Of a stretch of DNA of 64,000 nt, positions 1 through 64,000 are shown in pieces. This DNA comes from a virus (Duplodnaviria; Caudoviricetes). Position 1 is the first letter of the stretch. Every line of letters begins with the position of its first letter. Position numbers and translations under genes: made by a program. The notes beneath the pieces are model-generated. The model did not search any database, was not told the DNA's origin, and was given only the letters and a program-made list of their open reading frames with translations. The stretch is from positions 6,744 through 70,743 of IMG/VR virus record IMGVR_UViG_3300035696_000037; one strand, 5' to 3'.

Positions 1-8
1 ACGGATGT

Positions 9-1055
9 TCACTTGGGGGTATCGGTAACTGGCACTAAGATTGACCCATCTTTAACGTTTTCCTTAAAAAGTCTAGTCCTTGACTCTATGACGCACTCTT
101 CGGAGATATCAAAACCCTCCATGGCACGGTCAAGCCTATAGGCAGCGGCAGCGGTAGTACCCCCACCTAAAAACGGGTCTACGACTAAGTCCTTTTTTTG
201 TGTAAACTTATCTATCAAAGTGTGGAACACGTTAATTGGCTGTCCCCACTTATGGTGCTCTTTGTCGTTACCCTCGGATAAGATGAAGTCACGGAACCCA
301 TCCGGCCAATTAGCGGGCTCTCCCTTGGAGTATACGATTACCGGCTTCCAATCGCTGTTCAACGGATTACGTTCGCTAACCCAGACTTGTGCCGACTGAG
401 CGCCCGGAGTATGCACGGCAAGAGTGTGGACATACCTCATTCCGGCATTCCTCGCCGCAGTCTCCATGCTTGCGAGGACTTGCGGCAGATACCGCTGACC
501 TGACATGGCGACAAGCCACCCACGTTCATTCAGAACTCTACCCGAAAATCGGACAAGTTCTCCCCATAGCGGCAGGGTCTTCTCCTCGTAGGGCGGGTCA
601 GTTATGACCGCTGTAGCGTTACCCAAGTGCAATGCTTGCACTTTGTAGATATCTTCAACGTAAAGGTCCATGCCGCTGATTCCAAGCGGCTCTAACAGCC
701 GCTCTGCGCGTTTTTTGTCAGTAATGAACCGGTCTGCCTTGTTACGGATAAAGCCCGGTCGCAGGTGCTCTTCACGGCGGGCTTCCCTCAGCCATTTTCT
801 AAAGGTATCCTCAGGAATCTGGCTGAACATCCCCGCTCTCCAAACAAGATGTTCCCTCCTTGTGACTGACCACTCCTTCGGTAAGTCTTTAGCACTGATG
901 CCTCCTGGTCGCAATCCGAGATTTCGCTCAATCCACATGGCCGCCTCAAATGCATCGGCAGCCTTAGACATGTCTTTTTCACGTTCAGCAACCTGTTGCC
1001 GTATCTCATACTCTCTCAAGGTTTCTACTTGAGCAACGTTGACGTCAACTTCCAT
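9..1055 (-). CDS. DNA adenine/N4-cytosine methyltransferase (beta-class motif order) with N-terminal extension
   Basis: Motif IV 'VITDPPY' precedes motif I 'VVDPFLGGGTT'; RBS AAGGGAG upstream of ATG. Confidence 0.85.
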   Translation of the reverse strand: MEVDVNVAQVETLREYEIRQQVAEREKDMSKAADAFEAAMWIERNLGLRPGGISAKDLPKEWSVTRREHLVWRAGMFSQIPEDTFRKWLREARREEHLRPGFIRNKADRFITDKKRAERLLEPLGISGMDLYVEDIYKVQALHLGNATAVITDPPYEEKTLPLWGELVRFSGRVLNERGWLVAMSGQRYLPQVLASMETAARNAGMRYVHTLAVHTPGAQSAQVWVSERNPLNSDWKPVIVYSKGEPANWPDGFRDFILSEGNDKEHHKWGQPINVFHTLIDKFTQKKDLVVDPFLGGGTTAAAAYRLDRAMEGFDISEECVIESRTRLFKENVKDGSILVPVTDTPK

Positions 1056-1660
1056 GGTTCTCCCTTTAGCCCGGCGTTAAAATATCCCTCTTGATTGGGG
1101 GCTATATGTATTTTAATACGCTCGGAGTCTTGTTTCTCCGCCAACTCAAACCCATCCTCTATCAACCTCCAGAAGAGGCTGACACGGGCAATCTTCCCTA
1201 TCTGAGCGGTCTGTTGGTCGGCAAGGTCAGGTGGAAGCTCCATCCCTGCGGGAAAGGTAATCTCCGCCTCCATTGCTCGTTTTTGCGGGTCGTTAGAAAT
1301 GTGATATAGCCCGACTTTGGGCTCCGGGACTATCCCATGCACTGAAAAATATCTATCTTCAAAAAGCTGGCGTTTTTGTGGCGGGACATCGACGTAGAGT
1401 TTGCATTTCTTAGCCCAGTATCCATAAACATAGGCAAGCTTCCCGTCTTCATCCCAAGGCAAGTTCTCTGCTGTAATGCACGGGTCCCTCTTGACCAACT
1501 CAAGGTATTTTCCGCTGGTCTGCCGTAAACCCCATGGACCTTTGTAATAAACGCTATACTGGTCGTTATTGGACAAACGGGCTACGACTTCACCTGTATT
1601 CCCACTGATGTGTTTGATTTTGTCTCCAGCAAAATATATCCGGGTCTTGGTTTCATTCAT
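1025..1660 (-). CDS. Hypothetical protein (211 aa), paralog of the adjacent 1670-2389 gene
   Basis: Shared C-terminal pattern with neighbour (GFELAEKQDSERIKIHIAPNQEGYFNAGLKGEP vs KFHLGEQQTSDDIRSHVPERFLPAFDAGVTGTP). Confidence 0.7.
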   Translation of the reverse strand: MNETKTRIYFAGDKIKHISGNTGEVVARLSNNDQYSVYYKGPWGLRQTSGKYLELVKRDPCITAENLPWDEDGKLAYVYGYWAKKCKLYVDVPPQKRQLFEDRYFSVHGIVPEPKVGLYHISNDPQKRAMEAEITFPAGMELPPDLADQQTAQIGKIARVSLFWRLIEDGFELAEKQDSERIKIHIAPNQEGYFNAGLKGEPWKLTSTLLK

Positions 1661-1669
1661 ACTAGCCCC

Positions 1670-2389
1670 CTACGCTGTGATTGTAGGTTCCTGCTCGTTC
1701 TCCAGCAGGTTGGAATCCATGGGCACAACCTTTCCGAATTCCACGGGTGTACCGGTTACACCAGCATCGAATGCTGGTAAGAACCTCTCGGGAACATGAC
1801 TTCGGATGTCATCCGATGTCTGCTGCTCCCCTAGATGGAACTTGAGCGAGCCACCCAAAAAGCCTAAAACGAACTCCTTCTGGTGCAGAGAGAATTTGTC
1901 GCCACCATAGTAGACGGTTACGTTGACGTCGGTTTCCCCTGTTAATCGCTCTCGAAGCTCTTTGCCGAATCCTGTGACAATGATGGCATATGACGGGCTA
2001 TGGTGCTTGTCTGTCGCTACGGTAATAGTGTCGTCCGTGACAGTGAAGCCATAGTGTATGGCCTCTTCGACCACCTTGTCAAGTTGGTCAGGCGGGATGC
2101 TGATGTTAAAGTGATGAGGGTGGGATGAAATCCATCCGGCAACCCAATAAGCAATCTTTTTGGTTTCGATGACAGCGAGACGGGACCTGAATCGTTGTTC
2201 ACTTCGTTCCTTCGCTGTTAAGGGAAGTGGTTTCAGTTCAGAGTCTTTAACCCAACCCATATCGTCCCAATCTTCCGCTCCCTCAAGCCGTATGTGGCTG
2301 TAGCCCCGGTCGCTTTCAAGGACAACTACACGCACCAGCTTCGACGGATGGTATCTCTTGTCTTTATAGATGAAAACGGTGAAATTCAT
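1670..2389 (-). CDS. Hypothetical protein (239 aa), paralog of 1025-1660
   Basis: Start moved to ATG 2389 (RBS GGAGGG, sigma70-like promoter directly upstream); shared C-terminal pattern. Confidence 0.7.
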   Translation of the reverse strand: MNFTVFIYKDKRYHPSKLVRVVVLESDRGYSHIRLEGAEDWDDMGWVKDSELKPLPLTAKERSEQRFRSRLAVIETKKIAYWVAGWISSHPHHFNISIPPDQLDKVVEEAIHYGFTVTDDTITVATDKHHSPSYAIIVTGFGKELRERLTGETDVNVTVYYGGDKFSLHQKEFVLGFLGGSLKFHLGEQQTSDDIRSHVPERFLPAFDAGVTGTPVEFGKVVPMDSNLLENEQEPTITA

Positions 2390-2404
2390 GTTCCCTCCAT
2401 CTAT

Positions 2405-2434
2405 AGTATACCTCAAGATTTTATGTTTTTTCAA
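2405..2434 (-). promoter_or_regulatory. Sigma70-like promoter for the methyltransferase island
   Basis: TTGAAA-18 nt-TATACT on minus strand just upstream of ATG 2389. Confidence 0.6.
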
Positions 2435-2459
2435 AGATTTTAACTGAATAATGACCGGT

Positions 2460-4400
2460 TCAGACAATACCGATTTCCCGCAGGAACCGGCTGGGTGCCA
2501 CCTGCTGGGTGTTGGGTCCCCGTGGCTCAAGTCCGTTGACGCAGATGGCCAGGAAGTCCCTCGCTCTCGTGCAGGCGACGTAGAACAGCCGACGCTCCTC
2601 CTCCACCTCCGAGGAGCTGCCCATGCTGAAGCGGTGCGGCAAGGAGCCCTCGGTCACGTTGGTGATGTACACCCTCCGCCATTCCAAGCCTTTGGCCGAA
2701 TGGATGGTGCTGACGGTCACCGCTCCTTTATCGTCATCTTCGGTTGGCCGCTCCATGGCCAATTGGAAGACGAGGTCGTGGGCGCTCATCTCTGATTCGG
2801 CGACCAAGGCGTTGACCAATAGGAGGAAGCGGTCGATGTTCTCGCACTTGACCTTGAGCTTGCTGGGCTCATTGCCATACTTGATGCCAAGATAGTCCTT
2901 ATACCGGAACGCCTCGACGATTTCCTTCATCAGGTCCGCAGGACGGTCAATCCCGCCTTGGAGGCCGGACAAGGCATCATGGAAGGCCTCCAGCCGCTCG
3001 TGGTCCCCGCATGCCTTGACGAGGTCGCCGCCGTAAGTCGATTCGGCCCGCTGCCGTATCTTTTCCATGGCGACTTCCCCGATGCCCTTCTTGGGGACGG
3101 TGACGGCCCGGATGAACGCCGGAAAATCCTTGGGGTTGACTATCAGGCGGAAATAGGCCAAGACGTCCTTGACCTCCTCCGTCTGGAGCAACCCCTTGCC
3201 GCCCCGGACGATGTAGGGGATGCGGTATCGCACGAGCGCTCCCTCGATGTCCCTGACTTGGATGGCCGAGCGCACGAGGATGGCATTGTCCTTGTACTCG
3301 ACGAGGCCTTTCTTGAGCCCGGCATCGTGCCGTATCTCCTGCGCTATGATGCTGGCTATGTCGGAGGGGAGCGACGACTTTATGAGCCTCGTGCTGCCCG
3401 TCTCCAGTTCCTTGCCTTCGGGGTCTATTCCTCGGAACATCTGCATCTTGAGCGGGATTACCTCCGTCATGGTGCTGTTTATCTTGTTCGACAGCCTGAT
3501 GATGGACGGCAAGCTCCGATGGTTGCGGCTGATGCGGTATAGGTCGGGAACGTGCCCGCGCCAGCCCTCGCTGTATTCCTTGAGCAGGCGGGGCTCCGCC
3601 CCTTGGAATGCGTAAATGGACTGGGCTAAGTCCCCCACGCAATAAAGGTTGGGGTTGTCGTCGGCGAGGAGCAGGTTGACGAACCTCCACTGGATGGGGC
3701 TGGTGTCCTGCGATTCGTCCTGCAAGACATGGTGGAACCGGCGCTGCAAGGCTGCCCGCCAGCTTTCCTCCGTTTCTCCCCGGCGCACCACGAGGTGAAT
3801 CATGTCGTCGAAATCAACCAAGTTTCCTTTCTTCTTCTCCTGCTCGAACTTGTGCCAGAGCTTGATTTCCCAGTCTTCGAGGGCATGGTATCCGGCGTGG
3901 TGCTCCAGTGCCTCCTCGTGGACGCCTTCCGTGTAGTCGTCGGCGAACCCCACCCCACGGGCACGGTGGTATTCCAGCTTCTCCAAGAAGTGGTAGGCGT
4001 TCTTCTCCATGCCCCTCTCGGGGGGCATGCGCTCGATGAGCTTCTTCACCATCTGGCTTTGGTCGTAGTCGTCCATGGGCGTGACTTTGCCCTCGAATCC
4101 GAACCCCTCGGGGTCCCTGCGGATGGCATTGAGGGCGAGGCTGTGGATGGTGCTGATGTGCGGGTGCTCGGCGTCGATGTCGTCCTCGGGAACCGAGCAT
4201 ACCCGCCTTTCTATCTCGCTTGCCGCCTTCGTCGTAAATGTTATGCAGCAGATGCGGCGGGGGGGAACTTGGTGTTCCATCAGCCAGCGGACGCGCTCGG
4301 TGATGGTCGCCGTCTTGCCACTCCCCGCCCCGGCGATGAGGCAGGCGGGCTTGCCTATGGGGTGGGCTACGGCATTGAGTTGCTCTTCGTTGAGGGTCAT
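2460..4400 (-). CDS. uvrD: UvrD/PcrA/Rep-family superfamily 1 DNA helicase (646 aa)
   Basis: LNEEQ Q-motif, Walker A 'AGAGSGKT', 'VLQDESQD', 'VGDLAQSIYAFQGA', 'STIHSAKGLEW', 'EERRLFYVACTRAR'; start set at MTLNEEQ next to upstream stop. Confidence 0.93.
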   Translation of the reverse strand: MTLNEEQLNAVAHPIGKPACLIAGAGSGKTATITERVRWLMEHQVPPRRICCITFTTKAASEIERRVCSVPEDDIDAEHPHISTIHSLALNAIRRDPEGFGFEGKVTPMDDYDQSQMVKKLIERMPPERGMEKNAYHFLEKLEYHRARGVGFADDYTEGVHEEALEHHAGYHALEDWEIKLWHKFEQEKKKGNLVDFDDMIHLVVRRGETEESWRAALQRRFHHVLQDESQDTSPIQWRFVNLLLADDNPNLYCVGDLAQSIYAFQGAEPRLLKEYSEGWRGHVPDLYRISRNHRSLPSIIRLSNKINSTMTEVIPLKMQMFRGIDPEGKELETGSTRLIKSSLPSDIASIIAQEIRHDAGLKKGLVEYKDNAILVRSAIQVRDIEGALVRYRIPYIVRGGKGLLQTEEVKDVLAYFRLIVNPKDFPAFIRAVTVPKKGIGEVAMEKIRQRAESTYGGDLVKACGDHERLEAFHDALSGLQGGIDRPADLMKEIVEAFRYKDYLGIKYGNEPSKLKVKCENIDRFLLLVNALVAESEMSAHDLVFQLAMERPTEDDDKGAVTVSTIHSAKGLEWRRVYITNVTEGSLPHRFSMGSSSEVEEERRLFYVACTRARDFLAICVNGLEPRGPNTQQVAPSRFLREIGIV

Positions 4401-4401
4401 C

Positions 4402-4767
4402 TTATCCGTCCACAAGGCTTTCCAACCGACGTACCACAGCCTCTTCCGCCCGGTCAATCTCCTCGCACCTCAGGAAACGAGAACAAGCCAGCTTCCGCAT
4501 CTCCGCCAGCAAGACATGGAAGACCTCGTGGGCGGCAGCCTGTTTTATCTTCATTTCACTGGGGGGATGGGGCCAATGAGTGTTAAGACTGATGGATGCC
4601 ACCCGGTTGGCAGCATCGGACAAGGAACTGGCTCCCGTATCCCAATTGAGGCGGACGTGCTTGACGGTGATAAGATAGTCCATAAGGCCCAAGCGTTTCT
4701 GCCATTCGACGACGGTCTTGTTGAAAAGGCTGAAATGCCCCGGCTTGGTCGGAAACTTCTTATTCAC
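4402..4767 (-). CDS. Small HExxH metallopeptidase-like protein
   Basis: 'AAAHEVFHVLL' preceded by beta-strand-like 'VASISLN'; operon-packed. Confidence 0.5.
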   Translation of the reverse strand: MNKKFPTKPGHFSLFNKTVVEWQKRLGLMDYLITVKHVRLNWDTGASSLSDAANRVASISLNTHWPHPPSEMKIKQAAAHEVFHVLLAEMRKLACSRFLRCEEIDRAEEAVVRRLESLVDG

Positions 4768-5236
4768 CCACTACCTCCGCGTCCACGCAGGCGGAGGGGA
4801 GCAGCCTCTCCGGGCGGCCTGATACGGCCAAGTCGAGCTCCGGCAGGATGTGGTCTCCCACAGTGAGCCCATCCTTCGTGACGATGAAGGCGAGCACCAA
4901 GCGGCGGAACTCCACCACGCCCGTCCGGCTCGATTCGTAGATGCTCTTCATCTGGTTGTACAAGACCCTCCACACCCGCTTGCAGTCCTGCTCGAAGGGG
5001 TCGGCGGGCGGCTTGGGCGGGCTCCCCCACCTGCGGCGTCGGCGCTTGGCCTCCGCCTTGCACTCCGCCTGTAGGCGGATGCGGTAGGGCTTGCCGTCAA
5101 TCTGGACGTAGGCCTCGAACCCCTCGGTCGGGGGCTGCGAGAAAAATGCAATCCCGGTGCCACCATTCTGGAGAATCAGCTTGCGGATGGCCTCTTGCGA
5201 CCGGGACACCGGGACCATCGTCTGTTCATAAGCCAT
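4760..5236 (-). CDS. Hypothetical protein (158 aa)
   Basis: Operon-packed ORF with RBS (AGGA). Confidence 0.7.
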   Translation of the reverse strand: MAYEQTMVPVSRSQEAIRKLILQNGGTGIAFFSQPPTEGFEAYVQIDGKPYRIRLQAECKAEAKRRRRRWGSPPKPPADPFEQDCKRVWRVLYNQMKSIYESSRTGVVEFRRLVLAFIVTKDGLTVGDHILPELDLAVSGRPERLLPSACVDAEVVGE

Positions 5237-5248
5237 AAATCCTTGCTC

Positions 5249-5824
5249 CTAATCCCGTTTCTCCCAAGAGGTATAATACCCGCTGCATCCCGGAACCGGC
5301 TGGTCGAGGGTGCGGTCGACCCAGTTCCATGCCTCCTCCCGTGCCCTCTCGTGCCACTCCCGGAGGTTCGATGCACCTATGTGCCGATATATTTCCAAGT
5401 ACTCCTTGAGCCCCCCGGACAGCTTGGCGAGGGGCAGGAACACCCACCACGGGGTGATGACGAAGGCGTATTTGTCGGCCAAGGCCAAGGCGGATACGGG
5501 CTGCTCCGCCTTCTTGGCGCAATGGCGGGAATGGTACAGGCAGAACTCGTACCACTTGGGCGGATAGACGGCCCACCAAGCCGATTCTCCCTTCTTGTCG
5601 AATAGCCAGTGGGCTATGCTTGCGCCAAGCTCCGGGTGGGCCTTGCCGTCCTTGCCGTCGATGTCGTCCTTTCCCCAATAGCCGAGGTCATGGATGAAGA
5701 AGCAGACCCATATCCGCAAGTCCTTGGGAAAGCCGAACAACCGCCACCACGCCAGCGCCACGAACAGCGAGTGGATGATTATCTGGTGCTCGCCAAAGAG
5801 CAGGTTTTTGGTCCCGGCCCTCAT
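5249..5824 (-). CDS. HD-superfamily phosphohydrolase-like protein
   Basis: H...'FIHDLGY'...'LYHSRH'...'LADKY' spacing typical of HD domains. Confidence 0.6.
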   Translation of the reverse strand: MRAGTKNLLFGEHQIIIHSLFVALAWWRLFGFPKDLRIWVCFFIHDLGYWGKDDIDGKDGKAHPELGASIAHWLFDKKGESAWWAVYPPKWYEFCLYHSRHCAKKAEQPVSALALADKYAFVITPWWVFLPLAKLSGGLKEYLEIYRHIGASNLREWHERAREEAWNWVDRTLDQPVPGCSGYYTSWEKRD

Positions 5825-6252
5825 TGTATCCCTACGGACGCTTTGTATTCGTTTTCGGCCTCGTCCACGACCTTCTCGTACCCTTCGTCGAGTCTTTCCA
5901 GGAAGACGGCAACAGGAACATCCCCCTCGGAAGTAGGCCAGAGCCTTTCAATCTCGGCATCCAGCCGGTCCAACTCCGCCTGCGAGAACCTGTACCTGCG
6001 GCTGCGGAGGTATTCTTCCGTCCATCCCGGATGCGCAATCCTTCCGGGAACGATAAAAACGGTCATCCCTTCCCGCTTGTGGACCTCGCCCTTCAGGTTG
6101 ACCTCAAAGACCGTGGTCGGGGCAACGGTCGGGAAAGCCTTGGGAACAGGAATGGGGGCGGCCTCGGGGACTGGTGCCTTGGCCGGTCCCGGTCCCTCGT
6201 GCCCGAAAAGACGCCGCCATGCCCGCTGCGCCCAACTCATGAGAAAACTCAT
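5821..6252 (-). CDS. Hypothetical protein (143 aa)
   Basis: ATGA overlaps with both neighbours. Confidence 0.65.
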   Translation of the reverse strand: MSFLMSWAQRAWRRLFGHEGPGPAKAPVPEAAPIPVPKAFPTVAPTTVFEVNLKGEVHKREGMTVFIVPGRIAHPGWTEEYLRSRRYRFSQAELDRLDAEIERLWPTSEGDVPVAVFLERLDEGYEKVVDEAENEYKASVGIQ

Positions 6253-6674
6253 GGTGCCTGCTCTTTCCCCAGCAGTTCAGCGCCGGTACAGGGCTCGTCC
6301 TTCTTTTCTTGCCGCTCGCGGAGCCAATGCTTGCATCCGGGGCACTGGGGGGCGTAGAAATGCCCCACCCACGTGAACTCCGTCTCGCAGTTGGGGCAGC
6401 ATATCAACTGGACTTCCCCCAGCCGCTCCTCCGCCCACCGCTTCCACGGCGTAGCCGGGAACAGCTTGGCGGTGTCCCGCAGCTTCCTCAGGACCGTGAT
6501 GGCCGACTCGAAGTAGTCGTCGTTCTCCCAAATCAGGTCGAAGTCGTTCTGGAGGAAGCGCCGGGCGATGCGCCGGATGAACCAATACCCATGCGGGCGG
6601 GTGTACATGTGCGGGGGGCAAGGCTTGGTGCATAGCACCCTCGACTCTCCCGGCCTGAGCTTTTCCGTGGACAT
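6249..6674 (-). CDS. Hypothetical protein with zinc-ribbon motif
   Basis: CPNC...CPGC pair; ATGA overlap with downstream gene. Confidence 0.65.
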   Translation of the reverse strand: MSTEKLRPGESRVLCTKPCPPHMYTRPHGYWFIRRIARRFLQNDFDLIWENDDYFESAITVLRKLRDTAKLFPATPWKRWAEERLGEVQLICCPNCETEFTWVGHFYAPQCPGCKHWLRERQEKKDEPCTGAELLGKEQAP

Positions 6675-6701
6675 GGCTACTTGAGTGTTGCGGTCTTCGT
6701 G

Positions 6702-7082
6702 CTACCCTTCCGTGACGTTGCCGTTCGCTATCGACCTGACCCTTGACAGGTCGAGCGGCTTGGTCATGTTGGGGTTTTCCGGGTCGTAATGCCTCGGGAC
6801 GAAGCCGCCGTTGCGGTCGAATGCCTCCAAGGACGCCATGAGCAGGGTAGCGGTCTTTAGGACATTCCTGTATTGCTCGTCCGGGGTCGCTTCCATGGAC
6901 ACGGCCTTGCCGAGATAGGTAACGGCATAGGCTGCCCAATCGTTCAGGGTATTCTTGTCGTCAAACGCCATGCCCCATATGGCATCTTCGTATTCCCGCT
7001 CACCAATTACCTTTTCGAGGACCGAGGCGATTCGCTGCTCGAAGGCGTTCGTCTGTCCGTAAGTCTCGATTTTTATCCCCAT
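6702..7082 (-). CDS. MazG-like all-alpha NTP pyrophosphatase-fold protein, apparently degenerate
   Basis: ERxYEDAIWG...W...YLGKA...LKTATLLMASLEAFDR resembles the phage MazG-like pattern but lacks the EExGE acidic cluster. Confidence 0.45.
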   Translation of the reverse strand: MGIKIETYGQTNAFEQRIASVLEKVIGEREYEDAIWGMAFDDKNTLNDWAAYAVTYLGKAVSMEATPDEQYRNVLKTATLLMASLEAFDRNGGFVPRHYDPENPNMTKPLDLSRVRSIANGNVTEG

Positions 7083-7089
7083 ATTGACC

Positions 7090-7248
7090 TTACTTCTGCA
7101 TCAGGCTTGCAGCGAACAAGATGGCGGCACCGAACAGCACGATGGCCCAGAGCCAGTTGCCTCCCCGGAACTCTCCGGGAAGCTTGGCGTTGGTAGGGTC
7201 AGGGGGCTCCGGGCTATGCGTTGCCGGTGGGCCAGTGCTCGTTTTCAT
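7090..7248 (-). CDS. Small membrane protein (52 aa)
   Basis: Single C-terminal hydrophobic segment WLWAIVLFGAAILFAASL; AGAAGG before ATG 7248. Confidence 0.5.
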   Translation of the reverse strand: MKTSTGPPATHSPEPPDPTNAKLPGEFRGGNWLWAIVLFGAAILFAASLMQK

Positions 7249-7435
7249 GCCTTCTAATACTGTATTTTTCTTGGGAATTGTGGGGGCGGGGCTTGATTTC
7301 GTCCTCCAGCCAGCACACGGTATGGGCATACCGGGCGTCGTCGGGAACCTCGAACCAAAATACGGTCTTGGTGCGGTCTTCCATGTCGGCTTGGGTCAGC
7401 GGCTCAAGGCAGTAGGGGCAGGAGAAGGGGTCCAT
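7214..7435 (-). CDS. Small zinc-finger-like protein (73 aa)
   Basis: CPYC...HxxC ligand pattern. Confidence 0.55.
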   Translation of the reverse strand: MDPFSCPYCLEPLTQADMEDRTKTVFWFEVPDDARYAHTVCWLEDEIKPRPHNSQEKYSIRRHENEHWPTGNA

Positions 7436-7477
7436 ACCATGGACTGGACAGTTGCCCGTTTTGGGGCATTGCCCCCG

Positions 7478-7711
7478 TCAATAGCGGGGGTAAAAATGGT
7501 CGACTGCCAGAGCGATGCCGCTTAGCGCCGAAACGACAAATCCAGCCAGGAACGAGTAGCCAAGAAAGGCGAAGATGGCGCTTTGGTCCGGTTCGACCTT
7601 ATAAAGGCCCTCCAGGCCCGCAAAGGCGAGCACTAGGACGCCGATGAGCGACAAGAGTACGGTGAGAACCCCGAAGAACAAGATTTTCTTGAATACCAAC
7701 ATAATCCCCAT
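7478..7711 (-). CDS. Small two-TM membrane protein
   Basis: Two hydrophobic segments; GGAGGG RBS. Confidence 0.6.
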   Translation of the reverse strand: MGIMLVFKKILFFGVLTVLLSLIGVLVLAFAGLEGLYKVEPDQSAIFAFLGYSFLAGFVVSALSGIALAVDHFYPRY

Positions 7712-7721
7712 AATCCCCTCC

Positions 7722-8021
7722 CTAAGCCATCCGAGACTTGGCGAAATCCCACAGGCCCCGCTTCTTCACCTTGTCGATTACCCGGCTGAGGGCCTCTATC
7801 TCGTTCCTTCCCTTGCGCCGGATGCGTATCCCGGAGTAGGGGGCCTTGGCGTCGGGGTGCGGAACAAGCTCCGCTTCCGCCACCCACCTGTAATCCCTTC
7901 CCCATTTGATTAGCTCCAGCGTTTTCAACTTGAGGGTACGTTCCCCGTCGAGGAAGGCCGCCTCCAAGTGCCGCTTTGGGAGCCACGAAAAGGAGGCCTC
8001 GGAGGTGATGATGTGCTTCAC
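7722..8021 (-). CDS. Hypothetical protein (99 aa)
   Basis: GGAGG RBS, GTG start, operon-packed. Confidence 0.6.
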   Translation of the reverse strand: MKHIITSEASFSWLPKRHLEAAFLDGERTLKLKTLELIKWGRDYRWVAEAELVPHPDAKAPYSGIRIRRKGRNEIEALSRVIDKVKKRGLWDFAKSRMA

Positions 8022-8022
8022 G

Positions 8023-8241
8023 TCAATCCTCCTTCTTCGTGGCGTACCATGGCCAGACCATGAAGGCCCAGAACATCCATACGGACGACACGCCGCAGCA
8101 GGCGAAGGAGAGGGCGGGGTGCAAGTTCTCGATGGCCTTGTAGCCCATGGCGGCCATGATGAGGGAGAGGCCGACGAGCATCCACGCCTTGAGCATCCTG
8201 CGGGTTATGACCTTCCATTCCTCATCGGACATTCTTTTCAT
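8023..8241 (-). CDS. Small two-TM membrane protein
   Basis: Two hydrophobic segments; RBS GGAGG lies inside a hairpin. Confidence 0.6.
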   Translation of the reverse strand: MKRMSDEEWKVITRRMLKAWMLVGLSLIMAAMGYKAIENLHPALSFACCGVSSVWMFWAFMVWPWYATKKED

Positions 8242-8243
8242 CG

Positions 8244-8270
8244 AAACCCCCCTCCCGAGGGGGTTTTGTT
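8244..8270. terminator. Hairpin with flanking A/T tracts (possible bidirectional terminator)
   Basis: AAACCCCC-CTCCCGA-GGGGGTTTT on plus strand, intergenic. Confidence 0.45.
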
Positions 8271-8280
8271 GTACGGAACA

Positions 8281-8454
8281 TCAGGGCTTCATGAAAGCCA
8301 TGAACAGGGCGGCGACGGCTCCGACGATGGTAAGGGCCATGCGGGCGGAAGCCCGAAACTCCCCGTCCCCGTCCTTGATTCCGACCGCGCCATCGACGAT
8401 GATTCCCAAGGCAAGGACAAGGCTTGCCCCGCTGATGATGTATCCGAAAAACAT
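8281..8454 (-). CDS. Small two-TM membrane protein (57 aa)
   Basis: GGAGG RBS 7 nt before ATG 8454; two hydrophobic segments. Confidence 0.6.
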   Translation of the reverse strand: MFFGYIISGASLVLALGIIVDGAVGIKDGDGEFRASARMALTIVGAVAALFMAFMKP

Positions 8455-8455
8455 G

Positions 8456-8653
8456 TCATTTCCTCCACTTCGAGACAAGGGTCAGCCGCTCGGCGGCGAG
8501 CCACAAGACTTGGTCACAGTATCTTTCTCCGTCCCACATGACCTTGACGCCGTCGTCATACCACGTGCGGCCTTTGACGGTTCCAACCACGCCATCGGGA
8601 CGGCTAACCCGGTCACCTTTTTCCAACGCTTTCATTTCTTCGACGGTCATCAT
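8456..8653 (-). CDS. Small SH3/KOW-like hypothetical protein
   Basis: LEKGDRV...GVVGTV...VKVMWDG pattern; ATGA overlap. Confidence 0.55.
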   Translation of the reverse strand: MMTVEEMKALEKGDRVSRPDGVVGTVKGRTWYDDGVKVMWDGERYCDQVLWLAAERLTLVSKWRK

Positions 8654-8940
8654 GCCTCCTCAATGGGTGTTTCCGCCACAAGCTGAGCGATTTCCTGCTT
8701 CCACCTTGCCGGGTTGTATTTGTCGATGTACCGAGCCAAGTCGGATGATGTGATGAGTCCGTTCGGGTGCTTGCTGCTGTCCCCGGCCCATCGGGTATGC
8801 TTACTGCGGAGGATGGCTTCAATCTCGTGGTCGTCATATCCACGGCGGCGGAGCATCTTAATGCTCGGCAGCCAGCCATGGTTGTAGCGGTCGGCGGAGT
8901 AGGCGTCGGAACACTTGTCGGCGAGTTCTTGGGGCGTCAT
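8650..8940 (-). CDS. Hypothetical protein (96 aa)
   Basis: GAGGG RBS and TATAAT promoter upstream. Confidence 0.65.
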   Translation of the reverse strand: MTPQELADKCSDAYSADRYNHGWLPSIKMLRRRGYDDHEIEAILRSKHTRWAGDSSKHPNGLITSSDLARYIDKYNPARWKQEIAQLVAETPIEEA

Positions 8941-8956
8941 AGTTTCCCTCAATCCT

Positions 8957-8980
8957 ATTATACACCGGAGAGCAGATTTT
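8957..8980 (-). promoter_or_regulatory. Putative promoter (TG-TATAAT with upstream AAAATC box)
   Basis: AAAATC-12 nt-TATAAT upstream of ATG 8940. Confidence 0.55.
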
Positions 8981-8994
8981 CAGGAGGGATTTTT

Positions 8995-9041
8995 GGGCGG
9001 AAATCAGAAGGGGGGTCGAAGTCCATAACGGTGCTCCGCCC
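8995..9041 (-). ncRNA. Structured RNA element E1 (variant class, core CCGTTATGGACTTC)
   Basis: Closing stem GGGCGG/CCGCCC preceded by GATTT as in E2-E4, but different internal sequence. Confidence 0.45.
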
Positions 9042-9050
9042 CCCTCTTTC

Positions 9051-9135
9051 GCCGGAAATCGCTGGACCTATTTGGCGAACCCGCCCTTTCGGGCGGGTTC
9101 CGAGTAGGATAGAAGGAAGGGCCAACATACCCGGC
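9051..9135 (-). ncRNA. Structured RNA element E2 (TTCCTTCTA motif family)
   Basis: GCCGG-GTATG-TTGGCCC-TTCCTTCTAT-[hairpin GAACCCGCCC-GAAA-GGGCGGGTTC]-AAATAG-GTCCAGC-GATTT-CCGGC. Confidence 0.7.
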
Positions 9136-9141
9136 TATTGC

Positions 9142-9219
9142 GGCTGGAAATTGCTGAACCTGCTCTAGGAGCCCCCGAAGGGGCGGTTAAGTTAGAAGGA
9201 AGGGTCAGCATGCCCAGTC
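9142..9219 (-). ncRNA. Structured RNA element E3 (TTCCTTCTA motif family)
   Basis: GACTGG-GCATG-CTGACCC-TTCCTTCTAA-[hairpin]-AGCAG-GTTCAGC-AATTT-CCAGCC. Confidence 0.7.
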
Positions 9220-9226
9220 CAAACTT

Positions 9227-9781
9227 TCATTTCTTTTCTTCGCCGGAAAAAAGCGGAGGCTCCGGCAAACCTGCGTACCTACGGCACACCAGATTGTCCT
9301 TGCCGTAGAGCGAAACCATGGGGTATCCATGCTCGCACGGGGGGTTGTCCTTAGATGATTCCAATATTTCTTCCGTCGTCATTGGCGGCTTTTCTTTTAT
9401 CTCCCCCAGCCGCCGCAAGAGACAGGCGTTGTGATGCCAGCGCAGGAAACCGCTGCCGTCCGCATGGAAGAAGGGGACAGGCATCCCAAGCTCCCCATGG
9501 AAGCTTGATGCTGGCGGACTGTCTATCGTCTGCCCGCAGTAGAAGCAAGCCTTGCCATCACCCTCCAGCCGCTCCGGGGGAAGCTTGAGGAGGAATTCTC
9601 CAAGTTCGTTGGCAGCAACCCATTTGCTGAGCGGAGGGTGGTATCCGAAGGTGTGGGAGGTAATAGTCACCGTCTCTCCCCGGCTGAGCTTCTCGTTCAT
9701 GGCCTGGGCCTCTTCAAGGGCCTTGTCTTCTTCGTCACGCCACTTCTTGATGAGTTCCTGCAACTGGCTCTTGATGCTCAT
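9227..9781 (-). CDS. Hypothetical protein (184 aa) with Cys/His clusters
   Basis: CFYC...HNAC and CEH...C; GGAGGG RBS; ATGA overlap with upstream gene. Confidence 0.6.
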   Translation of the reverse strand: MSIKSQLQELIKKWRDEEDKALEEAQAMNEKLSRGETVTITSHTFGYHPPLSKWVAANELGEFLLKLPPERLEGDGKACFYCGQTIDSPPASSFHGELGMPVPFFHADGSGFLRWHHNACLLRRLGEIKEKPPMTTEEILESSKDNPPCEHGYPMVSLYGKDNLVCRRYAGLPEPPLFSGEEKK

Positions 9782-10059
9782 ATTCCCTCCGTACCCGAGA
9801 ACGCCATGATGCCAAGCACGACGAGGACGCTGCTCTTGCCGGAGGCGAACGTGGTGGTGATTTTGGCCCCGTTCTTTACCCGCAGGTCGCATACCCAAAC
9901 GCTGCCATGCTTTATGGCGTCGGGCTTGCCAATGTTCATCCACGTGCCGCCCATGCTGTCCGTAACGGCGACGGCGGGGTCATCCTTGGCCTCCTCCACC
10001 ACCAAGATGTGGGTGCCCCCGGCTTCGAGCGAGACGAGGCTGGCCTCTACGGGACTCAT
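9778..10059 (-). CDS. Hypothetical protein (93 aa)
   Basis: ATGA overlap with the TerD-domain gene stop; true start MSPVEA inside a longer shadow ORF. Confidence 0.55.
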   Translation of the reverse strand: MSPVEASLVSLEAGGTHILVVEEAKDDPAVAVTDSMGGTWMNIGKPDAIKHGSVWVCDLRVKNGAKITTTFASGKSSVLVVLGIMAFSGTEGI

Positions 10060-12245
10060 GCAGACGCCCCCTTGGCTTTCTTGGGAGCATCGGCCATGAA
10101 TTCGGAGGCAAGCCTTTCGAGTTCGTACTGCGTCCCCTTGCGGACGGAGAACTCGACGTCGGCCTTCTTTGGGTCGTCCACGAGTGTTCCACGAGCCTTG
10201 GCATGCAGGAAAAGCAGGTCGTAGACGGTTGCCTTGTTGACGTGCGACAAAGCCTTGCCGAGAAGCTCGATGGTGCCCTTGCTGCTGGCGACGTTGTTCA
10301 CCCAGTAGTTGCCGGTCTCCATGGTAACGTCGCACCAGATGACCTCCCGCTCCTTGAGGTCGGCGATGAACGGGATTTCCGAACGGGACTTGCAGGTGAT
10401 GTCCGTGCGGTCCTCGACGGTCCTCGGGTCGTAGACCTCCCCGGACTGCGGCTTCTCCCGGAGCATCCAGCCCACGAAGCACTCGGGCAGCTCGTCGAAT
10501 CCCTGCGGGGTGTATCCGTGGACGGTCGTCACGACGTAGCGGACGTTGTGCGCCAGCGCCTTGCCGATGTCGATGTCGATGAACTCCGACGCCCCCTTGG
10601 GAGCGGAGCGGATGTCGCCGGAATGCCGGGCGAACGGGTTCTTAAGTTCGTAGTAGGTGATGTTCCCGACCTGCTGCCAGTCCTTGTCGTAGAACACCGC
10701 CGAGAGGTCGAGGTCAACGCGGGTCGTCCACGTGTCCTCGCACTCCTCGGACTGCATCCCGCCTTTCGGTTCCTTCCACCACAAGAACAGGCGGATGGTG
10801 TTCTTCTCCTCGAACCCGAATGGGGCGTGGCTTCCCCGCACGAGGGTGCGGAGAGACTTCGACGCCGACCTCTGGCTGAACGGCAGCAAGAAGCCCTTGA
10901 GGCCGGGGTCGAGATACACCCTGCCCAGCGCCGGAAGCTCGGCGAATCGGGCCTTCAGGGCAACCCTGATGCGGCGGGACACCGCCTTGGCGAACTCCGG
11001 GGCGAGAGGCGGCGGGGTAGGGATGGACATGACCTTCGCCATGTCCCCCTTCGGGAAAATGACCCTGTCCAGCCCGTCGTTGCGGTGGTCGAAATGCGCC
11101 ATCATCTGGAGCAGGACGGGGGTGCTCGCCTTCTTGGCCACGTCGGCAAAGGCCCTGATGGCCTCGTACCTTTGCGTGCGGGTCCGTGCCTTGCGGAGCA
11201 GGTGGTCGAGCCTGCGCCCGAACTCGCCCGGACGGTCGGAGAGAAGCTCGATGGCCGCCTTGACGTGCCCGGAACGGACGGACTCCTCCACCTTCGACCG
11301 GAAAGTCTGGGCGGTCTGGCCGTTGCGGATTGCCTGAATAGCTGAGAAAGCGTTGTGGTACTTGCCCCAGTAATCTCCGGGATGGAGGCGCTCAGACAGA
11401 CGAATCCACCGGCCTTCCCACCTGAGCATATCCTCTTCGAGGTTTGCGCCCTTGTCGAGTAGAGCGAGCAGCTTGCGCCGTTCACCCCTCTTGAACTTGC
11501 GGAACTTGGTCGGCTCAGCCAGAGACACGTCCCCACCACTCAACGCCACGGTGAGCCGCAGGACATCGGTAGCAGTCTTGAACTTGGGCAGAAACGCACC
11601 GGGGTTCCAGAAAATGTGGTCATTCTCGAACAACAGAGCGCCCACAAAGGCAAGAGTCTCCTTGTTGACAATCCCTTCCGGGAACTCTTCGGTGTCGGCG
11701 AGCAAAACCTTGAGGTCTTCCTTGTCGGTCGGCGACAGGGAGGTGTTGGAGGTCGCAAGCTGCCGGGCAAGCTCGGCGACGGTTTCCTTGGGGGCAAGCT
11801 TGAGCACGCGGAGCTTGACCTTCTCGTCGAGCGGCTCCCTCTTGTCCTTCTTGTACTTGGGCGTCCAGATGTAGTCGCGGTCGCCCGTGACGTCGGCGAG
11901 CCAGTCGGAGAAATAGGTCAGGATGGCGTTCAGGTATAGCTCCGCCTCGTCCATGTCGATGACCTGCTGCGGGAAGTTGGGGTACATTGGCCGGTAATGC
12001 TTGACGCCCTTGAGTTCCTTGACGACGTCGAGGATGCCTTCCAAGAAGCCCACGGACGCCTTCTCCGGGACGCAGGAAAGCCGGTCGAGGACGGACGGGG
12101 CGAGGATGTAGCCGATGTCCTGTAGGTTCTTGTTGAAGGTGGCAAGGATGGACTTGCTCGTATGCCCGGTTCCGACCTCGTCGGTGGGGATGGCGACGAA
12201 TCCCTTGCGCCGGATTAGAATCTCGTTCATCCTCTTGGCGTCCAT
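10056..12245 (-). CDS. Large protein (729 aa): alpha-helical N-terminal region plus C-terminal TerD-like domain
   Basis: C-terminal 'RVDLDLSAVFYD...HSGDIRSAPKGASEFIDIDI' is TerD-like; GGAGGAGG RBS. Confidence 0.75.
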   Translation of the reverse strand: MDAKRMNEILIRRKGFVAIPTDEVGTGHTSKSILATFNKNLQDIGYILAPSVLDRLSCVPEKASVGFLEGILDVVKELKGVKHYRPMYPNFPQQVIDMDEAELYLNAILTYFSDWLADVTGDRDYIWTPKYKKDKREPLDEKVKLRVLKLAPKETVAELARQLATSNTSLSPTDKEDLKVLLADTEEFPEGIVNKETLAFVGALLFENDHIFWNPGAFLPKFKTATDVLRLTVALSGGDVSLAEPTKFRKFKRGERRKLLALLDKGANLEEDMLRWEGRWIRLSERLHPGDYWGKYHNAFSAIQAIRNGQTAQTFRSKVEESVRSGHVKAAIELLSDRPGEFGRRLDHLLRKARTRTQRYEAIRAFADVAKKASTPVLLQMMAHFDHRNDGLDRVIFPKGDMAKVMSIPTPPPLAPEFAKAVSRRIRVALKARFAELPALGRVYLDPGLKGFLLPFSQRSASKSLRTLVRGSHAPFGFEEKNTIRLFLWWKEPKGGMQSEECEDTWTTRVDLDLSAVFYDKDWQQVGNITYYELKNPFARHSGDIRSAPKGASEFIDIDIGKALAHNVRYVVTTVHGYTPQGFDELPECFVGWMLREKPQSGEVYDPRTVEDRTDITCKSRSEIPFIADLKEREVIWCDVTMETGNYWVNNVASSKGTIELLGKALSHVNKATVYDLLFLHAKARGTLVDDPKKADVEFSVRKGTQYELERLASEFMADAPKKAKGASA

Positions 12246-12287
12246 ACGACCTCCTCCTGAATTCAGGTTAAAAAACGGCAGAAACGG

Positions 12288-12355
12288 GGCTGGAAATCAG
12301 GGAAGCTATTTTTCGCCAATGAAAGGTATAGAAGGAAGCGTCCCCATACCCAGCC
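12288..12355 (-). ncRNA. Structured RNA element E4 (5' leader of TerD-domain gene)
   Basis: GGCTGG-GTATG-GGGACGC-TTCCTTCTAT-...-AAATAG-CTTCCCT-GATTT-CCAGCC, starting just after a TATTAT box. Confidence 0.72.
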
Positions 12356-12362
12356 GCCACTC

Positions 12363-12372
12363 GTATAATACC
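12363..12372 (-). promoter_or_regulatory. Putative -10 element GGTATTATAC
   Basis: Recurrent motif located a few nt before E4. Confidence 0.5.
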
Positions 12373-12392
12373 GAGAATCCTAGAATGGTTTC

Positions 12393-12555
12393 CGGGGTGC
12401 CCTATGCGGCGTTCCCACGAGCGTCATCGTGGGCCTTCGACGCTGCCGCATGTCACTCATGTCCATGCCCGTTCCGGGGGACTGTCTTGGCTTGCCCCGG
12501 ACTGCCAGCGGGCAGGGGGAGGGGCGGTATGGTGACCACCGCATACGGCACCCCG
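12393..12555 (-). ncRNA. Candidate structured RNA / inverted-repeat element (163 nt)
   Basis: 17-nt terminal inverted repeat CGGGGTGCC-G-TATGCGG / CCGCATA-G-GGCACCCCG (1 mismatch) enclosing further hairpins; intergenic. Confidence 0.45.
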
Positions 12556-12563
12556 AATCGTCC

Positions 12564-13070
12564 CTAACGGGCCGGTAGGCGAGAGAGGGACACGTCCAAG
12601 TTCTGGACGCCCGGCTTGTCGAACATGAAGCGGACTTCGTAGGGCCGAAACCCGATGGCCTCGACGCGCAAGGTGTACTCGCCCATCGGCAACTGGAACG
12701 GGCCGAGCTTGTCGGTCGTGCCCGCATAGATGCCGTTGAGCGTGACGCGGGCATTGGGCGGGTTCGTGTCCAGAATCAACGCCACCACCGAGTCCCACGT
12801 GTACCCCGACTCCAAGTTGCAGCCCGCTTGGCAGGGGTTGCCGCTGGGGTAGGGACCGGGCTCGAAGGGCAGGCTGCCCATCCGGTAGCCATATCCGTAG
12901 CCATATCCGCTGCGCCCGAAGATGAGCCCCCCGGAGTAACCGTATCCATAGCCGTATCCGGCGCTGTAGGCGTGCGCCTCGCCGCCTGTGACCTGAATCC
13001 GGGGCGTTGGGGTGCCCTTGGCAAAGAGAGAGGAACAGACCAAAAGAAAAGCGATGAGCTTCGTCTGCAT
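12564..13070 (-). CDS. Exported PEGA-domain protein with Gly/Tyr-rich segment
   Basis: Signal-peptide-like N-terminus; 'LILDTNPPNARVTLNGIYAGTT...LPMGEYTLRVEAIGFRPY' PEGA pattern. Confidence 0.75.
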   Translation of the reverse strand: MQTKLIAFLLVCSSLFAKGTPTPRIQVTGGEAHAYSAGYGYGYGYSGGLIFGRSGYGYGYGYRMGSLPFEPGPYPSGNPCQAGCNLESGYTWDSVVALILDTNPPNARVTLNGIYAGTTDKLGPFQLPMGEYTLRVEAIGFRPYEVRFMFDKPGVQNLDVSLSRLPAR

Positions 13071-13101
13071 GGCATTGCCTCCTGCTTTGGTTTGAGACAG
13101 C

Positions 13102-13171
13102 CCGAGGAAACTGGGGAAGCTGGGGTTTGATTAGGTGTCAAGTTTAGAAGGAAGCGTCCCCATACCCTCGG
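13102..13171 (-). ncRNA. Structured RNA element E5 (5' leader of PEGA gene)
   Basis: CCGAGG-GTATG-GGGACGC-TTCCTTCTAA-...-CAG-CTTCCCC-AGTTT-CCTCGG; 23 nt identical to E4 core. Confidence 0.72.
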
Positions 13172-13182
13172 CACTGCAACCG

Positions 13183-13207
13183 ATAATACTACGGCTTCAC
13201 TGGTTTT
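13183..13207 (-). promoter_or_regulatory. Putative promoter (AAAACC-13 nt-TATTAT)
   Basis: Directly precedes E5. Confidence 0.45.
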
Positions 13208-13596
13208 TCGTCGGGATAAATACGGAGCTTCTTACCGGCCAATACCTCGATTCTCTGCCGGTAAACTTGCTTCCCGTACTCGTCCTCGATGCGGATGGTG
13301 TGCGTCCCCGCCTTGAGCCAGAACTTCCTGAGCGTGCCGGTCATCCCGGCGAACCCGCCGTCCACGTAGATGCGGTTGCCCACGGCCTTGGTCTTTATCT
13401 CCACCTTGCCAGCGGCGGAGATGACGACGTAGTTCGGCCCATACGGCCAATACGGGCCGAAGACCCCGCCCGGATACCCCACCGGGCCATAATATACGAT
13501 GTAATGCGGTCCGCCCCAACCCCAAACGGCCTTAGCTGGAGCACATACCGCAAGCGCCAAGAGGATGGCGGCAAGGCATGTCAATATCTTTTTCAT
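13189..13596 (-). CDS. Exported PEGA-like domain protein
   Basis: Signal peptide; 'NRIYVDGGFAG...LKAGTHTIRIE' PEGA-like pattern; GGAGGG RBS. Confidence 0.7.
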   Translation of the reverse strand: MKKILTCLAAILLALAVCAPAKAVWGWGGPHYIVYYGPVGYPGGVFGPYWPYGPNYVVISAAGKVEIKTKAVGNRIYVDGGFAGMTGTLRKFWLKAGTHTIRIEDEYGKQVYRQRIEVLAGKKLRIYPDEKPVKP

Positions 13597-13653
13597 GGCT
13601 GTCCCTCCACATCCATAGATACGGGAAGCCGGGAAAAAGTTGCTCGGACAATC

Positions 13654-14178
13654 CTATTGATTCCTTGTTGCTGCCGAGGCAAGATAGAACTTCGCCACCG
13701 GGTTGCCGGGGTCCATGCGCAGGACTTCCCGGAATTCCTTGGCGGCGTTCGCATCGTCCCCCTTGCCCTCGTATGCTTGGGCAAGGTACTGGTGGGCGTC
13801 TTGGTCTTGGCTGTTGCAGCGCAAGATGTACTGGAACTCGGCAATCGCCTTGTCCCATTCGCCCTTCCGGTTGAGCGCCATGCCGAGGTTGACATGGGCA
13901 TAATAGCTGTTGGGGTTGAGGTGGATTGCCTCGTGATACAGGTCGAGGGCCTTGTCCAGCTTGCCGAAGTTCTCAAGCTCGTCGGCCTGCTCCACGTAGA
14001 GGGCGGCGTTCTTGGGGTCCAAGTGCAAGGCCTTGCGGAACGCGGGCGTGGCACCCTCCCAGTCGAGGCTGGCCCATGAGGCGACCTCGGCGGCCCGGTT
14101 GGAGCAGCGGATGAGCAACGCTACGAGCAGTGCCAAGAGCAACGCCAAAACCGTGTGTTTCCATGTCCAGAAGTTCAT
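13654..14178 (-). CDS. Membrane-anchored TPR-repeat protein (174 aa)
   Basis: N-terminal hydrophobic segment then TPR consensus repeats (AIHLNPNSYYAHVNLGMAL...; VLRMDPGNPVA). Confidence 0.8.
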   Translation of the reverse strand: MNFWTWKHTVLALLLALLVALLIRCSNRAAEVASWASLDWEGATPAFRKALHLDPKNAALYVEQADELENFGKLDKALDLYHEAIHLNPNSYYAHVNLGMALNRKGEWDKAIAEFQYILRCNSQDQDAHQYLAQAYEGKGDDANAAKEFREVLRMDPGNPVAKFYLASAATRNQ

Positions 14179-14209
14179 CTTGTCCTCCTTGTTGTCTTTC
14201 CCCATTTAT

Positions 14210-14235
14210 AGTATACACCAAGGCAAGGCGATTCT
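14210..14235 (-). promoter_or_regulatory. Putative promoter (AGAATC-14 nt-TATACT)
   Basis: TG-TATACT just downstream of the tRNA array, upstream of the TPR gene. Confidence 0.5.
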
Positions 14236-14269
14236 GGGGGGATTCTTTACCTGCAAATCGTCGAAGAAT

Positions 14270-14343
14270 TGGTTCCGGGAACTGGACTCGAACCAATGTT
14301 CTCGGGTCCAAGGCCCGATGTCCTACCATTAGACGACCCCGGA
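14270..14343 (-). tRNA. tRNA-Gln (UUG), C at position 33
   Basis: Full cloverleaf, U1-A72, anticodon loop CCTTGGA, TTCGAGT T-loop, encoded CCA. Confidence 0.88.
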
Positions 14344-14348
14344 ATATC

Positions 14349-14436
14349 TGGCTGGGAAGGGAGGGCTCGAACCTCCATGAACATTAGATGTCTCCGACTT
14401 CAAAGGACGGCGTGTTGCCAATTACACCACTTCCCA
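14349..14436 (-). tRNA. tRNA-Gln (UUG) with long variable arm
   Basis: Acceptor TGGGAAG/CTTCCCA, G73, CCA; loop CTTTGAA; 17-nt variable region with GACAT/ATGTT stem. Confidence 0.8.
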
Positions 14437-14439
14437 AAA

Positions 14440-14525
14440 TGGAGCCGGGTGGGAGAGTCGAACTCCCGTGGGGTTTCCCCTCCTGCTTACAGGGCAGGCG
14501 CAATCGTCCGCTATGCGAACCCGAC
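14440..14525 (-). tRNA. tRNA-Thr (UGU) with long variable arm and C33
   Basis: Acceptor GTCGGGT/ACCCGGC, U73, CCA; stem CCTGC/GCAGG with loop CCTGTAA; variable arm GGGG-AAA-CCCC. Confidence 0.75.
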
Positions 14526-14531
14526 CAAGAT

Positions 14532-14720
14532 TTATAACCCCCCGACGTGCCAGCCTTTCCTCGGGGGGGACGCCAAGGCGGTTTCGGACATCCACAGGAC
14601 CTTCCACATGCCGGGCATGTCCCTGAAGTCGATGACCTTGCCTTCGCGCAGTTCGGGCTTGTCCTCGACCCAGCAGGTCGTCACCGTATTCCCGCACTGT
14701 ACCTTTACTTGACGCCACAT
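14532..14720 (-). CDS. Small protein (62 aa) embedded in the tRNA array
   Basis: ORF MWRQVKVQCGNT...GWHVGGL fills the gap between two tRNA-Thr genes. Confidence 0.5.
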   Translation of the reverse strand: MWRQVKVQCGNTVTTCWVEDKPELREGKVIDFRDMPGMWKVLWMSETALASPPRKGWHVGGL

Positions 14721-14724
14721 AAGA

Positions 14725-14798
14725 TGGAGCCGCCTGAGAGAATCGAACTCTCGTAACGTGCTTACCAAACACGGTCTCTGCCACTGAGATAAGGCGAC
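14725..14798 (-). tRNA. tRNA-Thr (GGU)
   Basis: Canonical cloverleaf, loop TTGGTAA, U73, CCA. Confidence 0.92.
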
Positions 14799-14806
14799 TA
14801 AACCTA

Positions 14807-14859
14807 TGACCGGGGCGGCGGACGCTCAATCCGCCCATACCCGACTAGCCTCCCGGTCA
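14807..14859 (-). ncRNA. 53-nt tRNA-like mini element (acceptor-like stem plus T-arm-like hairpin, no anticodon arm)
   Basis: TGACCGGG/CCCGGTCA closing stem; GGCGGA-TTGAGCG-TCCGCC hairpin stacked at the 3' side. Confidence 0.4.
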
Positions 14860-14863
14860 AACT

Positions 14864-14939
14864 TGGAGCCGACGACAGGCATCGAACCTGCGACCTCCTG
14901 CTTACGAGGCAGGCGTTCTGCCAACTGAACTACGTCGGC
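14864..14939 (-). tRNA. tRNA-Thr (CGU)
   Basis: Canonical cloverleaf, loop CTCGTAA, G1-C72/C2-G71, U73, CCA. Confidence 0.93.
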
Positions 14940-14999
14940 TCAAGGGACGCCACGAGGGCGACCCCAACTCCTCCCACTATGGTGGGTGAGCTAAAAATC

Positions 15000-15073
15000 T
15001 GGTCCAGTCGGGAAGAGTCGAACTTCCGTTGTGCGATTATCAGTCGCAAGTTCTGCCGTTGAACTAAGACTGG
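15000..15073 (-). tRNA. tRNA-Ile (GAU)
   Basis: Cloverleaf, loop CTGATAA, A73, CCA; one acceptor mismatch (T7:C66). Confidence 0.88.
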
Positions 15074-15089
15074 TCCTTAATTTAATCTT

Positions 15090-15164
15090 TGGTGCGCCCG
15101 GAAGGATTCAGACCTTCGTGACTCCCCTATCGAGGGAGCATATTTATCGCTATATGACAGGCGC
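15090..15164 (-). tRNA. Aberrant tRNA, most likely anticodon GAU (identity uncertain)
   Basis: All four stems pair and CCA is encoded, but T-loop is TCTGAAT, D-loop lacks GG, anticodon loop TCGATAG; acceptor GCGCCTG/CGGGCGC resembles tRNA-Arg. Confidence 0.6.
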
Positions 15165-15170
15165 AAAATC

Positions 15171-15530
15171 TTAACCAAGAATCCTTTTAATCTCTTCCTC
15201 GACCGCCTTGCGGAACAGGTCGAAGTGCTGCTCGAACCCGAGCGGCGGGTTCGTAAACGTGGGCATTATCTCGATGCCTTCGGGGACTGTGTCATAGTCC
15301 CGCTCATGTGGCACCTTGCCGATGTCCCGTACGATATGCACGATGGCCGCCTTCGCCCCGTCCGGCCCGAAAAGTTCGGCGGCCAATTGCACCCCGTGGG
15401 TGTTGTGCCGCATGCGGCGGTGCCGGGGGCCGAACTTCCAGAACAGCCCGTCCATCCACCGGTTCACGTCCTCGTGCCGGTTGCCGAGGATGACTTCGCA
15501 GTCGTGGCAATGCTGCTCGAACTTGGCCAT
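15171..15530 (-). CDS. His-rich hypothetical protein (119 aa), first gene after the attenuator terminator
   Basis: HCHD...HEDVNRWMD...HRRMRHN possible metal-binding pattern; AGGGG RBS. Confidence 0.7.
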   Translation of the reverse strand: MAKFEQHCHDCEVILGNRHEDVNRWMDGLFWKFGPRHRRMRHNTHGVQLAAELFGPDGAKAAIVHIVRDIGKVPHERDYDTVPEGIEIMPTFTNPPLGFEQHFDLFRKAVEEEIKRILG

Positions 15531-15539
15531 AAAGCCCCT

Positions 15540-15570
15540 AAAAACACGAAAGCCGCCATCTCTGGCGGCT
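15540..15570 (-). terminator. Intrinsic terminator (attenuator 3:4 hairpin)
   Basis: AGCCGCCA-GAGA-TGGCGGCT (8 bp, GNRA loop) followed by TTCGTGTTTTT. Confidence 0.7.
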
Positions 15571-15588
15571 GGAGCGTCCTGACTCGGT

Positions 15589-15663
15589 CTATGCCGAGCA
15601 GGCTCCGCCGCCTGCGCCGATAGTTTGCGTTGTTTGCGTCTGCGGCTTGTTCATGCTCAGCAT
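15589..15663 (-). CDS. Putative attenuator leader peptide MLSMNKPQTQTTQTIGAGGGACSA (24 aa; alternative start 15654)
   Basis: Eight consecutive Gln/Thr/Ile codons (CAG ACG CAA ACA ACG CAA ACT ATC); 3' half pairs with the terminator 5' arm; partial SD AGGT 6 nt upstream. Confidence 0.7.
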   Translation of the reverse strand: MLSMNKPQTQTTQTIGAGGGACSA

Positions 15664-15828
15664 CTTCGTACCTAATGGGGGGGCCTTTTTCAAGGTCCCC
15701 CCGGATGATGACCCGCTGTCTTGCCATCCTTGGTCCTGCCAAGGAATCTGCGATGTCATGGGCTATAATAAACGGAGGGAGATTTCGCTCTGGCCTCAAG
15801 GCTCTCGCTACTTTACTTCCTCCCACTC

Positions 15829-15854
15829 ATATAATACCTCGGATAGTTCGTTTT
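15829..15854 (-). promoter_or_regulatory. Putative promoter of the leader/tRNA operon (AAAACG-12 nt-TATTAT)
   Basis: GGTATTATAT motif directly after the stop of the sugar-transferase gene. Confidence 0.55.
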
Positions 15855-15864
15855 TTCGGGTTTT

Positions 15865-16476
15865 TTACACGCCACGCCGGAACAGGACATGGGGTATGGT
15901 AGCCAAAATCAGAAGGGCGTCGTAGGCGAGGCTCCTATTGCGCCTGTACCATCTGTGTAGCTTTACCTCGAACCTCCTCCCCAGCCTGTTCACCTTCTCC
16001 CGTCCGCAAAGCTGGGAAAGCCCCGTCAACCCCGGCACCATGTCCAAGGCCTCCACGTATCCGGGAATCCGCAGGGCGAGATATTGGGCCAAGTTGGATT
16101 CCTCGGGGCGGGGTCCCACGAAGCTCATGTCGCCCTTGAGGATGTTGAAAAGTTGCGGAAGCTCGTCCAGATGGGTAGCCCGGAGGAACCGGCCAACCGG
16201 GGTGACCCGTGGGTCGCCTTTGGTGACGAGGTCCACATCCTTGTTCGTCCCCACCAGCATGGTGCGGAACTTGTACATGATGAATTCCTTCGCCTTCCAT
16301 CCCACCCGCTTCTGCCGGAAGATGATGGGACCATCGGAGGTCAGCCATACGGCGATGGAGATGATGACTAGCAATGGGGCGCTCAGGGCGAGGACGCCGA
16401 GGGTCACCGCCACGTCGAATGCCCGCTTGGCCTTGTGGTACATGGCGCTCATGGTTGTCTGCCCGAATGATTTCAA
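15865..16476 (-). CDS. Monotopic phosphoglycosyl transferase (bacterial sugar transferase, PglC/WcaJ catalytic-domain family)
   Basis: 'KRAFDV' plus hydrophobic helix, 'GPIIFRQKRVG...YKFRTM', 'DPRVTPVGRFLR..HLDELPQLFNILKGDMSFVGPRPE' with Asp-Glu dyad; start may be ATG 16452. Confidence 0.92.
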   Translation of the reverse strand: MKSFGQTTMSAMYHKAKRAFDVAVTLGVLALSAPLLVIISIAVWLTSDGPIIFRQKRVGWKAKEFIMYKFRTMLVGTNKDVDLVTKGDPRVTPVGRFLRATHLDELPQLFNILKGDMSFVGPRPEESNLAQYLALRIPGYVEALDMVPGLTGLSQLCGREKVNRLGRRFEVKLHRWYRRNRSLAYDALLILATIPHVLFRRGV

Positions 16477-16838
16477 CTGCCGACGAACTTGTTCACGATG
16501 ACGCCGTCCACGCCCCCCAATACGTCATTGAGGTACATGAGGGCCTTGAACTTCAGGTTGCTGATTTCGGCCAAAGTACGTTCCCAAGAATCCATGGAGG
16601 CTTGGTACGCCACTTCCTTGGCCTTCTGGAGGTCGGCGGTCAAGAACCCCCCGCACGTATGCCCACGGAACGTCCCCTTGTGGACGAAGAACTTGTACCC
16701 GCCTTGGCAGGTGCAGGGGGCGTCTACTACTATTTCCTCGACGACTCCCGGCTCCATGACGAGGTAGGCGTGCTGCCCCTCGACGAGCTTCAATTCTTGA
16801 TGGTTCCTCCATCCCGGTCCTTTATAATCCAGCGCCAC
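16473..16838 (-). CDS. Hypothetical protein (121 aa)
   Basis: Operon-packed, stop overlaps next start. Confidence 0.6.
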   Translation of the reverse strand: MALDYKGPGWRNHQELKLVEGQHAYLVMEPGVVEEIVVDAPCTCQGGYKFFVHKGTFRGHTCGGFLTADLQKAKEVAYQASMDSWERTLAEISNLKFKALMYLNDVLGGVDGVIVNKFVGS

Positions 16839-17211
16839 CGCAACCCCTTATCCCCCTGAGGACATCCAGTAAGTCCACGTTCCACCGATACTGGCCTTTG
16901 TTCAAGGTGTAGTGCTTATCCTCGGGGTCGTTGTAGTAAACGGTAATGATGTCGCCGCTCACCAGCGACACTACCACGCACGTTCCCTTGTCGTCTCGCA
17001 TGAGCGCCCGGATGTCCGGCTCCTTTTCGTTATGGACCTCAATCAAGGTACCGTCAATGACGGCCATTTTCGCCTGCGTGTCGGTAAACGACCGTTCCTT
17101 GCTCCGGTCGTGATAGTGCAGTTTGCTGGCCCGCAAGCTCAGTCCCTTGACGTAAGCCATGACTTGCTCAAACTCCGCCGTAGACATCTGCGTGTAGTGC
17201 TTTCTAGCCAT
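16822..17211 (-). CDS. DUF4258-like (RelE/BECR-fold-like) putative ribonuclease
   Basis: 'HYHDRSKERSF...GTLIE...RALMR...CVVVSL..GDIITVY' pattern; GAAGGA RBS. Confidence 0.5.
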   Translation of the reverse strand: MARKHYTQMSTAEFEQVMAYVKGLSLRASKLHYHDRSKERSFTDTQAKMAVIDGTLIEVHNEKEPDIRALMRDDKGTCVVVSLVSGDIITVYYNDPEDKHYTLNKGQYRWNVDLLDVLRGIRGCGGAGL

Positions 17212-17252
17212 GTCCTTCCAATACTGCCAAAACGGTTGTTTTTTGGGATGTC

Positions 17253-17855
17253 TTAACTTTTATCGAAAGCGATGTAGTGCATCCACTGCGGCTTGTCGAA
17301 GAAGACGAGGTCGGGCGAGGCCTTGTCCTCGAACTGGACGAGCATGCTGCGGGGGGTGGCCTCGACGACTACCGCCCGGTGCGGCCCCCTGCCGTCGTCA
17401 TATGTGAGACGCTGCCCAACCTGCGGCCCTCCGGGGGGAAGGACCGCTTGGGGGTCAAACTTCTGGACGGCGAGGACGTTGTCCTTTTTCGCGAGGTAGC
17501 TCCCCGCCCCCTTGCCCGGCTCGGGTTCGAGCACCCATTCCCCATATTCCGTGCCGACCGCTATCCCCTTGACGGTCCCGAGGCCCTCGACGTTGACGGT
17601 GACGAGGTCGCCCTTCTGTATCTGGCGGAACAGGCTCCTTTGCCTTGCCCCGGCCTTGAAGGGCAAGGGATAGTGGTAAGGGTTGGAAGGGTCTTCGGGA
17701 GTAAGGATTTTCTTGGCATGCTCCAGCCCCATGTTGAATCCCCGCAGCATGGCATTCTCGAAGAGCATGTGGTCCACCTCCGTGGGGTCCCACATGGTCT
17801 CGTCTGCATACAATCTGGCCTGCCTCTTGATTTCTGCCAGCACCTTCGGGTCCAT
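17253..17855 (-). CDS. Hypothetical multi-module protein (200 aa) with two SH3/KOW-like segments
   Basis: GGAGGAG RBS; 'KGDLVTV', 'VGQRLTY' beta modules. Confidence 0.65.
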   Translation of the reverse strand: MDPKVLAEIKRQARLYADETMWDPTEVDHMLFENAMLRGFNMGLEHAKKILTPEDPSNPYHYPLPFKAGARQRSLFRQIQKGDLVTVNVEGLGTVKGIAVGTEYGEWVLEPEPGKGAGSYLAKKDNVLAVQKFDPQAVLPPGGPQVGQRLTYDDGRGPHRAVVVEATPRSMLVQFEDKASPDLVFFDKPQWMHYIAFDKS

Positions 17856-18832
17856 TAGGCTCCTCCCCCCTTAGTATACTCCTTGCATTGGGGATGTTCC
17901 GTGCATTCCCCATAATAGGGATAGCCGTTGTCGTCGTATTTCTTGAGATGCTTGCCCTGGTCGCATTCGCAGTTCTTGCACTTGTAACTCTCGTCCACCT
18001 CGGCGATGGCCTTCTTCGCAAGGTCATCATATGGAAGGACATCCACGCCCTCGCATACGAACTTCCCGATGGGGGTGGAGAACACGTCGCCCGCCTTCAG
18101 GTTGTCGTTGGTCTGGAACTCGGCATAAAGCTCCCGGTAAAGCTGCTCGGCCAAGTCTAGGTTCTTCACTTGCTGGTGGACGTTGAGCCAAGAGTCGGGG
18201 GTTGACACCGTGGGGGAGGGGGAATCCTCCGGGGCAAGCTCTTCGCCCGGCAGGCCAATCACGTACCAGAAACCATCATGCTTCTTCCTGACGGGATACT
18301 CCCTCGGGGCGGAGCCGGTGGCCGCCGTCTTCGAGATGCGCACGGCAAGGTCGGCAATCGCCCCGTCCGACAGGAGGCTCAGGTCCTTCTTGAGCCAGCC
18401 GGGATGGGCTTGGGAGTATGCGAACACGTCATTGTAGTTTTCCTGCGCCTGGAGAAGTTCCTTCTGCCGGTCGCCCATGCCGAAAAGGCTGTGTCCCGGA
18501 GGGGTGGTCCTCGCCTGCTTGGAGGCGGTCGGGCCGCCTATGCTCCGGTAGGGAATGGCCGCTTCGACCTCAACCAAGATTTCGTCTATGGCACCATAGC
18601 AAAGGCGAAGCTTGTTATTCCATGGCGTGTCGAAGGAATAAATCCCCGCCCTGCGGAGGCTTTCACGGCATTCCTGGAGGGCGGACTTGAGGCGGTAGAG
18701 GTTGTCAGCGTTTGCGTCTTCCGCCAGCTTGGCCACGACCGGGGCGGGCTCGGAGCCATAGTCGCGGCGGCGGCGCAGGCCGGTGGACGCCGTCTTGAGA
18801 AAATCGGAACGGAACAGCTCAGGGCTGGACAT
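17855..18832 (-). CDS. Hypothetical modular protein (325 aa) with C-terminal Cys/His cluster
   Basis: AGGAG RBS; KTAS/KLAE/KQAR/KTAA junction-like motifs; CKNCEC..H...C..H..C at C-terminus. Confidence 0.7.
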   Translation of the reverse strand: MSSPELFRSDFLKTASTGLRRRRDYGSEPAPVVAKLAEDANADNLYRLKSALQECRESLRRAGIYSFDTPWNNKLRLCYGAIDEILVEVEAAIPYRSIGGPTASKQARTTPPGHSLFGMGDRQKELLQAQENYNDVFAYSQAHPGWLKKDLSLLSDGAIADLAVRISKTAATGSAPREYPVRKKHDGFWYVIGLPGEELAPEDSPSPTVSTPDSWLNVHQQVKNLDLAEQLYRELYAEFQTNDNLKAGDVFSTPIGKFVCEGVDVLPYDDLAKKAIAEVDESYKCKNCECDQGKHLKKYDDNGYPYYGECTEHPQCKEYTKGGGA

Positions 18833-18845
18833 GGGCTTCTCCTAA

Positions 18846-19376
18846 CTAAAGGCGTGGGTATTCCAAATCCAGCAGCGATGCATCGACTGCCCGTTCGTAG
18901 GCGGTGGGCTTCCTGTCCTTGCAGCCCGCCAGCGGGTCGCTTCCGGGGTAATACCCCTCCATGTCCCATTCCCACACGGACTGGTAGCCCCTGGCTGCGA
19001 CCGGCTCAATCATCTGCGGGTCTTGCAGCCGGAAGCACCACCTGCCATCGCCCCAGTCCCCGAAGGCTATCTGTTTCTGGGTCAATGTGTTGCGGACTTC
19101 CTCGACATGCTGGCACGACGTCACGGTAGCGAACCCGATGACGCATCCCAGCGCGAACATGTCGGGGTCGATGTCGTACTTTGCAAGCGCATCGGAAAAA
19201 TGGGGGTCCCTGAAGCAGCCGTCATCGTCGAGGTACTCGGCGACGGGCTTCTTGGCGGCGTGTATGGCCAGCCGGACTCCCACAATCTTGCGGTTGGGGC
19301 GGGAGCGGGTTTCCCACTCCTTCTCCCCGAGGACTACGAGGCTTGCCCACGGCTCGTACAGCGTCCATGCCTTCAT
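18846..19376 (-). CDS. ASCH-domain protein (176 aa)
   Basis: 'MKAWTLYEPWASLVVLGEKEWETRS...LAIHAAK' matches the ASCH GxKxxExR signature. Confidence 0.85.
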   Translation of the reverse strand: MKAWTLYEPWASLVVLGEKEWETRSRPNRKIVGVRLAIHAAKKPVAEYLDDDGCFRDPHFSDALAKYDIDPDMFALGCVIGFATVTSCQHVEEVRNTLTQKQIAFGDWGDGRWCFRLQDPQMIEPVAARGYQSVWEWDMEGYYPGSDPLAGCKDRKPTAYERAVDASLLDLEYPRL

Positions 19377-19837
19377 CTTTGCATTTCCTTGACGGCCTTG
19401 TCGTATCCGTCTATCATCGTCTGGAAAGTGATGTCCCCGCCCTGCCCCGGCATCTCGTATTCGGGAGGAGGCTGCCTCAGTTCCCAATACTTCTGGTCAA
19501 GCGACAGGATGAAGTTGCCGAACGATTTCCCCGGCGTGGCCGGGACGTTCGTCTTGTTGACGAGGACGACGGGCTTCCCCATGGCGAACGCCATGCCGAG
19601 GTCGAATAGGCTGCCTTGGCTATTGGGGTCGTACCAGACGTGGACTTCGTCAGCATGCTCCATGGCGAAACGGTTGTCCTCGCATACCTTTAACGACCCT
19701 TGGTTCTGCATCGTGTCCCGTGCTGGCCAATGGACGACGTTGCCCTCCACCTGCTCCTGTGCGAGGACGTAGCGGGCAATGCCCGTCGTCTGCTCCTCGC
19801 TGGCATACCGGACCGGGCAAATCAGGAATATGCGCAT
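19373..19837 (-). CDS. Nucleoside 2-deoxyribosyltransferase / dNMP-hydrolase-like protein (154 aa)
   Basis: 'IFLICPV...VHWPARD...NRFAMEHADEV...SQGSLFDLGMAFAMGKPV' NDT-fold pattern. Confidence 0.7.
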   Translation of the reverse strand: MRIFLICPVRYASEEQTTGIARYVLAQEQVEGNVVHWPARDTMQNQGSLKVCEDNRFAMEHADEVHVWYDPNSQGSLFDLGMAFAMGKPVVLVNKTNVPATPGKSFGNFILSLDQKYWELRQPPPEYEMPGQGGDITFQTMIDGYDKAVKEMQR

Positions 19838-19851
19838 GGTTCCCCCATGCC

Positions 19852-19861
19852 GGATAATACC
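19852..19861 (-). promoter_or_regulatory. Putative extended -10 element TGGTATTAT
   Basis: Recurrent motif upstream of ATG 19837. Confidence 0.45.
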
Positions 19862-19866
19862 AGATT

Positions 19867-20382
19867 CTACTTGACTTTTATGCTGTAGTCGGGGGTGAGG
19901 TTGGTGACCCCCTGGAAGTCCTGGAAGATGGGGATGCAAAGGCGGAAGTTGCCCTTGAACTTGCAGAAATACCCTTGGAGCGGGTCGTACCCGGAGTGGA
20001 GAAGCTCCATCTCACCCTCGGAGGAGGGCGGCTCGGGCGGCGGGGGGACGAGGACGTAGGTCCGGGTGAGGTAGAAGCTCGGGTTGTAGGGCGGGTCCAC
20101 GAACTGCGCCCAGCGGGACCTTTTGCCGTAGAACTCCTTGAGGAAGTTGCTGAACAAAACGGGGACCGACAAGGAGCCGATGTCCACCTGCCCCGTGCTC
20201 CACGGGGAGTAGGTGGGCTGGAACAGGTTGAGGCCGAAGAAGACGGTATGCTGGACCTCCATGATAATCCGGCGCACCGTCAGTATGACGCGGTAGCCCG
20301 TGCTCACCACGCCGTTGTCGAAATCGTGCCATGGTCCGATTTGCAAAGCCAATACTTGTCCGGGCACTACACAATCCTCCAT
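19867..20382 (-). CDS. Hypothetical protein (171 aa), last gene of the baseplate/tail block
   Basis: Operon position, phage-like codon usage. Confidence 0.65.
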   Translation of the reverse strand: MEDCVVPGQVLALQIGPWHDFDNGVVSTGYRVILTVRRIIMEVQHTVFFGLNLFQPTYSPWSTGQVDIGSLSVPVLFSNFLKEFYGKRSRWAQFVDPPYNPSFYLTRTYVLVPPPPEPPSSEGEMELLHSGYDPLQGYFCKFKGNFRLCIPIFQDFQGVTNLTPDYSIKVK

Positions 20383-20389
20383 CTGTTAA

Positions 20390-21085
20390 CTAAAATTGAA
20401 ATATCCAAGCAAATATCACATCAATCCCCGGAGGCAATAGAAGGGGAGGTAAAGTCTTGTAATTGAGCAAGATGACCGTCTGCTGCGATGCCTTCACCGT
20501 GGCATAGGACGCGGGGTTGCCGTTGAAGTACGGGGCCGTCAGCATGGTGTAGCTGCCCATGTCGGCGATGCCGCCGCCGATGAGCCCCATCTCCCGGATG
20601 GCCTGGTTGATGTTGTTGGTCGTGCTGTTTACCGTGGTCTCGAAGTCCACGTTGGTCGTGATGACAGCCTGCGGGTTCCAGTTCCCCTGCGTGTCCTGCG
20701 TGACGAAGTTGACCCTCGATAGCTGCACGCGGGCGATGGGCTGGATGAGTTCCACCTGCGCAGCGGTCTCGACCGGCTGGGTCGTGGGTGCCCACAGCGG
20801 GCTTCCCGCCCCGAGGGCTAGCCCCCAGACGCCCCAAGCGGGCTCCGTGGCGGGGATGCTGACGGGCTGCACCTGCGGCGGGGAAAGGGACAGGGGGCTG
20901 GCGCACGCCATGAATTGGGCGAAGAGCCAACGGCTGATGTCCACGATGATGTTCTTCTCTTGGTACAGGACTTCCCCCGTGTCCTTGCGGTAGACGGTGA
21001 TGTTCCCCGACCTGATGGGGCTGGGAATCCTCTCGGTCATCTTGGGGCCAGCCTTAGGCTGCTCCTGCAACGCTTTGTTTTCCAT
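20390..21085 (-). CDS. Putative tail/baseplate structural protein (231 aa)
   Basis: 'IREMGLIGG...LLNYKTLPPL...WIFQF' resembles tail-fibre-collar/wedge-associated proteins; position in baseplate block. Confidence 0.5.
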   Translation of the reverse strand: MENKALQEQPKAGPKMTERIPSPIRSGNITVYRKDTGEVLYQEKNIIVDISRWLFAQFMACASPLSLSPPQVQPVSIPATEPAWGVWGLALGAGSPLWAPTTQPVETAAQVELIQPIARVQLSRVNFVTQDTQGNWNPQAVITTNVDFETTVNSTTNNINQAIREMGLIGGGIADMGSYTMLTAPYFNGNPASYATVKASQQTVILLNYKTLPPLLLPPGIDVIFAWIFQF

Positions 21086-23342
21086 CGACTTTTCCCTTCC
21101 TTGCCTTCTCGCAAACCTGCCGGATGAGTTGCCCCGAGTTCTTGAACAGGGCGACGACCCCGTGGTGGAAGTCGCCGGGGCTGGACTTCATGTAGGCCAG
21201 CGCCTCGTCCAATCCCATCCACTCCAGCGCCTCCGTCTCCCATGCGCTGTCGCTCATGGGGTGGAAGCCGAACTCCCTGCCGACCTCACCTATGAAATTG
21301 AAATATCTAAACCCACGGTCCGCAAACACATAGGCGGGGTGGAGGGTCATGCCTCCCGAATACCCTGTCTCCTCCTGAAGCTCCTCCTCGGCGCTCTCGG
21401 CGGGCTGCATGCCCTCCTTGACCGCCCCGCCGATTGTCCCCCAGCAACGCCCTTCGTTCACGTAGGGGCTGCGCCATGCGAAGCATATGCGGCCAGTAGT
21501 GGTACAGATGGGCAGTATGCCGCTGGCCGCATTGCCCTCCCCCGCCCAGTATCCCTGCTCATTGGTATAGTCGGCCTTTACCGCCTTTGCCAAGGGTACG
21601 GGGGTGGACAATCCGGGGCCACTGACCATGAGGTTCAGTTTCTTCCCCGGACTACCCAACTCCGGGTGCTGGGCGTAGTACTCGTCCTGCTTGCCCTGCC
21701 CCCAAGCTGTCATCTCGTCCTCGCGGAGGAGACGGCCTTGCTTGGCAACGGCGGTCTGTTTTCCGCTCAGGAGGGCGACCTCCCCCTGTAGCTGGCGCTT
21801 CCTGCCCTCGGGGTCCTTCCATAGCTTCCATCCCCGCTCGCTCTCTTCGCCCGGATTCCCCTCCTCGGTGTTGCCGAGGAGTTCCTCCCCCAGTGCGGCG
21901 GCCCGCAGGCGGTATTCCTCGGGGACGTCCGACCCGTGCTCCACGAGGAAGACCACGACGCCGACGAAATTCTGCATGTCGTCCGGCGTGTTCGAGAGGC
22001 CGTCTATCTCCGCGAGGATGGCGGGAAGGTTCTCCGGGGGGACGGGCTCGTCGAATCCCAGATGCTCCCTCGTTCCCTCCACGTCGTCGTATCCGGGGCG
22101 GTGGCGGTCGAGGATGTCATGCACGGTGTCGCTATCATATGACCGTAAGCCCCATTGCCCGGCCCGCTTCTCGAACAAGGCCTTGCTCCACTCGATTTTC
22201 CTCGTGACGGCCTCGGGGGTAAGGTTCTCGTCTATGTCGAGCACGAGGGTGGACCTGTTTGCGGGATTATTGAAGTAAACTATCTCTCCGCCCTTGCCGT
22301 TTTCCCCTATGCCTACGTATTGCCCGCCGCCCGCCTCCACGATTTTCCTGACCTTCTCGGTCTTCCCGTCGCTGCCCTTCTTCTTGTACTGCATCTTGAG
22401 CAGGTCGTTGTGGAAACCCGGACCCAAGGAGAGCGTGCCCTTGGGGTTGCCGAGGTTGTCGTAGACCACGAGGTAGAGCGGGAAGGGCTGGTTCTTCATG
22501 GTCTGGAAGCGGTACTTGCGTATCGCCTTCAGGACGTCGTTCTTGCTTGGCGTGATGGGCCGGGCCGGGGTAAACTCCATCCGGCGCTGTTTCGGCAGGC
22601 GCTTGACCTCCTTGCCTGCCGTAAGATTCTTCACAGGTACACGAGGTCTCCAGTAATAATCGTTCAAAACCTTCCTGGCCTCTTTCAGTTCCGGTTGAAA
22701 GCTAAGGAAGCGTAGAAGGTATTCTAACCCATACCCCTTCCTATGCCTGTGAGGTCCTTCGACATACCATGCACAATGGCGTCCTGTCATGGTGGATTCA
22801 GTGATGGTTACTTTGAAGTTAGGAAAATCAAAGTGATACCAGTAGTTTCCCTCATCGGTCTCAGGGAAACCAAACTTCCTAATCCACGAAAGGGCTTCGA
22901 CGACCTCTTTGTCAAGCTTATAGGCCGCCGTCACCACGAATCTTTGAGTCTCGTTGATGAACTCCTTCGGGAGGGGGAACTCCCCCCTCACGGTGCCGAT
23001 GGCGGGGTCCCTCTCCCGCTTGCTCGGGTCGTCGTCCTCGACCATGTCCTTGTAGCATTGCAGGACGAGGGCATAGACCTTGGCGATGACCTCCTTCTTG
23101 TAGTTCAGGGAAATCATGAACGCCGTCATCTCGTCCAGCATGACGCCCAGCGCCTCCGAGGCCACCTGCTGGAAGGCGAGCGGCCCACCGGATGGAATGG
23201 GGAATTTTATTGAAAACACGGTGAACTTCGGTATGCCGAGGTCGAGGATGATGGAGCCCGTGGGCTGCGCCGACCGGGCCGCCACGAGTTCCAGCGTCCC
23301 GTTCGCCGGGGAAAGGTATGCCGTCTTGGTCTCAGTTGCCAT
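21054..23342 (-). CDS. Modular protein (762 aa) with DUF4259-like segment and C-terminal NUDIX hydrolase domain
   Basis: NUDIX box 'GGAVKEGMQPAESAEEELQEETG'; 'WGLRSYDSDTVHDILD...WKDPEGRKRQL' resembles DUF4259. Confidence 0.7.
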   Translation of the reverse strand: MATETKTAYLSPANGTLELVAARSAQPTGSIILDLGIPKFTVFSIKFPIPSGGPLAFQQVASEALGVMLDEMTAFMISLNYKKEVIAKVYALVLQCYKDMVEDDDPSKRERDPAIGTVRGEFPLPKEFINETQRFVVTAAYKLDKEVVEALSWIRKFGFPETDEGNYWYHFDFPNFKVTITESTMTGRHCAWYVEGPHRHRKGYGLEYLLRFLSFQPELKEARKVLNDYYWRPRVPVKNLTAGKEVKRLPKQRRMEFTPARPITPSKNDVLKAIRKYRFQTMKNQPFPLYLVVYDNLGNPKGTLSLGPGFHNDLLKMQYKKKGSDGKTEKVRKIVEAGGGQYVGIGENGKGGEIVYFNNPANRSTLVLDIDENLTPEAVTRKIEWSKALFEKRAGQWGLRSYDSDTVHDILDRHRPGYDDVEGTREHLGFDEPVPPENLPAILAEIDGLSNTPDDMQNFVGVVVFLVEHGSDVPEEYRLRAAALGEELLGNTEEGNPGEESERGWKLWKDPEGRKRQLQGEVALLSGKQTAVAKQGRLLREDEMTAWGQGKQDEYYAQHPELGSPGKKLNLMVSGPGLSTPVPLAKAVKADYTNEQGYWAGEGNAASGILPICTTTGRICFAWRSPYVNEGRCWGTIGGAVKEGMQPAESAEEELQEETGYSGGMTLHPAYVFADRGFRYFNFIGEVGREFGFHPMSDSAWETEALEWMGLDEALAYMKSSPGDFHHGVVALFKNSGQLIRQVCEKARKGKVDGKQSVAGAA

Positions 23343-23346
23343 CTAC

Positions 23347-23571
23347 TTAAGTGACAGGTATCTTGGCTGCTTTCTTCATCATGTCTTGAAGCCGAGAGGC
23401 GGCAAAGGCTTCCATAACCCGCTCATGCCGGTCGTTTTTGAGCATGCCCATTAACTCCTTCAAGATGCCCTCGGTGGTTTCCGCATTTTCCACATGCGTC
23501 CACCCGTCATTTGCTGTCTTCTCGTCAATGTTTTTGTCGTACACCAGTACATTACCTATGAACTTGAACAT
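23347..23571 (-). CDS. Small protein (74 aa) homologous to an internal segment of the 58575-59642 protein
   Basis: GGAGGAG RBS; 24/36 identical residues by manual alignment. Confidence 0.75.
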   Translation of the reverse strand: MFKFIGNVLVYDKNIDEKTANDGWTHVENAETTEGILKELMGMLKNDRHERVMEAFAASRLQDMMKKAAKIPVT

Positions 23572-23579
23572 GTCTCCTC

Positions 23580-25031
23580 CTAATCCATGGTGAGGATAGT
23601 GAGCGTGTCGCTCTTTACTTCCCAGACGGCGCTCTCCCTCGGGGCAACGAGCCCCATCGGGTTGTTGACGTTCCAGTTGGCGACCTCCCCCGTGGGGAGG
23701 GCGGCGGGCGGGCTCAGGACGTTGTCGACGACCTGTATCCACGTGCTGGGGTCATTCAGGTAGTTCGCCCCAAGATTGAGCCAGACGACATTGCCGTCAT
23801 ATGTGATTCCCCCCGTTTCCGGGTTGAAGGTGACGGAGGAACCCGACGTCCCGCCCTGCGTGGCTATCTCAAGATTGCCGTTCGGGTCGACGACGAACTG
23901 CCCCGTGTAGAACGGCGACAAGGCCGTCCACGGGGCCATGCCCAGCGTGTACATCCCCGAGGCTATCGGATAGTACGCCTGCCAGGCGGCGGGGGAGGGC
24001 AGGGGCTTCCAATAGGCCGGACTGGTCGGGGGAACCTGGCCGACGTTCTTCTTGAGCGCCCGGTACATCTGGTAGGCAGGCTGGGGCGGGCTCTGCGGCG
24101 GGCTTTCGACCGGGGGATATTGGACCAGCGCCCCACGGGAATACGAGGCGGAGGCATCCCAGAAGGCGGGCACGAGCTGCAAGGCCAGCCATTGCGCCTG
24201 CGTTATGGTCGTCGCCATCTTCCTGCCCCATGCCGCCAGCGTGGTCTTGGGATGCTTGACGTTGAAGATGGGCGCTACCCACAGCATGGGGTCGATGGGC
24301 GGTGCCTCCACCTGCTGGATGATGATGCGGAGCGTGTCGCTGATGCTCAGGGCTATCTTTTCCGTCTCGGCGAACACCGTGGCGAACTCCAGCCCCACGT
24401 GGGCGGGCTTGGCCAAGTCGATGGCCCCGTAGAGGTTCTCCACGACCTCCTGCAACTGGGTGAGGCTCTGTATGCTGCTGAGCGGGTTGCTTCCCCCCAC
24501 GTTGACGCTCACCTGTATGGCGTTGCGGTCGGACTGGTCGTACACTCCCTGCCCGATGAGCTTGTAAAGCTCGACCACCGTCACGGTCTTCCCCGTGTAG
24601 GCATAGATGACGTCGGCTATGGATTGCGCCGTAGCCCCCTCTTGGTATGCCCCGATGAGGTCCACCAGCATGTCCCTGTAGCCTACCGGATTGTCGAGGG
24701 TGCCGAAGCCGGTGAAGTCTCCCTTGTCGAACTGGGCGGGATAGGGATAGGCGCTCTTGATGTAGAGCGGTGCGGCGAACCGGCGCTTGATGTCGGGGGG
24801 CGTCAGGTATTGCGGCTGGGAACCGAGGATGTCGTACTGGTAGTCGTATTCCAACCGGGCAAGCTCCTGCGCAATCGCCCGCATGGCCGCCCCCCAGAAG
24901 GGTTGGTCGTTCCTCGGGGAGTAGTAGTTGGCGACGGCTTGGAGGAGCCCGAGCAGGCGGGCGTCCTCGAACAGGAGGAGGGACTCCCTCGGAAGCTGGT
25001 AGAGCAGGTCTGGGCTGTTGTTGGTCGCCAT
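23580..25031 (-). CDS. Putative baseplate wedge protein (gpI-like position) with C-terminal CBM5/12-like repeats (483 aa)
   Basis: Follows baseplate J gene (stop/start overlap at 25031); 'WDASASYSRGALVQY...YWK' and 'WTALSPFYTGQFVV' repeats. Confidence 0.6.
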   Translation of the reverse strand: MATNNSPDLLYQLPRESLLLFEDARLLGLLQAVANYYSPRNDQPFWGAAMRAIAQELARLEYDYQYDILGSQPQYLTPPDIKRRFAAPLYIKSAYPYPAQFDKGDFTGFGTLDNPVGYRDMLVDLIGAYQEGATAQSIADVIYAYTGKTVTVVELYKLIGQGVYDQSDRNAIQVSVNVGGSNPLSSIQSLTQLQEVVENLYGAIDLAKPAHVGLEFATVFAETEKIALSISDTLRIIIQQVEAPPIDPMLWVAPIFNVKHPKTTLAAWGRKMATTITQAQWLALQLVPAFWDASASYSRGALVQYPPVESPPQSPPQPAYQMYRALKKNVGQVPPTSPAYWKPLPSPAAWQAYYPIASGMYTLGMAPWTALSPFYTGQFVVDPNGNLEIATQGGTSGSSVTFNPETGGITYDGNVVWLNLGANYLNDPSTWIQVVDNVLSPPAALPTGEVANWNVNNPMGLVAPRESAVWEVKSDTLTILTMD

Positions 25032-28000
25032 TAGCTCCCCGTCGTGATGTAGTTGATGGTCACCCTTCCCGCCGTGAAATATTCGGTGCTGGACAAGGTC
25101 ACGTCCTTGGCCGAACTCTCTCCGAACACCTGATAGGTGACGAAATAGTACTTGAGGGACGGGGACGTGGTGTCCAAGGGGATGGTGATGAGGACCTTCT
25201 GGGCGTAGGCGCTCTGGGACGCCGCAGCGATGCCGGGGTCGGCGCTGCCGACGATGTAGAACGAGCCGTTGCCCGAGGACGTGGTCGGCGTGGCAGCGTT
25301 CTGGAGGAAGTCCTTGAGGGAGTAGGTACGGGCGTATTCCTGCCCTTGGTAGAGCAGGCCCACGAAGGCTTCCGCCGGTCCGCCCGAGGGCACGGTGGAG
25401 TCTGGCAGGACGGCGCTGGCGGTGATGAACCCGTTGGTCGGCATGTTGGCCAGCCCGATGCTGGCCGCATAGGCGGCGATGACGGGGTCCGCCGCAAGGC
25501 TCGTCCATAGGGTACCCGTGGGGATGACGAACCCGATGTCGTAGCTCCCGTCCGACTTGGCGCACTTGATGAGCGGGACGGACACGGACTTCACGCCATT
25601 GACCGCCGAGACCAGCGTGATGATGTTGGACTGGTAAAGGGTGGTAGTGGCGGTGTTGAGGGCTTGGTCGATGGCAGTGCGGATGTCGGAGTCCACCGTG
25701 TCGGCAGAGGTGCCGCTGTCGAGGGTCACCGTGAGCGTGACGTCGATGGGGTTGGCGACCATGGCCTTGACGAGGACGTCGCACGCCGCAGCCTTGGTCA
25801 GGTTTATCTGGTTGACTAAGAAGGGGACGAAGGCGGGGTATTCCGAGGCTACGGTGAACGCCTCGTCGTAGAAGTAGCTGACGAGGACCTGCCCGCCGTC
25901 CGGGATGCGGCTCGTGGCGTTGGTGCCCAGATTCCTTGCTACGGTCGCCGTTCCCGAGATGCCGCTCACGGCGAGGATGTAGTCTTGGTTTTCCAGCATG
26001 ACCGTGCCGTCGTAAACCACCTTGATGTAGCGGTTGTCGTGCGGGACGAGCGCCCCGACAAGGCCCGTGGAGCCCGTGACGTTGATGGTCCCATCGGCAT
26101 TGTAGGCTGCTCCGTCAAGCGTGAGGTCGAACCTTCCATAGCTTTCCGGCAGCCAAGTATTGTAGACGAACCCGTTGTTGTCCAAGGCGTTGGACACGCT
26201 GCCGTTGAGGGTCTGGGCCTCGCCGGAAGCGAAGCTCAGGCGTTCGTAGAGGGTGAACTGGTTGTAGCTCACCACCACCTGCTGCCCGTCCTGTATGGCG
26301 CTTCCCGTGACCTTCCCGGTGTCGGGGGCGGGGCCGTAGTTGTTGTGGCTGTAGACGGCGGTGAGCGATGCCCCGTTGGAGGTGGCCACTACGATGGACT
26401 GCCCGTTCAGGAACGTGGCGGTGGTAAGCCCGTCGAGGGTCAACGGCGCTCCGACCCCGAAGCTGTTGTTGCACGTGAGGGTGAGGATGTTGTTGTTGAT
26501 GGCGACGTTCGTTATGGTCTTGGAGGACGTCAGAAGCTCCAAGCCGTAGGTGCGGTACGAGCCTACGTAAGGCCCTCCCGGCGTGCCGGACGGGGAAGGA
26601 AGGGCGACTAAGGCGTAGTCGGTGCCGTTGACGTACAGGGTGGACAGGTCGGTGGACCTCACGGAGAGCACGTCGCCGATTGCCCCCGTCTGGCTGACGG
26701 GGACGTCCATCGCCGTGCCGATAAGGACCGGCGTGGAAAGGCTGGCGACGATGGTCTGGGTGACGGGGGAGCTGGGGGTGGAGGCCACTTGGACGGTGTC
26801 CCCGGCCTCGTTGGAGCCGCCATAGAGCAGGAAGTCCGAGGTGTAGACGAGGTCGAGCATCGCCTCCGGGATGGTGCCGGTCTGCGACGTCTGCCCGATA
26901 ACGGAGTTGACGTTGGTCACGGGCTGGTTCGTCGGCACGTCTTGGAGCGGCGACTGGAGCCGGACGAGCAGCGAATACGTGGCATTGTTCCCCAACCCCT
27001 GCACGGCGGCAAGGTTGGTGATAGGACTTGCCAGAGACGGATATGGAATCCTGACTTGGGTCACCCCGCTACCCGAGATGTAGTAGGCGTTCGCCGAGGG
27101 ATTCAGGCTTATCGTCCCACCGGCCTTGTTTATCTGCGCCTCGCTTATGTCGAGGAAGAACGAACCGGCGTTGCCGGAGACCAGAAGCTCCACGCCTTGG
27201 TACATCGGCCAGTCGAGGGCATTGAGGGCGGCGTTCTGCATCGTGAACTGGAGGAGGGAGCTTGTGATGGAGGTGGGCTGCAAGAGCGAGTAGGTGGCAT
27301 ACAGCCCCAAAGTCCCGTTGTTCTCGTACTGGAACGCCACGATGTCGTCCTCCTCGGAAGACGACGTCCCTTGGCAATAGATGTCCACGCATCCATAGAC
27401 GTGCTTCTGGCGGATGTTGTCCCAATCGCGGAGCATTTCGAGGTCGCCTGCCGCCACGACGTTTGCCGCCACGATGCCGGGCGTGGCGATGGCGGCATTG
27501 TAGTACCCGTTGCGGGTGCTGGAATCTATGCCGGTGATGAGTTTGGTCTGTATCCTCGATGCGAAGTGGGAATTGGATTCCTCGTCCGTCCCGAACACGG
27601 CGGAAGCGAGGTTGGTGACGGACCATCCTGCCGGGGCGTTCGAGTTCACCGTGACGATGGTCCCCGCCCCCACGTTCGTACTGCTGCCGGTGGTCTGGCA
27701 GGAGGCCGGGACGCTGACCGCCCACCATCCGTAGATGGGGTTGTAGAACGAGGGGGCCGACGAAGGCGTGATGGATGCCGAGCCCGTCGTAACGAAGCTC
27801 ACGGACGGGGTGGACGAGTCCCCCGTCGTGGAGCAGATGATGCCGATGGGGAAGGTGGTGGTCTGGGTCGGCAGGGTATAGGTATAGAACGTCAGGGTGG
27901 CGACCGAGGCGGTAGCACCGCCACGGGTGAGCCCAGCCGACTGGCCCAAGTGGTCGAACTGCTGGTCGATGAACGTCTGCGTGTCCGAGGCACTGAGGCC

Positions 28001-29506
28001 GTAGGCACGGGCAATCTGCTGCTTGACGGGGGAGGAATTGAACGGGTCGCTGATGCCATTGCCGCTGGCATTGTCTATCTGGCTCATGGCCGACACGGAC
28101 AACGCACACCGGGAGAACCACTCCCTCACGCTCATGTTGGAAAGCTCGACGGCAACGGGGTCGATGAGCAGGTCGCGCATCTCCGTGCGGGGGGTCAAGT
28201 CCAAGTCGGGGTACAGCCGGTTGATTTGGGCGATGAGCCGACCGGCGATGTCCTGCTGCCGTTGGAGGGCGAGGAAGTCCGCAGGGCTGGCGAGGGACAG
28301 GTTGATGAAGCCGCAGGTCACCGGCCCGCTCTGCTGGGACTCGAACATGGCATTGGTGGTCGGGTCCTGCACCACGGTGGACAGCATGGCATAAAATTGC
28401 GTGGCCCCGTTCACGTCGGTGGGGGTCACGTCCACATAGTTGTAGGTGAACTCCTGCGTGCTGTTGTTCGTGGTGATGACTTGCTGGCCGGTAGTGGGGT
28501 CGTAGCTGGTGGTAGTGGTGCCGCTGAGCACGACGATTTGCGTCCGGCTGACCTGCGTGGTGGGGACGGCGTCCCCGAACTGGACGTAGGGAGGATTGAC
28601 CCCAGCCGGGTCGGTGGACAGCATGACCTTCGTGCCGACCGTGCCCGCGAAGCTGGGCATCAGCCACTCTATGCGGCAGGCGGCCTGCGCCTTGTAGGAG
28701 GTGATTCCCGAGGGGGAGCCGATGACGGGGGCTAGCCCGCTCTGGTAAGGTATGATGGTGAACTGCACCGTGGGGGTAATGGTGTAGAACCCGACGTTCT
28801 CCCACGTCACTCCGCCATCTACGGTGACGACCCCCGTGGTGCCCACCTCAGCTACGGCACTGGAATAAGCCGCATGCACGAAGGTGGCGGTAAAGCTGGT
28901 GGACGTGGGGCTGGGGTTGACCGTGATAATCTGGCCGTTCAGGAACATGGCCTGCTGGAGGTCGTTGAAGGACAGGGACATTCCTGCGGCGAAGTTGTTG
29001 TTCGCCGTCACCGTGAGGGTGTTGTTGTTGTCTATGGATATGTTGGTGACGTTGGCGGAAAGGTCTTGGTACTGGCCCGCTATGGTGAACACGACGGGCT
29101 CCAAGGAACCCGTGGAACCGGTAGAGGACAAGGCCAACTGGACGCAACCATTGTCGTCGACGAACCTGTATCCAGCCGAAACGGGGGTGCTGGCCTCCCA
29201 CCCTATTTGGGTGGGGTCGTAGCTCCTGCCGAGGAACTGGATGGCATTGTCGCCTGCGGTGAGGTCGATGGCCACCGTACCGGAAAACTGGTTCTTGCCG
29301 GACACCACCGAAGGAGAGGAGTTGGCCACCGTGGCCCCGTATATGGACACCTCGACGCGCACGAACTCCGGGTCCGTCTGGATGATGTAGGGCAGGATGG
29401 TGGAGTCCACCGACATGGCGTTGATTTGCACGGGCGGACTTCCCACCATGATGACCGGCGTAACGAACGAGAGCGGCTTGGTTATGTCTACGAAAGGCGG
29501 TATCAT
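25031..29506 (-). CDS. Baseplate J-like wedge protein, greatly extended (1491 aa)
   Basis: 'RDLLIDPVA...G.TRGGATAS...TFY...SVPASCQTTGSSTNVGAGTI...GTDEESNSHFASRI' baseplate-J hallmarks. Confidence 0.85.
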   Translation of the reverse strand: MIPPFVDITKPLSFVTPVIMVGSPPVQINAMSVDSTILPYIIQTDPEFVRVEVSIYGATVANSSPSVVSGKNQFSGTVAIDLTAGDNAIQFLGRSYDPTQIGWEASTPVSAGYRFVDDNGCVQLALSSTGSTGSLEPVVFTIAGQYQDLSANVTNISIDNNNTLTVTANNNFAAGMSLSFNDLQQAMFLNGQIITVNPSPTSTSFTATFVHAAYSSAVAEVGTTGVVTVDGGVTWENVGFYTITPTVQFTIIPYQSGLAPVIGSPSGITSYKAQAACRIEWLMPSFAGTVGTKVMLSTDPAGVNPPYVQFGDAVPTTQVSRTQIVVLSGTTTTSYDPTTGQQVITTNNSTQEFTYNYVDVTPTDVNGATQFYAMLSTVVQDPTTNAMFESQQSGPVTCGFINLSLASPADFLALQRQQDIAGRLIAQINRLYPDLDLTPRTEMRDLLIDPVAVELSNMSVREWFSRCALSVSAMSQIDNASGNGISDPFNSSPVKQQIARAYGLSASDTQTFIDQQFDHLGQSAGLTRGGATASVATLTFYTYTLPTQTTTFPIGIICSTTGDSSTPSVSFVTTGSASITPSSAPSFYNPIYGWWAVSVPASCQTTGSSTNVGAGTIVTVNSNAPAGWSVTNLASAVFGTDEESNSHFASRIQTKLITGIDSSTRNGYYNAAIATPGIVAANVVAAGDLEMLRDWDNIRQKHVYGCVDIYCQGTSSSEEDDIVAFQYENNGTLGLYATYSLLQPTSITSSLLQFTMQNAALNALDWPMYQGVELLVSGNAGSFFLDISEAQINKAGGTISLNPSANAYYISGSGVTQVRIPYPSLASPITNLAAVQGLGNNATYSLLVRLQSPLQDVPTNQPVTNVNSVIGQTSQTGTIPEAMLDLVYTSDFLLYGGSNEAGDTVQVASTPSSPVTQTIVASLSTPVLIGTAMDVPVSQTGAIGDVLSVRSTDLSTLYVNGTDYALVALPSPSGTPGGPYVGSYRTYGLELLTSSKTITNVAINNNILTLTCNNSFGVGAPLTLDGLTTATFLNGQSIVVATSNGASLTAVYSHNNYGPAPDTGKVTGSAIQDGQQVVVSYNQFTLYERLSFASGEAQTLNGSVSNALDNNGFVYNTWLPESYGRFDLTLDGAAYNADGTINVTGSTGLVGALVPHDNRYIKVVYDGTVMLENQDYILAVSGISGTATVARNLGTNATSRIPDGGQVLVSYFYDEAFTVASEYPAFVPFLVNQINLTKAAACDVLVKAMVANPIDVTLTVTLDSGTSADTVDSDIRTAIDQALNTATTTLYQSNIITLVSAVNGVKSVSVPLIKCAKSDGSYDIGFVIPTGTLWTSLAADPVIAAYAASIGLANMPTNGFITASAVLPDSTVPSGGPAEAFVGLLYQGQEYARTYSLKDFLQNAATPTTSSGNGSFYIVGSADPGIAAASQSAYAQKVLITIPLDTTSPSLKYYFVTYQVFGESSAKDVTLSSTEYFTAGRVTINYITTGS

Positions 29507-30282
29507 TGACTCCCCACTAAATTCCTGCTAGAGGCTATGGCAAAGGTCACCGAGGACGGCGTCGTCGGGTCGCCGTAGGAGGTGATAGAGCACTGGGCGG
29601 CCATGGACGTCGGGTCGGGCGAGGTCACGGAAATCCCCACTACGTCCTTCAGCATCTCCAGCAGGCTCACGCTCTGCACCGTCCTCTGGGCGGACTGTAT
29701 CTGCTTGATGTTCTGGAGCGAGTCCGTAATCTGGGTGGAGACGTCCTCGGTCGTTATGCTCCCCCCGAACTTCTTGCCTATGTAGTTTCGGATGGGGCAG
29801 GTGAACTGCGGGTAGAATGCGCACCGGGAGGTGAGGACGAACTTGAGCACCTTTTGCACCAGCTTGTTCGTGTCCCACACCCGCTGCATCGTCCCCGAGG
29901 GGGACACGGCGAGGTCGTTGAGCTGGCCTTGCGTCCAGCACCGCAGGCAGTAGGGCTGCAAGGTGATGTAGCTGACCTCGATGAGCGGGACGTACCAGCG
30001 CACCGGCTTGTTGAAGAGAATTTTGTAGAACTGGGTGTTGCTTACCAGGAGCCGGTTGGCGTCGGGGAAGAAGATGTAGCCGTAGGTAGGGTCGTCTTGC
30101 TGGACAAGCTCCCCGCTGATGAACATCTGCACCTGCGATTGCCCGTTGATGGGGGCACGCATGTTGAGGCTGGGGTCGGCGGCCAGATGCAGTGTCATAA
30201 AGTCCTTCGTGTCTATGACATACCTCTCCGCATTGATTTTATGTGTGCATGCTTGGAGGCCGGTGTTGAAGTCGTAGCTCAT
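29503..30282 (-). CDS. Baseplate wedge protein, gp25/gpW-like C-terminal domain (259 aa)
   Basis: 'KLVQKVLKFVLT...YPQF...IGKK' pattern; directly upstream of baseplate J. Confidence 0.6.
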   Translation of the reverse strand: MSYDFNTGLQACTHKINAERYVIDTKDFMTLHLAADPSLNMRAPINGQSQVQMFISGELVQQDDPTYGYIFFPDANRLLVSNTQFYKILFNKPVRWYVPLIEVSYITLQPYCLRCWTQGQLNDLAVSPSGTMQRVWDTNKLVQKVLKFVLTSRCAFYPQFTCPIRNYIGKKFGGSITTEDVSTQITDSLQNIKQIQSAQRTVQSVSLLEMLKDVVGISVTSPDPTSMAAQCSITSYGDPTTPSSVTFAIASSRNLVGSQ

Positions 30283-31016
30283 TAAATCGTAGCCGTCGTC
30301 GGGTCGATGGTCCCCGTGTCCTTCAGCATGATGGGGTCGGACGGCAGGCTGTGGTTGAACTGCTCCAACTCCCACTGGGTCGGCGGGTCGGCGTTGTTGA
30401 CCCTCGTGTACGGCTGTCCCTTGTACATGTTGCTCTGGTTTACGTCGTCCACCAGAACGGTCTGGTATTCCGGTTTCGAGAAATAGCTGTTTATCTTGGA
30501 GATGAGCCCCGCCAAGTTCCTCGGATTGGTCTGGGTGCCCCCTGCCGGGCTCTTCGCGAAGTCGCTGGCATACTGTGCCAAGTCCTCGTGCTTCTCGATG
30601 AGGCAGCGGACTTGGTTCATATAGTAGACGGCGTCGTCATGCCGCTGGAACATGTCCTGCATGCCCTTCTTGATTCTCCCCACCATGACCATGGGAAGGT
30701 GGTCGTCGCTGACCGCTTGGTTGAAGTGCCCATACGGTCCCGGAGCCCATACGGGCTTCTGGAAGGTCGGGGCCAACGCCTCGTCGTAGCTGCCTTCCTC
30801 GTCGGGATAGACGGAGGAGTAGTATTGCTCCAGAACCCCAGCCGTCTTGCGAAGCTGCTCGGCCCGGATGCGGTGGAAGGTGGAGACCTCGGGGATGTCT
30901 TCCTGCCGGGCAGATATCCACCCCTGCATCGCCTGCCACTGGCTCAATGAGAAGTGTCCCAGCCAATTGAACGGCGGTCCGGCATAGGCGTATTTCCAAC
31001 CCGTATATCCGGCCAT
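30282..31016 (-). CDS. Hypothetical virion-associated protein (244 aa)
   Basis: AGGGGG RBS; stop overlaps next start. Confidence 0.6.
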   Translation of the reverse strand: MAGYTGWKYAYAGPPFNWLGHFSLSQWQAMQGWISARQEDIPEVSTFHRIRAEQLRKTAGVLEQYYSSVYPDEEGSYDEALAPTFQKPVWAPGPYGHFNQAVSDDHLPMVMVGRIKKGMQDMFQRHDDAVYYMNQVRCLIEKHEDLAQYASDFAKSPAGGTQTNPRNLAGLISKINSYFSKPEYQTVLVDDVNQSNMYKGQPYTRVNNADPPTQWELEQFNHSLPSDPIMLKDTGTIDPTTATI

Positions 31017-31024
31017 CAATCCCC

Positions 31025-34000
31025 CTACGTGTACGTCCCCTTTATCGTGGCGACGGCGGCGTTGATGTACGTCACCGCTTGGGCCGCCAGCATGCTGGTC
31101 CCGCTCAGGTAGGTCAGCGTGCCCGTGACCTGCATGCTCAAGACGGTGGTTATGGTGCCGGTGCCGCTCGGGAATTGGGCCTGCACCGTCCATCCCGTGA
31201 GCCAACCGGAGAGGCTCCCCGTGCCATAGGTGGGCGTGGTGCTTATCACGCTGACGCCACTGGTCATGGTCGCCAAGGCGCTAATGCTGTTTCCCGTGCC
31301 GCTCGCCGTGCCCTGTTGCTGCGGGGAGAATGGCTTGCTCAGCGTCACGGTGAAGGTGTTGTAGTTGGGGATGGTGTACGTGACGGAGATGGTGATGTAG
31401 TAGAGTTGCAGCCCCACCGAGGTTCCCCCGCCGCCTTGGGTGGCCGCAGCGTTGAAGTTGAGGCCGAAGGTCGAGGAGTTGACGATTGCGGGCGTGAGGC
31501 TCACCCCCAGCAGGCTGGACGATATGGTCTGGATGCCCGCAGAGCCCTGCGACCAGGAGAAGGTGCCGTTGGAACTCCACTGGTTCCCTATCGGGCTCCC
31601 GCCGTTGATAAGCTGCACGGTGGTATATACGGCCTGCCCGAATGCGCTGGTCTGCTCCGCGCTCGCCGTGATGGTCAGGGAAATATTGTAGGCGTTGGAC
31701 GGGATGTTAAACTCGAATCCCATGGCCTGCAATACCTGCGTGGAATACTGGGTGTGGTTCGATATGACCGTGGTGCTGGCATACTGCCCGTTGTTCCTCT
31801 CGACGTTCGCGGGGTTGTTCCAAGTCCCATAGGCGCTGGAAGGGATGTTTACGGCGCTGGAGGGGAAATTCGATACGGTATTCGTGGTCGTGTTGTTGGA
31901 CGGTATGCTCACGGAGGTAGGCCCGGCAGTGGCCGTGGGGTCAACCATGTAGAGGAACGCCCCGGTCGGGGCCTGCCCGGTGCTGAACAGGTCGAAGCCA
32001 TTGGCCGTGCTGTACCAAGCGATATCCTGCTCCGTCAGGGTGGCGGTAGTGAGCGCCACGCCGGAAGGCAGGGAGCCGCCCGCGTAAGAATACTTGAAGT
32101 TGGAGCCGTCCCACCCGAAGGTCACCACTCCTCCTCCCGTCAGGGAGAAGATGCCCGTGGCAGCCGTCGCAGGAGGGACGGTAGTCCCTGCAAACGGTCC
32201 GGGGAGGACGAACGAGGACCCGTTGTTGAATATGGGAAGGCTGCCCGCCGTGCCCTCGAACAAGGGTATGCCATAGGACGGGATAGTCCCGCTGGATGGC
32301 TTCACGGTCAGGGGGCCGAGGCTCGTGTATACCGTCCACGTGAACGTGGCGGAGGCATTGACCCCTCCCACGTCGGTGACGGTGATGGCGAAATTGTTGC
32401 TCCCCGCCGACCCGGAGCCGAACGGGCCGCTCAGGACGATGTAGGCGATGCCGCCGGATACGGATTGAACCGTGGCGGTATAGCCGGTGGGCACCGTGGC
32501 AGAAAGTTGCGAGGTCTGGGTTGCGATGACCCCCGTGGCGACGACGTAGAAGGAGTAGTTGCCCCTCGGGCTGATGGTGGTCACGTTGTCGAGCGACGTC
32601 ACCTCGCCGAGGGACAGGTTGGAGGTGGAGTTGACGTAGTCTATCCCCGTATGCAAAGTCAGTCCGGTAACGACCGTGAGGGCGAACGTCTTCTGGTAGG
32701 TCGAGCCGACGTTGTCCGTGACTTGGACGATAATGCTGAAGTTCCCGACGCTCGTCGTCGTGCCGCTGATGATGCCGCTGGTGCTGAGGTTGAGATTGCT
32801 CGGGAGGGCTCCGCCGACAAGCTGCCATGTGTATGGGGAAGTGCCGCCGCTGGCCGCCAAGGTGTTGTTGTATGCCACGCCCGCCGTCGCCTGCGCAAGC
32901 GGCGAAGAGGTGGTGATGGTCAGCGTGCTGGCCGAACCGGTGACTTGGAAGTTCCCGTTGACGCTGTCCGTGGGGCTCATGGCGTCCGCCACGTAGACGG
33001 TAAAGGCTTGGGTCGTGGCTGTCGGGGAAGGCCAAGACAACAGCCCGGACGAACTTAGGCTGAATCCCGCTGGCATGGAGCCGCTCCATGTATACGCGGG
33101 GGCACCGCCCGTGGGGGAGCCGCCCCCGCTTGCTACGAACTGGAACGTATAGGAATTCCCCACGAGCGCCTGCGGGAGCGGGGAAGTGGATGTGATTGCC
33201 AGGTTGGTCCCGGCAGTAAGGCTCAGGTTGGCCGTGGCGACGTGCCCGGAAGAGTCGGCTGCCTGCACCCCGACAATCCACCCCGAGAATGCCGCACCGG
33301 TATAAAGCCCGGTGATGTATGCCGTCAGCCCTTGGTTCGAGGAGCCGGGGGTCAGGGCAAGACCTACGCCCGAGAACAGGTTGTGGACGTCGGACGTGAT
33401 GGTCCATTGGACGGGGACGGTTGGGGTTACCCCGCCGAGGCTGAGGGTCCCGAGGTAGGATACCCCACGGTAGATTTCGCCCACGCCCGTGGTGATGATG
33501 ACCATTCCGGGATTGATGGCCACTTGGACGGTGAGGTTCTTCGTCACCTGGGACGAAGGCCCGGTCGAATCCTGCACCGTAAAGGTCACCAACTGGGAGC
33601 CATAGGCCACGTCGGTCGTGGACCCGGCCAATAGGCCAGAGCTATTGAAGGTGATTCCGGTCGGCAGCGGGGAAGCTGGCTGCCAAGCATATGGGGGGAT
33701 TCCGCCTGCGGCAGTCAGGTAGAAGGAGTATGGGGAATTGTCGCCGGGGATGGCGGGAATCGCCGCAGTGGTGATGGCCAAGGCATTGCTGACGACCATG
33801 GGGATGACTTGGGTAGTCACGGTGCCGTCGCTGTCGGTGAGCGTGAAGGTGACGTTGAACGGGCCTGTGGGCGAGCCGCTATAGGTGCCGGTGAGCGCCC
33901 CCGTGGAGGCGTTGAGGCTGATTGAGCCAATCAAGGCCGGGAAGCTGACGGCTGCGTCCCAAGTCCACGTATAGGGTGGTACTCCGCCATATCCCTGCAA

Positions 34001-36838
34001 GGTCTGCGAGTAAGGCTGCCCCACGACGATGTTCGCAAGCGTGGTGGTCAGGATGGTCAGAGGCACGATATATTCGATGGCGAGCCGTTGGTAAGTGTAG
34101 GAAACGCCTCCGGTGACGTTGGTCGCTTGGAGCCAGAGGTCGAAGAAGCCCGCCTCGGTAGGCGTGCCCGTGAGCGTCACGCTGGTGCCGGACACCCCGA
34201 GGGTCAGGCCGGTAGGCAAGTGCCCACGGTAGACCGCTGCGGTGGTGAGGGCGGATGGCGAGTTGCTCGTGATGGTGCCGGTGTAAGCCTGCTGAAGGGT
34301 GCCGTTCGGCAACGCACCATTGAGCGAGAACGGGGCAGTGGTCTGCGTGTCCCAGTATATGGTGATGATTCCGTGGACGTTGTCGCTGGAATCAAAGTAC
34401 TCCAAGACGGAGGTATTGCCGCCTCCCGCCAAGGAGCCGAATGTTGCCAGCAGGTTGCCGTAGATGAGCCCGGTGACTTGGTCGAGCGAAAGCCCGGTGG
34501 GGAGCACGTTGCCGGTCTTCAGGACGGCGGTGAGGGTTCCGGGATTGATAATCTCCGTGGAGTTGAAGTATGGGCGCTGGGGATTCAGCCCCACCGGTCC
34601 GTTTACCAGATAGGGGCGGGTGTAGGACGAAGAAACGCCCACGTCGCCAGCCGCATACCCGGTGTCATTATGGGAAGGCAAGGAATACGTCTGGACGATG
34701 GTGGCCACGACGCTGCCTTGGTGGGTCAACGGGATGGGGACGTAGACTTCCGTGTTCCCATAGGCCGTGGGCGGCCCCGCGACCTCCACTGCCGGTCCGA
34801 CCACGGGAGGGGATGCTGGCGGCGAGGTGCTGATAGACGAGGATGGGTTAACGGTGACTACCAGCCCGTTGGGGTTGGAGAAGTAGGTGGGATAGGAAGT
34901 GTTCACGTCGAGCAGGTTGCCTTGGTTGATGCGGAACCCGCTGAGCGGTCCCTCTATCTCATGGGCTATCGAGGTCGTATCGCCGTTCGACCAGTAGTAG
35001 CCGAACGTCGCCACGGGGTCCAGTATGTCGGTGAGTTCGGTAGCGGCAGTGTAGTAGAATGTCTTGGTGGCCGTGGCGCTGGCGCTGTCGTTTACCGTCA
35101 CCGTGAAGTTGTGGACGCCGAGATTGTTGTTCGGTACGTTTACCCCGAAATCGAACAGCCCGTTGCTCAGGATGGTCGTAAATGGGCTCACGTCGTAAGT
35201 GACCGTCCCCAGCGTATAAGGCGGCACTCCGCCGAATACCGGGACCACAATCCTGAAGTTGTGCCCGGCAAAGATGACCGGCTGGTCGGGTGTCCCGAAC
35301 TGGAGGGCGGCAGGGGACAGGGAAATGGAGAATGTCTGGGACGCAAGCGCCCCCACGGCGTCCGTCACTTGCACGGTAGCAGAAAATGGGATGGAGAAAT
35401 CGGACGTCTCGTAAGTGCAGGGAACGCCGGAAAGCAGGCCGTTCGGGCTCAGGACGAGGCCGACCGGGAACGAGCCTCCCTGTATCGACCACGTGAACGG
35501 GAGTATCCCGCCGCTGTTCTGCAACTGGACGGAATAGGGAGTGAGGACGGTGGCCCCCAACAAGGGCGACGTGGTGGTGATGGCCAAGTCGGTCGGGATG
35601 GTGTAGGTATACGTAACCTCGGCTATGAACGCCGGGACGGTGCTGTCTTGGACGGAGACGTTGACCGTGAAGTTGCCAAGCTGAGTCGGCGTGCCGCTGA
35701 TGGTCCCGTCGATGCTCATCTTGAGTCCGGGCGGGAGCCCGTTGGAATACCAGCTATAGGGAGCGGTGCCGCCCGTCGCAGACATGTCGAAGTCTACGAT
35801 GGGCTTCCCGACATACGAGTTGCTCGGCAGGGAGGCCGTCTGTATCTTGACGGGGGAGGCAATGCCGGTAGACGTCACTATGGCCAAGGGCTCGATGAGT
35901 TCCTTGGCCTGCGGGCGGCCCGAGAACGGGAAGACGTCGAGGGCCATGGTGCCCAACAGCGAGCTTGCATTGGAATAGCGGCTCGTGGCCACGAGGAGCT
36001 TGAGTTCGTTGGTAATGGTGTCGCGGACGGCGCTGCGGACGATGACCTCGAAGGGCTGCGGGACGGCGGCCAAGGACGTGTTGTCCACAATCTCGAACCC
36101 CGCCTCGCCAGCGACCCCGAGGGTGCCGGTGATGGAGGTCTCGGGGGCGGCGGAATACTCTTGGTTGACCACGAAGACGGAAAAGGCAAACGACCGCATG
36201 AGCTTCACGGGAGGCGTGGAATTGCTGAAGTCGTTGAGGGTCTGGACGGAGATGTTCCAAGTGCCCGGCGTGGAGAAAATCTTGGTCACCACCCGGTTGG
36301 ACAAGGGCATCCAGCCCGTGTAGCTCCAGTTTTGGGACGACGGGTCTTGGTATCCCACCTGCCACCCGCTGACGCTGCTCCCGTCGACGTTGGCGGAAGG
36401 GTAGTTGCCGCTCAGCGTGATGGTGAGCGTCTGCCCAAGCTCAAGGGTGCTGTTGTCCCACGACACCAAACTGCTGGTAATCTGGGGCGGGAAATTCAGG
36501 AATGCGGGCCATTCGGGGCCATTGAGGTACTGGGTCTGGTCCGAAGACACGGCGTCCATGTTGATGCTGAAGTTGCTGGACGTGATGGCCTGCTGGAAGG
36601 CCCGGCTGGTCAGTGTTCCCCCCGCACCCAAGCCATTGGTGAAATAGGTGGCGTAATACGTGCCGGGAGGGTTGCCGAGGTTGAGGAAGATGTTCCACCC
36701 GGAATATATGAGGTAAAGGATGCCTGTCGGGTCGGAGGTGCTCGGCACGTTGGTCGGCACCCAGTTCACCGTCAAGAGGCTGTCTTGGTCGATGGTGGCG
36801 ACCGTGGCTAGCGAGTATGGAAGGTTAGGTAGGCTCAT
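31025..36838 (-). CDS. Giant Ig-like (putative Ig/cadherin-like) repeat protein, likely fibre/adhesin (1937 aa)
   Basis: About ten repeats of 'ASGG..PYTW....G.LP.GL.L...G.ISGTPT..G.F...V.VTD'. Confidence 0.88.
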   Translation of the reverse strand: MSLPNLPYSLATVATIDQDSLLTVNWVPTNVPSTSDPTGILYLIYSGWNIFLNLGNPPGTYYATYFTNGLGAGGTLTSRAFQQAITSSNFSINMDAVSSDQTQYLNGPEWPAFLNFPPQITSSLVSWDNSTLELGQTLTITLSGNYPSANVDGSSVSGWQVGYQDPSSQNWSYTGWMPLSNRVVTKIFSTPGTWNISVQTLNDFSNSTPPVKLMRSFAFSVFVVNQEYSAAPETSITGTLGVAGEAGFEIVDNTSLAAVPQPFEVIVRSAVRDTITNELKLLVATSRYSNASSLLGTMALDVFPFSGRPQAKELIEPLAIVTSTGIASPVKIQTASLPSNSYVGKPIVDFDMSATGGTAPYSWYSNGLPPGLKMSIDGTISGTPTQLGNFTVNVSVQDSTVPAFIAEVTYTYTIPTDLAITTTSPLLGATVLTPYSVQLQNSGGILPFTWSIQGGSFPVGLVLSPNGLLSGVPCTYETSDFSIPFSATVQVTDAVGALASQTFSISLSPAALQFGTPDQPVIFAGHNFRIVVPVFGGVPPYTLGTVTYDVSPFTTILSNGLFDFGVNVPNNNLGVHNFTVTVNDSASATATKTFYYTAATELTDILDPVATFGYYWSNGDTTSIAHEIEGPLSGFRINQGNLLDVNTSYPTYFSNPNGLVVTVNPSSSISTSPPASPPVVGPAVEVAGPPTAYGNTEVYVPIPLTHQGSVVATIVQTYSLPSHNDTGYAAGDVGVSSSYTRPYLVNGPVGLNPQRPYFNSTEIINPGTLTAVLKTGNVLPTGLSLDQVTGLIYGNLLATFGSLAGGGNTSVLEYFDSSDNVHGIITIYWDTQTTAPFSLNGALPNGTLQQAYTGTITSNSPSALTTAAVYRGHLPTGLTLGVSGTSVTLTGTPTEAGFFDLWLQATNVTGGVSYTYQRLAIEYIVPLTILTTTLANIVVGQPYSQTLQGYGGVPPYTWTWDAAVSFPALIGSISLNASTGALTGTYSGSPTGPFNVTFTLTDSDGTVTTQVIPMVVSNALAITTAAIPAIPGDNSPYSFYLTAAGGIPPYAWQPASPLPTGITFNSSGLLAGSTTDVAYGSQLVTFTVQDSTGPSSQVTKNLTVQVAINPGMVIITTGVGEIYRGVSYLGTLSLGGVTPTVPVQWTITSDVHNLFSGVGLALTPGSSNQGLTAYITGLYTGAAFSGWIVGVQAADSSGHVATANLSLTAGTNLAITSTSPLPQALVGNSYTFQFVASGGGSPTGGAPAYTWSGSMPAGFSLSSSGLLSWPSPTATTQAFTVYVADAMSPTDSVNGNFQVTGSASTLTITTSSPLAQATAGVAYNNTLAASGGTSPYTWQLVGGALPSNLNLSTSGIISGTTTSVGNFSIIVQVTDNVGSTYQKTFALTVVTGLTLHTGIDYVNSTSNLSLGEVTSLDNVTTISPRGNYSFYVVATGVIATQTSQLSATVPTGYTATVQSVSGGIAYIVLSGPFGSGSAGSNNFAITVTDVGGVNASATFTWTVYTSLGPLTVKPSSGTIPSYGIPLFEGTAGSLPIFNNGSSFVLPGPFAGTTVPPATAATGIFSLTGGGVVTFGWDGSNFKYSYAGGSLPSGVALTTATLTEQDIAWYSTANGFDLFSTGQAPTGAFLYMVDPTATAGPTSVSIPSNNTTTNTVSNFPSSAVNIPSSAYGTWNNPANVERNNGQYASTTVISNHTQYSTQVLQAMGFEFNIPSNAYNISLTITASAEQTSAFGQAVYTTVQLINGGSPIGNQWSSNGTFSWSQGSAGIQTISSSLLGVSLTPAIVNSSTFGLNFNAAATQGGGGTSVGLQLYYITISVTYTIPNYNTFTVTLSKPFSPQQQGTASGTGNSISALATMTSGVSVISTTPTYGTGSLSGWLTGWTVQAQFPSGTGTITTVLSMQVTGTLTYLSGTSMLAAQAVTYINAAVATIKGTYT

Positions 36839-36846
36839 GTCTCATC

Positions 36847-39800
36847 CTATAGCTGGGTGACCACCGAGGAGGTCTTGTCCACGGTGATTCCTCCCAAGAA
36901 CGGGTCGATAGTAGCGGAACGGGACAATACCGAGTTTGCCGTCAGTATCGCCTGCCCTGCCGTCTGGAAGCTGCTGTCCGCCACGATGTTGGAGTTAAGC
37001 TGCGCATAAGCGACCACCGTGCCAGCAGAGATGTCGGTTTCCTGCCCGGCAACCGCAGCATGGTTTGATAGGTTGAGGCAAGACGACCGCTCGGCTGTGA
37101 AGAACGTTCCGGGAGTAACGCCTAGCAGGACGGTGAGCGCCATGCCCGACACCGTGAGTTCCGACTGCGACAGGACGAAGCCGTTGCCCGAGGTCGGCAG
37201 ATTTATGGAACCACCCGTCAGGATGACCCCGCATCCCTGCTCGAAACCGCCTGCCTGCGCATTGTTCAGGAACATGCAGCCGACGAACTCCACGTCGGAG
37301 TCGATGCCGTAGACGGCTGGGTTGGTGAACCCCTGGAACTGGATGTTGTTGAACAGCGCCCGACTGTTGTCGATGAAGAAGGCCGAGGTAGGCCCATCCC
37401 CGAATCCCGCCCATCCCGTGGCGTCGATGACGGCAGGTGCCGTGGCCCCTGTTGTGGTGGTGATGACGATGCGCCCCTCTTCCTGTATGGAAAATGCGAG
37501 GTTGGCGAGCGCATACCACTTGGCCGTGCGGTACGTTCCGTCCCCGAGGGCTATGACCTGCAAGCTGGACGATAGGTTCGAGATGCTGTAGGGCACGTTC
37601 GTGGAGACAAGTTGGATGGAGCACGGATGGCGGAGGACGGGAGGAAGCGTGGCGATGGCCCCCGTAATGGTCAGCTTGGCGTCGGCTGGGTCCAGTCCCG
37701 AGTTGCCGTCGTTCCCGCTCACGTTGTTGACGTAGAGGACAATCGGGGCGATGGTGGACTGCAAGTTCTGCCCTAGCACCGTGCGGGCGGTAGGGGCGGT
37801 GATGGCGAAGCCGACATGCGGGACGGCGCTGGGGAATCCCCTTCCTCCGCTCCCGCTCTGGACAAGCTGTATCTGCTTCCTGATGTCCTTGTTCATCGGC
37901 AGGATGAAGTCGTTCGTGTGCAGGGGCACCTCGAACGTCGTCTCTACGTTGTTTTGCCGCATCGCCACGTAGTTGTTGTCGAACATCGTGGACAAAGGCG
38001 TGTTCGTCAGCGTGGCGTCCGACCAGTTTACCTGCTTGGGCAGGGACAGGATGATGGGGTACTGCCGGTTGTATGGATAGACGTCGGAAAGCCCAATCTG
38101 CGGGGCCGCCCCCGTGCCGTTGGAGGTCACGAGGGCATTGTCGGCAGTATAGAGGACCTCATAGTTCCGGGCCGTGACCCCCTCTCCTTGGTAAGGGACA
38201 TACCTTTCCTCCAGCGTCAGGACGGAGTCGGGGTCGAGGGCGGGAAGGATGGAGCCCACGAAGAAGAACTGGTCGTTGGGATAGGACGTCAGGTCGATGT
38301 TCGTCACCGTGACGGTGACCAAGCCGTTGTTGAAGTCCGCCAGCGATATGGTCACGGCATTGACGGTGGTGCCGGGCTGCCCGAGAATCCAAATCACCTT
38401 GGTCGTGTCGTTGCCCGATATCCCCTTTATGGTGCATCCGTTGCCCGCCAAGACCACCGTGCTGGCCTTGGTGGTGGAATTGTAGGAGACCGCCTCGATG
38501 GTCACGCGGGGGTCCATGTTGAACGATGCCGTACCGGCAGGCCAGCAGGCAGGAGACGACATCAGCACGGTCTCCTCGATTTCCGTGATGCCCTTGACCG
38601 GGGCATTGAACGCCACCTGCGCCGTATCCTTGGCCATGAATGACATGATTACCGTGGAGGTGGAGGACACCGCCCCCTGCACGGTGACGATGCAGTTCCC
38701 TCCGCTGATGCTGACGGATGATATCGAATAAACGTTCCCGCTAGCCTCGTCCCAAGCCGACACGACGTACAATCCGTCATAATTGCCATTTATACCAAGC
38801 CTGTTGACGATGAAGGTGGTGGATGGGCTTCCCGCCACGGTCTGGCCGACACCAGAGGAGCCCGGAACCTCGACCCAAATCCTGGTCCCGAAGGCAACGC
38901 TGGAATACTCGGGGTTGAACGCCCACAGTTGGTATGTGGCTGCGTCGGCGAACAATTGCTGGTCCTGTATGTCGTACTCGGAAACCCCATAGACGGGAAG
39001 GGTGATGCTGGTGGTGGCGTCGTAGAGCGTCCCGCCATCGACCGCAAACGGGGTCTGGATGAGGTTGGTGTTGCTTCCTGCCGGATAGGTGACCCCAAGG
39101 GTCACGTACAGGTTGTTGGCTCCGGGGTCGAACGCCGTGCCGACGAGGTTGTAGGGGAATGAGACCGTGATGGCGGAGGCGTTGAGCCCGGATATGAGTA
39201 TCTGCCCCGACAAGAGGTTGATGGGGACCTTCTGGCTGGGGGTGGGGCTATTGAACCCCTGCACGAAGGCGGAGGTGATGGTGACCTTTGCGCTTGCAAC
39301 GTTGGTAGGCAGGGAGATAGTGAAGGCGTCGTTCTGCGCCCATGCCGCGCCGTTGGTACCCACGGACTTCATGTTGATGGTCACCCGTTGGGTGGCATAG
39401 TAGGTCCTGAGGTCGGAACTGAAGCCGTTGGAGAACCCATCGAATGCCCCCACCGTATTGGTGTTGGTGACAGCGGAGGAGGACATGGAGACGTAGTAGT
39501 CGAGCGTCGAGCCAAGCGCCGTAGGGCTCATTCCGGGGGATTGCCCACGTCCTATGGCGGCGTGCAAGTCGCCCGTGATGAGGTCGGTAAGGCCTTCTCC
39601 CGTAAGTTTTTCATAATCCCAACCATCGAGGCTCACCGTCTGCCTCGTGTCCACCGTGTCGTCCTCGTATATCTGGTCGGCCAACCGCGAGTCGAACCTC
39701 CCGGAAACGTCGCTCGCCAAGAGGCCGGAATCGGGGACCTGCGGATTGCCGCATCCGAAAATGTTGTTGGCCAGGGAGAAACCGCCCCAGTTACGCTGGA

Positions 39801-40641
39801 AGACCACGGCGACCGGCATGGCGTAGCTGTAGCCATCCATCGTCCCGAGCATGTTGGTGGGGTCGCCGTCTCCCGCCTGCCACAGGCCGGTGTCCCCGCT
39901 GACGGTGCCCATGTTGGTGAACTGGTAGACGGTGCTGCCCGTGACGGGCTGCGACTGGCTTGCCTGCGCATAGACCGCCTGTATGGTTCCCGTCCCGCTC
40001 GGGTCGAGCCCGTAGCGATAGATGCCGAAGTTGTAAGTGAGGCTTACACGTTGGACGTTGAGCCTCCACTGTATCTGGGCACGCTGGGTCGTGTAGAGCC
40101 CTTGGTTGAAGATGTCGACGGAGTCGTCCGGCATGGATTCGAGCAGGCTGGGGGCGGGGGTGACGCATCCATAGGGATAGAAGTAGTTCAGCCCGGTAGT
40201 GAGGTCTTGGTAGTAGCCGACCCCGGTAGTGGGGTCCAAGGATTGGTACCAAAGCTCAAGGAACACCACATAGATTCTTGCCGGGTCGTCTCCCGTGTCT
40301 ATGTTCCAGAAAATCGGTGCCGGGAGGACTACGTTGTTGAGGGTCACGTCAGCGGACAACGAACCAGCGATGGTGACGGGCTCCCCATTGAAGAGGACGT
40401 CGAACTGGGGGATGGCGAAAGTGTTGGCCACCGTGGTGTCGAAGGAGAACGGCTTCCACGTCAGGCAGCCGGAAGTCGCCGGGCCGTCCGCCAAAAGCTG
40501 CCGTACCTTGGACCTCTGGAGGTCCTGGATGAGGTTGACGTCGGCATCGGAAATCTCGTGGTCGTGCAGGCCGACGACGGTCAAAAGGCTCTTGCCGGTC
40601 GGGTCGAGCGTTCTGGAAACCACCGATGGATATTCAAACAT
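36847..40641 (-). CDS. Large tail/baseplate-associated protein with C-terminal beta-helix-like region (1264 aa)
   Basis: 'LYVNNVSGNDGNSG...KLTITGAIATLP' beta-helix cap motif of tailspike-like domains; N-terminus resembles baseplate-attachment domains. Confidence 0.6.
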   Translation of the reverse strand: MFEYPSVVSRTLDPTGKSLLTVVGLHDHEISDADVNLIQDLQRSKVRQLLADGPATSGCLTWKPFSFDTTVANTFAIPQFDVLFNGEPVTIAGSLSADVTLNNVVLPAPIFWNIDTGDDPARIYVVFLELWYQSLDPTTGVGYYQDLTTGLNYFYPYGCVTPAPSLLESMPDDSVDIFNQGLYTTQRAQIQWRLNVQRVSLTYNFGIYRYGLDPSGTGTIQAVYAQASQSQPVTGSTVYQFTNMGTVSGDTGLWQAGDGDPTNMLGTMDGYSYAMPVAVVFQRNWGGFSLANNIFGCGNPQVPDSGLLASDVSGRFDSRLADQIYEDDTVDTRQTVSLDGWDYEKLTGEGLTDLITGDLHAAIGRGQSPGMSPTALGSTLDYYVSMSSSAVTNTNTVGAFDGFSNGFSSDLRTYYATQRVTINMKSVGTNGAAWAQNDAFTISLPTNVASAKVTITSAFVQGFNSPTPSQKVPINLLSGQILISGLNASAITVSFPYNLVGTAFDPGANNLYVTLGVTYPAGSNTNLIQTPFAVDGGTLYDATTSITLPVYGVSEYDIQDQQLFADAATYQLWAFNPEYSSVAFGTRIWVEVPGSSGVGQTVAGSPSTTFIVNRLGINGNYDGLYVVSAWDEASGNVYSISSVSISGGNCIVTVQGAVSSTSTVIMSFMAKDTAQVAFNAPVKGITEIEETVLMSSPACWPAGTASFNMDPRVTIEAVSYNSTTKASTVVLAGNGCTIKGISGNDTTKVIWILGQPGTTVNAVTISLADFNNGLVTVTVTNIDLTSYPNDQFFFVGSILPALDPDSVLTLEERYVPYQGEGVTARNYEVLYTADNALVTSNGTGAAPQIGLSDVYPYNRQYPIILSLPKQVNWSDATLTNTPLSTMFDNNYVAMRQNNVETTFEVPLHTNDFILPMNKDIRKQIQLVQSGSGGRGFPSAVPHVGFAITAPTARTVLGQNLQSTIAPIVLYVNNVSGNDGNSGLDPADAKLTITGAIATLPPVLRHPCSIQLVSTNVPYSISNLSSSLQVIALGDGTYRTAKWYALANLAFSIQEEGRIVITTTTGATAPAVIDATGWAGFGDGPTSAFFIDNSRALFNNIQFQGFTNPAVYGIDSDVEFVGCMFLNNAQAGGFEQGCGVILTGGSINLPTSGNGFVLSQSELTVSGMALTVLLGVTPGTFFTAERSSCLNLSNHAAVAGQETDISAGTVVAYAQLNSNIVADSSFQTAGQAILTANSVLSRSATIDPFLGGITVDKTSSVVTQL

Positions 40642-40698
40642 AAGCACCTGCGCCCTGACTTTGCATCTACTTAGTAGAGGAAAGTCGGAGGATTAAGG

Positions 40699-41250
40699 AT
40701 GGCAAATGTCCCTTATAACTACCTTAACCAGCCCATGGTGGCGACTGCCCTCATACAGGGATTGGACAGCGACAGTTTCTACTTCCCTGAAGACAATGGG
40801 CATACGGGGTTTGCCTTCAACGGCGCTTATTACGTCAGCGGGACGCAAAGCTCCCCCCCGCAGGTAGCCTCATGGTTCAGCGAAGGGACGGGACCCTATC
40901 GGGGAGATGGGGCGTCCTTCCCGGCGCAGGCCCTCTTGCTCCTGGGCAGGGCAAGCCTCACCATCTTGGACGAGACCACCCCGGAACTCAACCTCTGGAT
41001 GACGTTCCTGCTGGGGGACAACCTGCTTTTGGCGGACAATTTCGCCACGTCGAACCCCAACTATGCCTCCAACCTGATAGGCTTTCTTCCCTCCGGGATG
41101 GCCTACGCCAACGGAGTCATATCGGTCATCTATTCCCCCGACCCCGGAGCGGAGGACATCGGCCTTTCGCCTCCCATGGGGAGTGCCAGCACCATGGTCG
41201 TGAACATCGACTTCACCGATGATGCCGCCTACCTAGACGTGGCGGTATAG
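40699..41250 (+). CDS. Hypothetical protein (183 aa), co-oriented with the endolysin
   Basis: GGAGG RBS; abuts the endolysin start. Confidence 0.65.
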   Translation: MANVPYNYLNQPMVATALIQGLDSDSFYFPEDNGHTGFAFNGAYYVSGTQSSPPQVASWFSEGTGPYRGDGASFPAQALLLLGRASLTILDETTPELNLWMTFLLGDNLLLADNFATSNPNYASNLIGFLPSGMAYANGVISVIYSPDPGAEDIGLSPPMGSASTMVVNIDFTDDAAYLDVAV

Positions 41251-41796
41251 ATGGAGAAAAGTATGAAATCACTCGATGACATTGTCAGTGCTTATCCGTG
41301 GCCCCCGCTGGGGCACGAGGCGGGATACCGGCAACTGCTGGGCTTCCTGCTCTCCGACACGAACGTCACCGACCCCCATTTCGTCGCCTATATGCTGGGC
41401 ACCATCCGGCACGAGACGGCATACACCTTCGCCCCCGTGGAGGAATGGGGGCACGGGGCCGGGCACCCTTACGGCGTCCCAGACCCGGCGACGGGAAAGG
41501 TTTACTATGGACGCGGGTACGTGCAGATTACGTGGAAGGACAACTACCAAAGGTTCAGCGGCGTGGCGGGGGTTGACCTCGTCCAGAACCCGGAGGAGGC
41601 GCTGGACCCCGCCATCTCCTACAAGATTGCCTCGGCGGGCATGCGGCTGGGCATGTTCACGGGAAAGAAGTTCTCGGATTTCGTGCTGCCCGGAGGGGGA
41701 TATGACTACGTGAACGCCCGGAGGATAATCAACGGGCTGGACCAAGCCGAGACGATAGCCGGGTACGCCTTGATGTTCTACGCCTCGATAGCCTAA
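41251..41796 (+). CDS. Endolysin, glycoside hydrolase family 19 (chitinase-class lysozyme-like)
   Basis: 'AYMLGTIRHET...YYGRGYVQITWKDNY...ARRIINGLD' GH19 phage endolysin motifs. Confidence 0.9.
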   Translation: MEKSMKSLDDIVSAYPWPPLGHEAGYRQLLGFLLSDTNVTDPHFVAYMLGTIRHETAYTFAPVEEWGHGAGHPYGVPDPATGKVYYGRGYVQITWKDNYQRFSGVAGVDLVQNPEEALDPAISYKIASAGMRLGMFTGKKFSDFVLPGGGYDYVNARRIINGLDQAETIAGYALMFYASIA

Positions 41797-42026
41797 CTCA
41801 AACGGCAGCTTTTCAGCAATTCCAACAAGGCGGAGACGTTCATATCCGATATGCTGTTCATCGAAAGAATGGTCGATTTGGGGATTCGGTTGAGCAGGTT
41901 TCCGAGGTAAAGGGCAAACGCAAAGGCATCGTCGCCCCGGATGAACACCCCCGGCCAATCGTCGCCGAACTGCACGACACCCGTCTCCACTCGCTGTTCT
42001 TGCTGAGGAAGCATCTGGATATCCAT
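41793..42026 (-). CDS. Hypothetical protein (77 aa)
   Basis: 'RVETGVVQFGDDWPGVFIRGDDA' phage-like small protein; GGAG RBS. Confidence 0.6.
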   Translation of the reverse strand: MDIQMLPQQEQRVETGVVQFGDDWPGVFIRGDDAFAFALYLGNLLNRIPKSTILSMNSISDMNVSALLELLKSCRLS

Positions 42027-42027
42027 G

Positions 42028-42297
42028 TCAGTCTCCGCACCCACGAAGTCGGTCTGGGGCTTCTTTCTTCAGCCGTTTCAAGAACTTGTGGTCAACATCA
42101 TCGTACCAAGGCACGGCGTATTGGTTGGGGGCGGAGGGCATCCCTATGAGCCGTCTAAGCTCCTCCGCCGTGAAGTAAGCGCAGTTGTATGCGAGAAGCT
42201 CTTTATGAAGCTTCTCGACCTCCCGCTGGAACTTCTCCTGTTTGAGAATTCTCTTCTGCTCCTCGGGGGTTGGTTCCCAAGGGTCATTTCATCCCAT
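42028..42297 (-). pseudogene. 89-codon reading frame interrupted by TGA at codon 3 (pseudogene, readthrough or sequence error)
   Basis: TAATG-coupled start with GGAGG RBS: ATG GGA TGA AAT GAC CCT TGG GAA...; the rest of the frame is open (NDPWEPTPEEQKRILKQEKF...GCGD) and fills the intergenic gap exactly. Confidence 0.55.
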
Positions 42298-42581
42298 TAG
42301 TCACCCTCCGTAACCCCTACTGGGGGCTTAGGATACTCCACTTCTTGCAAAGGCATCAAGTCAGCCATACTCTTCGGTTTCACAGACACCGAAGCATCCC
42401 CCGAACCGCTGATTCCCACTTTGGCTACCTGCTGCTCATCTACGGAGCGGGCGGACTTCACCGCTAGTTGCAGATAGTGAAGCGATAACGCTTCTTCCGG
42501 CTCGATTCCCGACCGGGCGTGGGACGTTACGACGTACTGTAGGTACCTGAACAAGTCCTCTTGCAACATCAATATTCTCAT
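42297..42581 (-). CDS. Hypothetical protein (94 aa)
   Basis: GAGGG RBS; overlaps the 3' end of rlpA. Confidence 0.55.
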   Translation of the reverse strand: MRILMLQEDLFRYLQYVVTSHARSGIEPEEALSLHYLQLAVKSARSVDEQQVAKVGISGSGDASVSVKPKSMADLMPLQEVEYPKPPVGVTEGD

Positions 42582-43083
42582 GTGTTTCCCTCTTCGTCTG
42601 GGCTGGGTCCTGATAGCCCCACACGAAGTGGGAGCCGCAGGGCTTGGCCCCTCCCTGCCTCGGCCCGCAGACGAGGGCGAGGTAGGAGTAGTCCGGCTCG
42701 ACGTCCCCGTAATAGAGGACGTCAACCTTGACGTCCGTCAAGCCGTTGAATCCGAGAACCCTTGCAGCGGCGGCGGATACGTCGATGATTCTGTCGGGAA
42801 AACCCGGCCCACGGTCGTTAATCCTGACCTTCACCTTCTTGTCGTTTTGCAGGTTGGTAACGAGGACGATGCTCCCGAATGGCAAGGTCCGATGGGCCGC
42901 TGTAAGTTTGTGGTAGTTAAAGACTTCCCCGCTGGAAGTGAGATGCCCCTGACGTTCCCTTCCATAATAGGATGCCCGTCCCGTGGTCTCCCACTTTATC
43001 TCGACGGGCTGTTGCGGCATAGCTGGCAAGGCAATGCCGACCAACGTCAGGAGGGAGAGTAAGAGTGATTTGGTTCCGCTCAA
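42436..43083 (-). CDS. rlpA: RlpA-family (double-psi beta-barrel) lytic transglycosylase with signal peptide
   Basis: 'GRASYYG...TSSGEVFNYHKLTAAHRTLPFGSIVLVTNLQNDKKVKVRINDRGP..DRIIDVS'. Confidence 0.9.
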   Translation of the reverse strand: MSGTKSLLLSLLTLVGIALPAMPQQPVEIKWETTGRASYYGRERQGHLTSSGEVFNYHKLTAAHRTLPFGSIVLVTNLQNDKKVKVRINDRGPGFPDRIIDVSAAAARVLGFNGLTDVKVDVLYYGDVEPDYSYLALVCGPRQGGAKPCGSHFVWGYQDPAQTKRETHENIDVARGLVQVPTVRRNVPRPVGNRAGRSVIASLSATSGEVRPLRR

Positions 43084-43176
43084 ATTTTCCTCCTTTTACT
43101 GCAAGATTCCGCCTTTCCTTCCTCTCCTTTCCGCCCAGCGGCGGGCAATGTCCATACAGTCTCGCTTCCGATAGTT

Positions 43177-43203
43177 ATAGAATACCGCGTTCCGGGGGGT
43201 TTT
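43177..43203 (-). promoter_or_regulatory. Putative promoter (AAAACC-13 nt-TATTCT) for the rlpA operon
   Basis: Same architecture as other promoters; overlaps a TTCCGGG/CCCGGAA hairpin. Confidence 0.4.
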
Positions 43204-43232
43204 TCCCGGAAAAGTTTGATGTGACAGTTTGT

Positions 43233-46232
43233 CTAGTAGGCGATTATCGCCCTGGTTGGGATGTGCGGCTCATAGACGAAGGTCTGGTCATCCAGTGCCC
43301 GTCCGGCGACGATGACCCAGCTACAGTTCTGGAGTATGACCCCCGAGTAGTCTTGGGTCAGGAGTCCGGGGTCAACGGTGGGGCTAAACCCTCCCGCACC
43401 GGCATAGAGGAGCCCGCCAGCCACCCATCCCGCTCCGGGGACTTGGAAGACGGAGCCATATCCTATCGCCACCGTCACGGGTCCCCCGGCTTGCGCCGCC
43501 GAGAGGGTGACGCCGTCGATGTAGGGGTAGAAGTCATAAACGAACGGGGGACTACTCATATTCACGGCGGTGGGGTCGATGGGAGACACGCCGCCCGAGG
43601 AGTCCACGTAGACAGCCGTCAGGGGCGGCATGTCTACGGAGGCGACGAAGGTCGCCGAGCCATTGGACGTAGGCGAAGGCGGGACGACGGGGGTGACGTC
43701 GGGGGTACTTTGGTACATTATCACGCTCAGGAGGCTTCCTGGCCCCACGGTCTGGTCGGCGGCCAAGCTATGGGTCGCCCAGACTTGGATGACGTCCCCC
43801 ACGTTGAAGTTGAACGTAGCATTGAAGGGAAGAGCGACGGGTCCAGTCTGGCTGGGGTCGGTGGACTGCGTCAATATGACCACGGGAGGGGAGGATTCTA
43901 GGTATATCGTCACCGTCCTCACCCCGGCAGCGCCCGCCTCCCACGACAGTTGGCCGGATATGACGTAAGCGCCCGCCGCCGTGATGGTGAAGGTCGTCTG
44001 GCTGGTGACGTACCCCGTAAGGTCAAAATCGACTTGGTCGAACGCCACGAGAGCGCCCGCGATGCCGGGCGGGACATCCGTAGGGGAGTTGTCCACCTCG
44101 ACCTGGAAGCCGAAGTTCGAGGCTCCTTGAATCTGCTTCTGGACGCTGCTGATGGCCGTATTTAGCTCGTTGGCTATCTGGGACTTGAAGCTCATCAGGT
44201 TGGCCGCCGTGACGTTGCAGTAGAGCATCGCCTGCTGCACGGGGATGGACTGGCCTTGTATGTCAGGGCGGGCAAGGTAGGAGGCGGCGTCGAAGCTCGT
44301 CCCCGACCATCCCGTCTGGTTCGGGTTCTGCAACACGCTGTTGGAGTATACCACGATGGGGGCGATGGGAATGGCCAAGAGAGGGAACCCCGGCACCCAC
44401 GTGCGGATGCGGCTGCTGGCGTCCGCCATCACGGCATTGTAGTCTGCCGGGTTGCCCAAGGGGTCGATGGCGGAGTCGAGGACGTCGGCGTATCCGCAGA
44501 CGTAGCCGACGATGTAGGTATCCTGCACGAGCAACGACTGGAGGTTGTAGTTGAAGTCCCGCCAGAACTGGGTATACTTGTCCACGGAGGAGGCGATGGC
44601 GAACTGGTCGTAGGTGTAGCGGTTCTGCGGGTGGACGCTCTGGTACGTGGCGACGAGCCCAATCCTCGTATCGGCGGTCGAGATGACCTCCGCCATCGCC
44701 TTGGCTATGGCGGTCGGGAACGTGCAGGAGACCGGATAAGCGGCCTCCCCCTCGCCCAGCGTCACCGTGACGGTTGACGTCGGGTCGATGGTCACGAATG
44801 CATAGTCCAAGTCCGTCCCGGTGAAGCTGCCCACGTAGTTGTTGTCGGCATACCCGTCCCACGTCGTATTGCGGGGATAGCCCAAGATGGCTGCCTCGAC
44901 GTAGGACAATTTCCACAGGATGTTTCCCTGCTCCTCGGTGAAGGCGGGAGGCGAGCTCCCCGGCATGAGGGCCAGGGTGAGCGGGAGCGCCTGCGGGCCG
45001 GACGCCAGCACGGTGCCGGGCAAGACTTGGTTCCATGGAATGGGGTTGCTGGCAAGGTAAGTCACGGACGGCTGGACATAGTTCTGGTAGGCCGCCTCGA
45101 AGTTCGCAATCCACTGCCCCGCCCTGCCCCCACGGGAGCTGCTTACGTAGAAGACCCACGCCGAGGTGAGGTTGGGGTCGAAGTTGCTATCCACCACGTT
45201 TCCGAGTGTGACGTAGCGGACGAGGTCCTTGCGCAGGGTAGGCTGGCGGACGGCGTAGTTGGGATTGGTGTAGTCCGGGTCTGTGGGCTCGACGACGTCC
45301 GGCAGCAGGCTCGGTACGGCGCTGACGACATTCTGCTGGTAGGTCGCCGAAGGCATCTGATAGTTCGAGATGACGGTGCTAGGGCTGGGCAGGCTACCCT
45401 GCATGGAGGTATTGGGGTTGAAGTAGTTGGGGTAGGCCTGGTCGGGGGTGTAGTACGGTACCTTGGTAGTCCCCTGCATCTGGGCTATGAACGCCGGGTC
45501 GCTGAGGTTGACGCCGGTGTTGGGGATGAGCCCGCCGAGCGGGGGGACGAAGAGCGGGGTGCCATAAGTCAGGCCGTCATAGCTCTGCACGGTGCTGGGA
45601 AAGTTCCTCAGGATGTTCACGTTGGGGACGTGCAGGTTGCATTGCCCGAAGGCAAAGTTCACGTCGAAGTTGGGGTGCGGGATGAAGCTCGACAGGGGGA
45701 AGAAGTTGAACCCATTCCAGTGCCAGATGCCGTCGCTGAACAGGTTGGGGATGGCAGGAAGGTCGGGGAGCGCCCAGTTGCAGATGTCGTGGAGCAGGCT
45801 GGCGACGGCGTTCAGGTTCGCCTGTATGCTCTGGAGGATGTTCTGCTCCATGGACTGGATGATGCCGACGTTCTTGACCATCGCCTGGATGAGGGCGATG
45901 GTTTCTTGCTCGAACGCCGACACCTTCTGCATGAAGGTGATGACGTCATAGCCGTACTTGATGGCACGCCAAGGGTTGTCCAGCTTGCCGTCCGTGGCCA
46001 GCTTGACCTTGTCGAACATGTGCTGGATGTCAACGTTTATCTGGTTCCGGCGCTGGATGAGCCAGTGGTTGGCGTCGGTGACGCTGGTCTCCAGCGCCCT
46101 GCCGTCTTCGAGGGACTTGTGGTAGAAGTTCTCCACCGATGGGTCGCCGAGCGGGTTCCAGTTGGTGACCTGCTTCTTGGCCTTTATCGGCCAAAGCTCC
46201 GCGTTCTGTAATTGCTGCGTGAATCCGCCCAT
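43233..46232 (-). CDS. Virion structural protein (999 aa) with C1q/TNF-like domain and C-terminal small beta domain
   Basis: 'ALVAFDQVDFDLTGY....TFTITAAGAYVISGQL...FNVGDVIQVW' C1q-like pattern; located downstream of the spike gene. Confidence 0.6.
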   Translation of the reverse strand: MGGFTQQLQNAELWPIKAKKQVTNWNPLGDPSVENFYHKSLEDGRALETSVTDANHWLIQRRNQINVDIQHMFDKVKLATDGKLDNPWRAIKYGYDVITFMQKVSAFEQETIALIQAMVKNVGIIQSMEQNILQSIQANLNAVASLLHDICNWALPDLPAIPNLFSDGIWHWNGFNFFPLSSFIPHPNFDVNFAFGQCNLHVPNVNILRNFPSTVQSYDGLTYGTPLFVPPLGGLIPNTGVNLSDPAFIAQMQGTTKVPYYTPDQAYPNYFNPNTSMQGSLPSPSTVISNYQMPSATYQQNVVSAVPSLLPDVVEPTDPDYTNPNYAVRQPTLRKDLVRYVTLGNVVDSNFDPNLTSAWVFYVSSSRGGRAGQWIANFEAAYQNYVQPSVTYLASNPIPWNQVLPGTVLASGPQALPLTLALMPGSSPPAFTEEQGNILWKLSYVEAAILGYPRNTTWDGYADNNYVGSFTGTDLDYAFVTIDPTSTVTVTLGEGEAAYPVSCTFPTAIAKAMAEVISTADTRIGLVATYQSVHPQNRYTYDQFAIASSVDKYTQFWRDFNYNLQSLLVQDTYIVGYVCGYADVLDSAIDPLGNPADYNAVMADASSRIRTWVPGFPLLAIPIAPIVVYSNSVLQNPNQTGWSGTSFDAASYLARPDIQGQSIPVQQAMLYCNVTAANLMSFKSQIANELNTAISSVQKQIQGASNFGFQVEVDNSPTDVPPGIAGALVAFDQVDFDLTGYVTSQTTFTITAAGAYVISGQLSWEAGAAGVRTVTIYLESSPPVVILTQSTDPSQTGPVALPFNATFNFNVGDVIQVWATHSLAADQTVGPGSLLSVIMYQSTPDVTPVVPPSPTSNGSATFVASVDMPPLTAVYVDSSGGVSPIDPTAVNMSSPPFVYDFYPYIDGVTLSAAQAGGPVTVAIGYGSVFQVPGAGWVAGGLLYAGAGGFSPTVDPGLLTQDYSGVILQNCSWVIVAGRALDDQTFVYEPHIPTRAIIAY

Positions 46233-46233
46233 G

Positions 46234-48609
46234 TTAAGTCCAACTCTGCTGATAGGGATAGGAAATCCCGTTGCTCTGGATTATCGGCGCTTCCACCGTA
46301 TGCATGCCCAGCGCCACGGAATGAATATCTTGCGCCGTGGTGATGTCCGCCAGCTTGGTTATCCTCCTGAAGTTGGTGCATTCCAAGATGTAGTCGCCCG
46401 TTACGCTCTGATGGAAATTCCCCTTTACCATGAGGTCAACATCCCCATTGATTTCCAGCCGCAGCCCCTTCTTGGCGCTGCTCTGGCCGATGGTCATCTC
46501 GACGCCGCCGTCGAGAGCGCCCGTGAGCGAGCGTCCTTGGTTGTCCTTGCCCGCCGCCAGCACTATGCCGCCGTCCAAGTCCAGCAGCAATGACTGGCCG
46601 GAAGACGGGTTCTTGCCGATGCGCAAAAGGACGTCCCTGACGGCGTGGAAGTCTAGGCTCAGGCCGTGTCCATCCATGCCGGGAAGGACGGGGTTTCCCA
46701 GCCATTGGTTGTATGGGACGTATCCAATCCTCGGCGAGCCCGCCCCGCTCAACCCCACGTATGTAGGCTGAGGGTTGGATATGTTCGTCCGGTCCCCGTG
46801 GGTAAAGGCATAGTTGGTGTCTCCCGCCCCGTAAGTCGGCCTGCCGGGGCTATGGGAGTTCGTGTATCCCGTCACGAACTGTTTTCCTTGGCCGTCCGTA
46901 TACCCGTTGACGAGGTGCCGCCGCAGGGCGTTGATATTCCTGCCGCCGAGGCGTGCCACGATGGCCCCGTCAGTGGCCATGCGGATGCTGACGCTCTCCG
47001 CCCCCGTCTTGTCCTCAAGGTTTCCGGGGTCTCCGGGGCTGAGCTTGGCGGAAGTCCAATACTGGAGCGTCCGGCGCTGCACGGCGTCCTTGCTGCCCCG
47101 TATCTGCGTCTGCACGGAGCGCCCGGAGTCGGGCAGGCTGGCGTCGTCGCACCCGAGGCGAATGACCGATTGGCCGAGTGCCTGCAAGTCTACGGCATCC
47201 TCCTCGTCCCTGTTCTTTCCGACGACCAGCTTGAGGCTGCCCACGAGATGCCCTTCCACGGACCTTCCAGCCCCGTGCGGATGCTCGTAGATTCCGTTGG
47301 GGGCGGGATTGGAGGGAAAGTCGGTGTTCTCTTGGGGAATGGTGCTGCCGACCTCGAAAGTCAGCATGCCTTCCTTGGAAACGTCCCAGCGGGTAGTATT
47401 GTACTCGTTCGGAAAGCGTGTGGAATAAGCTGAGGCCGCTAGCCGGGCCTCGTCATGGTCAGTGGAATCGGTGACGGGGTTGTACCCGCTCTCGAAGTCC
47501 GCCCCGAATCTTCCCCCGCCATTGAGGGCGGTATTGGCGGTCAATGCCGAGAGGACGGGCTTGAGGACCTGCCCGTAGGTGCTGGTGTCGAACCGGTTGT
47601 AGCCCACCAGCGTCCCCTCCGTATGTTCGAGGATGAACCCCTTGCGGGCGGGAGTCGGGCCTTCCCCGAGGGTCGGGCCTACGGGGGCAGTGCCGGGAAG
47701 GGTGGGATGGTCGAAGGCCTGCGTGGCGAAATAGGTCGTGCTATCGACCTGGAAGTTGCCGGACGCCGACACCATGGTGCGTACCCATGGGCTCTGCGTG
47801 GTGCCGAGGACGTAGTCCAAGAGGTCGGTCTGCAAGACCTCGGGCGGCAACGGGTAGTCGAGGGCGAACTCCTGCACCCTCGTGGTGTTCTCCACGAACG
47901 GCGTGACGTCCTGCTGGTTGTCGAGGTACCGGTCGGATAGTTGGGAGCCGGGCTGTAGGAACAGGGTGTATTCCCTCGACCCGTCCGGCATGATGGTGGG
48001 ATTGATGTTGTCGGCGTCCGGGCGGACCGCAGGCCCCTCGAAGGTCAGGCCCGCGTCCGAGTACTTGACGCGGCGGGAGGTCACGATGCTCCATGTGCGG
48101 CTGTTGGGGTCGACGTTCTCCCGGTCGAACCCCGCCGAGGCCCTATCCCATCCGGGGTTGATGCGCTCGGTATACCCCTGCGAATAGGAAGCCGCACGCT
48201 GGCCGGGGTAGGCCTTGCGGTAGTTGCCGCGTCTTCGCTCGTTCAGTCCTGCGACTCCCTCCAATTCTCGCATGGAGATGGAGTCCTGCGCACGAGATAC
48301 GTGCGAGAGCGTCCACGAAATGATGGCGACTTGGGAATGCCCGCCGAAATAAAAGAGAGGAGCACACAAGCAAGTAGCCCCCTGCTCGGGCATCGGGATG
48401 TCGGTGGACTCATAGGAGCTATAGGCTGCGGGCAGAATTCCCACCTCGGAATAAGTCACCTTGCTGCGAACGTCCTCTACCGTGCAGATTTGCCGTTCAT
48501 AGTCCACCGTCTTGACAACGCCAAGGAAGACCTGAAACTGCTCCGTCATCCTCGTAGGAGCAGAGGGTTGGTCTTTATAAAGATGGACGTTGCTGACAGG
48601 AAGCGACAT
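46234..48609 (-). CDS. Baseplate central spike (gp5/gpV/VgrG-like OB-fold plus beta-helix) (791 aa)
   Basis: N-terminal 'FLGVVKTVDYERQICTVED...PMPEQGATCL' OB-fold; C-terminal 'LEINGDVDLMVKGNFHQSVTGDY' beta-prism repeats. Confidence 0.7.
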   Translation of the reverse strand: MSLPVSNVHLYKDQPSAPTRMTEQFQVFLGVVKTVDYERQICTVEDVRSKVTYSEVGILPAAYSSYESTDIPMPEQGATCLCAPLFYFGGHSQVAIISWTLSHVSRAQDSISMRELEGVAGLNERRRGNYRKAYPGQRAASYSQGYTERINPGWDRASAGFDRENVDPNSRTWSIVTSRRVKYSDAGLTFEGPAVRPDADNINPTIMPDGSREYTLFLQPGSQLSDRYLDNQQDVTPFVENTTRVQEFALDYPLPPEVLQTDLLDYVLGTTQSPWVRTMVSASGNFQVDSTTYFATQAFDHPTLPGTAPVGPTLGEGPTPARKGFILEHTEGTLVGYNRFDTSTYGQVLKPVLSALTANTALNGGGRFGADFESGYNPVTDSTDHDEARLAASAYSTRFPNEYNTTRWDVSKEGMLTFEVGSTIPQENTDFPSNPAPNGIYEHPHGAGRSVEGHLVGSLKLVVGKNRDEEDAVDLQALGQSVIRLGCDDASLPDSGRSVQTQIRGSKDAVQRRTLQYWTSAKLSPGDPGNLEDKTGAESVSIRMATDGAIVARLGGRNINALRRHLVNGYTDGQGKQFVTGYTNSHSPGRPTYGAGDTNYAFTHGDRTNISNPQPTYVGLSGAGSPRIGYVPYNQWLGNPVLPGMDGHGLSLDFHAVRDVLLRIGKNPSSGQSLLLDLDGGIVLAAGKDNQGRSLTGALDGGVEMTIGQSSAKKGLRLEINGDVDLMVKGNFHQSVTGDYILECTNFRRITKLADITTAQDIHSVALGMHTVEAPIIQSNGISYPYQQSWT

Positions 48610-48611
48610 GG

Positions 48612-51332
48612 CTAACTATTACCACCTCCCAAAGGATTTGTGAGCGTTGGCAACGTCGGCACAGGAACGGGCTCGCTGGACTTCGTGGTGGAAAGCTGCT
48701 TGACCGTCTGCGTATTGGTAGAAGACTTTCCACCCGTCAAAAAGACCCCGAGGGTATCATTGACGGCGTTGAGGTCGCTGGTCTGTGCCTGCACCTGTTC
48801 CTGCATGTCCGGCTGGAGGTCCTGCGTCAGGCTGTTGTCAGTGCCGGGATAGTTGAAGTCCGGCGTCTCAAGCTCGATGACGGAATCAAGCTCCACGGAA
48901 TCGAACAGGGAGCTTACCTCACCGGAAGCCTCGGACGTGCCGGGAGTGCCGGTGTGAAGCTGTCCAAGCTGCAAGGTGGAGAATTGCCCCACGATGGTCG
49001 GGTCGTTGGGTGCCGCCATGCCTGCAAACAAAAAGCTCTGGACACCGGCCAATTCGTCTGCACTTAGGGCTGCCGCCGAGGACGAAGTGAGGATGCCAAG
49101 ACGGGTCTCCCTTATGGCGTCAAGGAGGGTGACCCACCTGCCCCACGGGAACGGCGATACGACTTCGTACCCCTTTTCGTCGGTATAGGGCTGGCAGTTG
49201 AGGATTTTGTAGTAGTACACCCAGTTTATGCCGCCCTGCCAGTAATCGCTGCTGAAGAAGTGCGTATCCCTCCTTATGCCCGTAGGCTGGGGGGTTCCGC
49301 TGGAATCCTTTATCTGCTCGTCGTCAGCCGTGGTGATATCGTTTTGCACTCGGTAGCAATAGTCCTTGGTATCGAACCTGGAAGACCACATGCTGCCTAT
49401 GGACTCCCGCATGCTCTTGATGTAGGCCCACTCATCTTGGGAGAACGGCGCATCCTGTGGCTGGCGTTGGGTAGGGACGTTCCCTATGAGATTGACGATG
49501 TCCGTGGACGGGCTCCCGCCTTGCGTCATCCCCGATGCCGAGCCGGTAAGCTGCTGGGACGACCACGTCGGAGCGATGGCTTGGGGTTGTCCGTTGGGGG
49601 GCTTGGTCCACTGCATGACGAGATATGGCTGGCTCGTGTAGCTTGTCACTTGGTTGCCGTTGATTGTGGTGACGGAGGGGATGAGGAGCCGCTTGCGGAC
49701 CGTGTCCGTGGTTATCTGCATGGTGGCCGACTGCCCCTGCTGATAGTTGATTCCTATGGTCTTGATGTACCCGTACATGTCCTTATGTGGAAAATACATC
49801 GGAAATCCGAGGCGGATTTCCGGGCGGAGGGGAATGGTGATGCTGTAGGTCCTGTACCCACGGTTGGTCCTCGCCATCTCGCTGGCGGCGTAGGCATACA
49901 TGATTTTGGTGTCGTGGCAGCGGATGAAGGGAAGCTGTCGGGCCGGTTCCTCCCTTAGCCCAAACTTGGAGAGCTTGGCGATGTCGATGTGGTCGACGAT
50001 GGGGGTGAGGATGCGGCTGTTCTCGGTATCGAAATGGTAGTTGGTGAGCCAGTCTCCCTGCATGGTCATGCGGGTGACCCTCACGGCGTGTTCATCCTCG
50101 GTCTCGGACTCCGACACTATTTCGCTGAGGTAGACCACGAACGGATTCGTCTGGGGCGTGATGTAGTTGGCCAAGCTTTTCTTGCTGGAGTTCGGGTCAT
50201 TAGTCCCGATGTTGCCATTGGTCACGTCAAGATTGTACAGCGGCGGCTTGAAGATTATGGCCCCGTCAAGGTCTTGGTATCCCTCGTACATGATGAGGTT
50301 GACGATGGAACGGATGCGCTCCAGGCGGGAGGTTATCTTCCCGTTGAGGAGTTGAAGGCTGCTCACCGACATGTCGGGGAGGTACTTCCGCATGATGTCG
50401 ATGTACATGTCGGGGTCGTTCCTCGTATCGGCAGGAGAAGAGTTGGGGGGGCGCTGCGAACGGGGGGCGGTCAACGCCGGGTCCAAGCTCCCGAAAGCAT
50501 CCTGATGCACATGGGTCAGCGTGTCAGAAAGGGTGTATGGGTCGTCAACCTTGGTCACGGAGCCAAGCTGGTATCCCAAGATGCGCACGTCCTTTACGAG
50601 GTTGGCCAGCTTGGCCTGCCACCTCAGGATGTAGCCCTCATGGATGGCGTCGGCCCAATCGGAGCTATTCTTCTGGCCCTGCGCCACGGTTGCTTGTTGG
50701 AGGGAGTTCATCTGGAACCCGGCGGTGGTAACATCCCGAAGGAAGGTGTCGGCAAGTTGCTTGTAGGGGTCCATGTGCGATTGGTCGCTCTTCAACACCG
50801 TCAGGTAGCCCAAGGGGGAGTTGCTCTGGATGGCCGGGGCCAAGTCCACCTGTGCTATCTCCAGCAGCCGCAGCGTGCCCTCAAGGCCGACCGTTATCTG
50901 CAAATTGGTTCCGGGGTCCACGTAAGAGACGCTGGATATCAGCCCCTTGAAGACCCGATAGTAGAGGGTGTTGCCCCGCACGGAAGGGAAATACCCCTTG
51001 GCAAAGACCTGCACTTCCATCATTGGCTCAAGGATGTTGGCGGCACCGGCTGGAGACTGGAAAAGCCTCTTAAGGTTGTTGGGGACCGAAAGGGTTATGC
51101 TGCCGGAAGGGACAAGGTTGTCGATGTCGTAGGAGGCCGAAAATGAATCTACGAAATCGTTGAAGTTGACGACGGTATAGCCTCCGTCCGACTGATTCTT
51201 GGGGTCCTGCGAGTTGATGTACCGGTTGATGAGGTAGGGACGCCCCTCGATGTACACGACGATGTCCGGGGCGGTCTTGACGACCTCCCGCTCGCCGTGC
51301 GACTGGATGATGTTCCTTATCTTGTCCGCCAT
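48612..51332 (-). CDS. Baseplate hub protein (gp27/gpD-like) (906 aa)
   Basis: 'MEVQVFAKGY...YYRVFKGLISSV...SRLERIRSIV..YEGYQDLDGAIIFKPP...IPLRPEIRLGFP' hub-like pattern; position before the spike gene. Confidence 0.72.
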   Translation of the reverse strand: MADKIRNIIQSHGEREVVKTAPDIVVYIEGRPYLINRYINSQDPKNQSDGGYTVVNFNDFVDSFSASYDIDNLVPSGSITLSVPNNLKRLFQSPAGAANILEPMMEVQVFAKGYFPSVRGNTLYYRVFKGLISSVSYVDPGTNLQITVGLEGTLRLLEIAQVDLAPAIQSNSPLGYLTVLKSDQSHMDPYKQLADTFLRDVTTAGFQMNSLQQATVAQGQKNSSDWADAIHEGYILRWQAKLANLVKDVRILGYQLGSVTKVDDPYTLSDTLTHVHQDAFGSLDPALTAPRSQRPPNSSPADTRNDPDMYIDIMRKYLPDMSVSSLQLLNGKITSRLERIRSIVNLIMYEGYQDLDGAIIFKPPLYNLDVTNGNIGTNDPNSSKKSLANYITPQTNPFVVYLSEIVSESETEDEHAVRVTRMTMQGDWLTNYHFDTENSRILTPIVDHIDIAKLSKFGLREEPARQLPFIRCHDTKIMYAYAASEMARTNRGYRTYSITIPLRPEIRLGFPMYFPHKDMYGYIKTIGINYQQGQSATMQITTDTVRKRLLIPSVTTINGNQVTSYTSQPYLVMQWTKPPNGQPQAIAPTWSSQQLTGSASGMTQGGSPSTDIVNLIGNVPTQRQPQDAPFSQDEWAYIKSMRESIGSMWSSRFDTKDYCYRVQNDITTADDEQIKDSSGTPQPTGIRRDTHFFSSDYWQGGINWVYYYKILNCQPYTDEKGYEVVSPFPWGRWVTLLDAIRETRLGILTSSSAAALSADELAGVQSFLFAGMAAPNDPTIVGQFSTLQLGQLHTGTPGTSEASGEVSSLFDSVELDSVIELETPDFNYPGTDNSLTQDLQPDMQEQVQAQTSDLNAVNDTLGVFLTGGKSSTNTQTVKQLSTTKSSEPVPVPTLPTLTNPLGGGNS

Positions 51333-51335
51333 GTT

Positions 51336-52547
51336 TTAGCCTCCTGTGTCGCCCATCGTAGACTGCAAAAGGTTGGGATTCCCGGCGATGTTGGGGGTCA
51401 ACGAAACGGACGGAGATATCGACACGTTGGAAGAACTGACGTAAGCGCTCGACTGGATGGCTGGGGAAAATGGGTTGACGTTGTATTTGCTGTTAGCAAA
51501 GCCTTGGGCTATCTGGCTGACATTGGGGGAAAAGGAGAGGGACGTCCCGCTCTGCGTCCCGGCAGGCGGCACGGGGGGTTTCTCTGCGGCTATGTAGGCG
51601 TAGGCCCCGTATGAATGCCCACGTTCGATGTTGGTGGGCTGGCTGTTGAAGTAGGGGGATGACTTCCTGAATCTTTCCTTCCATGACAGGAAGCTAAGGC
51701 GGAACTCTGCACGGTAGGGATGCTCGGCATCCAAGGTGTATCCAAAATCTTGGAACATCCCATACCAGATGAAGTTGCCTACGACAAGCTGGACGTCTTG
51801 GTGCTTCTTGATGCGCCTGCGGGCATAGCCGGGGGCCAAAGGCCCCTCGTTGCTCTCCTCGCCCTCGAACCAATATCCGTTGTTCTCGAAGAAGAGGACA
51901 AGCTGCTGGAGGTTGCGCCACGACTCGGCAAAGTAGGAATATCCGTCCGTGAGGCCGTAGGACCAATACTGCCCCGGAGTGTGCCCGGAAAGGTTGATGG
52001 TGATGAGGCTCTCGCCCCAGACCCCGAATTGCCATCCGGCACGGGTGAATGCTTGGGCATCCTCCACGTTCCGCCCAATCTGTGCCGTCTGGGGACTAAT
52101 CAGGAAGCGGTACTCGGCGGTAAGGGCGGGATTGTAGCGTCCGTTGGAATCCAGCCCCCGGTGCGGCAGGCGGACTATCACGTAGTCCACGAACTCCCGC
52201 TTGGCGGCGGTCGTATAGAAGTCTTGGGCAGTGGGCGTAGGAGCATTTTGGGTCTGGATGCTGACGGCGGACTCTATCTGTGCCAGCGCCATGGCGTTTT
52301 CGGGGATGAATCGCTTTTCCGACCGTATGGGGAGAAGCTGGACCGGGACGGCGGAGTTGGCGGGACGGGAGGCATGGATGTCGCTCATGTCGTTGATGTC
52401 GCCGGTAGCTTGCGGCACCAAAGCTGCTTGGGTGGGGACGGAAATGGTGGGGACGGGCGCAATAGGCCCGGATTCGACCGTTATGGACGTAGGCGGCAAT
52501 GTGATTATCTGTGTCTGTCCCATGTTATCCTGTCGGGTTGAAGACAA
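51336..52547 (-). CDS. Tail-tube-initiator/baseplate-associated protein (403 aa)
   Basis: Shares a core with the C-terminal half of the upstream SLT protein (TRAGWQFGVWG...WYGMFQDFGYTLDAEHPYRAEFRLSF). Confidence 0.5.
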   Translation of the reverse strand: MSSTRQDNMGQTQIITLPPTSITVESGPIAPVPTISVPTQAALVPQATGDINDMSDIHASRPANSAVPVQLLPIRSEKRFIPENAMALAQIESAVSIQTQNAPTPTAQDFYTTAAKREFVDYVIVRLPHRGLDSNGRYNPALTAEYRFLISPQTAQIGRNVEDAQAFTRAGWQFGVWGESLITINLSGHTPGQYWSYGLTDGYSYFAESWRNLQQLVLFFENNGYWFEGEESNEGPLAPGYARRRIKKHQDVQLVVGNFIWYGMFQDFGYTLDAEHPYRAEFRLSFLSWKERFRKSSPYFNSQPTNIERGHSYGAYAYIAAEKPPVPPAGTQSGTSLSFSPNVSQIAQGFANSKYNVNPFSPAIQSSAYVSSSNVSISPSVSLTPNIAGNPNLLQSTMGDTGG

Positions 52548-54096
52548 ATCCGTATGTCTTCTCTACCTGAAATACAAAATTAAAATCCCACCTAAAGGGG
52601 TTTTGAGCATCTTGGTTCCAATTAAGGCTCTTAAAGTACCCCAGATAAGTCGTTCCCTTGAACTTCATCAAAACCGCCCCACGGCTCATGACGTCGTTCA
52701 TGCGACCGTTGAGCTGCGTGGCGGTGATGCCAAGCTCCGGGGACCATGCGTCGATGTCCACCTGCTCCTTTGCCTGCCCCTGCCCGGAGCCGCTTTCCGC
52801 CTCGAAGTCCTTGTTGTAGAACCACCGTATCCCGTTCATCTTGAACAGGGACAGGAACTCCACGAAGGCATCCTGTGCGGCCACGCGGAAGGGCTGATTG
52901 GAGGTTATGCCGAGGTCGGTGAGCATTTGGTTGAAGTCGGCTTGGCTGGATTGCACCGTTGCCCCCGCCACTGCCCCCGTGGACGCCTGTCCCCCAGCAT
53001 TGGCGTAGTCGACGTTTGCCATCTGCAAGTACTTGAAGCCCGCCGACAATGCTTGGATGACGTCCGCAGAAATTCCCGAGGTAGAGGTGCTGAAAAAATC
53101 GGTAAGGCCTGTCTGGTTCATGAACACACCGGTCGAGCAGCTTCCCTCAATCATGTCGGCCTGCATTCCCCACATCGTCACGTGCCACCCCGTGCGGCTC
53201 CGCTGGGGGGTGACAACGTGCCGTGAGTTGACGCTGAAGGTCTTCATGCTGGCATTGAGTTGCACCTGCAAATGCGGATACCGGTCGGCGGAGGTGGCGT
53301 CTACCGGGGACACCGGGAGGTAGACATCCTGGCGGTCGTGCAACATGACCTCGAACGTGACGGGCGTGACGGAGCCACGCACCTTGGGGTTTCCGGTGAC
53401 GAGGCCGGTATCGGCATACCATGGCGTATTGTCGAGGTTCGTGTTGATGATGGCATCCGGGAAAAGCGATTGGTAGCTGACGGTCGGCGAGGAAAGAAGC
53501 AGCGGGCTATAAGGGGTGGGAAGGTGGTTGAGTGGAACGTTGTTAAACCCATCCGAAGGCTGGTTTGACGGCGCAGCGCCGGGGACCTGCTGGACCGTGA
53601 CGGTCACGCCCGCTCTGGCACAGACGGAGTTCACGTAGTTGTTCACCGTTGGGAAATCGGTAGCCAAGGTTCCCGCCTGATAAGAGGCCAAGGCCTTGGT
53701 CCCCCCGTTATAATAGGCTAGTGCCCCACCAACGTCCTGGTTGCTTGCCACAAGGGCTTGGCTGAGAATCTGGGTGCCATACCATACGTTGGTGGAGGGG
53801 TCATACAGGTTGCTGAGCGGGTAGTTTGCCCCCGCCAAGCTGGCGATGGTGGCGGAGTTGATTTGCATCAACCCATAGTCCTGCGTGCCGTTGGCGTTGT
53901 TGGGGTTGTATGAATTGCTGTTGAAGGTGCCCCCAGTCTCTACGGATGCCACCGCAATGGCGAGGTTGGGGTCAACGTTGGTTCCATTGGCCGAGTTGTA
54001 TTGCTGAACCACCTGCGTGATGAGGGTGGTGGCCTGTCCTTGTCCTTGGATGGCTCCTTGCTGGAAAAAGGGGGGAGGGGTGGGTGGCTGTGGCAT
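52525..54096 (-). CDS. Tail-associated lytic transglycosylase (SLT domain) fused to a tube-initiator-like domain (523 aa)
   Basis: 'LAIAVASVETG...DYGLMQIN...DPSTNVWYGTQIL...ALAYYNGG' SLT motifs. Confidence 0.85.
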   Translation of the reverse strand: MPQPPTPPPFFQQGAIQGQGQATTLITQVVQQYNSANGTNVDPNLAIAVASVETGGTFNSNSYNPNNANGTQDYGLMQINSATIASLAGANYPLSNLYDPSTNVWYGTQILSQALVASNQDVGGALAYYNGGTKALASYQAGTLATDFPTVNNYVNSVCARAGVTVTVQQVPGAAPSNQPSDGFNNVPLNHLPTPYSPLLLSSPTVSYQSLFPDAIINTNLDNTPWYADTGLVTGNPKVRGSVTPVTFEVMLHDRQDVYLPVSPVDATSADRYPHLQVQLNASMKTFSVNSRHVVTPQRSRTGWHVTMWGMQADMIEGSCSTGVFMNQTGLTDFFSTSTSGISADVIQALSAGFKYLQMANVDYANAGGQASTGAVAGATVQSSQADFNQMLTDLGITSNQPFRVAAQDAFVEFLSLFKMNGIRWFYNKDFEAESGSGQGQAKEQVDIDAWSPELGITATQLNGRMNDVMSRGAVLMKFKGTTYLGYFKSLNWNQDAQNPFRWDFNFVFQVEKTYGFVFNPTG

Positions 54097-57000
54097 TACC
54101 TGCCTCCCGCAACAGCTGTTCTCCAGCGATAGGCGTCGGCGGCACTCGTGCTCACACCATTTTTGCTAAGGGCATTGAACGGGGCGCTTATGTTGGGAAA
54201 AATGGGGGAAGACGTCTCTCCCGCAGAACTTGGGAGCGCATTCTGCCCTCCGGCTACGGAGAAGCTCCCGACTTGGGTCGTGGTATTGATGCTGACATTG
54301 GGTGCCGCCGTCGCAGGCTCTTGGGTCGCCGTCCTGTCAATGTCTTTGGCTGCCGGAGTAGTGGCAATACCGCCCGGAGTAGTGGCAGGATGGTACAGAC
54401 CCTTATACTGCTCGGCTATGCCCCGCATGTACGTCTCGTCCTTCTTGAAGGCCTCCACATCGCTCTCCAAGGTTATCCTTCCACTGCCCTCTTGTACCCG
54501 CTTCTCCCCCTCCCTGATTGCCTCATCTATCTCACCGAGACCTTGTCGCTGTCTGAGCAACTGTTGACGGTGAGCCACGAGGACGGCCTTGGGAAGCTTG
54601 CCGGACGCCTCTTCGGAGGCAAGCTGTTCTTGGGCAAGCGTGATGTTCCTTTCCATGTTTTCTCTTTCGTCCCTGAGTTTGTCGAGGTCCGTTCGCAGGA
54701 TTCCTGGGTGTTCCGGGGTGCCGATTTCCGTTTCTATGCCCCTAATCTCCTCCCCCTTAGCATACCTGTTCCGGCCATGGAACAGATAGCTAAGACCATC
54801 GGCAATTTCGCTTACGACGCCGAATATCTTGTTGAAGAGGTACTCGAAGGCAGCAGCGAATATGTCAGCCGTACTACGGGTGCTTTGGGCAAGGTCCTTT
54901 TCCTTTGCCAATTCGGCTTGTTTGTTGACGGCATCGGCAAGCCCTTTAGCCATCTTTTGCATATTGGAACTTATGTCCGGCATATCGAGGAAGGCATCAA
55001 GGCTACCGGACAGCGTGTCCGCAAGCTTTCCGACATCCACGCCCTTTCCCTTCTTGCCGCCCGTGATAAACTCCTCGGCAGCCCTGCCCACCAAATCCCC
55101 CCGACCTAACGCCTTGGCAGCGCTCTCGTATTCCTCTACCGTCCCCCCGCCCTCTTTAAGGCGCTTGGCCTCCATGTCTGCCGCCAGTTTGATTGGACGC
55201 CATAGCTCCATCAATCCTTGAGGCGTAGTGCCAAGCGCTTGGGCTAACATCGTAACCTGTGCCCCCCTCGATGCTACGGTCCCTCCGGGATTCGCCATGA
55301 ACTCCCTGAATGCCCTATCCATGTTGCCCCCCCCAATGCCAGACTTGGCCAGCGTAAAGATAAGGGCTTGCAGGTTATCTATGCTTTTCTGGAAAAAATC
55401 CTGAGGGGGGACTTGAAAAGCATAGTTAACAGCCCCAGGACCATTGGGGTTGGTAAGGAGTTGCTGTGTCGAGGCAAGACGCCCAAGCCGAAACTCTTGC
55501 TCTTTGATGGCACCACCTACCGCCTCTTTGAGGACGGCAGAGGTATCTTCTGGGAGATTAGCGGACAGTTTGTTAGCTTCCGACAAGGCCTCGTATGCCT
55601 TGGTAACATCCGGTGATTCCAAGTTTCCCAGCCCCTTTATAACTTCCTCGCTGACCCCGGCGCTCCTTAGGGTCCTCCTGATTTCCTCCGCTCCTGCACG
55701 TACCTGCTCTTCCGCTTGGGGCTGGAGATGCCTACGAAACTCGGGGTTTTGTATCATCTGCATGGCAAGGAATGCCCTCTGTTCTGGGCCTTTTTCCGGG
55801 CCTATCATCGCCTTCATGGCGTCCTCTACCTCCTCGGCACTCATTGTTCCTGTATGCCCAAGGATGCGGAGGGTTCCCGTGACGCTTTCTATAGACCTCG
55901 CCATGTGGTCGAACCGGTCGCTCACGGTGTCTATTATCTGGATATATTTGGTGGTAGTTAGCCCGGCAGCTTGGGAATCCTTAATGACTCGCCGGAAGAA
56001 ATCATCGCTGGATTCCAAAGAACGGTGGTAGGCCGTCATGAGCTTGAGCACCTGTTCGGTGGTCTGCACCTCATCGAAACCAGCCAACTTGGCTATCCCA
56101 TATGCCGTATAACCTATTCCTCTGCCACGGGCGGCCTCCATACCCGCCCCACCGACGATATTCCTGCCTAAATCGTTATTGGATTTGGCGAGGTCGCTTA
56201 CGTTGATTCCAAACTTGGTTATGGCTTCGGCAATGGCGAGATTTTTGGTATATGTTACCCCTAAGGTACTGTACGGGCCAGGAGTCAGGTTGGCACGGAC
56301 ATTCTGGAAGGCATCCATGACCGTACGGTTGCCGCCAAAAATGCCCCCGGTCCCCAGTTTTCCGAGAATATCCTTGTTGCTCTCCGTCCACTTATCAAAA
56401 AGACTCTTCAACCCGTACACTGCGGCTCCTACTACGGGCATTGCCCAGCCTTCGGCAAGACCACCAAGTCCTCCAGCCGCCTGTTCCGCTATTCCGGTTA
56501 TGCGAGCGCCGCCGCCTGCCGCTACGGTCCCTAAGGCGGTAGCAGTGCCTTCCCCCAACTCTCCCCCTCCCGCCAAGTCGGCAGCCGCACCCCGGATGGC
56601 CCTAAACGTCGAGAGCAGCCCGGTGCGCTTGCCGCCGCCTAGCTGCTGGACCATTTCGCTCAAATCCCCTTTTTTGAGGCCCATGACCTGCTTGGCACGA
56701 CCTCTGAGAAGGGCCTTGGGACGTCTTTCCATGTTCCGAATGGCTTCTATATTCGGCCTTCCGCTTTCGTCCAAGGGAATCAGGTTGAGGAACTTGTTTA
56801 GAGGGTTGACACGGGTGGAAACCTTGGCCCTGAACGTGCGCTGGTTCTCTGCCATGCGCTCCTTTGACTCGAATGCAGTAAGAAGTCGTGCCCATACTCC
56901 CAACTTACCGGCATAACCCATGAGGCTCTCACGCATGACGCCCAAGGGTCCTTGCATCCTCCTCACCCTCTCAGTGACCCCTTCAATGCCTATAGCCACC

Positions 57001-57491
57001 CCTTGCATGGATTTAGCAAAAGTCGTGGCCATGTCCGGGTTGAGGGCACCTTTCAGGCTTCCGCCAGCATTCTTGGCTTCCTTGTCCACCTTACTCAGCA
57101 AATCCCGAATCACTCCCAAAACTTGAGCGGATTTGCGGTAGTTTCCGGTCCCAAAATCTGACCTTTCGTTGACCCTTTTAGCTATGGTATAGATTTCTTG
57201 AAGGTGCCTTTTCACCTGTTCGAGCGTTCTATTATCGAAGAATCCCCCCCTTGTCCTACTGATGAGCCGAACGATGTCTGACAAATCACCCTTCGCAGAC
57301 TCCAAATGGTTGACCGTTTTTTGGACACTGGTGTGGAGGTCCCCGAACTTATCCGTGACTTGGGTCGCCGTCTCCAAGAATGCCTTTTCCTTCTCAACAA
57401 GCATGTCCATGGTCGCGGCCATGACGGTCGAAACCCTGTTCAGATTGTTGAGCGTTTCCTGAAGAATCCTTGGGTCTAGGGTATCTGCCAT
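54096..57491 (-). CDS. Tape measure protein (1131 aa)
   Basis: Long, helical, Ala/Gly-rich protein between chaperone-like genes and baseplate hub genes. Confidence 0.75.
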   Translation of the reverse strand: MADTLDPRILQETLNNLNRVSTVMAATMDMLVEKEKAFLETATQVTDKFGDLHTSVQKTVNHLESAKGDLSDIVRLISRTRGGFFDNRTLEQVKRHLQEIYTIAKRVNERSDFGTGNYRKSAQVLGVIRDLLSKVDKEAKNAGGSLKGALNPDMATTFAKSMQGVAIGIEGVTERVRRMQGPLGVMRESLMGYAGKLGVWARLLTAFESKERMAENQRTFRAKVSTRVNPLNKFLNLIPLDESGRPNIEAIRNMERRPKALLRGRAKQVMGLKKGDLSEMVQQLGGGKRTGLLSTFRAIRGAAADLAGGGELGEGTATALGTVAAGGGARITGIAEQAAGGLGGLAEGWAMPVVGAAVYGLKSLFDKWTESNKDILGKLGTGGIFGGNRTVMDAFQNVRANLTPGPYSTLGVTYTKNLAIAEAITKFGINVSDLAKSNNDLGRNIVGGAGMEAARGRGIGYTAYGIAKLAGFDEVQTTEQVLKLMTAYHRSLESSDDFFRRVIKDSQAAGLTTTKYIQIIDTVSDRFDHMARSIESVTGTLRILGHTGTMSAEEVEDAMKAMIGPEKGPEQRAFLAMQMIQNPEFRRHLQPQAEEQVRAGAEEIRRTLRSAGVSEEVIKGLGNLESPDVTKAYEALSEANKLSANLPEDTSAVLKEAVGGAIKEQEFRLGRLASTQQLLTNPNGPGAVNYAFQVPPQDFFQKSIDNLQALIFTLAKSGIGGGNMDRAFREFMANPGGTVASRGAQVTMLAQALGTTPQGLMELWRPIKLAADMEAKRLKEGGGTVEEYESAAKALGRGDLVGRAAEEFITGGKKGKGVDVGKLADTLSGSLDAFLDMPDISSNMQKMAKGLADAVNKQAELAKEKDLAQSTRSTADIFAAAFEYLFNKIFGVVSEIADGLSYLFHGRNRYAKGEEIRGIETEIGTPEHPGILRTDLDKLRDERENMERNITLAQEQLASEEASGKLPKAVLVAHRQQLLRQRQGLGEIDEAIREGEKRVQEGSGRITLESDVEAFKKDETYMRGIAEQYKGLYHPATTPGGIATTPAAKDIDRTATQEPATAAPNVSINTTTQVGSFSVAGGQNALPSSAGETSSPIFPNISAPFNALSKNGVSTSAADAYRWRTAVAGGR

Positions 57492-57494
57492 TCA

Positions 57495-58145
57495 CTATTC
57501 CTTTTTCAAACTTTCGACTGCTGGCATGCCAAGCTTTGCCCTTTCCTCGGGGTCAAGCTCCTCGTCCAAGACTTTGGCGACCGTATCCTCGATGACCTCC
57601 CTATTAGCATCCCGAATCTCCTTGAGAGCCGTCTCGCTAAACCGCTGCTCTACCTCGGTCATCAGCGTGCTGTCGGGAAAGTCCTTCCGCATGCGTTTCT
57701 CAATCTTATCCGAATGGACCATGAGAATCTTCCAGAGGGTCTGGAGGACCTCCTGACCCCAACTGAGAAGGATATTGCGGAGAACTATTTGAATGTCCGC
57801 CCTTGCCCCATCCTTGGACGTAGGGTCAACCACCACCCTTTGCTCTTCGGTAAGCCCTCGGATATCAATCTCGTTGACCCAAGTAATAGCACGGGAAAGA
57901 ATCTCGCACCGGATGCGTTGAATCCAAGCATATCCCTTGAACTCCTCAGCGGCCAATAGCGCCTTCATCTCGCTGTCGGTCGGAATGTTGGAGATGCGAA
58001 GACCTACCTTCTTCCCAGATGCTTTGAAGTTGAGGATTTCTTCCACCTCTTCGATTCCGAACCCCTTCATACCAAGGATAACCTCGTCAAGGGATTTCGG
58101 GGTGTCGGTCCGTGCTTCCAACTCCTTTGTTTCTTCTACGTCCAT
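57495..58145 (-). CDS. Putative tail assembly chaperone (216 aa)
   Basis: Immediately upstream of the tape measure gene; acidic, helical; GGAGG RBS. Confidence 0.5.
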   Translation of the reverse strand: MDVEETKELEARTDTPKSLDEVILGMKGFGIEEVEEILNFKASGKKVGLRISNIPTDSEMKALLAAEEFKGYAWIQRIRCEILSRAITWVNEIDIRGLTEEQRVVVDPTSKDGARADIQIVLRNILLSWGQEVLQTLWKILMVHSDKIEKRMRKDFPDSTLMTEVEQRFSETALKEIRDANREVIEDTVAKVLDEELDPEERAKLGMPAVESLKKE

Positions 58146-58224
58146 AAAGCCTCCTAATAAGCTGGCTGACAGTCAGTTATGTTAGGATTGCTCACTTTAC
58201 CCGGAAATCCCCCCCTCACCGATG

Positions 58225-58230
58225 TATACT
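58225..58230 (+). promoter_or_regulatory. Putative extended -10 (TG-TATACT) for the antisense membrane gene
   Basis: ATGTATACTAT upstream of the plus-strand ORF. Confidence 0.45.
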
Positions 58231-58249
58231 ATAAGCGAAGGGCAAAGCA

Positions 58250-58564
58250 GTGCCCACCAAAGGAGGGGCCATGGCTTGGAAAAACGGGAAGGGAGACCAA
58301 GAAAGGGGTGTCTTGTTTAGGCCGCTGACGTTTGAGGGCCTGTTCAAAATCTTGGGAAAGGTGGGCTTAGCCGTACTGGTAACGGTCTGCGTTATGGTAT
58401 TCCCGTTTCCCTTGGGAATCTACATCCTTCTTACCATATCTGTCATAGTCCTAGGCTTTCTCTACGACCCTTGGGGGTTCATCAAAGGGATAGTCGGTGC
58501 TATATTTGCCACAGTTGCAATCGTTACAGGCTTTATAGGGCTGCTTTACCTCATATCCTCATGA
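58250..58564 (+). CDS. Small multi-TM membrane protein on the opposite strand (moron-like)
   Basis: Three hydrophobic segments; own -10 and AGGAGG RBS before ATG 58271; lower GC. Confidence 0.65.
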   Translation: MPTKGGAMAWKNGKGDQERGVLFRPLTFEGLFKILGKVGLAVLVTVCVMVFPFPLGIYILLTISVIVLGFLYDPWGFIKGIVGAIFATVAIVTGFIGLLYLISS

Positions 58565-58574
58565 CGAATCTACC

Positions 58575-59642
58575 TTATTGATACCTCTTGAGCTTTTCCT
58601 GAACACTGACGGCGGACCCTCCCTCCGCCTTCTGCCGGTCCACGGGGGGCGCAACTATGCGCCCCCTCGTTAGCTCTGCCTCCCTCTTCCGCATCTCGTC
58701 CTCGGTCAGGATGGTGATTGTCTCCTCATGGATTCCCGGTCCGCCACGGCCCGTCACGATGCGCTCGATGTCCTTCTTCCGCTTCTCTGCCGCCGCAATC
58801 TGCTGCTTCTCGAACTCCGCCATGAGGCGCTCGTGCCGGTCGTTGCCGAGCATGCTCATGAGTTCCTTGTACGCCCCCTCCTTCGTCTCCATGTTCTCGA
58901 TGTGCGCCCATCCGTCATCGAGGCTCTTGTCCGGGGCGACTTTGACGACCGATTCCCACGGTTCCAGATTGTTGACCTCAAGGCTCTTGGTAGCCGCCCG
59001 AAGGTTCGAGGCTATGCCATCTACGGATTTCCCCGCCCACGGACGCATGATGAGCACGGCGTTCCATGACTCATCGAGGCGCTTCTTCGCTTGTTCCCGA
59101 TAGGTACATAGGGATGCCCACAGCCGGGCATGGTCGGGTGGAAGAAGGATGGTCATCCTCTTCCCGTCCGGCATCGTTACCGCCTTGTTCTCGAAGGAAC
59201 AGTGTACTGTCCCCCCACCATGCCAAAGGTTCTCGGATTCTCTCGTGGTGGAAAAAGCCATCAAATATGGAAAAAGCGAGGCGTCCCTGTCTCCCATGGC
59301 CAACGCCAGCTTGATTAGCTTGTTGACCTCCATGATAGACATGCGGCTGACCTCGTCCTCGGTAAGGGATGTGGTGAGGAGCAGGCAGCGCAGGATGAAG
59401 TCGAACTCATCGGGAAGCCATCTCCTTAGCATCCTTCTCTCCGTGTCGTGAAGCCCCCGGACCCACCCGACGTTCTTCCCGTCAGCCAGCAGTGGCCGTA
59501 TCCTCGCCCCGATGCGGATAAGCTCCTCGCAGGCGGAGGACACCTCGGTCATGACCTCCTTCACGCGCTTGGTGGGGACGCGCTTGGCTATCCCTTCGCC
59601 GAGGCGTAGGGCAAGCTCTGCCCCATAGGTCAGCTTGGACAT
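58575..59642 (-). CDS. Hypothetical protein (355 aa), possibly tail-assembly-chaperone related
   Basis: Position in chaperone cluster; contains the DDGWAHIEN...NDRHER segment duplicated at 23347-23571. Confidence 0.6.
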   Translation of the reverse strand: MSKLTYGAELALRLGEGIAKRVPTKRVKEVMTEVSSACEELIRIGARIRPLLADGKNVGWVRGLHDTERRMLRRWLPDEFDFILRCLLLTTSLTEDEVSRMSIMEVNKLIKLALAMGDRDASLFPYLMAFSTTRESENLWHGGGTVHCSFENKAVTMPDGKRMTILLPPDHARLWASLCTYREQAKKRLDESWNAVLIMRPWAGKSVDGIASNLRAATKSLEVNNLEPWESVVKVAPDKSLDDGWAHIENMETKEGAYKELMSMLGNDRHERLMAEFEKQQIAAAEKRKKDIERIVTGRGGPGIHEETITILTEDEMRKREAELTRGRIVAPPVDRQKAEGGSAVSVQEKLKRYQ

Positions 59643-59643
59643 G

Positions 59644-60168
59644 CTATTGGCGGGCACCCTTGCCTCCTTCCGGGGTTGCCGGTGCAAACTTGCTCCCACC
59701 CCTCCGGGCCGCCTCCAACACCCTGCGGCTCAAGTCCGCCTCCTCGGCGACCTCCTGCTTCCCATACCTGCTCTCCATCTCCCGGATGGCGCGGTCATGG
59801 AGGCTGTCCTCCAGCATATCTTCCTCGGCTATGTGGTATTGGCGGACGGAGGGCTCGGGCGCTTGGTAAAGCTCGGTGGTCGTGAACATGCGGGAGGGGG
59901 GAAGGGAGCCCCGATAGACCTTCCAAACCCTGGCGACGATGGCCTCGGGTATGGACGAAACGACCTCTTCGGATTTTTCCAACGATGGGGGAATAAGCCC
60001 GGACACGTCATGCAGGGCTTGGGACAGGAATTGCCGGACGGGGTCCTTCTTCTTGTCCCTGTCCCTCCTCATGGCAAGCTCCTCCCGCCACGACAGGCGG
60101 CGGAACCGGAATTTGTACCTGAGCAGGGTCACGTCAATGAGCCCCTGCACATTGTCGCTTTCGGCCAT
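59644..60168 (-). CDS. Putative tail assembly chaperone-like protein (174 aa)
   Basis: 'KFRFRRLSWREEL...FLSQALHDVSG' chaperone-like pattern; GGAGG RBS 7 nt upstream. Confidence 0.45.
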   Translation of the reverse strand: MAESDNVQGLIDVTLLRYKFRFRRLSWREELAMRRDRDKKKDPVRQFLSQALHDVSGLIPPSLEKSEEVVSSIPEAIVARVWKVYRGSLPPSRMFTTTELYQAPEPSVRQYHIAEEDMLEDSLHDRAIREMESRYGKQEVAEEADLSRRVLEAARRGGSKFAPATPEGGKGARQ

Positions 60169-60196
60169 ACACATGCCTCCGAAAGCCTTGTTTTCG

Positions 60197-60224
60197 AGAA
60201 TCGCCGCTACGGATGGTATTAAAT
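60197..60224 (+). promoter_or_regulatory. Putative promoter for replication genes (AGAATC-14 nt-TATTAA)
   Basis: Same AGAATCGCC box and spacing as the promoter at 14210-14235. Confidence 0.45.
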
Positions 60225-60271
60225 GTCATGCATGTTTTCCCCACCCCTCAGTCTAAACGAAAGGCTTCCTG

Positions 60272-61864
60272 ATGTATCTGACGACGCTTGCCAAGCGCCT
60301 GCTCTCGAACAACGAACACCAGCTTGTCTCGGAGTTCAGGCCGCAACTCGAATGGATGACGGCAGTCATACCGGACTTGTCCCGGATAGACTCCAACGAA
60401 AAGGTCACGGGGACTACCCTGAGGCAGATTCTCGCCTACGACAAGAGCTACGGCCACACCCCCACCATCGAGGCTACGGACGACTGGGCGTTCGCCTCCC
60501 CCGAGGGCGAGCCGCTGGACGAGGCGGAACGGGCCGTCCTCAAGGACGACCTCAAGGACTTGAGGGAGTTGGACGACTCGGACCCGGCCTACAAGGAAAT
60601 CAAGGACCTCGACATATACGTCTTGGCGGACAAGGCGTTCCAGCGCATCCGGGGGTCCGTGGTATCGTCCTTTGCCTCGAAGTTTGCCAAGATATCGCTG
60701 TTCAAGGAACCCTACGAGCCCATGAAGGGCACCAAGCTGTACGGACCGGACGCCGCAATGGCCTACCTGACGGACAGGATACGCAACAACGACTTCCAGC
60801 CCATCAAGCGCCCCGCATCCGGCCCCTTGCACCTCCATGCGGAGAAGGTGGGAGACTACCTCGCAAGGCTCGCGGGCGGCACCGGCGCAGACTCGCACAT
60901 GCCTTTAGGCTATTACCACATCGACGAACGGGTGACGGTAGACAAGCTGGATGGCGGATTCGTCGGCATCATCGGGGAGGCAAAGAGGGGCAAGACAACC
61001 CTCCTGAATTCCATCATATACAACTGGGTGATGGCGGGGAAGAACGTGCTTTACGTGTCGCTCGAACATGGCTTCGAGAACCTTGGTGCCACGTTCGTGA
61101 TAATGCACAGCGAGAAGGTCGCCACGGAGTTGGGCGAAGATTACCGCCTGCCGTCCCTCGAAGACTTCAAGGCACGATTGGCTGACGACAAGGATAGGGC
61201 GGCTGCGGAAAGCATCTGGGGCGGCATTAAGTGCAGGAGCTACTTCCCCGGCATCCTCGACATCCAGTCGATACGCTCTTGGGAGGGAATCAAATCCCAC
61301 CTGCTCACCAATGATTGCAGGTGGAACTATGATGCGCTGGTGGTGGATTACCTGCGCAGGCTTGACTTGCCCACGAAACCGGGGGAGCGCGATGCCGCCA
61401 TGGCGGCCATCATCCACGATGCCCAATCGCTTAGCCGCACCTTCATGGGCCGTGGGCTCGTCATCCTGACGCCCATCGAGGTCAACCGCGAGGCCAGCAG
61501 GGAAGCCAGCGAGAGCGGGGTGGAGGCGGAACTGGAAAAGCGCTGGAGCGTCAACAGCATCAGGCAGGACACCGCCTTCCAATACACCTTGGACTTGTGC
61601 CTCGGGGTCTGGTCGGACGACAACATGAAGGAGGAGAGCAAGCTTGAGGTCGAGGGGGTCTTCACCCGTGCGGGCAAGCCGCCCCTGCGCAAGCTGATGT
61701 ATCTAGACGAACGCACCAAGTACATCGACTACCACCCCATAACGAAGGCACGCTACAAGAGAGAAGAGCCGCCCGTCCCCGAGTGGGCAAGGCAAAAAAG
61801 CGAGCAGACAACGGAACACGTCGATGACCTATGGGAAGACAAAGAGCAAATAAATTCCCGCTGA
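60272..61864 (+). CDS. dnaB: DnaB-like (superfamily 4) replicative helicase
   Basis: 'GFVGIIGEAKRGKTT', 'NVLYVSLE', 'LVVDYL', 'VILTPIEVNR' helicase motifs. Confidence 0.82.
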   Translation: MYLTTLAKRLLSNNEHQLVSEFRPQLEWMTAVIPDLSRIDSNEKVTGTTLRQILAYDKSYGHTPTIEATDDWAFASPEGEPLDEAERAVLKDDLKDLRELDDSDPAYKEIKDLDIYVLADKAFQRIRGSVVSSFASKFAKISLFKEPYEPMKGTKLYGPDAAMAYLTDRIRNNDFQPIKRPASGPLHLHAEKVGDYLARLAGGTGADSHMPLGYYHIDERVTVDKLDGGFVGIIGEAKRGKTTLLNSIIYNWVMAGKNVLYVSLEHGFENLGATFVIMHSEKVATELGEDYRLPSLEDFKARLADDKDRAAAESIWGGIKCRSYFPGILDIQSIRSWEGIKSHLLTNDCRWNYDALVVDYLRRLDLPTKPGERDAAMAAIIHDAQSLSRTFMGRGLVILTPIEVNREASREASESGVEAELEKRWSVNSIRQDTAFQYTLDLCLGVWSDDNMKEESKLEVEGVFTRAGKPPLRKLMYLDERTKYIDYHPITKARYKREEPPVPEWARQKSEQTTEHVDDLWEDKEQINSR

Positions 61865-61931
61865 TTGCCCATCATCCGGTCCAAAGGCAGTAATATCCCT
61901 CATGCAGAAAAGTTACAAGGAAGGGGTAACA

Positions 61932-62468
61932 ATGGCGAAGAAGGACACGGAGAAGAAACGGGGAAGCAGGATTCCTGGGTTCACGGTAACCCGCAGGACT
62001 TGGGTCAAGCTGTACTGTCAGGAATGGATTAACGGGACGGTGAGGTTCCAACTGAGCCCCGAACAACGGGCCGTCCTGACGGACCTACTCGCCATGGCGG
62101 GCAACTCACGCCACCCCGGCGTAATCGCTGCCGGACAGACCAACGGGAAGTATACCCCTTACCCCACCGCATGGCTGGCGGCAACCCTGAATTACGACCA
62201 GGATAGTTTCTGTGAAAGCCTTCGTATCCTCGAAGAACAAGGCAGGATTAAAATCGAGGATGACATCATCACGATAGTCAACTGGAGCAAGTACCAGAGC
62301 GAGTATCAGCGGCAACTTCCTTACAGGAAAGGTCTTACGAGCAAAGTGACAAAAAAGTTACCAGTAGAGGTAGAGGTAGAAGGAGAAGGAGAGAAGAAGG
62401 AGAACGCTTCGTCGGCTTCGCCTTTTGATGCTTCTACTGGCGACTATGGGATTGAGGAGTTGGGATGA
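61932..62468 (+). CDS. Phage replisome-organiser/replication-initiator-like protein (178 aa)
   Basis: 'WVKLY...W...L..LA......G...Y....LA...G.I.....I.I.NW.KYQ' winged-helix pattern; GAAGGGG RBS. Confidence 0.7.
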   Translation: MAKKDTEKKRGSRIPGFTVTRRTWVKLYCQEWINGTVRFQLSPEQRAVLTDLLAMAGNSRHPGVIAAGQTNGKYTPYPTAWLAATLNYDQDSFCESLRILEEQGRIKIEDDIITIVNWSKYQSEYQRQLPYRKGLTSKVTKKLPVEVEVEGEGEKKENASSASPFDASTGDYGIEELG

Positions 62469-62866
62469 GCAACGTCAAAGACACCCCTGAGTACAAGATG
62501 GCCATGCGATTCTTTACTTGGCAGGGACGCCCGGACCACCTTAAGAAGCGGGGCATCGCCTGGATACCGCGATTCGCCGCCCTGCTCAAGCTCCACAAGA
62601 ATCTGGATGACGTGCTGACTTGGGCGTTCGAGCAGGACGAGCAGTGGCCCAACTACCTCATCCGCCACGACGGGCAGGACCCGTTCGATTACATGGAATC
62701 CCGCCTTAACGACATCTTTCGTTCCTACGACGCTTGGCAATCCCGCCAGCCCAAGCCCCGCCATGTGCCCCGCAAAAAGGGCCACGGTTGCGATTCCTGT
62801 GCGAACTTCGGTTGGGACGAGGACGGCAACCCCTGCAAGTTCTGTTCCGATGCCCCGGCAGGTTAG
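62465..62866 (+). CDS. Hypothetical replication-associated protein with C-terminal CxxC...CxxC
   Basis: ATGA overlap with the initiator-like gene; 'CDSCANFGW...CKFC'. Confidence 0.6.
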   Translation: MSNVKDTPEYKMAMRFFTWQGRPDHLKKRGIAWIPRFAALLKLHKNLDDVLTWAFEQDEQWPNYLIRHDGQDPFDYMESRLNDIFRSYDAWQSRQPKPRHVPRKKGHGCDSCANFGWDEDGNPCKFCSDAPAG

Positions 62867-62897
62867 CCGCATTCCGATGAATTTTTCGCGGAATGGC

Positions 62898-62907
62898 GGT
62901 ATTATAG
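62898..62907 (+). promoter_or_regulatory. Putative -10 element GGTATTATAG
   Basis: Recurrent motif in the intergenic region upstream of the reductase gene. Confidence 0.4.
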
Positions 62908-63173
62908 ATTTCGGCGGCAACCCTAGCGTCCGCCGGACCTGACATGCTCACTACAATCTCAAAATTATTTTTCCACTCCCTCGGCCCGCAGATTTTCCCA
63001 TTTTCGACCTACCCCATCCAAAAATCCCACAGACACCGTGAAAACCACAGGACCTAAGTTGGTTCGCAGGTGATTTTGAATTGCCAATACCGGCCCCATA
63101 GGCAGCCGCATTATGACCACAGTGGTCCAAAATCCCGACAGAGGTAAAGGAACCTAGCCGACAGGAGACAACC

Positions 63174-64000
63174 ATGACGCCGGTCAACGGTGAAATCACG
63201 CCTTTTCAAAGATACATATTCAAATCGCGCTATGCCCGCTGGCTCCCCGACAAGGGCCGCAGGGAAAACTGGGAAGAGACGGTCAGCCGCTACATCAACT
63301 TCATCTCGCAACGGATACCGGAAGACCTGAGGGAAAAGACCTCGGAAGAACTGCAAGAAGCCATCCTCCACATGAGGGTGATGCCGAGCATGCGGGCGAT
63401 GATGACCGCAGGCAAGGCGCTCGAAAAAGACGAAGTGGCCGCATATAACTGCTCCTACGTGGCCATCGACGACCCACGGGCATTCGACGAGGCCATGTAC
63501 CTTTCGATGTGCGGCGTCGGCGTGGGGTTCTCCGTCGAAAGGCAATGCATCAACCAACTTCCAGCCATCGCAGAAAATTTCTATGACGAGCCCACTACCA
63601 TCAAGGTCAGGGACTCGAAAATCGGATGGGCCACGGCCTTCCGCCAACTCATCGCCTTGCTATACCAAGGACTCGTGCCCAAGTGGGATTTGTCGCTCCT
63701 GCGTCCCTCAGGGGCTCCTCTCAAGACGTTCGGGGGCCGTGCCTCGGGTCCCGGCCCCCTCGACAAACTCTTCCGCTTCACCGTACAAACCTTCAAGAAC
63801 GCCGCTGGCCGGAAGCTCACCAGCATCGAGTGCCACGACATCCTGTGCATGGTCGCAGACATCGTGGTCAGTGGTGGGGTCCGCCGCTCGGCGATGATAT
63901 CGCTCAGCAACTTATCCGACGACAGGATGCGCAACGCCAAGGTGGGCGACTGGAGGAACGAGAACGGCCACCGTGCCTTGGCCAACAACTCAGCCGTATA
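63174..64000 (+). CDS. nrdJ: Class II (adenosylcobalamin-dependent) ribonucleotide reductase, 5' part (runs off the window)
   Basis: Manual translation: 'FQRYIFKSRYARW...RENWEETVSRY...VMPSMRAMMTAG...AAYNCSY...MCGVGVGFSVE...GGVRRSAMISLS...RALANNSA'; AGGAG RBS. Confidence 0.92.
   Translation, partial: MTPVNGEITPFQRYIFKSRYARWLPDKGRRENWEETVSRYINFISQRIPEDLREKTSEELQEAILHMRVMPSMRAMMTAGKALEKDEVAAYNCSYVAIDDPRAFDEAMYLSMCGVGVGFSVERQCINQLPAIAENFYDEPTTIKVRDSKIGWATAFRQLIALLYQGLVPKWDLSLLRPSGAPLKTFGGRASGPGPLDKLFRFTVQTFKNAAGRKLTSIECHDILCMVADIVVSGGVRRSAMISLSNLSDDRMRNAKVGDWRNENGHRALANNSAV

Follow-up and report, generated by a model that had tools for sequence, protein, structure and literature searches.

Leader-peptide attenuation is a textbook mechanism, known for bacterial amino-acid biosynthesis genes and for a few synthetase genes. 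In the classical attenuators thrL, trpL, hisL, pheL and leuL, a short ORF contains regulatory codons (Thr and Ile in thrL), an intrinsic terminator lies between this ORF and the first structural gene, and a mutually exclusive antiterminator overlaps the 5′ arm of the terminator, with ribosome position deciding between the two. The phage locus described here lies in a window of 64,000 nt (the whole stretch of DNA that was analyzed) taken from IMGVR_UViG_3300035696_000037, a 70,743-bp contig that represents a 23%-complete fragment of a giant peat-soil phage (Caudoviricetes). Judging from sequence and predicted folds, it shares all of these elements and a similar geometry, the terminator ending about 75–100 nt past the control codons, but it has no sequence similarity to these leaders. 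It differs in its output, which would be tRNAs and one small protein rather than biosynthetic enzymes, in having no clear predicted 1:2 protector, and in spreading its codons over isoacceptors instead of repeating them. Because most isoacceptors get only one or two codons, lower sensitivity is expected than for tandem runs such as that of hisL.

Other known systems resemble the locus in part. The ilvGMEDA and ilvBN leaders also have mixed control codons, so that one leader senses several amino acids; in the phage, however, the mix corresponds to the tRNA set encoded downstream and reaches up to nine amino acids in a sister cassette. The pheM leader of pheST likewise attenuates a component of the decoding machinery, charged-tRNA levels providing the feedback. 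However, pheST encodes a synthetase, whereas the phage locus has tRNA genes as its output, so that the sensed molecule would be the product. T-box riboswitches, too, read out the state of one particular tRNA by choosing between terminator and antiterminator, but they bind uncharged tRNA directly, with neither ribosome nor ORF, whereas the phage leader has an ORF with cognate codons. The Rfam T-box covariance model had no match in the window region or in six relatives. Neither Thr_leader nor any other non-tRNA Rfam family was detected at E ≤ 1 within positions 13500–16500 of the window; in the six relatives no family covered a leader, and only sub-threshold chance matches occurred elsewhere. 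Full-text literature searches, which did not cover subscription journals, found no published attenuator for phage tRNA genes. Our analysis suggests, with a probability of about 0.8, that a ribosome-mediated (leader-peptide) transcription attenuator controls a phage operon consisting of a DUF6915 gene and Ile/Thr/Gln tRNA genes.

Layout of the leader and its tRNA array

On the minus strand, the 24-codon ORF comes after a promoter-like box and is itself followed by a strong intrinsic terminator, the DUF6915 gene and Ile/Thr/Gln tRNA genes. This anatomy is directly observed, and re-examination of the sequence recovered every element of the original prediction at its predicted position. The parts of the locus are as follows:

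15829–15849 (−): promoter-like block, a −10-like TATTAT within GGTATTATAT (the box itself at 15838–15829) with a conserved GACTAYCGG-type spacer ahead
15677–15704 (−): 5′-UTR G/C hairpin immediately ahead of the leader ribosome-binding region (predicted fold)
15589–15663 (−): leader ORF, 24 codons plus TAG (ATG 15663–15661, TAG 15591–15589)
15619–15642 (−): eight control codons, CAG ACG CAA ACA ACG CAA ACT ATC
15594–15612 (−): antiterminator 5′ strand (segment 2), within the last nine leader codons (folds and conservation)
15564–15587 (−): antiterminator 3′ strand (segment 3), of which the final six bases are terminator 5′ arm (folds)
15540–15570 (−): intrinsic terminator, 8-bp stem and GAGA loop (15570–15551) with an interrupted U tract (15550–15540)
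15171–15530 (−): DUF6915 gene, 119 aa, first of the putatively controlled operon (Pfam)
15090–15165 (−): degenerate tRNA-like element whose anticodon loop is of the GAU type (cloverleaf-like fold)
15000–15073 (−): tRNA-Ile (GAU) (ARAGORN and Rfam)
14864–14939 (−): tRNA-Thr (CGU) (ARAGORN and Rfam)
14725–14798 (−): tRNA-Thr (GGU) (ARAGORN and Rfam)
14440–14525 (−): tRNA-Thr (UGU), inserted long variable arm (ARAGORN and Rfam)
14349–14436 (−): tRNA-Gln (UUG), inserted long variable arm (ARAGORN and Rfam)
14270–14343 (−): tRNA-Gln (UUG), second gene (ARAGORN and Rfam)

Six of the seven tRNAs originally proposed were thus confirmed by ARAGORN and Rfam. The seventh, a "GAU" tRNA at 15165–15090, was called by neither program; this degenerate element aligns with the Ile genes of relatives and occupies the place of their first tRNA-Ile copy. 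The array, which comprises the only tRNAs in the window, lies directly downstream of a run of Thr/Gln/Ile codons.

In eight of nine loci of the closest group (group A), the promoter-like box is conserved at 140–200 nt before the leader ATG; L094 lacks it. A canonical TTGACA-N16/18-TATTAT occupies this place in L095 and L096. Six occurrences of the promoter 10-mer were found in the window at no more than one mismatch, against 0.84 expected. If transcription begins at the 15838 box, the 5′ UTR is about 165 nt, which is long compared with a classical leader and counts against the attenuator reading; the hairpin within it has a related hairpin or motif in aligned relatives. An independent internal promoter for the tRNAs would have refuted the original prediction. 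However, no copy of the phage promoter motif was found between the terminator and the tRNAs, and the ATG of the next gene lies only 9–27 nt past the terminator stem in the window and its relatives. As judged from the sequence, the tRNAs have no separate promoter, and there is no room for one after the terminator.

The 119-aa protein matches Pfam PF21866 (DUF6915) with an E-value of 1.6e-5 and 25.4 bits, just below the 27-bit cut-off. Its homologues can be aligned across the entire core and share invariant His/Cys/Asp/Arg positions; their genes recur within or next to phage tRNA arrays that vary in content. AF2 models the protein as a helical bundle (pLDDT 84.6); Foldseek against PDB returned no match at E ≤ 0.001, and the best VIA-align hits (Z 5.2) were generic helical bundles and uninformative. 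Full-text searches, again without subscription journals, found no publications on DUF6915. Distant homologues (30–49% identical) served as negative controls: none has a Thr/Gln/Ile leader, and the sole tRNA nearby is a tRNA-Thr(CGU) that neighbors the copy in Solibacter (L107), so they carry no information on mechanism. In the relative L092, the first gene after the attenuator encodes an RF-1-domain (GGQ) protein, which we read as ArfB-like and which would fit the theme of ribosome stalling. No RF-1-domain gene was found in the window's own incomplete contig.

The leader ORF has its ATG at 15663, with a weak, purine-rich Shine–Dalgarno sequence (AGG, 15673–15671) at 7-nt spacing. Ahead of this start the frame stays open as far as another ATG, at 15759 (56 aa); homologues favor a start at 15663 or 15654. 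With the ORF retained in relatives, the short-ORF feature of attenuators is present, translation being inferred. Shine–Dalgarno sequences are weak across the leaders (AGG or GAGA), which counts against the attenuator reading. All eight control codons are readable by tRNAs of the array and, as had been claimed, every array tRNA species is sampled by at least one codon. A run of at least eight consecutive Thr/Gln/Ile codons occurs only once in all six frames of the 70,743-bp contig, and Markov-1 simulations predict 0.01 such runs per genome. A point against the attenuator reading is that the leader also contains non-cognate codons (Met, Leu, Ser, Asn, Lys and Pro), with a conserved Pro-His in relatives.

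A predicted terminator/antiterminator switch

The terminator at 15570–15540 is the best terminator-like site on the minus strand within the first 20 kb. Among nine relatives, pairing holds in 98.6% of cells, and at two pairs both partners have changed. An intrinsic terminator between the leader ORF and the first structural gene is therefore present, as in classical attenuators. The original prediction had paired 15612–15602 with 15575–15564, extended by CTG/CAG and CTCGG/CCGAG, and ViennaRNA predicts this pairing before the 3′ arm of the terminator exists. In all 12 leaders that we identified, the stop codon lies inside the hairpin that sequesters the terminator 5′ arm. Spacers were shuffled in these 12 leaders and in four sister-cassette leaders. 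The window antiterminator has a ΔG of −33.6 kcal/mol compared with −25.3 ± 2.6 after shuffling (z −3.2); for the 12 leaders, ΔG ranges from −23 to −37 kcal/mol and z from −1.0 to −3.2. The middle stems differ in sequence between lineages while pairing is retained. The register of the window's middle helix is not common to all lineages, and alignment-based covariation in the nine close leaders did not exceed shuffled controls.

We folded seven leaders with ViennaRNA as ribosome-masked, truncated transcripts. With the A site on the Thr/Gln codons, the terminator 5′ arm is paired upstream with P of 0.83–1.0 in the six closest leaders and 0.72–0.92 in L084. Once the ribosome is past the Ile codon, these values fall to 0.02–0.7 and about 0.53, respectively. 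Co-transcriptional folding with ribosome occlusion had been proposed as a check, and in these folds the pairing indeed switches with ribosome position. A mutually exclusive antiterminator placed for ribosome control is therefore present, although by prediction only. Equilibrium folds of the full-length RNA behave differently: even with a stalled ribosome, the window, L001, L004 and L006 keep the terminator, and L003 loses it only partially. Truncated folds were used because equilibrium masks left the terminator in place. Since the full-length RNA prefers the terminator at equilibrium, any switch must be kinetic.

The antiterminator/terminator (2:3 and 3:4) part of the originally proposed scheme is supported by the folds. 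The locus differs from the full 1:2/2:3/3:4 scheme in that no convincing strong 1:2 protector or pause hairpin is predicted; all that some MFE folds show near the control codons is a 5-bp GCCGC/GCGGC helix surrounding them. In leader-peptide attenuators, such a hairpin synchronizes ribosome and polymerase and provides super-attenuation when translation is absent. In truncated folds without a ribosome the antiterminator wins, and without a strong 1:2 protector an untranslated leader should read through.

Related leaders and codon/anticodon matching

The related leaders come from 12 loci (11 distinct) in viral and peat contigs, where the neighboring DUF6915 proteins are 52–79% identical. An exact 16-mer scan of viral contigs gave 75 loci, mostly chance matches in Gly-rich coding DNA, and a single new group (L020/L039/L040). 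All 12 loci keep an ATG-started ORF of 20–31 codons with a Thr/Gln/Ile-rich core and the same frame and stop position, as well as the terminator, and frame +1 carries stops in all of them. The conservation of the element is thus a matter of observation, and the ORF loss in homologues that would have refuted the original prediction did not occur. Within the cores, Thr and Gln exchange places yet remain Thr or Gln, so that composition is kept and order is not. C-terminal leader peptides differ between groups, and stem sequences differ as well. In the nine group-A leaders, the C-terminal Gly-Gly-Gly-Ala-Cys is invariant, and segment 2 is invariant at the nucleotide level, third codon positions included. 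Such fixation of synonymous positions points to a constraint on the RNA.

The matching between leader and array can also be seen at the level of anticodons. Gln codons in the leaders are CAA in 20 of 23 cases, as opposed to 31.6% in phage genes (P = 6e-8). Thr is encoded by ACA in 13 of 66 cases versus 5.9% (P = 1e-4), and Ile by ATA in only 1 of 20 versus 26.5% (P = 0.017), the array having no tRNA for ATA. Moreover, all three Thr isoacceptor classes are represented in each of the 11 distinct leaders (joint probability 2e-7, or 6e-5 over seven lineages).

Covariation across different operons is the decisive test of codon matching, and a 317-kb relative, G004 (99% complete, 62 tRNAs), makes it possible. 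Besides the Ile/Thr/Gln array, G004 has three tRNA arrays, each with its own leader ORF, antiterminator and terminator, and the composition of the leaders mirrors that of the arrays: Tyr/Leu/Ser in one, His/Arg/Asn/Lys/Phe/Met/Pro/Gln-CUG/Trp in another and Val/Gly/Ala/Asp/Glu/Cys in the remaining one. Ahead of arrays 1 and 3 there is a GGTATTATA-type box, and ahead of array 2 a variant, GGTATTATG, spotted by eye. When every leader was compared with every array, the fraction of readable codons was 0.80, 0.89, 0.57 and 0.71 on the diagonal (binomial P of 1e-8, 1e-7, 0.04 and 3e-6) and 0–0.22 off it. Even the two Gln anticodons are distinguished: CAG is used in the leader before tRNA-Gln(CUG) and CAA in the leader before tRNA-Gln(UUG). 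Leader codons are therefore observed to track tRNA content both at the anticodon level and across arrays, the co-variation proposed as a check of the original prediction. Taken together, the unique codon run, the anticodon-biased codons and the diagonal 4×4 leader/array matrix provide the regulatory codons expected of a leader-peptide attenuator. Three of the four G004 cassettes have no protein gene, their first tRNA starting about 10–30 nt past the T-tract. In complete relatives, the four cassettes jointly cover all 20 amino acids.

These observations bear on what the attenuator would sense. The same device might respond to amino-acid starvation or to a general slowing of translation, its purpose being DUF6915 or translational capacity rather than tRNA homeostasis or counter-defense. 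Stalling reports charged tRNA and, as in the trp, thr and ilv attenuators, cannot distinguish lack of the amino acid from lack of the tRNA; moreover, the operon begins with the DUF6915 gene. However, the protein-free cassettes of G004 leave this explanation without an output protein in three cases of four, and an amino-acid sensor would have no need for isoacceptor-level matching (CAA versus CAG, three Thr classes, avoidance of ATA). We therefore consider it unlikely, though not negligible.

It is much harder to regard the region as a non-coding structured leader or small RNA followed by an ordinary terminator, in which the open frame is a by-product, as is a core rich in C/A and poor in G (for example an unstructured or Rho-loading stretch). 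Such a view would accommodate the A/C-rich core, the weak Shine–Dalgarno sequences and the weak covariation statistics in the close group. Yet all 12 leaders, although they differ in length, retain the frame, the ATG and a stop codon within the antiterminator loop, frequent ACG, ACT and ATT codons show that the core is not simply A/C-rich, no Rfam family matches, and without translation the codon-to-anticodon match across four arrays remains unexplained. Least credible of all is a functional micropeptide with its own terminator and only incidental proximity to tRNAs, since, despite the conserved ORF and the invariant group-A C-terminus, peptide order is not conserved where composition is, the C-terminal invariance extends to synonymous positions, other lineages have unrelated C-termini, the leaders of other arrays differ strongly in composition in step with those arrays, and the terminator leaves no promoter room behind it.

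Proposed mechanism and implications

The homologous ORFs, the tracking of anticodons and the G004 arrays thus favor the attenuator as originally envisaged, without demonstrating starvation-dependent readthrough or leader translation. That the leader is translated, which way the switch works and what triggers it physiologically, whether host defense or simple homeostasis, are inferences from sequence. The host is uncultured, the only sequencing runs listed as containing this DNA are three peat-metagenome DNA runs and none of RNA, and data from expression studies, Term-seq or ribosome profiling do not exist for it. In the attenuator model, transcription would begin at the conserved promoter-like box and a ribosome would translate the 24-codon leader, the core of which samples ACG, ACA, ACY, CAA/CAG and AUY, that is, all tRNA species of the array. 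If decoding is fast, the ribosome would reach the Gly codons and the stop, located in the antiterminator's 5′ strand and apical loop. There it would melt the antiterminator and free the terminator 5′ arm, so that the 8-bp terminator could form and RNA polymerase would stop 10 nt ahead of the DUF6915 start codon. If any control codon is slow, the ribosome would stay upstream, the antiterminator (15612–15594 with 15587–15564) would hold the terminator 5′ arm, and transcription would continue into DUF6915 and the tRNAs. Probably, then, the phage makes its Ile/Thr/Gln tRNAs only when the corresponding codons are decoded slowly. As the products of the operon are the very molecules sensed, this would amount to negative feedback and a demand-driven supply of phage tRNA.

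A broader interpretation is possible but remains tentative. The cassette may be one quarter of a codon-resolved "tRNA thermostat", in which slow codons switch on their own tRNA block and which serves as an inducible counter-defense, as opposed to constitutive tRNA carriage. The four leaders would jointly sample isoacceptors for all 20 amino acids, and the host tRNA pool would be replaced on demand, for example once host anticodon nucleases or phage-induced host shut-off have depleted particular tRNAs.

What would set the system apart is a virus applying attenuator logic to tRNA genes, at isoacceptor resolution and in four cassettes covering the genetic code. If the model is correct, such leaders would be natural compact sensors for individual tRNA pools and a new bioinformatic handle, their composition predicting the content of the array downstream. 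Carriage of tRNAs by phages would then be regulated by decoding demand and not merely be a matter of presence or absence. This would bear on why large phages carry many tRNAs, for which compensation of codon usage, replacement after host tRNA degradation and escape from tRNA-targeting defense are the candidate reasons.

Anatomy and conservation of the cassette

The cassette lies on the minus strand, and its promoter-like box, leader ORF, terminator and 119-aa gene were all found where the original prediction had placed them:

15838–15829, minus: promoter-like GGTATTATAT (sequence inspection)
15663–15589, minus: leader ORF, 24 codons
15642–15619, minus: leader core Gln-Thr-Gln-Thr-Thr-Gln-Thr-Ile (translated codons)
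15570–15540, minus: terminator-like site, 8-bp hairpin with GAGA cap and U tract
15530–15171, minus: 119-aa gene, DUF6915-like (Pfam score slightly below cut-off)
15165–15090, minus: seventh, degenerate tRNA-like element (cloverleaf fold)
After the DUF6915 gene, minus: tRNAs Ile-GAU, Thr-CGU, Thr-GGU, Thr-UGU, Gln-UUG, Gln-UUG, in this order (ARAGORN, Rfam)

The hairpin ranks first among minus-strand terminator-like sites in the first 20 kb of the window, and the 119-aa gene starts 10 nt past its U tract. An array of seven tRNAs had been proposed; six are called by ARAGORN and Rfam, but the supposed first "GAU" tRNA (15165–15090) is called by neither. Its stems are intact, CCA is encoded and position 33 is a C; relatives have a bona fide first tRNA-Ile(GAU) in its place. 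Two tRNAs at 14349–14525 have long variable arms as insertions, measuring 14 nt in tRNA-Gln(UUG) and 11 nt in tRNA-Thr(UGU) by Rfam alignment, which is unusual in Thr and Gln isotypes; relatives also have Thr-UGU and Gln genes of this length (e.g. L001:4060–4141 and L095:2733–2920). The source contig is a 70.7-kb fragment of a large peat phage, with an estimated completeness of 23%.

Searching with the DUF6915 protein and with a 16-mer of the leader, we gathered relatives' leaders from IMG/VR and from peat metagenomes, obtaining 12 loci with 11 distinct leaders and DUF6915 proteins 52–79% identical to that of the window. The expectation that homologues keep the leader ORF held in this set: all 12 loci have an ATG-started ORF of 20–31 codons with a core rich in Thr, Gln and Ile, a leader stop codon 18–33 nt ahead of a G+C hairpin that is followed by a U tract, and the ATG of the following gene 9–27 nt beyond that hairpin. 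A promoter-like box lies 140–250 nt upstream in 10/12 loci, and in two lineages it is a canonical TTGACA-N16/18-TATTAT. Within the cores, Thr and Gln swap positions between relatives yet stay Thr or Gln, and Ile ends the run. The C-terminal leader peptides are unrelated across lineages; in the close group the final leader codons do not vary, not even at synonymous sites, which points to RNA rather than peptide constraint. The Thr/Gln/Ile leader is absent from all distant DUF6915 homologues examined (30–49% identical).

The promoter 10-mer occurs six times in the window at ≤1 mismatch (0.84 expected). The other GGTATTATA-type boxes at this threshold are:

5271–5280, minus
12363–12372, minus
43177–43186, minus
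60215–60224, plus
62898–62907, plus

Several closely precede gene starts, and the box is probably a phage promoter −10 element. A second conserved motif, ATTATAGCCC, shared by the window and two related loci (L003 and L005), lies at 15764–15773, ~66 nt past the promoter box in what is presumably the 5′ UTR; an alternative −10 or a structural role is possible.

Leader codons and tRNA content

The window leader contains the sole run of at least eight consecutive Thr/Gln/Ile codons in six frames of the whole contig; the number expected per genome from first-order Markov simulations is 0.01. We also compared codon shares between phage genes and the 11 distinct leaders.

Codon shares in phage genes and in leaders
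CAA (of Gln): genes 31.6%; leaders 20/23; P = 6e-8
ACA (of Thr): genes 5.9%; leaders 13/66; P = 1e-4
ACT (of Thr): genes 8.3%; leaders 14/66; P = 9e-4
ATA (of Ile): genes 26.5%; leaders 1/20; P = 0.017

Anticodon UUG reads CAA best, and ATA is the Ile codon without a matching tRNA in the array. Thr codons of all three classes (ACG, ACA and ACY) are present in every leader, one class for each Thr tRNA of the array; the joint probability is 2e-7, rising to 6e-5 when the count is restricted to seven lineages. As the lineages are related, codon P values are indicative only.

A 317-kb relative, G004 (99% complete), encodes 62 tRNAs in four arrays, and its other three arrays were fetched for comparison:

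L112:2078–2170: leader of array 1 (Tyr, Leu x6, Ser x3); core nearly all Leu, Ser, Tyr
L113:2056–2145: leader of array 2 (His, Arg, Asn, Lys, Phe, Met, Pro, Gln-CUG, Trp)
L114:7622–7723, minus: leader of array 3 (Val, Gly, Ala, Asp, Glu, Cys); core Val, Asp, Glu, Ala, Cys, Gly

The four blocks of G004 hold class-II tRNAs (Tyr/Leu/Ser), nine isotypes, mostly GNN-codon tRNAs (Val/Gly/Ala/Asp/Glu plus Cys) and Ile/Thr/Gln. Every block is headed by a codon-matched leader of its own, and each sister leader is the sole ATG-ORF of 18–45 codons in the 260-nt stretch preceding the first tRNA. The array 1 leader draws on five Leu codons and on each of the three Ser codon classes, with matching isoacceptors present; residues 1–17 of the array 2 leader come exclusively from that array's nine amino acids, its Gln codons being CAG; further array 3 leaders are at L115:1971–2081 and L116:651–761. 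The covariation test originally proposed, whether leader codons track the array's tRNAs, came out positive in the 4 × 4 leader/array matrix: when control codons are scored for readability by array anticodons, the readable fraction reaches 0.80, 0.89, 0.57 and 0.71 along the diagonal but only 0–0.22 elsewhere (binomial P against background codon usage 1e-8, 1e-7, 0.04 and 3e-6 for the four leaders). Downstream of each sister leader lies a terminator with a 5′ arm that a stop-codon-containing hairpin can sequester (z down to −8).

Predicted folding of the leader RNA

In folds of RNA ending just short of the terminator 3′ arm, the terminator 5′ arm is predicted to pair with GGCGGC of the leader Gly codons. 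Further pairs lengthen this antiterminator helix and the stop codon lies in its apical part; the originally proposed pairing, with the stop codon in the hairpin loop, is recovered in shortened transcripts. With the A site on Thr/Gln codons, the predicted pairing probability is 0.83–1.0 in the six closest leaders and 0.72–0.92 in a further one (L084); once the ribosome is past the Ile codon, it drops to 0.02–0.7 and about 0.53, respectively. Shuffling the spacer lowers the stability of the antiterminator in 12/12 leaders (native z −1.0 to −3.2); predicted ΔG is −23 to −37 kcal/mol for the antiterminator and −12 to −16 for the terminator. The middle stems of the antiterminator vary in sequence by lineage and retain pairing; a formal covariation count over nine close sequences did not exceed shuffled controls.

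At equilibrium, full-length RNA retains the terminator in most homologues, as it does in trp, and control must therefore be kinetic. No strong 1:2 helix is predicted, and so an untranslated leader should read through.

Neighbouring genes and proposed working

In one relative, the first gene after the same putative attenuator (L092:1999–2340) encodes an RF-1-domain protein of 113 aa that has a GGQ motif (PF00472, 38 bits versus cut-off 35), followed by DUF6915 and tRNAs. We read this protein as ArfB-like, which fits the ribosome-stalling theme. Elsewhere, an HExxH protease-like ORF (L094:838–1326; weak Peptidase_M50B match, below cut-off) lies between attenuator and DUF6915. At L095:817–973, two CUA-anticodon tRNAs (amber suppressors, labelled Pyl by ARAGORN) directly upstream of the leader promoter hint that TAG is reassigned or suppressed in this relative.

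The window DUF6915 protein is modeled as a helical bundle with no informative structural match, and no role could be assigned. The family recurs within or next to phage tRNA arrays of varied content. Homologues 45–63% identical lie inside arrays as different as Ser, Ser / gene / Tyr, Asn, Met, Val, Ile, Arg (L097:420–773) and His, Arg, Thr, Thr (L099), which ties the gene to tRNA arrays in general. Distant homologues (30–49% identical) have no nearby tRNA, except that a 49%-identical copy adjoins tRNA-Thr(CGU) in an Acidobacteriota genome bin (L107, Candidatus Solibacter MAG, DATJVU010000021.1), a weak hint at Acidobacteriota as the host phylum of these peat phages.

The leader matched no curated Rfam leader family or T-box family, and full-text literature searches turned up no report of phage tRNA genes under attenuation control. 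Judged from sequence, a ribosome-mediated attenuator is the best explanation of the window cassette, leader translation and switch direction being inferred. Except for a clear 1:2 helix, the defining anatomy of leader-peptide attenuators is present, and the proposed working resembles that of thrL, ilvL and pheM. When the sampled codons are decoded fast, the ribosome would enter the antiterminator and transcription would stop; when they are decoded slowly, the antiterminator would stay intact and the tRNA operon would be transcribed. Depletion of tRNAs by host nucleases is a documented antiviral strategy (PMC13462974). Such nucleases, host shut-off or ordinary demand are candidate natural triggers, none of them shown. 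The loop would be self-limiting, because its products are the very molecules sensed.
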